Part shown: positions 1-35,499 of the stretch, one piece after another
Layout of the letters: every line of letters begins with the position of its first letter
How positions within the stretch are numbered: position 1 is the stretch's first letter
IMG/VR virus record: IMGVR_UViG_3300027956_000026
Coordinates: 1 to 35,499 of that record
Strand: one strand, 5' to 3'
Length of the DNA: 35,499 nt
Origin: a virus
Taxonomy: Duplodnaviria > Caudoviricetes
The notes under the pieces: generated by a model
Database searches by the model: none
Told to the model about the DNA's origin: nothing
The model's input: only the letters and a program-made list of their open reading frames with translations
Program-made: the position numbers and the translations under genes

Positions 1-1
1 C

Positions 2-853
2 AATCGTGTTTTGCGTAAAGCAAACTTCTTCATTGATACCATCGCCTTTTGGGCCTGCGCTGTCGTTGCGCCCAATCATGCTACCTTGAATGGCATAGGC
101 TGGTTGCACCACCATCGCCTCAGCCTCTACTCTTTCGTTACCTGTGCGACTGAAAGGAGGGCCGTTTGTAACGCAGGGGGCAATTGCTTGCCCCGTTTCT
201 CTGCTCGGCGCAGTATCCCGGCGCACGCCGTCGAACTCAAAAAGAACCGCTGCGGGATCGAAGTCGTCTCTAGAACTTGCGACAACGAACACACGCTTGC
301 GTCGTTGGGCCACGCCGAAATATTGGGCGTCGAGAAGTCTCCACGCGACTGCTCTTTTGGGTCCAAGCACATAACCAGCGTTCGTCCATTTGCCCCCTGT
401 CGGTTCCAAGGGGTTATCTTCCCCCGCGAGCCCAGCAAGGAAGCAACCAAAGGCGTTGTCTTTGGTGGAGAGAACTCCGGGCACGTTTTCCCAGAAGACG
501 ATTGAGGCAGACTCTCCTCGAACAGATCGAACATGGTCAATTGCATTTGCAATTCCTACGAAAGTGAGTGAAAGATTGCCCCTTGCGTCATCAAGGGAGT
601 TGCGAAGACCAGCCACTGAGAAGGCTTGGCAAGGTGTGCCACCGCAAAACACATCTGGCGCTTCAATCTCACCAGACAGAATGCGCTCGGGCAACAAGGT
701 CATGTCGCCCAAATTGGGTGTATCAGGATAGTGATGGGCCAGCACCGCAGATGGGAACGGCTCAATCTCAGACAGCCATGCGGCCTTCCAGCCAAGCGGT
801 CCCCAAGCAACCGACGCGGCTTCAATGCCAGAACAAACAGAACCGAATCTCAT
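2..853 (-). CDS. DNA (cytosine-5) methyltransferase, 3' end truncated by the window
   Basis: Absent from the ORF track because it has no stop in the window. Manual translation from ATG 853 gives MRFGSVCSGIEAASVAW (motif I), GGTPCQAFS (IV), WENVPG (VI) and AQYFGVAQRRKRVFVV (VIII). ATGA overlap with the upstream gene. Confidence 0.93.
   Translation of the reverse strand, partial: MRFGSVCSGIEAASVAWGPLGWKAAWLSEIEPFPSAVLAHHYPDTPNLGDMTLLPERILSGEIEAPDVFCGGTPCQAFSVAGLRNSLDDARGNLSLTFVGIANAIDHVRSVRGESASIVFWENVPGVLSTKDNAFGCFLAGLAGEDNPLEPTGGKWTNAGYVLGPKRAVAWRLLDAQYFGVAQRRKRVFVVASSRDDFDPAAVLFEFDGVRRDTAPSRETGQAIAPCVTNGPPFSRTGNERVEAEAMVVQPAYAIQGSMIGRNDSAGPKGDGINEEVCFTQNTI
127..546 (-). CDS. Alternative-frame polypeptide nested in the MTase gene, resembling the M.EcoHK31I beta subunit
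   Basis: 139-codon same-strand ORF wholly inside the MTase; AGGA lies 7 nt before ATG 546; contains CSLSQVLE...FFLS...ILRRAEKRGKQLPPAL. Confidence 0.65.
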   Translation of the reverse strand: MQLTMFDLFEESLPQSSSGKTCPEFSPPKTTPLVASLLGSRGKITPWNRQGANGRTLVMCLDPKEQSRGDFSTPNISAWPNDASVCSLSQVLETTSIPQRFFLSSTACAGILRRAEKRGKQLPPALQTALLSVAQVTKE

Positions 854-1113
854 TTCTTGCCTTCCAACTCGATCAGCAGCTCAAGGTAATGGATTGCCTT
901 CTTCAGATCAGCAACGCCGTTCTTGTCACGCCAGCGGGTGACGTACTTGACGACGTTGCCCTCGCAAAAGCCGAGGTTGTTGGCGTGGATGTAGATGATG
1001 GGTTGGATGCCCTTGTCGCGGTAGTGCGACCCGCCGACCTGTTTGGTCAGGGCGCTGTCGGCCAGCGTTTGGAACGCTTCCTCTTCTTCAAGCGTTATTG
1101 GTAAGCCAGTCAT
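850..1113 (-). CDS. DUF3310 (T7 gp1.7/SaV-like) protein
   Basis: QVGGSHY...IQPI...GFCEGNVVKYVTRWRDKNGVADLKKAIHYL signature. Confidence 0.85.
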   Translation of the reverse strand: MTGLPITLEEEEAFQTLADSALTKQVGGSHYRDKGIQPIIYIHANNLGFCEGNVVKYVTRWRDKNGVADLKKAIHYLELLIELEGKK

Positions 1114-1363
1114 TGATCTGCTCCTTGTTCCATAAACAAACGTACTTTTGATTCATCTTGGTCATGTCACTGGCGAAGACCTTCTGCAACTCCGACAGCC
1201 TGCCACCAATCGTTTTAACCTCTACGAACCACGTCTGGCCGTTGGGCAGGCACACGATCCGGTCGGCCACTCCGCGATGCGCAGGGCTGGTGAATTTGTA
1301 TGCCCGACCACCCAGCTCTTTGACGCGCTTGACGAGGTGGGCTTCGACTTGTTTCTCAAGCAT
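1088..1363 (-). CDS. VRR-NUC domain nuclease (probable Holliday junction resolvase)
   Basis: MLEKQVEAHLVKRVKELGGRAYKFTSP..RGVADR...FVEVK..GGRLSELQ; start moved to ATG 1363. Confidence 0.88.
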   Translation of the reverse strand: MLEKQVEAHLVKRVKELGGRAYKFTSPAHRGVADRIVCLPNGQTWFVEVKTIGGRLSELQKVFASDMTKMNQKYVCLWNKEQINDWLTNNA

Positions 1364-1637
1364 CGCCTTCCGCCCTCGCAATGGCGGCGAGGGCTGCTAG
1401 CCGCGCTGTTGAGCCGCCAAGGCCAAAATCCCAAAGCGCTTGTGTAAGCCACCGTAACGTGGCTAACATTTCTGGTGCGGCGGCGATCAATCGGGCGTCT
1501 GCTTCATTGTCAACGCGCGCCACTTCTTTGTAGTCTGGTGTTCGCACTTCGTAGAACTCAATAAAGTACTCGTCGTCGTCGCCTACGTCATTGGAGTACT
1601 CGTATGTCCAAGGCCCAGGTGTGTGTTGTGTGTTCAT
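1356..1637 (-). CDS. Small phage protein with HTPGPW...ARLIAAAPE motif
   Basis: Last 93 codons of the 1356..2444 ORF; this motif pair recurs in small phage proteins; ATG sits 7 nt after a TATTAT -10 box. Confidence 0.75.
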   Translation of the reverse strand: MNTQHTPGPWTYEYSNDVGDDDEYFIEFYEVRTPDYKEVARVDNEADARLIAAAPEMLATLRWLTQALWDFGLGGSTARLAALAAIARAEGDA

Positions 1638-1724
1638 AACCGCGATAATACATGAAAAAAAGATTTGCACAACAAATATTTTGTGTGCTATGATTAACGC
1701 CTCATCAACTAAACTGGAGTTCAC
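1638..1724. promoter_or_regulatory. Divergent sigma70-type promoters with an overlapping imperfect palindrome
   Basis: AT-rich gap between divergent operons. Rightward TTGCAC(1665-70), 18 nt, TATGAT(1689-94) with an extended TG. Leftward TTGTGC, 16 nt, TATTAT(1650-45). Palindrome GCAC-A-ACAAA-TAT-TTTGT-GTGC (1667-1688). Confidence 0.6.
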
Positions 1725-2015
1725 ATGAAAGTCAAAGTCACCGCCCACATCCATTACGAGCAATACTCTTGGGAAAACCAAGGCTCTTACAGCATCTTTT
1801 CGTTCAAGGCGGGCGACACCGAGCACCGCACCTACGTCGGAGAACAAGAGATCGAGATCGAAGTCCCTGACGACTACGATCCACGCGCACAGAAGATCGC
1901 AGCTCTTGAAAAGCACAAGCAAAAAGTCATGGCCGACTATCACAAGACCGTGACCGAGATCAATGACCGCATCAGCACACTGCAAGCCTTGGAGTACACA
2001 GATGCAGCACAGTAA
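1725..2015 (+). CDS. Hypothetical protein with C-terminal coiled coil
   Basis: GGAG RBS before ATG; first gene of the replication operon. Confidence 0.75.
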   Translation: MKVKVTAHIHYEQYSWENQGSYSIFSFKAGDTEHRTYVGEQEIEIEVPDDYDPRAQKIAALEKHKQKVMADYHKTVTEINDRISTLQALEYTDAAQ

Positions 2016-3129
2016 TATCGTCGGCGGCTCGACCGCCAAGCGCGTCATCAACTGCCCTGGCAGTGTGGCGCTGGTGCAGAAGATGCCACCCAAGCCCAGC
2101 AGCAAGTACGCCGACGAAGGTACGCTGCTGCACGACACCATTGCCGAGCACTTGGCGACACTCAAGCCGCTGGAGACATTCATCGGCAAGAAGCACCAAG
2201 ACCAAGTGCTCACGCAAGAGCTGATCGACGACAAGCTGGTGCCTGCACTGGCTGCGCTTGATGAGATCGACCCCAAGCAGGAAATGATGTACGAGGTCGA
2301 GACACGGGTTGGCTTTGGCGATCTGCTGCCCGGTGTGTTCGGCTCGACCGACTTCGTGGGTCGCTTAGGTGACAAGGCCGTGGTGCTGGACTGGAAGTTC
2401 GGCGACGGTGTGGCCGTGACAGCCGAAGAGAACGAACAGCTCATGTTCTACGCTGCTGCTGCGATGCGCACCACCGCCTTGCAGTGGGCCTTCGAGGGTG
2501 CGACCGAGATCGAGTGTGTGATCGTGCAGCCGCCTATGATCCGCCGCTGGACAACAACGCCCGAGCGCATCGCGCAGTTTGAGCACCAGCTCGTCAAAGC
2601 CGTCAAACAAGCTCAGTCGGCTGACGCTATTTTGAAAGCTGGTGAGCACTGCCGCTGGTGTGCAGCCAAGCCCGTGTGCCCTCAGATGACCGGCGCTGTG
2701 GACCGTGCGCTGCAAGTGCAGTTGAAAGAGATCGACGCTGCCATGCTGGGCCAGTACCTGAAAAACGCTGACGTGTTAGAGGGCTGGATCACGGACCTGC
2801 GGGCGCTGGCGTTTCAGTTGCTTGAAAAGAACATCCCCGTGCCCGGATATAAGATTGTCCAGAAGCAAGCGCGTCGTCAGTGGACCGACGAGACCAAAGC
2901 AATCGCTGCGCTGCACGACATGGGCCTGCCCCGTGACGAGCTGTTCAGCCCAGAGGAAATTCGCAGCCCTGCTCAGATTGAGAAGGTGCTGAAAAAGCGC
3001 AAGTTGGCACTGCCTGACGATCTCGTCAAGTCGGTGTCATCAGGCACAACACTGGCAAGCGAGGATGACTCCCGCCCAGCAGTGTTGCAACTCGGCGACC
3101 TTCGGGCCGCTATTTCTAAACTCCAGTGA
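2002..3129 (+). CDS. Cas4-like PD-(D/E)XK exonuclease (DUF2800 family)
   Basis: HS..GGSTAKRVINCPGS, EGTLLH, FGSTD...LDWKFGDG and HCRWCAAKPVCP cysteine cluster; GGAG RBS before ATG 2002. Confidence 0.85.
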   Translation: MQHSNIVGGSTAKRVINCPGSVALVQKMPPKPSSKYADEGTLLHDTIAEHLATLKPLETFIGKKHQDQVLTQELIDDKLVPALAALDEIDPKQEMMYEVETRVGFGDLLPGVFGSTDFVGRLGDKAVVLDWKFGDGVAVTAEENEQLMFYAAAAMRTTALQWAFEGATEIECVIVQPPMIRRWTTTPERIAQFEHQLVKAVKQAQSADAILKAGEHCRWCAAKPVCPQMTGAVDRALQVQLKEIDAAMLGQYLKNADVLEGWITDLRALAFQLLEKNIPVPGYKIVQKQARRQWTDETKAIAALHDMGLPRDELFSPEEIRSPAQIEKVLKKRKLALPDDLVKSVSSGTTLASEDDSRPAVLQLGDLRAAISKLQ

Positions 3130-3138
3130 AAGTAGACT

Positions 3139-3752
3139 ATGCAACTCGCAACATTCTCCAAAGCAAACCTCCCAGCCCTGACCAGCGCCTGCGTAACCTC
3201 CAACCCGTTGGTGGCGACGTTGGCGTGGACATCATTAAGATGGACAAAGGTGGTCATTGGGTCTTCGGTGCAGAGCAGACCGAGATCGAAGAAGGCTCCA
3301 CTTGGGCCGTCAATCCTTTGTCGTTCGTCCACGGCTTCATCGCCTGGGGTGACGGTGATGTGCTTGGCGAAAAGATGGTGAGCATTGCCAACCCGCTGCC
3401 CGACCTCGGCGAAGCGCCTCCCGGTGCCAAGAAGGGCTGGGAGAGCCAAGTCGGTATGTCGCTCAAGTGCGTCTCTGGCGAAGACAAGGGCCTGGAAGCC
3501 CGCTACACCGTGACGTCAGTCGGCGGTAAGCGTGCGGTGCAGACCTTGGCTGTGGCCTTGGCTGATCAGGTGGACAAAGACCAGACCAAACCAGTGGCCA
3601 TCGTGCGTCTGAAGAAGGACTCCTATCAGCACAAGTCGTACGGCAAAATCTACACCCCGGTCCTTGAGATCGTCGAGTGGATGAGCATGGACGGCGAAGC
3701 GCCAGAAGTGGCCGCTGAAGAAGCACCAGCTCGCCGCCGCCGCGCAGCGTAA
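3139..3752 (+). CDS. Probable ssDNA-binding protein, with an apparent 1-nt frameshift near 3189
   Basis: Lies between nuclease and polymerase; KMDKGGHWVFGA...SYQHKSYGKIYTP core with a charged tail. The plausible N-terminus MQLATFSKANLPALTSA is in a different frame from the body. Confidence 0.65.
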
Positions 3753-3760
3753 AGAGTAGA

Positions 3761-3844
3761 GGCCGAAAGCGGATGCTGTCAGCGTGGCGTATTGCAATGT
3801 ACGGACGCCGTGCCACCGACAGACGCAGCGAGTAGGCCCTTTTT
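3761..3844 (+). ncRNA. Putative structured RNA element with loop E motif
   Basis: Nested pairings GGCC/GGCC, GC/GC, TGC/GCA, CTGTC/GACAG, GTGGC/GCCAC; GAA opposite AGTA; followed by T5. Confidence 0.55.
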
Positions 3845-3877
3845 CTGATGCCCTGTGACAGAGGGCATTGGAAAAGG
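3839..3877 (+). promoter_or_regulatory. 16-bp hairpin covering the polymerase RBS
   Basis: CTTTTTCTGATGCCCT pairs with AGGGCATTGGAAAAGG (3 G-U pairs); the 3' arm includes the AAGG upstream of ATG 3886. Confidence 0.5.
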
Positions 3878-3885
3878 AAACGACT

Positions 3886-5832
3886 ATGACTGTTTTGTGG
3901 CTTGACTACGAATCGCAAAGTGAATGCGACCTCCCCTCAAGAGGGGCCAGCAACTACGCGCAGCACCCCAGCACAAAAATGCTGTGCGCTGCGTATGCGT
4001 TTGACGACGAAGACGTGCAGCTCTGGTGGGCGCACGAGCCGCCACCGGCGCGGCTAGCCGAGTATTTCAAATCGGGCGGGTTGATCTACTGCCACAACGC
4101 TAGTTTTGACCGACTGATTACTTGGTACGTTGTATGCCCTGATTACGGTTTAGCAGAGCCAGCCTTGGAGCGCTGGTATTGCACCGCAGCACAGGCTCGC
4201 GCCAACTGTGCGCCTGGCAGCCTCGAAGACGTGGGGCGTTTTGCTGGCGCTGATATGCGCAAGGATCATCGCGGTAAACAACTTATCCGCATGTGTTGCA
4301 TACCGCCGTTCAGCAAAGACCCAAAAGTTTTAGCCGAGCTTGGCGAATACGCAATGCAGGACGTGCGCGTGATGCGTGTCGTCAGCAAGGCGCTGCGGCC
4401 CCTCAGCGCGTCAGAGTTAGAGGACTACCACGTCAACGAGCAGATCAACGACCGTGGCGTGCTGGTGGACGTGCCGCTGTGCCAAGCCGCGATCAAGTAC
4501 GCCGCCGATGAGACCGTTGAGATTCAGCAGATCGTGTCCGAGGTGACCGATGGCGAGATCACCAGCGTGCGCTCGCCTAAGATGCGCGAGTGGGTGCTGG
4601 CGCGTGTCGGGCCCGAGGCCAAGAAGCTGATGTGGAACGGCGAGAAGTATTCGATTGACAAGACCGTGCGGGCCAACTTGCTCGCAATGGAGGACCCCGA
4701 TGAGATTCCGCCCCATGTTGCAGACGTTATCCAATGCGCAGACGACCTCTGGGCGTCTTCGGTTGCGAAGTTTGCGCGTCTCTCGAACCTCGCCGATGAA
4801 GAAGATCACCGAGTCCGAGGCGCTTTCGTTTTTGCTGGAGGGGCTGCCACTGGACGAGCGTCGAGCTATGGCGCTCAGGTTCACAACTTTACCCGCAAAT
4901 GCGCCAAAGAGCCTGATGAAGTACGCCACGCTATGGTGCGTGGCCACGCAATCACACCAAGATTTGGTCGCCGCATTACAGATGTGCTCAAGGGGATGCT
5001 CCGCCCCGCGCTGATTGCCAAGCCTGGCCACGTCCTGATCGCCTACGACTGGTCAGCCATCGAGGGTCGCGTGCATCCGTGGCTGTCCAACTGCTCGGCA
5101 GGTGAGGGTAAGCTGGACGTGTTCCGCTCGGGCCTTGACCCGTACAAAGTCAACGCAGCCGCGACGTTTGGCGTCGCCTACGCCGATGTCACCTCGGACC
5201 AGCGTCAGGTCGGAAAAGTTCAGGAGCTGGCCCTCGGTTTCTTGGGCGGCGCGGGCGCGTTCGAGGTGTTCGGTCGGGCCTACGGCATCCGGCTGTCGGT
5301 GTCTGAAGTGAACAAGGCCGTGGAGGGCTGGCGCCGGGCGAATCCTTGGGCGCAGGCCCACGGTCAGCAGCTCGAAGCCGCCTACCTTCGGGCGATGCGA
5401 AACAAAGGTTTTGAGTTTGCCGCAGGTCGCACTGTGTACTTGTTCGACGGGCAAACGCTCTGGTACAGTCTGCCCTCGGGCCGGGTTCTGTGCTACCCCA
5501 ACGCCAAATTTGACGCCGAAGGCAACGTGACATACACCAAAGCTGCTTGGAAACCCGCTGCTGACGCCAAGGAGTGGCCCCGCGCCCGTCTGTGGCGTGG
5601 CCTGGCTTGCGAAAACGTCACCCAAGCGACAGCTCACGACATTTTGCGTCACTCTATGCGTCAGATCGACGGAATAGTTTTACACGTCCACGACGAACTT
5701 GTCGTCGAGTGCCCGGCTCACGAGGCCGAGGCAGTCGCCGCCCACATGCACCAGATCATGTGCAGCCCGCCAGCTTGGGCCGAGGGCTTGCCCTTAGCCG
5801 CCGAGGGCGTCACCACCACCCGGTATTCGTAA
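3886..5832 (+). CDS. Family A DNA polymerase with 3'-5' exonuclease domain
   Basis: Exo motifs LDYES, HNASFD, YAMQDV; TGRAS; motif A DWSAIEGR; motif B RQVGKVQELALGF; motif C HVHDEL. Confidence 0.95.
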   Translation: MTVLWLDYESQSECDLPSRGASNYAQHPSTKMLCAAYAFDDEDVQLWWAHEPPPARLAEYFKSGGLIYCHNASFDRLITWYVVCPDYGLAEPALERWYCTAAQARANCAPGSLEDVGRFAGADMRKDHRGKQLIRMCCIPPFSKDPKVLAELGEYAMQDVRVMRVVSKALRPLSASELEDYHVNEQINDRGVLVDVPLCQAAIKYAADETVEIQQIVSEVTDGEITSVRSPKMREWVLARVGPEAKKLMWNGEKYSIDKTVRANLLAMEDPDEIPPHVADVIQCADDLWASSVAKFARLSNLADEEDHRVRGAFVFAGGAATGRASSYGAQVHNFTRKCAKEPDEVRHAMVRGHAITPRFGRRITDVLKGMLRPALIAKPGHVLIAYDWSAIEGRVHPWLSNCSAGEGKLDVFRSGLDPYKVNAAATFGVAYADVTSDQRQVGKVQELALGFLGGAGAFEVFGRAYGIRLSVSEVNKAVEGWRRANPWAQAHGQQLEAAYLRAMRNKGFEFAAGRTVYLFDGQTLWYSLPSGRVLCYPNAKFDAEGNVTYTKAAWKPAADAKEWPRARLWRGLACENVTQATAHDILRHSMRQIDGIVLHVHDELVVECPAHEAEAVAAHMHQIMCSPPAWAEGLPLAAEGVTTTRYS

Positions 5833-5860
5833 AAAGAAAACGCCCGGTGGGAGCCGGGCG
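5831..5860 (-). terminator. Hairpin, terminator-like on the minus strand
   Basis: CGCCCGG/CCGGGCG stem (5841-5860) preceded by an A-rich tract. Confidence 0.45.
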
Positions 5861-5875
5861 CTAAAAGGAGAAATC

Positions 5876-8134
5876 ATGCTCTTGAATTATATATGCTCAC
5901 TGGCCGCAGAGGGAGAGACCGCGCTCATCGTGCGGCAAAAACCCGTTGGCAACACTTTGCAGTTCCACGCCGATGGTGCGATCAAGGCCACCTGGCCAGC
6001 GATGCTGCCCACGGCCAAGATCAAACCCGGCTGGGCCGTCTACGGCAACACCGCGTCGTTTATCGTTGACCGCTTCAAGGATGGCCACGTCAGCGCCAGC
6101 GCCGCCAATTGCGAATACGTCTTAGTGATGGTGCTGGACGACGTGGGGACCGACAAGGTGCCAAACACCTGCCCGCTGCCCCCGACTTGGGTCATGGAGA
6201 CGTCGCCCGGTTCGTTCCAGTGGGGCTACGCCTTCAGCGAACAGCCGCGCAAGGGTGAGTTCGCCGCCGCCATCAAGGCCATTGCCGCTGCTGGCTTCAC
6301 CGACAAGGGCGCGATCAACGCCGTGCGCAACTTCCGCCTGCCCGGCTCAATCAACCTCAAGCCCGGCAACGACAACTTCGCCGCCCGGCTGGTCGAGTTC
6401 AACCCAGGCCGTGAGTACACCCTCGAAGAACTGTGCGCGGCCATGAACGTCACCCCCGGCCCGGTCGAGTCGGTCTACGCCCCGGTACGAGTGCAAGACG
6501 ATGGCGGCGACGATGTGATGGCGTGGCTGTCGGACAATGGGCTGGTGCTGTCTAACCCGAACCAAGAGGGCTGGCTGGGCGTGCATTGCCCGAACGCTGC
6601 CGAGCACACAGACGGCAACCCCGAGGGCCGCTACATGCCCGCGAACCGGGCGTACTGCTGCCTGCACTCGCACTGCCTTGAGCTGGATTCGTCGGTGTTC
6701 CTCAAGTGGGTGGCCGACAGCGGTGGCCCGGTCCACTCGCCCGGCCTGCGTGATGAGCTACTGGTCAGCGCGATGGAGTCAGCCCTCAGTAAGCTGCAAC
6801 CCACGCCGGAGTTCCCCAACGTGGCCGCTACAGTGGTGGCCGAAACTCAGCGCAAGGAAATGGCACGGGTCGAGAAGGCCGACTGGTGGGACCGCTTCGC
6901 CTACCTGCAAGACGACGACGCCTACTTTGACCTGCAAGACCGCCGCGAGATCAGCCGGTCCACTTTCAATGCCATGTTCCGGCACATCGGCTGCAAGTCC
7001 GTCCACAATGGCCGCAAGGTCGAGGCGAGTTACTCGTTCGATGAGCAGCGCCAGGACAAGGGCGCTCAGTCGCTGGTCAGCGTGACCTACGCCGCTGGCG
7101 CGGGGACTATCGTCAACCGTGACGGCTTAACCTACGGCAACCGTTGGGTGAACAGCCGCCCGCAACCGGCGCCAGGCGACGTTACCCCGTGGCTGCGCCA
7201 TGTTGAGCGCTTAGTCCCTGAGAAGTTCGAGCGTGAGCACCTGCTTAACGCGCTGGCGCATAAGGTTCAGTTCCCCGGCCATAAGATCAATCACGCGATC
7301 TTGATGGGCGGCACGCACGGGTCAGGCAAGGACACCATGTTCGCGCCGTTCTTTTGGGCCATTGGTGGCGACGCCAAGCGTAACTGTTCGCTGGTCAAGA
7401 ATGAAGACCTCACCTCGCAGTGGGGATACGCCCTTGAATGCGAAGTGATGGAAATCTCTGAGCTGCGCCAGGCTGACGCTAAGGACAGACGCGCGCTTGA
7501 AAACACCCTCAAGCCCATCATTGCCGCCCCGCCTGAACTGCTGACGATCAACCGCAAGGGCCTACACCCTTATTACGCCCTGAACCGGGTGTTCGTGGTG
7601 GCCTTTTCAAACGAGCGTGTCGCGATCTCGCTGCCCTCAGAGGACCGCCGTTGGTTTGTGCTGTGGTCTGAGGCCCCTCGCCTAACTGAGCGTGAGGCAC
7701 TGGCGCTGTGGAATTGGTACAAGAACCAAAACGGGTTCCAAGCAGTCGCCCATTACCTGCACGCCCGTGACGTGTCAGCGTGGAACCCGAGCGCCCCCCC
7801 GCCCGTAACTGAAGCCAAGCAAATCATGATAGAGCACGGCATGAGCACGGCTGAGGCCTTCATTGTGGATATGCTGCGCCGCAAGTCCGGGGAGTTCGCC
7901 CGAGGCGTGATCGGATCGCCCTTCCATGCGCTGTGTGATCGCTTGCAGGGTCTCGCGCCCCAGGGCGTAAAGGTCGTTCAAGGCGCGCTACTTCACGCCA
8001 TCAAAGAGGCCGGATGGGTTGACTGTGGCCGCCTGATGTCGCGGGACCTAACCACCAAGAAACACGTCTTTTGCGCGCCTGATATGGTGGGCACTGCAAA
8101 ATCCGAGCTTAGGCGTATGGTCGAGACACCATAA
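5876..8134 (+). CDS. Primase-helicase (RepB-like primase domain plus DUF5906-like P-loop NTPase)
   Basis: VLDDVG, METSPGSFQWGY, RNFRLPGS primase motifs; CP...H...CLHSHC zinc-like motif; Walker A GGTHGSGKDT; FSNE...DRRWFV; AGGAG RBS. Confidence 0.9.
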   Translation: MLLNYICSLAAEGETALIVRQKPVGNTLQFHADGAIKATWPAMLPTAKIKPGWAVYGNTASFIVDRFKDGHVSASAANCEYVLVMVLDDVGTDKVPNTCPLPPTWVMETSPGSFQWGYAFSEQPRKGEFAAAIKAIAAAGFTDKGAINAVRNFRLPGSINLKPGNDNFAARLVEFNPGREYTLEELCAAMNVTPGPVESVYAPVRVQDDGGDDVMAWLSDNGLVLSNPNQEGWLGVHCPNAAEHTDGNPEGRYMPANRAYCCLHSHCLELDSSVFLKWVADSGGPVHSPGLRDELLVSAMESALSKLQPTPEFPNVAATVVAETQRKEMARVEKADWWDRFAYLQDDDAYFDLQDRREISRSTFNAMFRHIGCKSVHNGRKVEASYSFDEQRQDKGAQSLVSVTYAAGAGTIVNRDGLTYGNRWVNSRPQPAPGDVTPWLRHVERLVPEKFEREHLLNALAHKVQFPGHKINHAILMGGTHGSGKDTMFAPFFWAIGGDAKRNCSLVKNEDLTSQWGYALECEVMEISELRQADAKDRRALENTLKPIIAAPPELLTINRKGLHPYYALNRVFVVAFSNERVAISLPSEDRRWFVLWSEAPRLTEREALALWNWYKNQNGFQAVAHYLHARDVSAWNPSAPPPVTEAKQIMIEHGMSTAEAFIVDMLRRKSGEFARGVIGSPFHALCDRLQGLAPQGVKVVQGALLHAIKEAGWVDCGRLMSRDLTTKKHVFCAPDMVGTAKSELRRMVETP

Positions 8135-8160
8135 AAAAAGGGCCCCTAGTGGGCCCTTTT
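8133..8160. terminator. Bidirectional intrinsic terminator
   Basis: AAAAGGGCCC-CTAGT-GGGCCCTTTT between convergent operons. Confidence 0.85.
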
Positions 8161-8202
8161 GGTTAGTATGCGCAAGATTAGCGCCAGACAGGCGTAGATC
8201 AT
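8146..8202 (-). CDS. Possible 18-aa hydrophobic peptide (MIYACLALILRILTKRAH)
   Basis: ATGA-coupled to the upstream gene; runs into the terminator. Confidence 0.35.
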   Translation of the reverse strand: MIYACLALILRILTKRAH

Positions 8203-8390
8203 AGCCTTAACCCTTCGCGGGCAGCGCCTGCCGCCTGCTTGGCCGTCATGGTCCCTTCAGCGATGGCTTCGAGCGTGGCTGTCGTTTCGCCCAAATAGCG
8301 TTGCAGCGTGGCAATTCTGGCCAATAACGCGGCCGTGGTGCTGTCGCCTGAAACGTACGCCAGGCGCTCTTGCTCTTCAATTGTGATCAT
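8199..8390 (-). CDS. Hypothetical protein
   Basis: GGAG RBS and ATGA coupling at both ends. Confidence 0.7.
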   Translation of the reverse strand: MITIEEQERLAYVSGDSTTAALLARIATLQRYLGETTATLEAIAEGTMTAKQAAGAAREGLRL

Positions 8391-8524
8391 TTGAGGGTCT
8401 CCAAGTATTGGGCGACGGTTCGCCCCATTAAAAAAGCATGCTCGGCGCTTGGCATGTCAATTGGCGCGCCGTCGGTTGCATCGGCCAGGTCTATTAGCCA
8501 CTGCCAGAATTCTTTTACTCGCAT
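8387..8524 (-). CDS. Hypothetical 45-aa protein
   Basis: Manual translation MRVKEFWQWLIDLADATDG...YLETLK fills the gap and overlaps both neighbours. Confidence 0.55.
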   Translation of the reverse strand: MRVKEFWQWLIDLADATDGAPIDMPSAEHAFLMGRTVAQYLETLK

Positions 8525-8727
8525 GGGATGAAATCCTGCAGGTTAGCGCGCATCACCGAATAAGGCCCGGTTTTGAATAGCGCGTAATATTGGAAATAAA
8601 TTTCCCTTAATTCCACGGGTTTACCCTTATAAGTACCCTTGGCGCCGGGCTTTGGCCAGTCCTCCCGCGTGGGGTACCGGTCCGGCCGTGGATCGTGCTT
8701 ATATCCTGGAATTGGTGATTCGATCAT
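8515..8727 (-). CDS. Hypothetical 70-aa protein
   Basis: Start at ATG 8727, in ATGA overlap with the upstream stop. Confidence 0.65.
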   Translation of the reverse strand: MIESPIPGYKHDPRPDRYPTREDWPKPGAKGTYKGKPVELREIYFQYYALFKTGPYSVMRANLQDFIPCE

Positions 8728-9377
8728 ATGGCCACCTTCATCATGATGACTTTGGCCATTTTGCGGCCGTGGGCAGGGTAGCAAATCAAATCGATTGACT
8801 TGTCCCAGCACGCGCGGCACCCTGAACACTTGCCGTCATGCTCATACGCGCGGCACAGTGACGCGCCAGCGTGATCTTGGAAGGTGTTAGCGCTTGGACC
8901 GATAACGGAGCCATGCAGGCCAGGGATATATTCGCCCGTAATGCTATCGGCCGAAAATCGCACGCTCACGTTATCCAGCGCTTTCATTTGGTTCAGCACC
9001 ATGCGAAATTTTGGGAATTTATGCATTCTTGTCGGTAACCAGTGACGGCACCAAGGCGTGCGTTGCATAACCTCGAGCACCTTTTCCGCCAGGGCAAGCG
9101 AGTAAAGGTCTCCGCTATCGAGCCATCGAAAATAACGGTCCTTTTCCAATTCTTGCACCATGTCATCAACCCATTCGATGCGCTGCCAGTCCAGGCGATT
9201 AAATTCCCTAGGCGCTTTCACATTCGCAAATACGTATTTCCCGGTTGTCGCATAACAGCCCTTGCATGCGTCAACTAGCACGCCTGGCGACTCGATCGAG
9301 CCAGGGCAGGTGTCCAGCGCCTGCAGGGACCAGGACCGGATTCCATCTAGCTTGGAAGTGACTGAAATTTTTGGCAT
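8724..9377 (-). CDS. Gp88-like Fe-S / radical-SAM-like protein
   Basis: WSL...TCPG...ACKGCYA, YFRWLDSGD, HWLPTR, VRFS and C-terminal C...CSGCRACW. Confidence 0.75.
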   Translation of the reverse strand: MPKISVTSKLDGIRSWSLQALDTCPGSIESPGVLVDACKGCYATTGKYVFANVKAPREFNRLDWQRIEWVDDMVQELEKDRYFRWLDSGDLYSLALAEKVLEVMQRTPWCRHWLPTRMHKFPKFRMVLNQMKALDNVSVRFSADSITGEYIPGLHGSVIGPSANTFQDHAGASLCRAYEHDGKCSGCRACWDKSIDLICYPAHGRKMAKVIMMKVAI

Positions 9378-9387
9378 GTTTTGCCCC

Positions 9388-9483
9388 TTATTTAGTGAGT
9401 ACGTCGAAGTAGGCCAGCGCCAGCGCGGCCAGCGCCAGGCCGATAGCGACGGCCGCCAGGATATCTAAGATTTGGTTTTTCAT
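9388..9483 (-). CDS. 31-aa single-pass membrane peptide
   Basis: MKNQILDILAAVAIGLALAALALAYFDVLTK with TAAGGT RBS; first gene of the leftward operon. Confidence 0.6.
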   Translation of the reverse strand: MKNQILDILAAVAIGLALAALALAYFDVLTK

Positions 9484-9579
9484 GGTGGACCTTACTGTGG
9501 TAAATGCTGCAATTGTTTTGCAGTGATGCTAGTGTAAACGATTTCCGCCCACTATTTTCTAGGGGTTTACCCTTAGTGT

Positions 9580-9870
9580 TAGTAGCGTGATAGTAGCGCG
9601 TAGTCGCGCGCATGACTACGCGCCAGCCCAATAGGCATGCGGGTTTCAAGAGATGTTAGTCATGTAGTCATTTATTTGTTAGATGTTAGAGAATAAATAT
9701 ATGTATATAGGCGAAAACGGCCAAGAACACCCGCACGCCACCGACGTCGCCATGCAGCATAAGACCGGCAAAAAAATATGACTACATGACTAACAATGCC
9801 CGCAAGCCCCTATTCATGCGGGTTTCGCGTAGTTTTGGCATGGGTACACGTGACTACGCTTGACTACACT
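9580..9870. repeat. Iteron and inverted-repeat array, putative replication origin
   Basis: Perfect 18-bp inverted repeat (9654-9671 / 9778-9795) around an AT-rich core; 10-bp hairpin 9596-9623; CATGCGGGTTTC at 9636 and 9815; several TGACTAC units. Confidence 0.65.
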
Positions 9871-9881
9871 AGAATCGGGCC

Positions 9882-10088
9882 ATGCCAAGACCGTGCAAGC
9901 TAGATACCGTCAATTTTTTCCGGCGCATCAAAGATGATGAGCGCGCCGTATTGTTGGCGGCTGGTGCTGGTGACTTGTCCGAAGGGTTTAAAAATCTTCT
10001 GGCTATTTATACAGTGCTGCACAATGCCGGGTTTCGCCCGGGCGATAATATCGAAGACCTATTAATAATTGCTAACGATACTGAATAA
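9882..10088 (+). CDS. Small protein, possibly DNA-binding
   Basis: 68-aa ORF; TAGAAT lies 6 nt before the ATG with no SD, so possibly leaderless; MPRP start. Confidence 0.55.
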   Translation: MPRPCKLDTVNFFRRIKDDERAVLLAAGAGDLSEGFKNLLAIYTVLHNAGFRPGDNIEDLLIIANDTE

Positions 10089-10153
10089 TCAATAGCCTTT
10101 AGCTATCGCGCCAGGTATGGCCAAAAAGGTGCCACAGCCCCTCTCGCTATTTA

Positions 10154-10276
10154 CTTCAAGCCTAAAGCATATTGCTTCAAGCCTCAAGCAGTTTGCAGTT
10201 AGTTAGTTGGCACTCACTCGCAGGCATAAGTTAGTGAGCACGTACCAACGAGCTGATTGATGGGGGGGGGGAGGGG
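10154..10276. repeat. Short direct repeats and G-tract upstream of terS (putative packaging/terminus region)
   Basis: CTTCAAGCCTMAAGCA x2 (10154, 10175); AGTTAGT..GCAC x2 (10201, 10229); G10-A-G4 (10262-10276). Confidence 0.5.
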
Positions 10277-10414
10277 TCTGGCTTCGGGCAAAAAGTTACA
10301 GGTGCCCCCAACCCTCTGAAAAAGGGAATTCGAGACTTCAGGCTCGAACGACTCCCGGCTAGAAGAAAAATAACTATTTGACCTACAATCGCGCTAACTT
10401 CCTAAGGGGTAAAA

Positions 10415-10777
10415 GTGGAACAGAAAAAACGCGGGCGACCGCTCAAGATGACGATCCAGAGGTACGCAGAGAATCCGCCTGCGATCTTGCCGAAGACGGA
10501 TCACCAACGCATCAAGGAGCTCAAAGAGCTGATGATCCGCTCTGGCGGCAAGGATGTCGCGGAGAAGGTGATCCAGATTGCGTTGAACGACGACCACCCA
10601 GGTCAGATGGCGGCGCTGAAGATGTGCATGGACCGGACGCTGCCAATCGGCATGTTCGAGAAGGACAAGAACCAGCGCAGCGCGATCACGATCAACATCA
10701 CTGGTCTTGGCGAAGCGCCGGTAACCGTTGGTGAAAATACCGCCGAAGATGTAGAATATAGACAAGCCGACTCGTAA
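10415..10777 (+). CDS. terS: Terminase small subunit (probable)
   Basis: KKRGRP basic N-terminus, helical core, ITINITG C-terminal strand; lies upstream of terL; GTG start with AAGGGG RBS. Confidence 0.65.
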   Translation: MEQKKRGRPLKMTIQRYAENPPAILPKTDHQRIKELKELMIRSGGKDVAEKVIQIALNDDHPGQMAALKMCMDRTLPIGMFEKDKNQRSAITINITGLGEAPVTVGENTAEDVEYRQADS

Positions 10778-10842
10778 GAGCTTTCACCGCGTTCTGGGGT
10801 GCGCGTGGCTTAACACCCCAATCCTTCTGAAAGAGGAAATCA

Positions 10843-11391
10843 ATGCTTCAACTTCTATGCAACGCCTGCAAAGGCGAATTCCCCGCGTCCAGCTTTCACA
10901 AAGCTGCGACCACAACCCGTGGCTATCAGTACAAGTGCAAAGCGTGCGTGTCTATTACGGATAAGTCACCAACACCTGAAGCGCGGCTGCGAAAACTGGA
11001 AAAGCTCAAAGAATGGGTGGTGGGAAATCCAGATAAGCGCAGAGAACAAAAGCGCAGACACTACGAAAAGCACAAAGACCGAATCGACCAGAGAGCAAAA
11101 GAGTGGTACGACAGCAACAAAGATCGGCATGTCCACAATGCGCTTTTGCGAAAATACGGCGTAACGCTTGAGCAGTACAATTTGCTCAGGGCGCAGCAAG
11201 GCTTCTGCTGCGCTATTTGCAACGACCACGAAGATTCCGTAGGGAAAAAGATGTTCGTTGACCACGACCACGTAACCGGAAAAATCCGAAAATTACTGTG
11301 CACGAAGTGCAATGTCGGAATTGGCATGTTGAAAGACAACCCTGACATCATGGAGCGTGCGGCCAAGTACTTAAGGGACCACAATGGCTGA
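10843..11391 (+). CDS. Free-standing endonuclease VII-like (His-Me finger) homing endonuclease
   Basis: N-terminal CxxC...CKAC; KYGVTLEQY...QGFCCAIC...VDHDHVTGKIRKLLCTKCNVGIG. Confidence 0.88.
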   Translation: MLQLLCNACKGEFPASSFHKAATTTRGYQYKCKACVSITDKSPTPEARLRKLEKLKEWVVGNPDKRREQKRRHYEKHKDRIDQRAKEWYDSNKDRHVHNALLRKYGVTLEQYNLLRAQQGFCCAICNDHEDSVGKKMFVDHDHVTGKIRKLLCTKCNVGIGMLKDNPDIMERAAKYLRDHNG

Positions 11392-12640
11392 TTTATCGTT
11401 CGCCCTCCTGCCTTGGCAAGAGCAAGTTTTCAAAGACAAAACCCGATTCAAGGTTGTTGCCGCAGGGCGGCGCTGTGGAAAGTCGCGGCTGTCGGCAATT
11501 ACATTGCTCATCGAGGGGCTGCGCTGCCCGCAAGGGTCGGCGGTCTTGTACGTCAGCCCGACAATGGGGCAGAGCCGTCAGATCTTCTGGGACCTGTTGT
11601 TGGATTTGGGCCGCGATGTGATTCAAAGCAGCCACGTCAACAACCTGGACATCACCCTGATTAACGGCGCAAGGATTTATGTGCGCGGGGCAGACCGACC
11701 GGACACGCTGCGCGGTGTGTCGTTGACCTACGCCGTACTCGATGAGGTGGCGGACATTAAGCCAGAGGCGTGGGAACAAGTTATCAGGGCGTCGCTGTCC
11801 GATAAGAAAGGTCGCGGGCTATTTATTGGGTCGCCAAAGGGTCGCAACTGGTTCCATGATTTGTGGAAATTGGGGCAGGACGAGCAAGACAGCGACTGGA
11901 AGAGCTGGCACTTCACCACGCAGGACAACCCGCTGATCGACCCGACGGAGATCGAGTCGGCGAAAAAGACCCTTTCCAGCTTTGCGTTCAAGCAGGAATA
12001 CCTGGCCAGCTTCTCGAACGCTGGCGCAGACGTGTTCAAAGAGGAGTGGCTGAAATACGGCGAGGAGCCAGAGCACGGTAGCTACTACGTGGCGGTGGAC
12101 TTGGCTGGGTTTGAGGAAGTGGCCAAGCAAGCGGCTAATAGTAAGAAGCGGCTCGATGAGTCGTCGATTGCGGTTGTGAAGGTGACGGACGACGGCATGT
12201 GGTTTGTCAAAGAGATTCAGCACGGGCGCTGGGACATCAGGGCCACGGCCTCCAAGATACTGATGGTGATGCGCGACTACAGGCCGCTATCCATTGGTAT
12301 TGAGAGGGGGGCGCTCAAGAATGCGGTGCTGCCGTATTTGTCGGACCTGATGAGGAAGAACAACGTCTACAGCCACATCGTGGACCTGACGCATGGCAAC
12401 CGAAAGAAGACTGATAGAATCATTTGGTCGTTGCAGGGCCGGTTCGAGCATGGCAGAATCGTGCTCAACCGCGAAGAAGACTGGGATGTGTTCGTGGACC
12501 AGCTCTTGATGTTCCCGTCGCAGGGCGTCCACGACGACCTGCCGGATGCGCTGTCCTACATCGATCAGTTGGCTGTCACCAGCTACTTTGAAGAAGCGGA
12601 CGACGATTGGGAGCCCCTCGATATCGTGAGTGGCTGTTGA
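11384..12640 (+). CDS. terL: Terminase large subunit
   Basis: Walker A AGRRCGKS, Walker B AVLDE, GSPKG coupling motif, nuclease VDLAG and HDDLPDAL. Confidence 0.95.
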   Translation: MADLSFALLPWQEQVFKDKTRFKVVAAGRRCGKSRLSAITLLIEGLRCPQGSAVLYVSPTMGQSRQIFWDLLLDLGRDVIQSSHVNNLDITLINGARIYVRGADRPDTLRGVSLTYAVLDEVADIKPEAWEQVIRASLSDKKGRGLFIGSPKGRNWFHDLWKLGQDEQDSDWKSWHFTTQDNPLIDPTEIESAKKTLSSFAFKQEYLASFSNAGADVFKEEWLKYGEEPEHGSYYVAVDLAGFEEVAKQAANSKKRLDESSIAVVKVTDDGMWFVKEIQHGRWDIRATASKILMVMRDYRPLSIGIERGALKNAVLPYLSDLMRKNNVYSHIVDLTHGNRKKTDRIIWSLQGRFEHGRIVLNREEDWDVFVDQLLMFPSQGVHDDLPDALSYIDQLAVTSYFEEADDDWEPLDIVSGC

Positions 12641-12658
12641 CCTAAAAAGGGCAAAAAG

Positions 12659-14674
12659 ATGGCAGATTTAGACCAAAACGAGTACGAGCAGCCATCTCAG
12701 GCCGACAAGGACTTGACCGCATTTGTCGTTAACCACTGCGACAAGTGGCGGGACTACCGCAATGCGAACTTCATGACTAAATATCTGGAGTACGAGCGTA
12801 TTTTCCGTGGTGAATGGGCAGCAGAAGACAAAACGCGAGAGTCTGAGCGGTCCAGAATCGTGACTCCGGCCACCCAACAGGCTGTGGAGACCCGGCACGC
12901 GGAGATCATGGAAGCGATCTTCGGCCAGGGTGAGTTTTTCGACATCCAAGATGACTTGCAAGACATCAACGGCAGCCCGTTGGACGTGGGTATGCTCAAA
13001 GCGCAGCTCATGGAGGACTTCAAGCAGGACAAAATCCGCAAAGCGATTGATCAGATCGAGCTGATGGCTGAAATCTACGGCACGGGCATTGGCGAGATCG
13101 TTGTCAAGACGGAAAAGGTGTTCGAGCCCGCAACGCAGGCGATTCCAGGCCAGATGGGCCAAGCGGCCATTGGCGTGGTTGAGAAAAGCCGGATTGCGGT
13201 CAAGATCATGCCCGTCAACCCCAAGAATTTCTTGTTTGACCCCAACGGCACGTCTATCGACGACTGCATGGGCGTGGCGATTGAGAAGTATGTGGGCATC
13301 CACAAGATCGTTGAAGGCATGGAAAACGGCATTTACCGCAAGGTGGATATCGGTTCGGCCTCCGAGGACACTGATCTGGAGCCCACGCAAGAGGTCACGC
13401 AGTACCGCGACGAAAAAGTGCTCTTGCTCACGTACTACGGCCTAGTCCCGAAGGAGTTGCTCGACGAAGACGCCGATGTGGTCGAGCTGTTCCCCGAGGA
13501 CTCGCAGGCTGACACGTATTCGAACATGGTGGAGGCGATTGTCGTGATCGCCAACGACGGTGTGCTGCTCAAAGCCGAGGCGAACCCTTACATGATGAAG
13601 GACCGCCCGATCATCAGCTACCAAGACGACACGGTGCCCAACCGCCTGCTCGGCCGTGGCACGGTGGAGAAGTCTTACAACATGCAAAAGGCGATTGACG
13701 CCCAGGTGCGCAGCCACTTGGACTCGCTGGCGCTGACAACCTCACCCATGATGGGCATGGACGCCACCCGACTGCCACGCGGCGCTCGGTTTGAGGTCAA
13801 GCCAGGCAAAGCGTTCATGGTCAACGGCAACCCGGCTGAGATTTTGTACCCGTTCAAGTTCGGCGAGACGAGTCTGAACAACCTGAACACGGCCAAAGAG
13901 TTTGAGCGGATGCTTTTGCAAGCCACTGGCACGCTGGACTCACAGGGCATGGTCACGCAAGGCAACCGCGACGGTGCGGGTATGAGCATGGCCGTGGCCA
14001 CGGTGATTAAGAAGTACAAGCGCACGCTGGTGAACTTCCAAGAGGATTTCTTGATCCCGTTCATCAAAAAAGCGGCGTTCCGGTACATGCAGTTCGACCC
14101 TGAGCGCTATCCGAGCGTGGACATGAAGTTCGTGCCGACAGCCACTCTGGGCATCATTGCCCGCGAGTACGAGCAGCAGCAGTTCATTGGTTTGCTCCAG
14201 ACTCTGGGTCCAGACACTCCGGTGCTGCCTCTGATCTTGAAGGGCATTTTGAACAACTCCAGCCTGACCAACCGATACGAGCTGATGGCAGCGCTCGACC
14301 AGATGAGCCAGCCAGACCCACAAGCTGCGCAAATGCAGCAGGCCCAGCAGCAACTGGCCATGCAAGCGGCGCAGGCTCAGATCGCGGTCAACACCACCCA
14401 GGCCGAGCAGAACCGGGCAGAGGCGCAGAAGCTGATGACCGAGGCGCAGCTCATGCCGCAGGAAGTGCAGGCCAAGGTGATCTCGGCAACAACGAAAAAT
14501 TTGCCTGCGGGCAACGAGTCGGTTGAGTTCGACAAACGGGTCAAGATTGCCGAGTTGATGCTCAAGGAAGAGGACATCAAGAACAAAGGCAAGATCGTCG
14601 AGATGCAGATGGCCGACAAAGCCAATCAAAGCAAAAAGGACGAGGACTTCCTTAAAAGCATCATAGGCGACTGA
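12659..14674 (+). CDS. Portal protein
   Basis: 671 aa directly after terL; GTGIGEI, GRGTVE motifs; Gln-rich coiled-coil C-terminus like P22-type portals. Confidence 0.9.
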   Translation: MADLDQNEYEQPSQADKDLTAFVVNHCDKWRDYRNANFMTKYLEYERIFRGEWAAEDKTRESERSRIVTPATQQAVETRHAEIMEAIFGQGEFFDIQDDLQDINGSPLDVGMLKAQLMEDFKQDKIRKAIDQIELMAEIYGTGIGEIVVKTEKVFEPATQAIPGQMGQAAIGVVEKSRIAVKIMPVNPKNFLFDPNGTSIDDCMGVAIEKYVGIHKIVEGMENGIYRKVDIGSASEDTDLEPTQEVTQYRDEKVLLLTYYGLVPKELLDEDADVVELFPEDSQADTYSNMVEAIVVIANDGVLLKAEANPYMMKDRPIISYQDDTVPNRLLGRGTVEKSYNMQKAIDAQVRSHLDSLALTTSPMMGMDATRLPRGARFEVKPGKAFMVNGNPAEILYPFKFGETSLNNLNTAKEFERMLLQATGTLDSQGMVTQGNRDGAGMSMAVATVIKKYKRTLVNFQEDFLIPFIKKAAFRYMQFDPERYPSVDMKFVPTATLGIIAREYEQQQFIGLLQTLGPDTPVLPLILKGILNNSSLTNRYELMAALDQMSQPDPQAAQMQQAQQQLAMQAAQAQIAVNTTQAEQNRAEAQKLMTEAQLMPQEVQAKVISATTKNLPAGNESVEFDKRVKIAELMLKEEDIKNKGKIVEMQMADKANQSKKDEDFLKSIIGD

Positions 14675-15221
14675 TGGACATCAAGAAAATCTTGCTGTCC
14701 GGGGCCTCCGTTGAGGCCAAGCTGACGGCTATCGCTATCCTCTTGGGCAAAGAACTGCCCAAGCTGGAGAGCCACGTCGATCAGGTCAAAAAGCTGCAAG
14801 GACCGCAAGGCGAACGTGGCGCGGATGGTAAAAACGGCGCTAACGGTAAGAGTGGGGCTGACGGTCGCGACGGCAAAGATGGCCGTGACGGCAAGGACGG
14901 TGTTGACGGAGAGGACGGCGATACAGGCATCTCTATCGTAGGCGCTAAGATCGACTTCGACGGCTCCTTGGTCTTGACGTTTTCTGATGGCACTGTCACC
15001 AACGTCGGTGAAGTCGTTGGCGAGCGCGGCGCGGCTGGCTTGTCAGGGCCTGCGGGTCCTCCGGGAGCCGATGGCGGTGCTGGGGTTCCAGTTTACATGG
15101 ACCCAAATGAGGTATTCACGGTAAAAAAGAACAAGCAAGCGCTGTTCACGCAAGAAATTCAAATGGAAGCAGGCGCTGTTATCATTTTTGAACAACGCAG
15201 TGTTTTACTTGAGGTCACATA

Positions 15222-15222
<1 letters not shown>
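14674..15222 (+). CDS. Short collagen-like protein
   Basis: Charged G-X-Y run (GKD/GRD), a [18 protein letters not shown] domain and a second G-X-Y run. Confidence 0.8.
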
Positions 15223-17147
<1,925 letters not shown>

Positions 17148-17156
17148 GGAGCAATC

Positions 17157-17456
17157 ATGGCAATCCAACTCGACCTTTCAACCTCTCAGTACGGCGTTCC
17201 TTTTGCGGGGGCTTACTTCCGTGTAGTGACTGCCGCAGTCAGTCGCACCCGTGATGCAGACAACCGCCACAGCGTGATGCTGGATGTGGTGGGCTATGCG
17301 ACACAACCACAGGACGATGACACTCGTGATGTGGATTTTCGCCGATACCACTGCCCACTGAGCGAAGTGGAAGCGCAAACAGGAGATAACTTCCTCACCA
17401 AGTGCTACGCATGGGTCATGGCCCAAGCAGACATGGCTGGATCGCAAGCTGTTTGA
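17157..17456 (+). CDS. Hypothetical protein, possible fibre chaperone
   Basis: AGGAG RBS; 99 aa immediately after the fibre gene. Confidence 0.7.
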   Translation: MAIQLDLSTSQYGVPFAGAYFRVVTAAVSRTRDADNRHSVMLDVVGYATQPQDDDTRDVDFRRYHCPLSEVEAQTGDNFLTKCYAWVMAQADMAGSQAV

Positions 17457-17459
17457 CGC

Positions 17460-18506
17460 ATGAAAATAGCCGTCTACGCCATCAGCAAGAACGAGGGACA
17501 GTTTGTTCAGCGTTTCTGTGACTCTGCCAAAGATGCAGATTTGATTCTGATTGCGGATACTGGCTCGACCGACAACACACAAGCCCTTGCCATTAATTGC
17601 GGGGCAGTTGTTCACGAAATCTGCGTCAAGCCTTGGCGCTTTGACAAGGCCCGAGACACGGCGCTTGCACTGCTACCATCCGACATCGACATCTGCATTG
17701 CGTTGGATTTAGACGAGGTGCTTGAGCCGGGGTGGAGGCAAGAGGTTGAAAGGCTTTGGGCAGAAGGAACAACCCGGCTACGCTACAAGTTTGATTGGAG
17801 CAACGGCGTTGTGTTTCACAGCGACAAGATACACCACCGGCACGGCTACCATTGGCATCACCCAATCCATGAAGCCATTCGTGCTGATGCCAGAGTGCCC
17901 GAGGTTTACGCTCACACAGACATGCTGCTGGTAAGCCACCACCCTGACGAAACAAAGTCGCGTAGCCAGTACCTACCGTTGTTGGAGTTGGCGGTCAAAG
18001 AAGACCCGCACTGCCATCGTAATGCGTTTTACTACGCCAGAGAACTGACGTTTTACGCGCAGTGGCAACAGGCTATTCCAGCCCTCAAAAAGTACTTGGC
18101 AATGCCGCAAGCAAGCTGGAGCCATGAGCGATGCTATGCCATGAGGCTGTTGGGCAAGTCGCACGAAAGCCTAGGCGAGATCAAAGAAGCTGCGAAGTGG
18201 TATCAGGGCGCTTGCCTTGAAGAACCGAACACCCGTGAGCCGTGGGTAGATTACGCCATGTTCTGCTACAACACCCATGATTGGGAGACTTGCTACTTTG
18301 CAGCAAACAGGGCGCTCAAAATTACTCAAAAGCTAGAGGTCTACACGATGGACCCGGCTGCATGGTCTGACAAGCCTCATGACCTTTGCAGCATTGCGGC
18401 TTGGCATTTAGGTTTCAAAGACAAAGCCCGCCGCGAATTGGAAGAGGCTTTAAAATTCAAGCCTACCGACGCCCGGCTACTTGCCAACAAGGAACTGATG
18501 AGATGA
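17460..18506 (+). CDS. GT2 glycosyltransferase with TPR-like C-terminus
   Basis: KIAVYAISKNE, DTGSTDNT, FDKARD, LDLDE (DXD motif), IHE; helical repeats follow. Confidence 0.9.
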   Translation: MKIAVYAISKNEGQFVQRFCDSAKDADLILIADTGSTDNTQALAINCGAVVHEICVKPWRFDKARDTALALLPSDIDICIALDLDEVLEPGWRQEVERLWAEGTTRLRYKFDWSNGVVFHSDKIHHRHGYHWHHPIHEAIRADARVPEVYAHTDMLLVSHHPDETKSRSQYLPLLELAVKEDPHCHRNAFYYARELTFYAQWQQAIPALKKYLAMPQASWSHERCYAMRLLGKSHESLGEIKEAAKWYQGACLEEPNTREPWVDYAMFCYNTHDWETCYFAANRALKITQKLEVYTMDPAAWSDKPHDLCSIAAWHLGFKDKARRELEEALKFKPTDARLLANKELMR

Positions 18507-19003
18507 GCACGATTGACAAGACTGACGCACGGCTGTCCAAACTCAAAGAGTACCTGTCTTACGATCCAGATACGGGTGTTTTTTCTTGCATAAAACCTTC
18601 TGGAAAAAGGAAGGTCGGCGATTTAGTTGGAACAATTAACGGTCGCTATTTGCAAATTGGGTTTGGAATGCAACGTGAGCGAGCGCATCGTTTGGCTTGG
18701 TTGTATGTGCATGGTGAAATGCCCAAAGTCATTGATCACATCAACGGAAATGGGCTAGACAATAGACTGTGCAATTTGCGAAATGTAAGCCAACAAGAAA
18801 ACGTGCAAAATTACAGGAATGTTCCAGCGCACAACAGCACGGGGTATTTGGGAGTTTCATACTACAAAGCGGGTAAAAAGTTTTCTGCTTGCGTAAGCAA
18901 CAACTACAAAAAAATTCACCTTGGGTATTTTGACAATCCTGAGACCGCGCACCAAGCATATTTAACTGCAAAAAGAAAGTTGCACACATCATGCACGATC
19001 TAG
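18503..19003 (+). CDS. HNH homing endonuclease with AP2-like DNA-binding C-terminus
   Basis: LSYDPDTG, AHRLAWLYVHG, IDHINGNGLDNRLCNLR, STGYLGVS, HLGYF; AT-rich relative to flanking genes. Confidence 0.9.
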   Translation: MSTIDKTDARLSKLKEYLSYDPDTGVFSCIKPSGKRKVGDLVGTINGRYLQIGFGMQRERAHRLAWLYVHGEMPKVIDHINGNGLDNRLCNLRNVSQQENVQNYRNVPAHNSTGYLGVSYYKAGKKFSACVSNNYKKIHLGYFDNPETAHQAYLTAKRKLHTSCTI

Positions 19004-19005
19004 AT

Positions 19006-19179
19006 ATGATTTCTTCAACAGAATCACGCTTTAACGCTCATGAAATGGTTTGCGCTGAAAGGTACGAGCAGATCAACGCCAGGTTAAAACGCATTGAGGG
19101 CATCATGCTCAAGACCGCTGGCGTGATGCTTCTGTCTATGGCCGGGACGATTTTCTCGGCTGTGTGGGTACTCAAATGA
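19006..19179 (+). CDS. Small coiled-coil plus transmembrane protein of the lysis region
   Basis: HEMVCAERYEQINARLKRIE followed by a C-terminal TM helix; ATG 18991 is an alternative start. Confidence 0.7.
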   Translation: MISSTESRFNAHEMVCAERYEQINARLKRIEGIMLKTAGVMLLSMAGTIFSAVWVLK

Positions 19180-19268
19180 AAGACTGGGCCGTTAGCTTCA
19201 TCGCTGCGGCCCTTCTGGTCGGGCTTGTCATCTATTGCGCCAAGGTGTTCATTTGGGCGATGTCATGA
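19176..19268 (+). CDS. 30-aa membrane peptide
   Basis: MKDWAVSFIAAALLVGLVIYCAKVFIWAMS; ATGA-coupled at both ends. Confidence 0.55.
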   Translation: MKDWAVSFIAAALLVGLVIYCAKVFIWAMS

Positions 19269-19330
19269 GGGTGAAACTCGTTGTTGTTTGGTGGCTGCTT
19301 CAAGTCGCCCTTGTTGCCGTAAAGGGTTGA
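19265..19330 (+). CDS. 21-aa hydrophobic peptide
   Basis: MRVKLVVVWWLLQVALVAVKG; ATGA-coupled and ends 1 nt before the next ATG. Confidence 0.4.
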   Translation: MRVKLVVVWWLLQVALVAVKG

Positions 19331-19331
19331 T

Positions 19332-19763
19332 ATGTTAGTTGAACTTGCAGCGTGTAACGCAGCTTTTGCCGTCATCAAAGAAACTGTGCAAAACGGTGGC
19401 GACATCATGGCCGCTGGTCAGAAGCTGTTTGACTTTTTTGACAACAAGAACGCCATCCAGAAGAAGGCCAACAGCGGCAACGACATGGAAGCCTTTGCAG
19501 CCCTTGAGCAGATCAAAAACAATGAGGCCGAACTTAAGCGCATGATGGTGTACCACGGTCGTGCAGGGCTTTGGGATGACTGGCTCAAGTTCCAGAAAGA
19601 AGCCAAGCAACGGCGTGAGGCTGAAGAAAAGGCTGAGTTCCGCAAGAAGGCCGCACGTAAAGCAAAGATTTGGCTCACCCTCATGTGGGCCGCTATTGTG
19701 TCTCTGTTGGGTGTTCTCATGACCATCGGCCTTTGGGTCGTGTCGCAATTGAAAGGAAAGTAA
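19332..19763 (+). CDS. Hypothetical protein with C-terminal TM helix
   Basis: 143 aa; charged coiled coil then a hydrophobic segment. Confidence 0.75.
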   Translation: MLVELAACNAAFAVIKETVQNGGDIMAAGQKLFDFFDNKNAIQKKANSGNDMEAFAALEQIKNNEAELKRMMVYHGRAGLWDDWLKFQKEAKQRREAEEKAEFRKKAARKAKIWLTLMWAAIVSLLGVLMTIGLWVVSQLKGK

Positions 19764-20291
19764 ATGCTGTCTCTTATCTCAACCCTTGGAGGTCTGCTGA
19801 TCTCAGGCTTGCCTAAGTTGCTGGAGTATTTTCAGAACAAGGCTGACCAGAAGCACGAACTGGCGCTGGCTGCTGTTCAAACGGAACGTGAATTGGCTTT
19901 GGCTGCTGCTGGTTTTGCTGCCCAAGCCCGTATTGAGGAAATCCGCACTGAGCAAGTCGCAATGCAGACCCATGCTCAGATGGCCGAGGCCGAGGCTGAG
20001 ATGGTAAAAGGCGCTCAAGAGCACGACAAAGCAGTGCTGGCCAAGGCATCCACATGGGTTGCCAACTACATCGGCACCGTCAGACCAACCGTGACCTACA
20101 TCTTCGTGCTGGAACTGGTCTGCATCAACATCTTCTTGTGCTACTACCTGTATACAAACCCAGGTATGATCTCCAGCATGGATGATGTGCTGCGTTACGC
20201 TGACATCATCTTCAGCCCTGACGAGATGGCTATGCTCGGCGGCATCGTGGGGTTTTGGTTCGGGTCAAGAAACTGGGACAAGCGCAAATGA
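19764..20291 (+). CDS. Holin-like membrane protein
   Basis: N-terminal amphipathic helix, VRPTVTY and GFWFGSR motifs typical of 3TM holin-like proteins; upstream of the lysozyme. Confidence 0.7.
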   Translation: MLSLISTLGGLLISGLPKLLEYFQNKADQKHELALAAVQTERELALAAAGFAAQARIEEIRTEQVAMQTHAQMAEAEAEMVKGAQEHDKAVLAKASTWVANYIGTVRPTVTYIFVLELVCINIFLCYYLYTNPGMISSMDDVLRYADIIFSPDEMAMLGGIVGFWFGSRNWDKRK

Positions 20292-20869
20292 TCGGGGTCT
20301 ACGCCATAGTTCATGTGCCAACAAACGTGGGCTACGTTGGCAGCGCCAATGATTTGCGCCGAAGGTTTAAGGAGCACAAAACCTGTTTGCGCGGCGGTCG
20401 GCACCATAGCAAGTACCTGCAAAATGCTTGGAACAAATATGGTGAGCAAAGTTTTGAGTTCAGGACTTTGGCCTGCGCAGAGTCCGCCGTCCAAGCGAGA
20501 GAGTTGGAGCAAGCGTTTCTCGACTGCTTTTACAAGCAAACCATGAACTGCAAACCTTCTGCTGTTGGTTTTCCATCGGGCGACGCACACCACGCAAAAC
20601 GCGACGACTTTCACATGAAGACGGTGATGCAACGCCTTACCCCAGAGGAAAGGCAAGCAAAGTACGGCAAAACCAAAGGCACGAAGCGCGGGGGCCTTCC
20701 TTACGTTGCTGGGTCGGCAAAAAGGCTTGCCGACCCAGAGTTTCGGACAAAATTGAGCGAAGCCTGCAAAGGAAAACGTGAGGTTGTGCAGTGCCCACAC
20801 TGCGGCCTACAAGGCGGCGGAGGCAATATGCGCCGGTATCACTTTGATAAATGCGGGAAAAAGCCGTGA
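20288..20869 (+). CDS. GIY-YIG homing endonuclease
   Basis: GVYAI...YVGSA..L.RRF..H...L..G.H...LQNAWNKYGEQSFEF; C-terminal CPHC...H...C zinc finger. Confidence 0.9.
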   Translation: MIGVYAIVHVPTNVGYVGSANDLRRRFKEHKTCLRGGRHHSKYLQNAWNKYGEQSFEFRTLACAESAVQARELEQAFLDCFYKQTMNCKPSAVGFPSGDAHHAKRDDFHMKTVMQRLTPEERQAKYGKTKGTKRGGLPYVAGSAKRLADPEFRTKLSEACKGKREVVQCPHCGLQGGGGNMRRYHFDKCGKKP

Positions 20870-21369
20870 AAACTTCTGAAGCAGGAATCCATTTGATGCA
20901 CGAGTTTGAGGGCTACCGAAACAAGCCCTACAAATGCAGTGCAAAAATCTGGACCGTTGGGTGGGGCCACGCCATGTACGGCGATCAGCTACGCCTGCCC
21001 AACGTGCGAACAGGAACCTATACCGGGATGATTCGTGATGACTACCAACTCAAGCCCGAGGACAACCGGGTCTGGCCGAAAGAAGAACTGGTTGAGATTT
21101 TCAAAGATGACCTCGTTTCTTTTGAACGCAGTGTTCTTCGACTTGCTCCCAATCTGGCTGGCCATCAGCGCAAGTTTGACGCTTGTGTCGCTCTGGCCTT
21201 CAATGTAGGCTCGGGCAACTTCCAGCGCAGCACCATCCGCCAGAAGATTCTGCGCGAGGACTGGGAAGGCGCTGCCGAGGCGTTCTTGGCTTGGTCCAAG
21301 GCGGGGGGTAAAGTCCTGCCGGGCCTGGTCAGACGCCGCAAGGCCGAGATTGCTCTATTCCTATCGTGA
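20866..21369 (+). CDS. Endolysin, GH24 lysozyme
   Basis: EFEG...PYKCSAKIWTVGWGH, FDACVALAFNVG, LPGLVRRRKAE; GTG start. Confidence 0.93.
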   Translation: MKTSEAGIHLMHEFEGYRNKPYKCSAKIWTVGWGHAMYGDQLRLPNVRTGTYTGMIRDDYQLKPEDNRVWPKEELVEIFKDDLVSFERSVLRLAPNLAGHQRKFDACVALAFNVGSGNFQRSTIRQKILREDWEGAAEAFLAWSKAGGKVLPGLVRRRKAEIALFLS

Positions 21370-21376
21370 GAAACAC

Positions 21377-21616
21377 ATGACACATGATCTGCAAAAATAC
21401 TATGAGGACAGGTTTGACCTGTTCTCCCGCCCAGGCTGGCGCGATTTGATGGAAGACGTTGATGTAATGCTGGAGGCGATGAATAACGTCTCTACCATTG
21501 CGGATGAAAAAAGTCTACAATTTCGCAAAGGTGAGATTTCGATATTGATCTGGCTGAAAACCCTGAAAGGGGTCAGCGAACAGGCGTATGAGGAATTGAA
21601 TGAAAAGAATGTATGA
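21377..21616 (+). CDS. Hypothetical protein of the head module
   Basis: 79-aa helical ORF with GW..L and FRKGE; precedes the scaffold region. Confidence 0.75.
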   Translation: MTHDLQKYYEDRFDLFSRPGWRDLMEDVDVMLEAMNNVSTIADEKSLQFRKGEISILIWLKTLKGVSEQAYEELNEKNV

Positions 21617-21827
21617 ATTTGCCTGCGCTTGCGGGCAGCGCACTGAGGCGCTGGCGGATTATGAGACCGCCAGCGTGCAGTGTGGGTGCGGGGGCACAGC
21701 CCACCGCATCATAAGTGCTCCGTCGATTAACTTGGAGGGGTGGTCGGGCAGCTTTCCGTCTTCATGGCTGAAATTTGACCAAAAGCACCGCACCAAGTTA
21801 GCGGCAGAGCGCAAAGCCAACGCATAA
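21600..21827 (+). CDS. FmdB-like zinc-ribbon protein
   Basis: MYEFACACG...VQCGCGG..HRIISAP. Confidence 0.75.
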   Translation: MKRMYEFACACGQRTEALADYETASVQCGCGGTAHRIISAPSINLEGWSGSFPSSWLKFDQKHRTKLAAERKANA

Positions 21828-21876
21828 GCAACACCGCCGCGTTGATTCTCCTACAACCCAAAAGGCAGGAACCCGT

Positions 21877-22611
21877 ATGTTGATTGATGACGAACCTGAG
21901 TCGCTAGGCGAACTCGAAACAGAAGAAGCTAAGACACCCGAACTTCCGGAGAAATACCGGGCCAAAAGTCTGGAGGAAGTCGTGCGGATGCACCAAGAAG
22001 CTGAAAGGCTGATTGGTAAACAGGCCCAAGAGGTCGGTGAAGTCCGCAAGCTGGCTGACGAGTTGCTCAAGCAGAACCTCGGTGCTAAACAGCAACAACA
22101 GACACAAGATGAACCGGAAGTAGATTTTTTTGAGAACCCGCAAAAGGCGGTTCAAGCAACGATTGATAGGCACCCCGATGTTCTCGCAGCCCGGCAAGCC
22201 GGACTCGATTTCAAACGGATGCAGATTCAGCAAAAGCTGGCGAAAGACCATCCTGACTACTCCCAAGTGGTCAACGATGCTGGTTTCCAAGAGTGGGTGA
22301 AATCTTCACCTGTTCGTGTGGGCCTCTACGCCAAAGCCGATGGTGAGTTTGACTATGATTCGGCCAATGAACTGCTGTCCACATACAAAGAGTTGCGCGG
22401 GGTGAAAGCCCAGCAAGCCTCCACTGCTGACAGCGCCTCCCGCGCCAAGAGCATGAAGGCCGCGCAAGTTGATGTTGGTGGAAGCGGCGAGAGTTCCAAA
22501 CGAGTCTATCGCAGGGCAGACCTGATCCGGCTCAAAATGACCGACCCAGCTCGATACGAGGCGCTGAACGATGAGATTCTGACAGCGTATTCTGAGGGCC
22601 GGGTCCGATGA
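21877..22611 (+). CDS. Capsid scaffolding protein
   Basis: Acidic N-terminus, LPEKY..KS, coiled coil, EILTAYSEGRVR end; directly upstream of the capsid gene. Confidence 0.8.
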   Translation: MLIDDEPESLGELETEEAKTPELPEKYRAKSLEEVVRMHQEAERLIGKQAQEVGEVRKLADELLKQNLGAKQQQQTQDEPEVDFFENPQKAVQATIDRHPDVLAARQAGLDFKRMQIQQKLAKDHPDYSQVVNDAGFQEWVKSSPVRVGLYAKADGEFDYDSANELLSTYKELRGVKAQQASTADSASRAKSMKAAQVDVGGSGESSKRVYRRADLIRLKMTDPARYEALNDEILTAYSEGRVR

Positions 22612-22640
22612 CCTAACTTTTTGATTTTGGAGAATTTAAC

Positions 22641-23582
22641 ATGGCATATCCAACCCCCCAAGTAACGAACACCACCGCTGCAACGTTCATCCCCGAGATT
22701 TGGAGTGATGAAATCATTGCTGCCTATAAGAAGAACCTCGTCATGGCCAATTTGGTCATGAAGATGAACTTCAAGGGCAAAAAAGGCGACACGGTTCACA
22801 TTCCCGCACCAACTCGTGGCAGCGCCTCGCTCAAAGCCTCGTCCACAGCCGTCACTTTGATCGCTGATACCGAGTCGGAAGTCTTGGTTAGCATCAACCG
22901 TCACTTCGAGTACAGCCGATTCATTGAGGACATCACCGAAGCTCAGGCTTTGGCCTCGCTGCGTCAGTTCTACACCTCGGACGCCGGTTACGCCTTGGCC
23001 CGTGCTGTTGACACCGATCTGATCCAGTTGGGTCGTTCGAGCAACGGCGGCGCTGGCACCAACGCTTACGCCACCGGCGCATTTGTTGGTGGTGACGGCA
23101 CTACCGCTTACGTTGCTGGCAGCAACAACGAAAGCGCGTTGACCGATGCAGCCATCCGTCGCACGATCCAGCGTTTGGACGACAACGACACGCCGATGGA
23201 CCAGCGTTTCTTTATCATCCCTCCATCCAGCCGTAACACGCTGATGGGCTTGGCTCGTTACACCGAGCAAGCGTTTGTGGGTGATGGCAACGCTATCCGC
23301 AACGGTGAGATCGGCAACCTGTACGGCATCCCCGTGTTCACGACCAGCAACGCTGACACGACCAGTGGCACAGCCGCCGCCCGTGTGTGCTTGATGGGCC
23401 ACCGTGACTCGATGGTGTTGGTCGAGCAGATCGGCATCCGTTCGCAGACTCAGTACAAGCAAGACTACCTGTCTACCTTGTTCACCAGCGACACACTGTA
23501 TGGTGTTGCCGCGCTGCGTAACGCTGCCTCCGTGGGCGCAGCCAAGTCTGCATCCATGTTTGCCCTCGTTGTGCCAGCCTAA
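22641..23582 (+). CDS. Major capsid protein
   Basis: FIPEIWS, GDTVHIP, GYALARAVD, GEIGNLYGIPV, DTLYGV; strong codon bias; GGAG RBS. Confidence 0.92.
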   Translation: MAYPTPQVTNTTAATFIPEIWSDEIIAAYKKNLVMANLVMKMNFKGKKGDTVHIPAPTRGSASLKASSTAVTLIADTESEVLVSINRHFEYSRFIEDITEAQALASLRQFYTSDAGYALARAVDTDLIQLGRSSNGGAGTNAYATGAFVGGDGTTAYVAGSNNESALTDAAIRRTIQRLDDNDTPMDQRFFIIPPSSRNTLMGLARYTEQAFVGDGNAIRNGEIGNLYGIPVFTTSNADTTSGTAAARVCLMGHRDSMVLVEQIGIRSQTQYKQDYLSTLFTSDTLYGVAALRNAASVGAAKSASMFALVVPA

Positions 23583-23589
23583 CCCCCAC

Positions 23590-23609
23590 ACCCCCCAGAA
23601 ATGGGGGGT
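23590..23609 (+). other. GAAA-tetraloop hairpin after the capsid gene
   Basis: ACCCCCCA-GAAA-TGGGGGGT; only a weak U-tract follows. Confidence 0.5.
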
Positions 23610-23631
23610 ATTAACTTTAAGGAGTTAGATC

Positions 23632-23955
23632 ATGGCAGCAGCAACAGCAATTACTTCCCGTCGCGGGAATGACCAATTCCGAGGTATCTTTTCTGATACT
23701 TGGGCTATCACCTGCACCTTGAACTCGGCCTCTGTGGCTGATCAAGCTGCGGCTACTGACACCGTTGCCGTCCCTGGCGTTGCCTTGGGTGACATGGTGA
23801 TCGGCATGTCGGCCGGTGTTGACGAGGCAGGGCTTGTGCGCCGTGCCTACGTTTCTGCCGCCAACGCGGTAACCATTGCCACGACCAACACCACTGGCGG
23901 TGCGGTTGATTTGGCCGCCACGACCGTTAAGTTGGTCATTGGCCGCATGGTGTAA
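23632..23955 (+). CDS. Probable capsid decoration protein
   Basis: 107-aa Ala/Thr/Val-rich beta protein (VPGVALGD, AYVSAAN.V); AAGGAG RBS; follows the capsid gene. Confidence 0.65.
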   Translation: MAAATAITSRRGNDQFRGIFSDTWAITCTLNSASVADQAAATDTVAVPGVALGDMVIGMSAGVDEAGLVRRAYVSAANAVTIATTNTTGGAVDLAATTVKLVIGRMV

Positions 23956-23960
23956 ATGAC

Positions 23961-23982
23961 AGGGGGCTTCGGCCCCCTTTCT
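23961..23982 (+). terminator. Intrinsic terminator
   Basis: AGGGGGC-TTCG-GCCCCCT followed by TTCT. Confidence 0.75.
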
Positions 23983-23996
23983 ACTGAAAGAAAATC

Positions 23997-24206
23997 ATGG
24001 CTACCTTTCGATGCTTGCAAAGCGGCAACACCGTGACCTTTACACAACAGCATGACATTGACACGATGCGCGGTCATGCCGGTTATGTTCGGGTCGATGA
24101 GAACGGCGAGCTGGTGCAGGTCCAAGAGGCCATCAAAGAATTACCAATGATTGCCTCTGCGCCAGTTAAACGCATGGGCAGACCCCGCAAGGCAGTAACC
24201 ATCTAA
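23997..24206 (+). CDS. Hypothetical protein
   Basis: 69 aa with a KRMGRPRK basic tail. Confidence 0.7.
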   Translation: MATFRCLQSGNTVTFTQQHDIDTMRGHAGYVRVDENGELVQVQEAIKELPMIASAPVKRMGRPRKAVTI

Positions 24207-24216
24207 GGAGCACATC

Positions 24217-24363
24217 ATGCCAATGGTCGGAACAAAGAAGTTTGCCTACACACCCAAGGGCAAAAAAGAAGCCAAAGAGCAGTCGATGAAGTCGGGCAAG
24301 CCCGTCAAGTCCATGCCTGTTGGCGGCGCTCGCACGGCAACCAACAAAGCCAACAAGCGATGA
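24217..24363 (+). CDS. 48-aa Lys-rich protein
   Basis: MPMVGTKKFAYTPKGKKEAK...; AAGGAG RBS; not in the ORF track. Confidence 0.7.
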   Translation: MPMVGTKKFAYTPKGKKEAKEQSMKSGKPVKSMPVGGARTATNKANKR

Positions 24364-24506
24364 AACCCGGCCTCTACGCCAACATCGCAGCCAAGAAAGA
24401 GCGCATAAAAGCGGGTTCTGGCGAGAAGATGCGCAAGCCCGGCGCCAAGGGCGCTCCAACCGCTGCGGCCTTCAAGGCTGCGGCCAAGACGGCGAAAAAG
24501 AAATGA
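24360..24506 (+). CDS. 48-aa Lys/Ala-rich protein
   Basis: MKPGLYANIAAKKERIKAGSGEKMRKPG...; ATGA-coupled at both ends. Confidence 0.7.
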   Translation: MKPGLYANIAAKKERIKAGSGEKMRKPGAKGAPTAAAFKAAAKTAKKK

Positions 24507-24796
24507 AGACCCCAGCCTGGCAGCGCAAAGAAGGACAATCCAAGACCGGAGGCTTGAATGCCAAGGGTCGGGCGTCTTATAATGCGTCAACCGGGGGTGA
24601 TCTCAAAGCTCCCGTGAAGTCGGGCGACAACCCTCGTAGGGCCTCCTTCTTAGCACGCATGGGCAATATGCCTGGGCCTGAGATGAAAGACGGTAAGCCC
24701 ACCCGGCTACTCTTGTCTCTGAAGGCTTGGGGCGCATCGTCCAAAGAGGATGCTAAGGCCAAAGCCAAAGCGATCTCCGCAAGGAACAAGAAATGA
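24503..24796 (+). CDS. Basic hypothetical protein
   Basis: MKTPAWQRKEG...GGLNAKGRAS...RRASFLARM; start moved to ATG 24503. Confidence 0.75.
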   Translation: MKTPAWQRKEGQSKTGGLNAKGRASYNASTGGDLKAPVKSGDNPRRASFLARMGNMPGPEMKDGKPTRLLLSLKAWGASSKEDAKAKAKAISARNKK

Positions 24797-25440
24797 CCTA
24801 CCTTCAACTGATCAATGACGTTCTGGTCCGGCTGCGCGAGACGCAAGTGTCGTCTAGCAACGAAACGGCTTACTCGACCCTGATCGGGCGGTTCGTCAAC
24901 GACGCCAAGCGCCAAGTCGAGGACTCTTTCAGTTGGAACGTGTTGGGGCAGACCATCACGGTCACGACCAACGCTGTTGATTACGTCTACTCACTGACCG
25001 GCGCAGGGCAGAAGTTCCAAGTGATGGATGTGCTGAACGTCACTGACTTAATTCAGATGCAGAACATCTCCTTCGTGGAGATGAACCGTTTTCAGAACCT
25101 GTCGGCCCCCGTCTTGGGCAAGCCCAACTACTACGCCTTTGATGGCGTGGACGGCAACGGCGACACCAAGGCGGTGCTGTTCCCACGGCCAGATGGCGTG
25201 TACACCATCCCCTTCTCGCTGACTGTGCCCCAAGCGCCTTTGGCCTTGGACAGCACAGTGGTGCTGGTGCCTGCTGCGCTTGTCGTGCAAAACGCCTACG
25301 CTCGGGCGTTGGTCGAGCGCGGCGAGGACGGTGGCCTTAACAGCTCCGAGGCGTACCAGCTCTACCGTGGGATGCTGGCCGATCAGATCGCGCTGGAGAG
25401 CACCCGCTACCCAGAGAACCAAGAGTTCATCGCCATATGA
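24793..25440 (+). CDS. Head-tail adaptor (tail tubular protein A-like)
   Basis: MTYLQLINDVLVRLRE start and FPRPDGVY motif; position and size fit. Confidence 0.75.
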   Translation: MTYLQLINDVLVRLRETQVSSSNETAYSTLIGRFVNDAKRQVEDSFSWNVLGQTITVTTNAVDYVYSLTGAGQKFQVMDVLNVTDLIQMQNISFVEMNRFQNLSAPVLGKPNYYAFDGVDGNGDTKAVLFPRPDGVYTIPFSLTVPQAPLALDSTVVLVPAALVVQNAYARALVERGEDGGLNSSEAYQLYRGMLADQIALESTRYPENQEFIAI

Positions 25441-26981
25441 GCCAAGCCCTTCAGACCGCAAGCATCTCAGCGCCAGGCTTTTTTGGCCTGAACACGCAAG
25501 ACTCGCCTTTGGACTTGGCGGCTGGCTTTGCCTTGGTCGCAACGAACTGCATCATTGACCAGTACGGCCGAATCGGCTCGCGCAAGGGCTGGGCACGGGT
25601 CAACGCCTCATCTGGTGCTCTCGGGGCCAACGATGTGGGCGTCATCCATGAGTTGGTGCAGGCTGACGGCACGCTGACTGTGCTGTTTGCAGGCAACAAC
25701 AAGCTGTTCAAGCTGGACGGCTCCAACGCTGTGGTTGAGCTGACCTACGGGGGAGGGGGTGCTGCACCGACGATCACGGCCAGCAACTGGTCGGTGGCTT
25801 CGCTCAACGGCATCACTTACTTCTTCCAGACGGGCCACGACCCGCTGATTTTTGAGCCAGCTTTCAGCACCACGACCTATCGCCGAGTAAGCGAGCACCC
25901 CGGCCACGGCGGGACCACGCCTGCGGGCAACATCGTTATCTCCGCATATGGCCGACTGTGGGTTGCAGACACCGCCACCGACAACGTAACGGTGTTCTTC
26001 TCTGACCTGCTGCTTGGCTACAAGTATTCGGGCGGGTCAGCCGGGTCGCTTAATATCAACCAAGTGTGGCCCAACGGCGCGGATAACATCACGGGTTTGG
26101 CCGCGCACAACAACTTCCTGATCATCTTCGGGCAGCGTCAGATTCTGGTTTACGCAAACGCCACCACGCCTGGCTCAATCACACTGCAAGACACGGTGGG
26201 CGGCATTGGCTGCATCGCCCGCGACTCCATCCAGAGCACGGGCAAGGACGTCTTGTTTTTGTCCAACTCGGGCATCCGGTCGTTCGCCAGGACGATTGTG
26301 GAAAAGTCGGCCCCGTTGGGCGATCTGTCCAAGAACATCCGCAGCGACTTCATGGGTATCGTGGCTGGCGAGCCGCTGGCCAACATCAAGACGGTCTACT
26401 CAGAGGCCGAGGCGTTCTACCTGATCACGCTGCCGTCGGTCAAAGAGGTGTATTGCTTTGATACCCGTCAGCAGTTGCAAGACGGCTCGTTTCGCGTCAC
26501 GGTTTGGAACTCGATTGAGCCCACGGCGCTGCTCTCGCGGCGCAACGGCGAGGTGCTGATTGGCAAGAACGGTTACATCGGCAAGTACGACACGTACAAG
26601 GACCACACCGAAGCCTACCGGATGCAATACTTCACCAACCACGCTGACTTGGGCAACCAGAACATCACGTCGCTCCTGAAGCGTTTGAAGGTGGTGGTGA
26701 TCGGCGGCACAAACCAGTTTGTGACGATGAAGTGGGCCTTTGACTTCAGCACCAACTACTTGTCTGCTAACACGCTAATCCCCTCGCAAGGCATCGTCGA
26801 GTATGGCATTGGCGAGTACGGCATTGCGCAGTATTCGGACGGCGTGGCCTTGCAGACCTTATCGACCAGCGCAAGCGGCAGCGGTAAAATCGTGCAAACC
26901 GGATACGAGGCCAACATCAACGGCGCGCCGCTGTCGATCCAGCGGATTGAAATCCAATCCAAAGATGGGAAGATGACATGA
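25437..26981 (+). CDS. Tail nozzle / DNA stabilization protein
   Basis: 514-aa beta-rich protein (GLNTQDS, GRLW, GIGCIARDSI) after the adaptor. Confidence 0.75.
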   Translation: MSQALQTASISAPGFFGLNTQDSPLDLAAGFALVATNCIIDQYGRIGSRKGWARVNASSGALGANDVGVIHELVQADGTLTVLFAGNNKLFKLDGSNAVVELTYGGGGAAPTITASNWSVASLNGITYFFQTGHDPLIFEPAFSTTTYRRVSEHPGHGGTTPAGNIVISAYGRLWVADTATDNVTVFFSDLLLGYKYSGGSAGSLNINQVWPNGADNITGLAAHNNFLIIFGQRQILVYANATTPGSITLQDTVGGIGCIARDSIQSTGKDVLFLSNSGIRSFARTIVEKSAPLGDLSKNIRSDFMGIVAGEPLANIKTVYSEAEAFYLITLPSVKEVYCFDTRQQLQDGSFRVTVWNSIEPTALLSRRNGEVLIGKNGYIGKYDTYKDHTEAYRMQYFTNHADLGNQNITSLLKRLKVVVIGGTNQFVTMKWAFDFSTNYLSANTLIPSQGIVEYGIGEYGIAQYSDGVALQTLSTSASGSGKIVQTGYEANINGAPLSIQRIEIQSKDGKMT

Positions 26982-28042
26982 CAAATTACGTACAAAGCAC
27001 CAACTTCGCTACTAAGGACGCGCTGCCGTCTGGCGATCCGCTGAAGATCGTCAAAGGCACCGAGATCAACACGGAGTTCAACAACATCGCCGTGGCGGTG
27101 GCGACTAAGGCTGATACAGCGTCGCCTACGTTGACATCCCCCACGCTGGTAACGCCTGCGCTCGGTACGCCTACAAGCGGTGTAATGACCAACGTGACGG
27201 GTCTGCCGATTGTGGCGGGGACAACCGGAACGCTCTCCGTTGCGCGTGGCGGTACTGGTGTTACAGCCTCAACTGGCACGGGCAACGTAGTGTTGTCCAG
27301 CAGCCCAACGCTGGTATCCCCCGCCTTGGGAACTCCGACATCTGGCAACTTGGCCAACTGCACATTTCCCACGTTGAACCAAAACACAACGGGCAACGCA
27401 GCCACGGCGACGAATCCGCAGTCAGGTGGGTCGTTTATCACATCAAGCAACATCGGCGGTCAGTCCGTCGCCTTTGCTACAAACGCTACGAACGCTACGA
27501 ACGCGACAAACGCGACAACCGCTACGAACGCAACGAACGCTACGAACGCTACGAACGCGAGTGTCGCCAATAGTATTACCGCCAATGCACTTGCACAAAT
27601 TTACCCAGTGGGCTCCATCTACATCAACGCAGGTGTGACAACCAACCCAGCTACATTGTTTGGCTTTGGTACTTGGGTAGCCTTTGGTGCTGGCCGCGTC
27701 ATGGTCGGCTTGAATGGCAGCGACGCTTTGTTTGACGCGCTGGAAGAGACTGGCGGTAGCAAGGACGCTACTCTGGTTAGCCACACTCACAGTGCGACTT
27801 CGACGGTAAGTGACCCCGGCCACAACCACACGCTTTCAGGCCGCGAACACGCTCTTGCTTCTGGCAACGCAAACGAATTTGCCGACACTGGCGCTGCGGA
27901 AAGTTTCAGCAACAATACTTCCGTAAAAACTGCCACCACAGGCATTACGGTTGCTACAACAGTTGCTTCCGCAGGCTCCAGCGCCACCAACGCTAACCTC
28001 CAGCCGTATATCACCGTGGCGATGTGGAAGCGCACTGCATGA
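26978..28042 (+). CDS. Short tail fibre / needle-like protein
   Basis: EINTEFNNIA N-terminus, SPTLVTPALGTP repeats, IYPVGSIY...HTH...HNH...NLQPYITV C-terminal domain. Confidence 0.8.
   Translation: MTNYVQSTNFATKDALPSGDPLKIVKGTEINTEFNNIAVAVATKADTASPTLTSPTLVTPALGTPTSGVMTNVTGLPIVAGTTGTLSVARGGTGVTASTGTGNVVLSSSPTLVSPALGTPTSGNLANCTFPTLNQNTTGNAATATNPQSGGSFITSSNIGGQSVAFATNATNATNATNATTATNATNATNATNASVANSITANALAQIYPVGSIYINAGVTTNPATLFGFGTWVAFGAGRVMVGLNGSDALFDALEETGGSKDATLVSHTHSATSTVSDPGHNHTLSGREHALASGNANEFADTGAAESFSNNTSVKTATTGITVATTVASAGSSATNANLQPYITVAMWKRTA
27476..27559 (+). repeat. 9-bp tandem repeat encoding (Ala-Thr-Asn)n
   Basis: About nine GCTACGAAC-like units. Confidence 0.85.
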
Positions 28043-28332
28043 TCACCCACCACTTCAGCGATGGTCTGTACGCCAAGCAAGCGGTTATCCCCGCAGGCAC
28101 AGCCATTCTGAAGCACACGCATGAGTTCAGCCACCTGTCTATTCTTGCCAGTGGCAAGGTGGCGGTGATGAAGGGCGAAGATATAGAAGTCATTGAGGCC
28201 CCGGCCTGCATTGAGATCAAGGCTGGTTTGACGCACGGCGTCAAGGCGATCACGGATTGCGTTTGGTTTTGTATTCACGCCACCGACGAGAAAGACCCGT
28301 CAAAGGTGGACGACGTTTTGATTGGAGTTTGA
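28039..28332 (+). CDS. Cupin-fold protein
   Basis: HTHEFSHLSILASG...IKAGLTHGV; ATGA-coupled. Confidence 0.75.
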   Translation: MITHHFSDGLYAKQAVIPAGTAILKHTHEFSHLSILASGKVAVMKGEDIEVIEAPACIEIKAGLTHGVKAITDCVWFCIHATDEKDPSKVDDVLIGV

Positions 28333-28333
28333 T

Positions 28334-29980
28334 ATGCCATTTGGTGCCATTCTTGGTTTAGCAGGTGGTCTGCTCGGCGGCAGGTCATCCAAGAAAGCCG
28401 CGCAGACACAGGCCGACGCGCAGACAGACGCAGCGCGTCTAGCAGCAGATGAGGCGCGCTTTCGCCCACTTGGGCTTACAACACGTTTTGGCCGATCTAA
28501 TTTTAGATACGGCCCTGATGGCCGAGTTACTGGTGCCAGCTACACGCTAGACCCGCAACTCAGGGGTATGCAAGATCGCTTCTTGGGTCTGGCAGGTCAA
28601 GGTCTGTCGCAAGCCGAGATGGCCCAGCAGCAGTTCGCGCCGTTGCAAGGCGCGGCGCAGGGTCTGTTTGGCCTTGGTCAGCAGTACCTTGGCCAACCCG
28701 CAGATCAGCGCCTTGGCGGCATTGCAAGCCAGTACTTGGGCGCTCAACCTGACTTCGGCGTGGGCCAGATCGGCCAGCGATTGCTCGGGCAAGGTCAAGA
28801 TCAACAGTTGGTTGACATCGCTCGCCAACAGTTCGGCGCAGTCCCAACGGACATCGGCACAAGGGGCGCTGAGTTTCTTCGTCAGGGGCAAGATCAGCAG
28901 TTGGTTGACATCGCCCGCCAACAGCTTGGCCCGTCGGCAGGCGCTCAGGCGCTCACATCCCTCGGTCAGCAGTACGTGGCGCAGTCACCTCAAGAGGCCG
29001 CGCAGCAGTTCATGTCGCAGCAGCAAAACCTCTTGGCTCCAAGCCGAGAGCGTCAGTTTGCGCAGCTTCAGAACCAATTGTTCCAGACTGGCCGTGGCGG
29101 TCTGTCCGTCGGGGCCACAGGCGAGCGCCCAAGCGGTGCTGCGGGGCTTGGTGCTGCCAGCCCTGAACTGGAGGCGTACTACAACGCTTTGGCCCAGCAA
29201 GACGCTGGTTTGGCAGCGCAGGCGCAACAAGCCGGGCAGCAGCAAACGGCGTTTGGCGCGGGGCTGTTGGGCCAAGGTCAAGCGCTGGGGCAGAGCCAAC
29301 TCGGCTTTGGTGCCGACTTGCTCGCACGGCAACAGGCAGCAGAAGCAGCGCGTGTGGGTCTGGGTGCAGAGCTTACCGCACAGCAGCAAGCGCTCGGCCA
29401 AGGTCAAATCGGCTTCGGCGCGGGGCTGTTGTCGCAACAGCAGGCGCAAGAAGCGCAGCGCTTGGGTCTGGGATCAGCGTTCACAGCGCAGCAGCAAGCC
29501 CTGGAGCAAGGTCGTTTCGGCTTCGGTGCGGACTTGCTTGGCCGTCAGCAAGCTATGGAGCAAGGCCGCACATCTTTCGGTGCGGGTCTGTTCGGCACTG
29601 GTGGCAACCTGCTCACGCAAGGCTACGGCGGTCAGACTGCGGCCTTGGGCCCGTATCAAGCGTACCTGCAAGGTGCAACTGGTCTGGAAGCCCTTGGCCA
29701 AGACCCGTTAAACCTTGGTTCGGCTTTGGGTGGGCGTATAGCCAATCCCGCAGGTGGTCAGGCACTCTTGCAAGGTGGTATGGGCGCGGCGCAAAGCCAG
29801 TTCGCGGCCAACGCCTACAACCCGTTCGCCACGGCGCTGACGGGCTTGAGCCAGAACCCTGCCCTGCGAAATGTGACCGGCAGCGGTTTGCAAGCCGCGT
29901 TTTCACAGACAGCCCTTGGCGGCTCTGGTTTTGGTACCGGTCTAGCGTACGGCAACCAAGACATCGGCGCGTTCATCTAA
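28334..29980 (+). CDS. Probable DNA ejection / internal virion protein
   Basis: GAILGLAGGLLGG N-terminus followed by KKAAQ; Gly/Gln/Ala-rich; located after the tail genes. Confidence 0.7.
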   Translation: MPFGAILGLAGGLLGGRSSKKAAQTQADAQTDAARLAADEARFRPLGLTTRFGRSNFRYGPDGRVTGASYTLDPQLRGMQDRFLGLAGQGLSQAEMAQQQFAPLQGAAQGLFGLGQQYLGQPADQRLGGIASQYLGAQPDFGVGQIGQRLLGQGQDQQLVDIARQQFGAVPTDIGTRGAEFLRQGQDQQLVDIARQQLGPSAGAQALTSLGQQYVAQSPQEAAQQFMSQQQNLLAPSRERQFAQLQNQLFQTGRGGLSVGATGERPSGAAGLGAASPELEAYYNALAQQDAGLAAQAQQAGQQQTAFGAGLLGQGQALGQSQLGFGADLLARQQAAEAARVGLGAELTAQQQALGQGQIGFGAGLLSQQQAQEAQRLGLGSAFTAQQQALEQGRFGFGADLLGRQQAMEQGRTSFGAGLFGTGGNLLTQGYGGQTAALGPYQAYLQGATGLEALGQDPLNLGSALGGRIANPAGGQALLQGGMGAAQSQFAANAYNPFATALTGLSQNPALRNVTGSGLQAAFSQTALGGSGFGTGLAYGNQDIGAFI

Positions 29981-29990
29981 GGAGTAAGAC

Positions 29991-31169
29991 ATGGCAGAGA
30001 TTGTTCAATCCTTGTTCGGCGTTACGCCGCAGATGTACCAACAGCAGCAGCAAGACCGGGCTGACGCTCAGGCGTTGCGCTTTGCGCAGCTCGACCCGTT
30101 CCAGCAAGCGAACTTCGCCATTGGCCGCGGAGCCAACATGCTGGGCGGCGCTATCGGCGGCGCTCTTGGTGGCCAAGACCCTGAGTTGCAGCGCGTCACG
30201 ATGCGCCAGCAGATCGCACGTCAGCTCAACCCTGGCGACCCCGCCTCGATCCAGCAGGCCATTACTGCGCTGTCGCAAGCGGGCGACACTGAAGGCGCGA
30301 TGATGCTGCAAGGTGAGTACCGCAAGCTGCAAGAAAGCGGTGCCCTGATCGGCCAGCGCACGGCTGCTGCGCAGGCGTCATTGGCGCAGGCGGCAGCAGC
30401 GCAGCAAGAGAAGGCCCCTAAGCCTGTCGTGGTGGGCAACGCCCTTGTTGACCCGGTGTCAGGCCGCGAAATCTACAAAGGCCCGGACGCGCAGAAGTAT
30501 TCTGGTTTTGCACAAGAGCTTATCGACGCTGGGCTGACCCCTGGCACAGAGCCTTTCCAGAAGCGTATGCTGGAGTATGTCAGCGGCAAAGCCAAGGGTG
30601 TTGCAAAAGGCACTGGCAACGTCACCATTGGCGGCATCACCGTCGATACAGGCGCGGCGGCTAGGAAAGCTGGCGAAATAGTCGGTACAAACGTAGCCAA
30701 CGTGGAGCAGCAATACGCTTTAGGCACAGCGTTTACAGACGCGCTTAATTTGCTAGACCAAGGCATCTACGGCGGCGCGTACGGACCTGAAAAGCAATTC
30801 GTGGCCAAGTTCGTCGGTATCGGCGACCCTAAAAAAGTCGAGAACACCGAAGTGTTTATGGCCAACATTGGCGAGATCGTTATCCCCCGATTGCAACAAT
30901 TCGGCGGCAACGACTCAAACGAAGAACTGAAGTATCTGCAAAAAGTCGTTGCAGGCGACCAGCGTCTTGAGCCTGCGGCGATGAAACGCATTCTGGCCAG
31001 CGCTGAGAAAAAAGTGCAGAAGAACTTGGCTCGTTTGCAAGCGCAAGCCGCCGCAGGTCAAACTGGCGCTGCGCTGCCAATCGGTCCGATGACGCCCGCT
31101 GCCACGCCTACGCCGACGAGGCGTTACAACCCGCAGACACGCAAAATCGAAGCCATATCTGGAGATTGA
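29991..31169 (+). CDS. Probable DNA ejection / internal virion protein
   Basis: AAGGAG RBS; Gln/Ala-rich helical protein in the ejection-gene position. Confidence 0.65.
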   Translation: MAEIVQSLFGVTPQMYQQQQQDRADAQALRFAQLDPFQQANFAIGRGANMLGGAIGGALGGQDPELQRVTMRQQIARQLNPGDPASIQQAITALSQAGDTEGAMMLQGEYRKLQESGALIGQRTAAAQASLAQAAAAQQEKAPKPVVVGNALVDPVSGREIYKGPDAQKYSGFAQELIDAGLTPGTEPFQKRMLEYVSGKAKGVAKGTGNVTIGGITVDTGAAARKAGEIVGTNVANVEQQYALGTAFTDALNLLDQGIYGGAYGPEKQFVAKFVGIGDPKKVENTEVFMANIGEIVIPRLQQFGGNDSNEELKYLQKVVAGDQRLEPAAMKRILASAEKKVQKNLARLQAQAAAGQTGAALPIGPMTPAATPTPTRRYNPQTRKIEAISGD

Positions 31170-31170
31170 C

Positions 31171-32829
31171 ATGCCCAAATACATCCAAGTAGGCAACGAT
31201 GTTGTTGAGTTCCCTGATGACATGTCGGACGCGCAAATAGCGCAAGCGATCTCAGGAGAGCCTGCGGCTGCGCCCCCATCGTCGGGTTTCTTGATGGGCC
31301 TCAAAGACCCTATCACGGGTGGCGCTCAACTCTTGCCGCGCGCATTGGCGGGCGTAACCAGTTTGGGCGGCATGGCCCCAAACCCTGTCAGCCAGTTTTT
31401 CACCGGCGAAGCCCAACGTGTCGATGAGATGGCGCGGGCAGAAGAGCAGGCATACCAAGCGCAGCGTCAAGCGCAGGGTGGGTCCGGCTTCGATTTTGCG
31501 CGTTTGGCGGGCAACGTCATCAACCCGGCGAGCATAACCCCCGCAGCTAGGGCAGCGCAGTTGGCGCGTGCTAGGGGCTTGGCTCCGGTAGGGCAGGCTG
31601 CGGTTGCAGGTGCTGTTGGTGGTGCGATGCAGCCCGCTACGGGCGAAGGTACTTTTGGCGGTCAAAAGACCGAGCAAGTTGTCCAAGGTGCGGTTGCAGG
31701 GCCTATCGGTGAAAAGGTGGTCGGCGGCGCTGGGCGTGTGCTGAACCCTTTGGTCTCTAAAGCCGAATCTACGATGCGCGAACTGGGTATCCGGCCTACC
31801 ACCGGGCAGACGTTGGGTGGCCAGTTCAAAACGATTGAAGAGTTTGCGCAAAACTTGCCCTTAATTGGATCAAGTATTGAAAACGCTCGCCAGCGGGTGT
31901 TGTTTGATTTCAACAAAGGCGTCATCAACAAGGCGCTCAAAAAAGTCGATGACAAACTACCTGCTGACGTTATCGGCCGCGACGCGGTTGCATACGCATC
32001 TGATCAGGTAGGCGCGCAATACGACGATGTGCTGTCGAAAATGTCTTTTGACTTGGACTTTAAGACGACTAGCGATATTCTTGGCTCGCTAAGTAAAGCC
32101 AAAGGGTTAGACGCTAATCAACGACAAAAAGTCACCGAGACGTTAAACGACATCGTGTTCGGCAAGTTTGCAGGTCAAAAACTTGACGGCCCTGCGTACA
32201 AAGGCATTGAAAGTGATTTACGTGCGGTGGCGAGTAACTACCTTAACGGCGGGAGCGCGTCCGAGCGTGAAGTAGGCAAAGCCTTGAACGACGTATTGGG
32301 CGTTCTCAAGAAAGAACTTTACTCACAGAATCCAAAGCAGACATCAAAGCTGCGGCGCATTGACAGCGCGTATGGTGATTTGGCTGTGATTAACGTGGCT
32401 GCGGCAAACTCCGGCGCAAGTAGCGGCGTTTTCACCCCGAAACAGTACTCTACTGCGGTGCGTCAGCAAGACGTGACGCGCCGTAAGACAGCCTTTGCAA
32501 AAGGCCGCGCAAAGGGCCAGGAAGTGTCCGATGCGGCGGTTGAAGTGATAGGCGACCCGACCAATGCAACAACTTTAGGCCGTGTTGCGGCTTCTGTTGG
32601 TGGTGGTTTGGGGATGTTTTCGCAACCCCAAGTTGCTATCCCGGCTGCGTTCGCCGTGCCTGCGGCGTATAGCTCCGGTGGGCAGGCCCTCATAGACGCT
32701 ATTTTGCGTTCGCGGCCTGAAATGGCTAAACAGCTTGGCGGCTTGCTTTCGCAAAGCGCGCCAGTGCTTGGTGGCGTTGCAGGGCCTAGCGCCGTGGGGC
32801 AGTACAACCGTTCGGAACGGATGCGCTGA
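31171..32829 (+). CDS. Probable DNA ejection / internal virion protein
   Basis: VEFPDDMSDAQI N-terminus, Gly/Ala-rich segments; last gene of the late operon. Confidence 0.65.
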   Translation: MPKYIQVGNDVVEFPDDMSDAQIAQAISGEPAAAPPSSGFLMGLKDPITGGAQLLPRALAGVTSLGGMAPNPVSQFFTGEAQRVDEMARAEEQAYQAQRQAQGGSGFDFARLAGNVINPASITPAARAAQLARARGLAPVGQAAVAGAVGGAMQPATGEGTFGGQKTEQVVQGAVAGPIGEKVVGGAGRVLNPLVSKAESTMRELGIRPTTGQTLGGQFKTIEEFAQNLPLIGSSIENARQRVLFDFNKGVINKALKKVDDKLPADVIGRDAVAYASDQVGAQYDDVLSKMSFDLDFKTTSDILGSLSKAKGLDANQRQKVTETLNDIVFGKFAGQKLDGPAYKGIESDLRAVASNYLNGGSASEREVGKALNDVLGVLKKELYSQNPKQTSKLRRIDSAYGDLAVINVAAANSGASSGVFTPKQYSTAVRQQDVTRRKTAFAKGRAKGQEVSDAAVEVIGDPTNATTLGRVAASVGGGLGMFSQPQVAIPAAFAVPAAYSSGGQALIDAILRSRPEMAKQLGGLLSQSAPVLGGVAGPSAVGQYNRSERMR

Positions 32830-32835
32830 CCCGCC

Positions 32836-33015
32836 TCACAGCCGCCCCTTAGGCACCTCGTGCTTATTGAGTTGCGGCTTGACGCTGGGCTTGGCTCGGG
32901 AGTAGATGCCGAACAGCTTGTAGTCAGTGCTGACCGCCACGCCCTTGGCCCTGAACGCAGGGTCCAGCAAGAAGATGCTCGGGCGGGGGTCTTTCTTCCA
33001 GTCAAACGGGCTCAT
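32836..33015 (-). CDS. Hypothetical 59-aa protein
   Basis: MSPFDWKKDPRPSIF...; ATGA-coupled; ends 6 nt from the convergent gene. Confidence 0.6.
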   Translation of the reverse strand: MSPFDWKKDPRPSIFLLDPAFRAKGVAVSTDYKLFGIYSRAKPSVKPQLNKHEVPKGRL

Positions 33016-33476
33016 ACAGTCTCCACAATAGGCCGCGCTTTCTTCAGGCGCACGGTTTCAGTTACATCGTTCATCGCCGTCTCCAGCTGCTTGACCGTCA
33101 CGGCCTCCAGTTGGGCGTCGTGAATCTCCATCGCCAGGTTCAGGGCCGTCAGCTCGTCGGCTCGCACGATGAAGCGGCTCTTCAGACCACGGCGAGCGAG
33201 CGTGAGCAGCGCGTCCTGCGCCGCCCGCAGCTCGGGCAGCCAGTCGCTGCCCACACCGCGTCTGGCCAGCGCCTCTGCGATGTTCAACGCGCCGATGATG
33301 ACGTCGATCTCCACCTTGGTGGCGTTGCCCAGCCGCAGCGTGTTCATCGCGTCGTGGTTGCGTATCTTGATCGTGGCGCTGGCGCTGACGTCCTCAACGC
33401 GCATCAGGCTCGACCGCACCCACGCCATGTTGTCCAGGCGCACGCCCTTGGGCTTGTATTTGCTTTGTTTTCTCAC
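33012..33476 (-). CDS. Hypothetical protein
   Basis: Probable GTG start in a GTGA overlap (MRKQSKYKPK); ATG 33491 is an alternative. Confidence 0.75.
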   Translation of the reverse strand: MRKQSKYKPKGVRLDNMAWVRSSLMRVEDVSASATIKIRNHDAMNTLRLGNATKVEIDVIIGALNIAEALARRGVGSDWLPELRAAQDALLTLARRGLKSRFIVRADELTALNLAMEIHDAQLEAVTVKQLETAMNDVTETVRLKKARPIVETV

Positions 33477-33643
33477 GACAGTGACTTCCATTTGCTCTTG
33501 GGCTCGTTGGCCCGCTCGCAGTAAAAGTGGATCAGGAAGTTGAACACCTGCGAGTAGCTCATGATGATGCCCGTATCAGCGGCCAGCCGGTCACGTATCT
33601 TGTCAATATCGTTGCTCACGGGGATGGTGACGCGTTTGGTCAT
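33473..33643 (-). CDS. Small protein, possibly ribbon-helix-helix
   Basis: MTKRVTIPVSNDIDKIRDRLAADTGIIMSYSQVFNFLIHFY; coupled at both ends. Confidence 0.6.
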   Translation of the reverse strand: MTKRVTIPVSNDIDKIRDRLAADTGIIMSYSQVFNFLIHFYCERANEPKSKWKSLS

Positions 33644-33756
33644 GCTTCATCCTTCGTGTTGCTTTTGCGCTCGCGCCAGATTGCGTAGCCGCACATCAAG
33701 CCGTGAAACCAAGCCACGCCGAGCATCAGCCATGTTTCAAAGTCGATCTCTCTCAT
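33640..33756 (-). CDS. 38-aa membrane peptide
   Basis: MREIDFETWLMLGVAWFHGLMCGYAIWRERK...; ATGA-coupled at both ends. Confidence 0.55.
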   Translation of the reverse strand: MREIDFETWLMLGVAWFHGLMCGYAIWRERKSNTKDEA

Positions 33757-34055
33757 GTGTTCCCCCTTGTTCGGATGGCGTTTGCCATTTCAGCCTTAGC
33801 AGTCATGCCAAGCCAGTGTGGATATTCTTCGACAACTTGAGCGCAGGCCTCACGCTCGGCCTCAACAGCCTCACGCATTGCAACACACGCAGCTTTTGTG
33901 CAGGTCGGGCCACATGAATGAACGTCCCACTTGTACTTTTCGTCTTGGTCAGCACGGACGAGGGCAACAAGCTGCTCCAGCCGGTCAAGCGGTGCGCCAG
34001 ACCACTCGGTGTGTGCGCCGTAAACTTCACGGGCAAGTTCTATCGTGTCTCTCAT
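33753..34055 (-). CDS. Hypothetical protein with AEREACA motif
   Basis: AVEAEREACA...AIRTRG motif common in small phage proteins; GGAG RBS. Confidence 0.75.
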   Translation of the reverse strand: MRDTIELAREVYGAHTEWSGAPLDRLEQLVALVRADQDEKYKWDVHSCGPTCTKAACVAMREAVEAEREACAQVVEEYPHWLGMTAKAEMANAIRTRGNT

Positions 34056-34192
34056 TTCTTCTCCGGCAGGATAAGTTCAAGTGTTGTGAACCTGTGCATG
34101 TTGGCGCACAGGTAGCGACGGCGGCGAGTGCCATCAGAGCGCATACGGCTGTCGATGACTTCGGTGTAAGCCCCACAGACAGGGCACTTCAT
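34052..34192 (-). CDS. NrdR-N-terminus-like zinc-ribbon protein
   Basis: MKCPVCG..TEVIDSR......RRRYLCANMHRFTTLE; GGAGG RBS. Confidence 0.75.
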   Translation of the reverse strand: MKCPVCGAYTEVIDSRMRSDGTRRRRYLCANMHRFTTLELILPEKK

Positions 34193-34347
34193 TTGTACCT
34201 CCGCAGCGGCTCAACCTTCTTCTCGGGCGGCGGCGGGGCCATCTTCTCGGACGGTGGGGACCAGCCCCACTTGCGCCATGTGGCCTGAACGTCAGCCCCG
34301 CTGCTCCACTTGAAATCTTTGTTCGGTACTGATGGGTAGACTTTCAT
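34189..34347 (-). CDS. Hypothetical 52-aa protein
   Basis: AAGGAG RBS; DVQATWRKWGWSPPSE. Confidence 0.65.
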   Translation of the reverse strand: MKVYPSVPNKDFKWSSGADVQATWRKWGWSPPSEKMAPPPPEKKVEPLRRYK

Positions 34348-34507
34348 GATTTGCTCCTTCGATTACTAAGTGCCGATAGGCACGGATTGCTGTCTTCAAG
34401 TCCGCTTGCAGACTCTCGATCAGCTCTTCTTGCTCAGACAACCGCTTGGCAGCGTCTTGGGCAAACTTCGCCAGGTTGTGCGCTTCCCACGCCTCAAACC
34501 TGTTCAT
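34292..34507 (-). CDS. Hypothetical coiled-coil protein
   Basis: ATGA-coupled ORF in the leftward operon. Confidence 0.65.
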   Translation of the reverse strand: MNRFEAWEAHNLAKFAQDAAKRLSEQEELIESLQADLKTAIRAYRHLVIEGANHESLPISTEQRFQVEQRG

Positions 34508-34716
34508 GACTTGGTGGCCAGCGCCAGCAGCTCGGCCCTCTCTCTGGCCACGCGCAGCGTGTTGTAGCGCTGGTGCAGGCGCTCGATGATCTTGACGCGG
34601 CGAGGGCCAGCCATCTCAGTGTCCAGCAGCGCCTTGACGTCGGTCTCTGGCAGCAAAGCCAGCACTTCGTTAAGTTTTCGCCATGTGTAGCTCAATTTTC
34701 TTCTCCAGTTGTTCAA
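34504..34716 (-). CDS. Hypothetical protein
   Basis: RLHQRYNTLRVARER motif; exact start uncertain. Confidence 0.65.
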   Translation of the reverse strand: MNNWRRKLSYTWRKLNEVLALLPETDVKALLDTEMAGPRRVKIIERLHQRYNTLRVARERAELLALATKS

Positions 34717-34831
34717 TCAGTTTGGTCGTGCGGTCGTGTGTCCGCTGGGCTGCGTTGAGCTGGCGCGTCTTGTGCCGCAGCTCAGACTTGGCAGCCCGCA
34801 GTTTGGCTTTCCATTGGTCGATTCGTTTCAT
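34670..34831 (-). CDS. Basic coiled-coil protein (53 aa)
   Basis: ATG 34831 in ATGA overlap with the helicase stop. Confidence 0.6.
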   Translation of the reverse strand: MKRIDQWKAKLRAAKSELRHKTRQLNAAQRTHDRTTKLIEQLEKKIELHMAKT

Positions 34832-35499
34832 TTGAGGGCCTCCAAGGCGATTTGAGAAAGGGATAGCTTGTCGTGCAGCGAGCGCCAGATTTTCTGATCG
34901 ACAGTGGCGTCGGTCAGAAATACGTAGCACCACACGTCATGCCGCTGGCCGCTACGATGCAAGCGCCCGATTGTCTGCTCATACAGTTCGAGCGACCAGG
35001 GCAGGGACAAGAAGACGATGTGGTGCCCACCGTGTTGGAGGTTGAGGCCGTGGCCTGCCGACTTGGGGTGGACGGCCAGCAAGGCGACCTCACCTCGGTT
35101 CCAGCGCTCGATAGCACCCTCGTCGTCGAGCGTCGTGAGGTGCTTGAACCGTCGCTTGAGTTCGGCAAGCTCTTCTTGGTACTGGTAAACAAGGAGGGTA
35201 TTCGCATGTTGATTCTCGTCAAGCAGTTCTTCAAGGCGATCAAACTTGTGTGACGACAGCCAGATCGGGCCGTTGTCGGAATACAGGAAACCGGACGACA
35301 TCTGCTGCAACTTCTGCGTGACGACAGCCGCGTTGACCGCCACCACGTCGTCCAGCACAAAGTCCTTCTTCATCTTGTTGTAGTCGGCCATGTCCATCTT
35401 GCAGCTCACCTCTACCGTGTGCAGGGGTGGCAGCTTGTCCTTGTACTCGCCAGGCTCCAAGACGAACGTCGCGGGCTTGATGCGGTGCATGACCAACTC
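34828..35499 (-). CDS. SNF2-like SF2 helicase, C-terminal part (5' end outside the window)
   Basis: KLQQMSSGFLY, HPKSAGHGLNLQ (motif V), YEQTIGRLHRSGQ (motif VI). Confidence 0.92.
   Translation of the reverse strand, partial: ELVMHRIKPATFVLEPGEYKDKLPPLHTVEVSCKMDMADYNKMKKDFVLDDVVAVNAAVVTQKLQQMSSGFLYSDNGPIWLSSHKFDRLEELLDENQHANTLLVYQYQEELAELKRRFKHLTTLDDEGAIERWNRGEVALLAVHPKSAGHGLNLQHGGHHIVFLSLPWSLELYEQTIGRLHRSGQRHDVWCYVFLTDATVDQKIWRSLHDKLSLSQIALEALK

Follow-up and report, generated by a model that had tools for sequence, protein, structure and literature searches.

A cassette in a phage genome that probably acts as a non-splicing homing element replacing the 5' end of a small membrane-protein gene

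How can an endonuclease gene take over the first codons of a phage gene and still leave that gene with a start? The question is raised by one locus of a phage record that was analysed over its whole length (the window; 35,499 nt), a complete-looking sequence of 35.5 kb in which polymerase, terminase, portal, capsid and lysozyme genes were recognised with Pfam. An HNH open reading frame of 166 aa (18503-19003) has the N-terminus MSTIDKTDARLS, and an ATG at 19006, 2 nt past its TAG stop codon, opens a short gene that starts MISSTESRFNAHEMVC. Both features had been noticed in an earlier sequence-only reading and were confirmed here; that reading had explained them by an element that captured the first 12 codons of a resident gene and supplied a recoded start in their place. 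The cassette is flanked on one side by a glycosyltransferase gene and on the other by small membrane genes, which precede the lysozyme gene, and the sequencing runs containing the locus are freshwater, soil and wetland metagenomes. Our analysis makes it quite probable that the cassette is a non-splicing homing element replacing the 5' end of a small phage membrane-protein gene.

All features of the locus lie on the plus strand. The upstream host flank, outside the element, is a glycosyltransferase/TPR gene (17460-18506; Pfam), the stop codon of which overlaps the ATG of the leader as ATGA. The leader (18503-18538), recognised by its identity to element-free starts, corresponds to codons 1-12 of the target gene; it is joined in frame to the nuclease, for which it supplies the start. 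It is followed by the HNH-AP2 endonuclease core (18539-19003; Pfam, PHROG 99), with the HNH domain at about 18680-18805, the AP2 domain at about 18842-18982 and the TAG at 19001-19003. An overlapping ATG within the HNH tail (18991-18993), in frame with the target gene and conserved across loci, is a candidate start of the repaired gene (MHDLDM...). The element-borne replacement N-terminus (18991-19062, with the second ATG at 19006) was delimited by GC3 and by identity between the window and a second element locus, L001, and the right edge of the carried tract falls somewhere in 19063 to about 19076. The host body of the target gene follows (19063-19179). From 19006 to 19179 the target gene encodes 57 aa, a small protein, charged in its N-terminal half and hydrophobic at the C-terminus, located upstream of lysis genes. 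No Pfam family matched this protein, which appears weakly XhlA/holin-like; there was a weak match to PHROG 1193 'hemolysin' (E 0.008, 3 of 20 members), and the nearest named cluster in the atlas was XhlA (0.90, 21% of members), which is to be read as a lead only.

Assembly artefact was ruled out by contigs of an independent second study, which bridge 18505-19054 and 18973-19125 and thereby span both junctions with 0 differences. In HNH-free relatives (88-90% aa identity) the target gene directly follows the upstream gene. A scan for promoters and terminators gave hits at chance level only. An echo of the leader motif TDARL at the end of the upstream gene (18468-18482) was taken as chance; close relatives read P[NDEK]DPRL at this position.

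For the 57-aa gene at least 590 relatives were found, and the best 80 of these were examined. In 79 of the 80 this HNH is absent and the gene itself starts like the HNH leader, as had been predicted for HNH-free homologues; four of them (L057, L072, L078 and L080) read MSTIDKTDARLSTHEEVC letter for letter. The remaining one, L001, has the element-type start together with an HNH tail, and among these best 80 of at least 590 relatives the MISSTESRF start occurs only downstream of the HNH. The leader is identical to the 79 element-free starts at a mean of 26.7 of 36 nt (maximum 32 of 36), and the window departs from the empty alleles at 18537/18538. The empty locus L382, chosen via its lysozyme, aligns with 84% identity up to 18537 and picks up again at 19060. 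The replacement shares on average 15.7 of 30 nt with the empty alleles, compared with 21.9 of 30 for the same codons of the leader. Leader and replacement share 15 of 30 nt and both align to the N-terminus of the family; their resemblance, which had been pointed out from the two starts alone, is real homology. Within the replacement (19024-19032), an A and an L that are invariant in 79 of 79 empty alleles become S and F. The compositional shift noted earlier held between replacement and gene body (GC3 6/19 versus 28/38, p=0.004), whereas between leader and HNH core it is suggestive only (9/12 versus 67/154, Fisher p=0.067). Filled and empty alleles are present within the same DNA runs, and the leader is likely to serve as the left homology arm.

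Other HNH genes were also seen near the target gene. Two of the 79 HNH-free relatives carry an unrelated HNH (31-37%) one gene farther upstream, and a second HNH clade (31-46% to the HNH of the window; L020 2080-2691, L038 1971-2513, L081 1344-1847) lies at least one gene upstream of the target, past a long upstream gene, with stop-start overlap.

The relatives of the nuclease were analysed at two levels. The protein search listed 120 of 279 matches, from which the clade sets were drawn: a clade of 51 proteins, consisting of the query and 50 proteins at ≥58% identity (one without N-terminus was dropped), and 64 more distant HNHs (five were dropped). Among these 120 of 279 listed matches, leaders matching empty-allele starts were found in 32 of the 51 clade proteins versus 0 of the 64 more distant HNH-AP2 proteins, which agrees with the earlier expectation that such a leader is not typical of other HNH homologues. 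The other clade members start with MKGP without a recognisable leader (13 of 51), have three extra codons (4) or have short or diverged leaders (2), and because of the first two groups leader capture is regarded as optional. At the DNA level, a member of the target family with an element-type start immediately follows the nuclease gene at all 43 loci holding a ≥55% relative of the nuclease, versus 0 of 137 loci with HNHs below 55%. The 43 loci reduce to 29 distinct ones, one of which is the contig of the window itself. The element is rare, occupying 1 of 120 loci in a pattern-selected sample.

Insertion after codon 12, as first proposed, fits the break of the window at 18537/18538, but over the family the junction ranges in position from upstream of the start codon to codon ~21, with leaders ranging from none to about 21 codons. 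In pairs of filled and empty alleles the junction is at codon 3 (L109/L331), codon 5 (L203/L268), codon 10 (L196/L326), codon 14 (L199/L359) or before the gene (L106/L297); for about one third of the loci no clear matching empty allele was found. The right junctions fall in the conserved C..RY region. A quick nuclease tree (147 columns, many open forks) has the leader types interspersed within supported clades, and since different leader types occur inside these clades, the junctions appear to have formed repeatedly.

One shared pattern was found in all 29 replacement starts, and the gene bodies that follow are matched by different empty alleles. Since it is common to all 29 element loci, the spare start appears to be old conserved cargo of the element and not, as the sequence-only reading had it, a diverged and recoded copy of the start of the window's allele. 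The cassette thus consists of the nuclease plus a spare start of ~20-25 codons, and it is present in many host alleles. The median dN/dS of the replacement is 0.17 (79 non-independent pairs). The restart had been placed 2 nt after the HNH stop; the ATG at 19006 is there, but the real restart of the repaired gene may be the overlapping ATG at 18991, which coincides with the last four HNH codons. An ATG stands at the 18991 position in 26 of the 29 distinct loci (TTG in 2), the ATG 2 nt past the stop occurs in 22 of 29, and in 4 loci only the overlapping position has a start codon. This ATG arises from a CTI-stop ending that unrelated HNH-AP2 proteins share, which suggests that the nuclease tail was co-opted, so that the start of the host gene would be built from the nuclease's own tail. 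By eye, no obvious Shine-Dalgarno sequence precedes 18991 or 19006, with which coupled reinitiation would fit.

Movement of the cassette between hosts can be followed in near-identical copies. Window and L001 are identical at 102 of 103 nt over 18974-19076 and at 81 of 103 nt thereafter; from codon 29 onwards L001 is identical to the empty allele L075 (90 of 90 nt), and the window matches L075 at 72 of 90. A contig from run X4 differs from the window at 4 positions in 18509-18792 (98.6% identity) and has 57 other bases upstream. As leader and HNH stand here behind another upstream sequence, most of the leader seems to travel with the element, and the 12 codons of the window were probably not captured at this insertion, contrary to what had been supposed. 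These patterns together point to recent movement of the cassette between hosts. The crossovers fall within the initial codons and near codons 20-28, and near-identical cassettes are found in different host alleles at both flanks. Such two-sided host exchange is, judged from the alignments, the footprint expected of homing, which is characterised by optional presence, filled and empty alleles and sharp co-conversion boundaries, all of which were found.

The nuclease itself combines HNH_3 (aa 60-101, E 8e-14; Pfam) with a C-terminal AP2 domain (aa 114-160, E 3e-7; 31.2 bits, just below the Pfam cut-off of 33.3), the architecture of HNH-AP2 phage endonucleases. H79, N91 and N100 are invariant in 39 aligned proteins, and the DH..N..N motif, read by eye, is intact at 29 of 29 loci. 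The median dN/dS is 0.13 (30 non-independent pairs). A structure model (pLDDT 91.5) has its best fold match with I-HmuI, at an E of 5.5e-3 that lies above 0.001, followed by AP2 domains. A sequence search against solved structures returned only designed Kelch-repeat proteins, whose scores added up from weak repeats, none of the stretches passing by itself, and was dismissed as an artefact. In cultured-phage records the element was not found, the best matches being at 43-44%.

The residue after the conserved HE of the target protein may bear on where the nuclease cuts. Among 118 parsed empty alleles from a second subfamily, 100 have A there; in the 29 replacements the residue is Q (21), M (3), L (2), K (2) or E (1), and never A (0/29). 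This HE-A rule is not general: in the subfamily of the window the residue is E in 71 of 79 alleles (best 80 of at least 590 relatives), and HEE also occurs in one replacement. Many left junctions cluster near the HE codon, which suggests that the cut is made near HE.

An element-type start without the nuclease was found at 10 of 119 other loci in the pattern-selected sample. In seven of the ten (L317, L291, L300, L303, L325, L345 and L378) a TAA or TGA stands exactly at the position of the HNH stop, and these seven HNH-free alleles are probably scars of nuclease loss. Compared with the element locus L192, L317 matches upstream and through four codons at 68 of 74 nt, in the replacement at 60 of 66 nt and in the rest of the leader at 8 of 33 nt, the pattern that an in-frame deletion would give. 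The reverse of loss, in which HNH-free element-type alleles donated the spare start, is a tenable alternative. GC composition was rejected as support for the scar reading: relative to the body, the N-termini of the scar alleles are not significantly AT-richer than those of ordinary alleles (p=0.69), and the same test of element loci against ordinary alleles gave p=0.11. The leaders of L108, L191, P0013 and P0036 resemble element-type HNH-free alleles, hinting at re-invasion of scar-type alleles.

From these observations the following course of homing is proposed. During coinfection the nuclease would cut an empty allele near its 5' end, close to the conserved HE..C codons. The cassette would copy itself into the break, the gene body serving as right arm and either the leader or microhomology forming the left arm; as both proposed arms lie inside the target gene, the variable upstream neighbour would be irrelevant. 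The nuclease would then be translated from the coupled start of the host, and ribosomes would restart at 18991 or 19006 and produce a whole chimeric host protein, the altered 5' sequence of which would be protected from cutting. If the nuclease were later lost by in-frame deletion, the spare start would stay in place and constitute a new allele. The homing reading is supported by the leader-like empty starts (79 of the best 80), by linkage (43/43 versus 0/137), by the leader matches (32/51 versus 0/64), by differing junctions and interspersed leader types, and by the same cassette in different hosts, purifying selection and the avoidance of HE-A by the replacements. It is weakened by the 1/120 occupancy, the HEE cases, the third of the loci left unpaired, the leaderless MKGP starts, the I-HmuI match at E 5.5e-3 and the change of the invariant A and L.

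Several other explanations of the locus were weighed against homing. The HNH and a spare start allele might form a passive module that spreads by ordinary mosaic recombination, the nuclease cutting elsewhere or serving the phage. Genomes that are highly mosaic upstream of the target and the low occupancy (1/120) speak for such a module; we consider it improbable, because exchange has its left and right boundaries within ~30 codons of a single gene, in-frame junctions of many kinds turn up repeatedly, purifying selection maintains the catalytic motif and the replacement avoids the commonest empty-allele codon. Less credit still is given to one insertion event, in frame behind codon 12 of the window's allele and accompanied by a duplicated and recoded N-terminus, which as a one-off is largely contradicted. 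It would explain why the window breaks from the empty alleles at 18537/18538 and why the 12-codon junction is shared by six other protein clusters, but the spare start is common to all 29 loci, other subfamilies included, the leader accompanies the element into other upstream contexts, and the sister lineages P0009 and P0010 have longer leaders. The 12-codon leader may instead be a later shortening, and a single insertion may have occurred in the ancestor of the seven-member subclade.

Restoration of leader plus body by splicing or ribosome skipping of the insert is the remotest of these explanations. Phage HNH genes often lie within group I introns (PMC2988022, in the sections available), but the insert gave no Rfam match at E≤1 and is coding over its whole length, which leaves no space for a ribozyme, the junctions vary, some of them falling outside the gene, and the replacement start is conserved. 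Neither a group I intron nor an intein was recognised, the reading frame ending in a stop at 19001 and the downstream gene lying in another frame. Splicing is thus unlikely on these grounds, and at the level of the sequence no intron signature was found, in line with the earlier reading of gene repair without splicing.

Taking up the homing reading again, a wider picture may be drawn, which we offer tentatively and with slightly more doubt than belief. The cassettes would form a widespread phage 5' end-replacement family, in which the left arm and start codon are renewed from each invaded host and the host start is made of the element's last codons. Exit by in-frame deletion would leave resistant chimeric alleles (L317 beside L192) that can be re-invaded, and a WHO-like arms race would drive N-terminal diversity.

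In the literature searched, mostly open-access and without supplements, no description of a phage 5'-end-replacement element was found, and the available sections of PMC7344957 and PMC8393795 contain nothing on 5' end replacement. Fungal parallels had been named earlier; of those that have been tested, the nearest is the yeast WHO element, which resides at FBA1 in Torulaspora and Lachancea (PMC7282813; bioRxiv 10.64898/2026.08.13.744650; both in the parts available). WHO elements and the cassette alike combine an endonuclease with an alternative host-gene end, without splicing and with a chimeric gene after homing, and in both the old end is left behind and allele diversity is concentrated at the replaced end. 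WHO elements replace the 3' half with a LAGLIDADG-zinc finger enzyme, are eukaryotic, occur in clusters and have had their cleavage demonstrated, whereas the cassette replaces the 5' end with an HNH-AP2 enzyme of predicted cleavage, has a variable junction and fuses the old end to the nuclease, to which it gives the start. Mitochondrial mORF hybrids (Glomus atp6, atp9, cox2 and nad3, Allomyces atp6; PMC3630166; Tremella fuciformis, PMC7315562) are similar in that the foreign gene terminus of a mobile endonuclease ORF replaces the native one. In the sections of PMC3630166 available they differ in carrying a C-terminal piece and LAGLIDADG or GIY-YIG enzymes. The Tremella pieces are called 'N-terminal', yet they lie at the 5' end of the insert and duplicate the following exon (PMC7315562, available part), which we read as the same 3'-replacement geometry. 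The cassette likewise carries an alternative host-gene terminus and strands the native terminus on the opposite side; it resembles a WHO element in how it works but belongs to neither group, as WHO elements and mORFs use enzymes of other families and act on 3' ends.

Among phage systems, T4-type free-standing homing endonucleases (mobA in gene 60, mobE in Aeh1 nrdA) share with the cassette an intron-free mobile phage HNH, insertion within coding sequence and the one-sided illegitimate microhomology repair described for T4 homing (PMC2988022). They differ in splitting the gene into two reassembling polypeptides, with no spare terminus described in the sections available, and in cutting far from the insertion site, whereas the inferred cut of the cassette is at the insertion. 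HNH-AP2 (IPA-HNH, PHROG 99) phage endonucleases share the HNH plus AP2 architecture (PMC10448857). The out-of-frame HNH of ShiLan is a comparable non-splicing insertion in a phage gene but translation continues through it in the frame of the host gene, making it part of the host protein (PMC11855218). A captured leader or replacement start is described in the available parts of neither source.

If the homing reading is correct, phage homing endonucleases gain a route into coding sequence in addition to introns, inteins and the splitting of genes. The old 5' end would be reused as start signal and homology arm, which would allow homing despite a non-conserved upstream neighbour. N-terminal variation and apparent duplicated starts in phage genes would be possible scars of selfish elements, at which annotation pipelines would mis-call starts. 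The system is small, with a 166-aa enzyme, a target of less than 90 bp and ~200 natural empty as well as 29 element alleles.

Two further nuclease genes are present in the window, at which end replacement or a captured leader was looked for and none was seen. A GIY-YIG endonuclease gene (20288-20869) lies between a membrane gene (end 20291) and the lysozyme gene, with overlapping starts at both ends. In 69 lysozyme relatives the membrane gene and the lysozyme gene mostly abut; 5 have a related GIY-YIG (39-48%) and others have different inserts. It is an ordinary intergenic element. An Endonuclease VII-type gene (10843-11391) lies between the small and large terminase genes. Of 80 terminase relatives, 5 have it upstream; in L089 and L090 the site is occupied by an HNH. 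Finally, a 63-nt GTG-rich stretch between two small genes (19268-19330), possibly a 31-codon ORF, is lacking in L382, and relatives in runs X4 and X6 have a 12-nt insertion at 19279.
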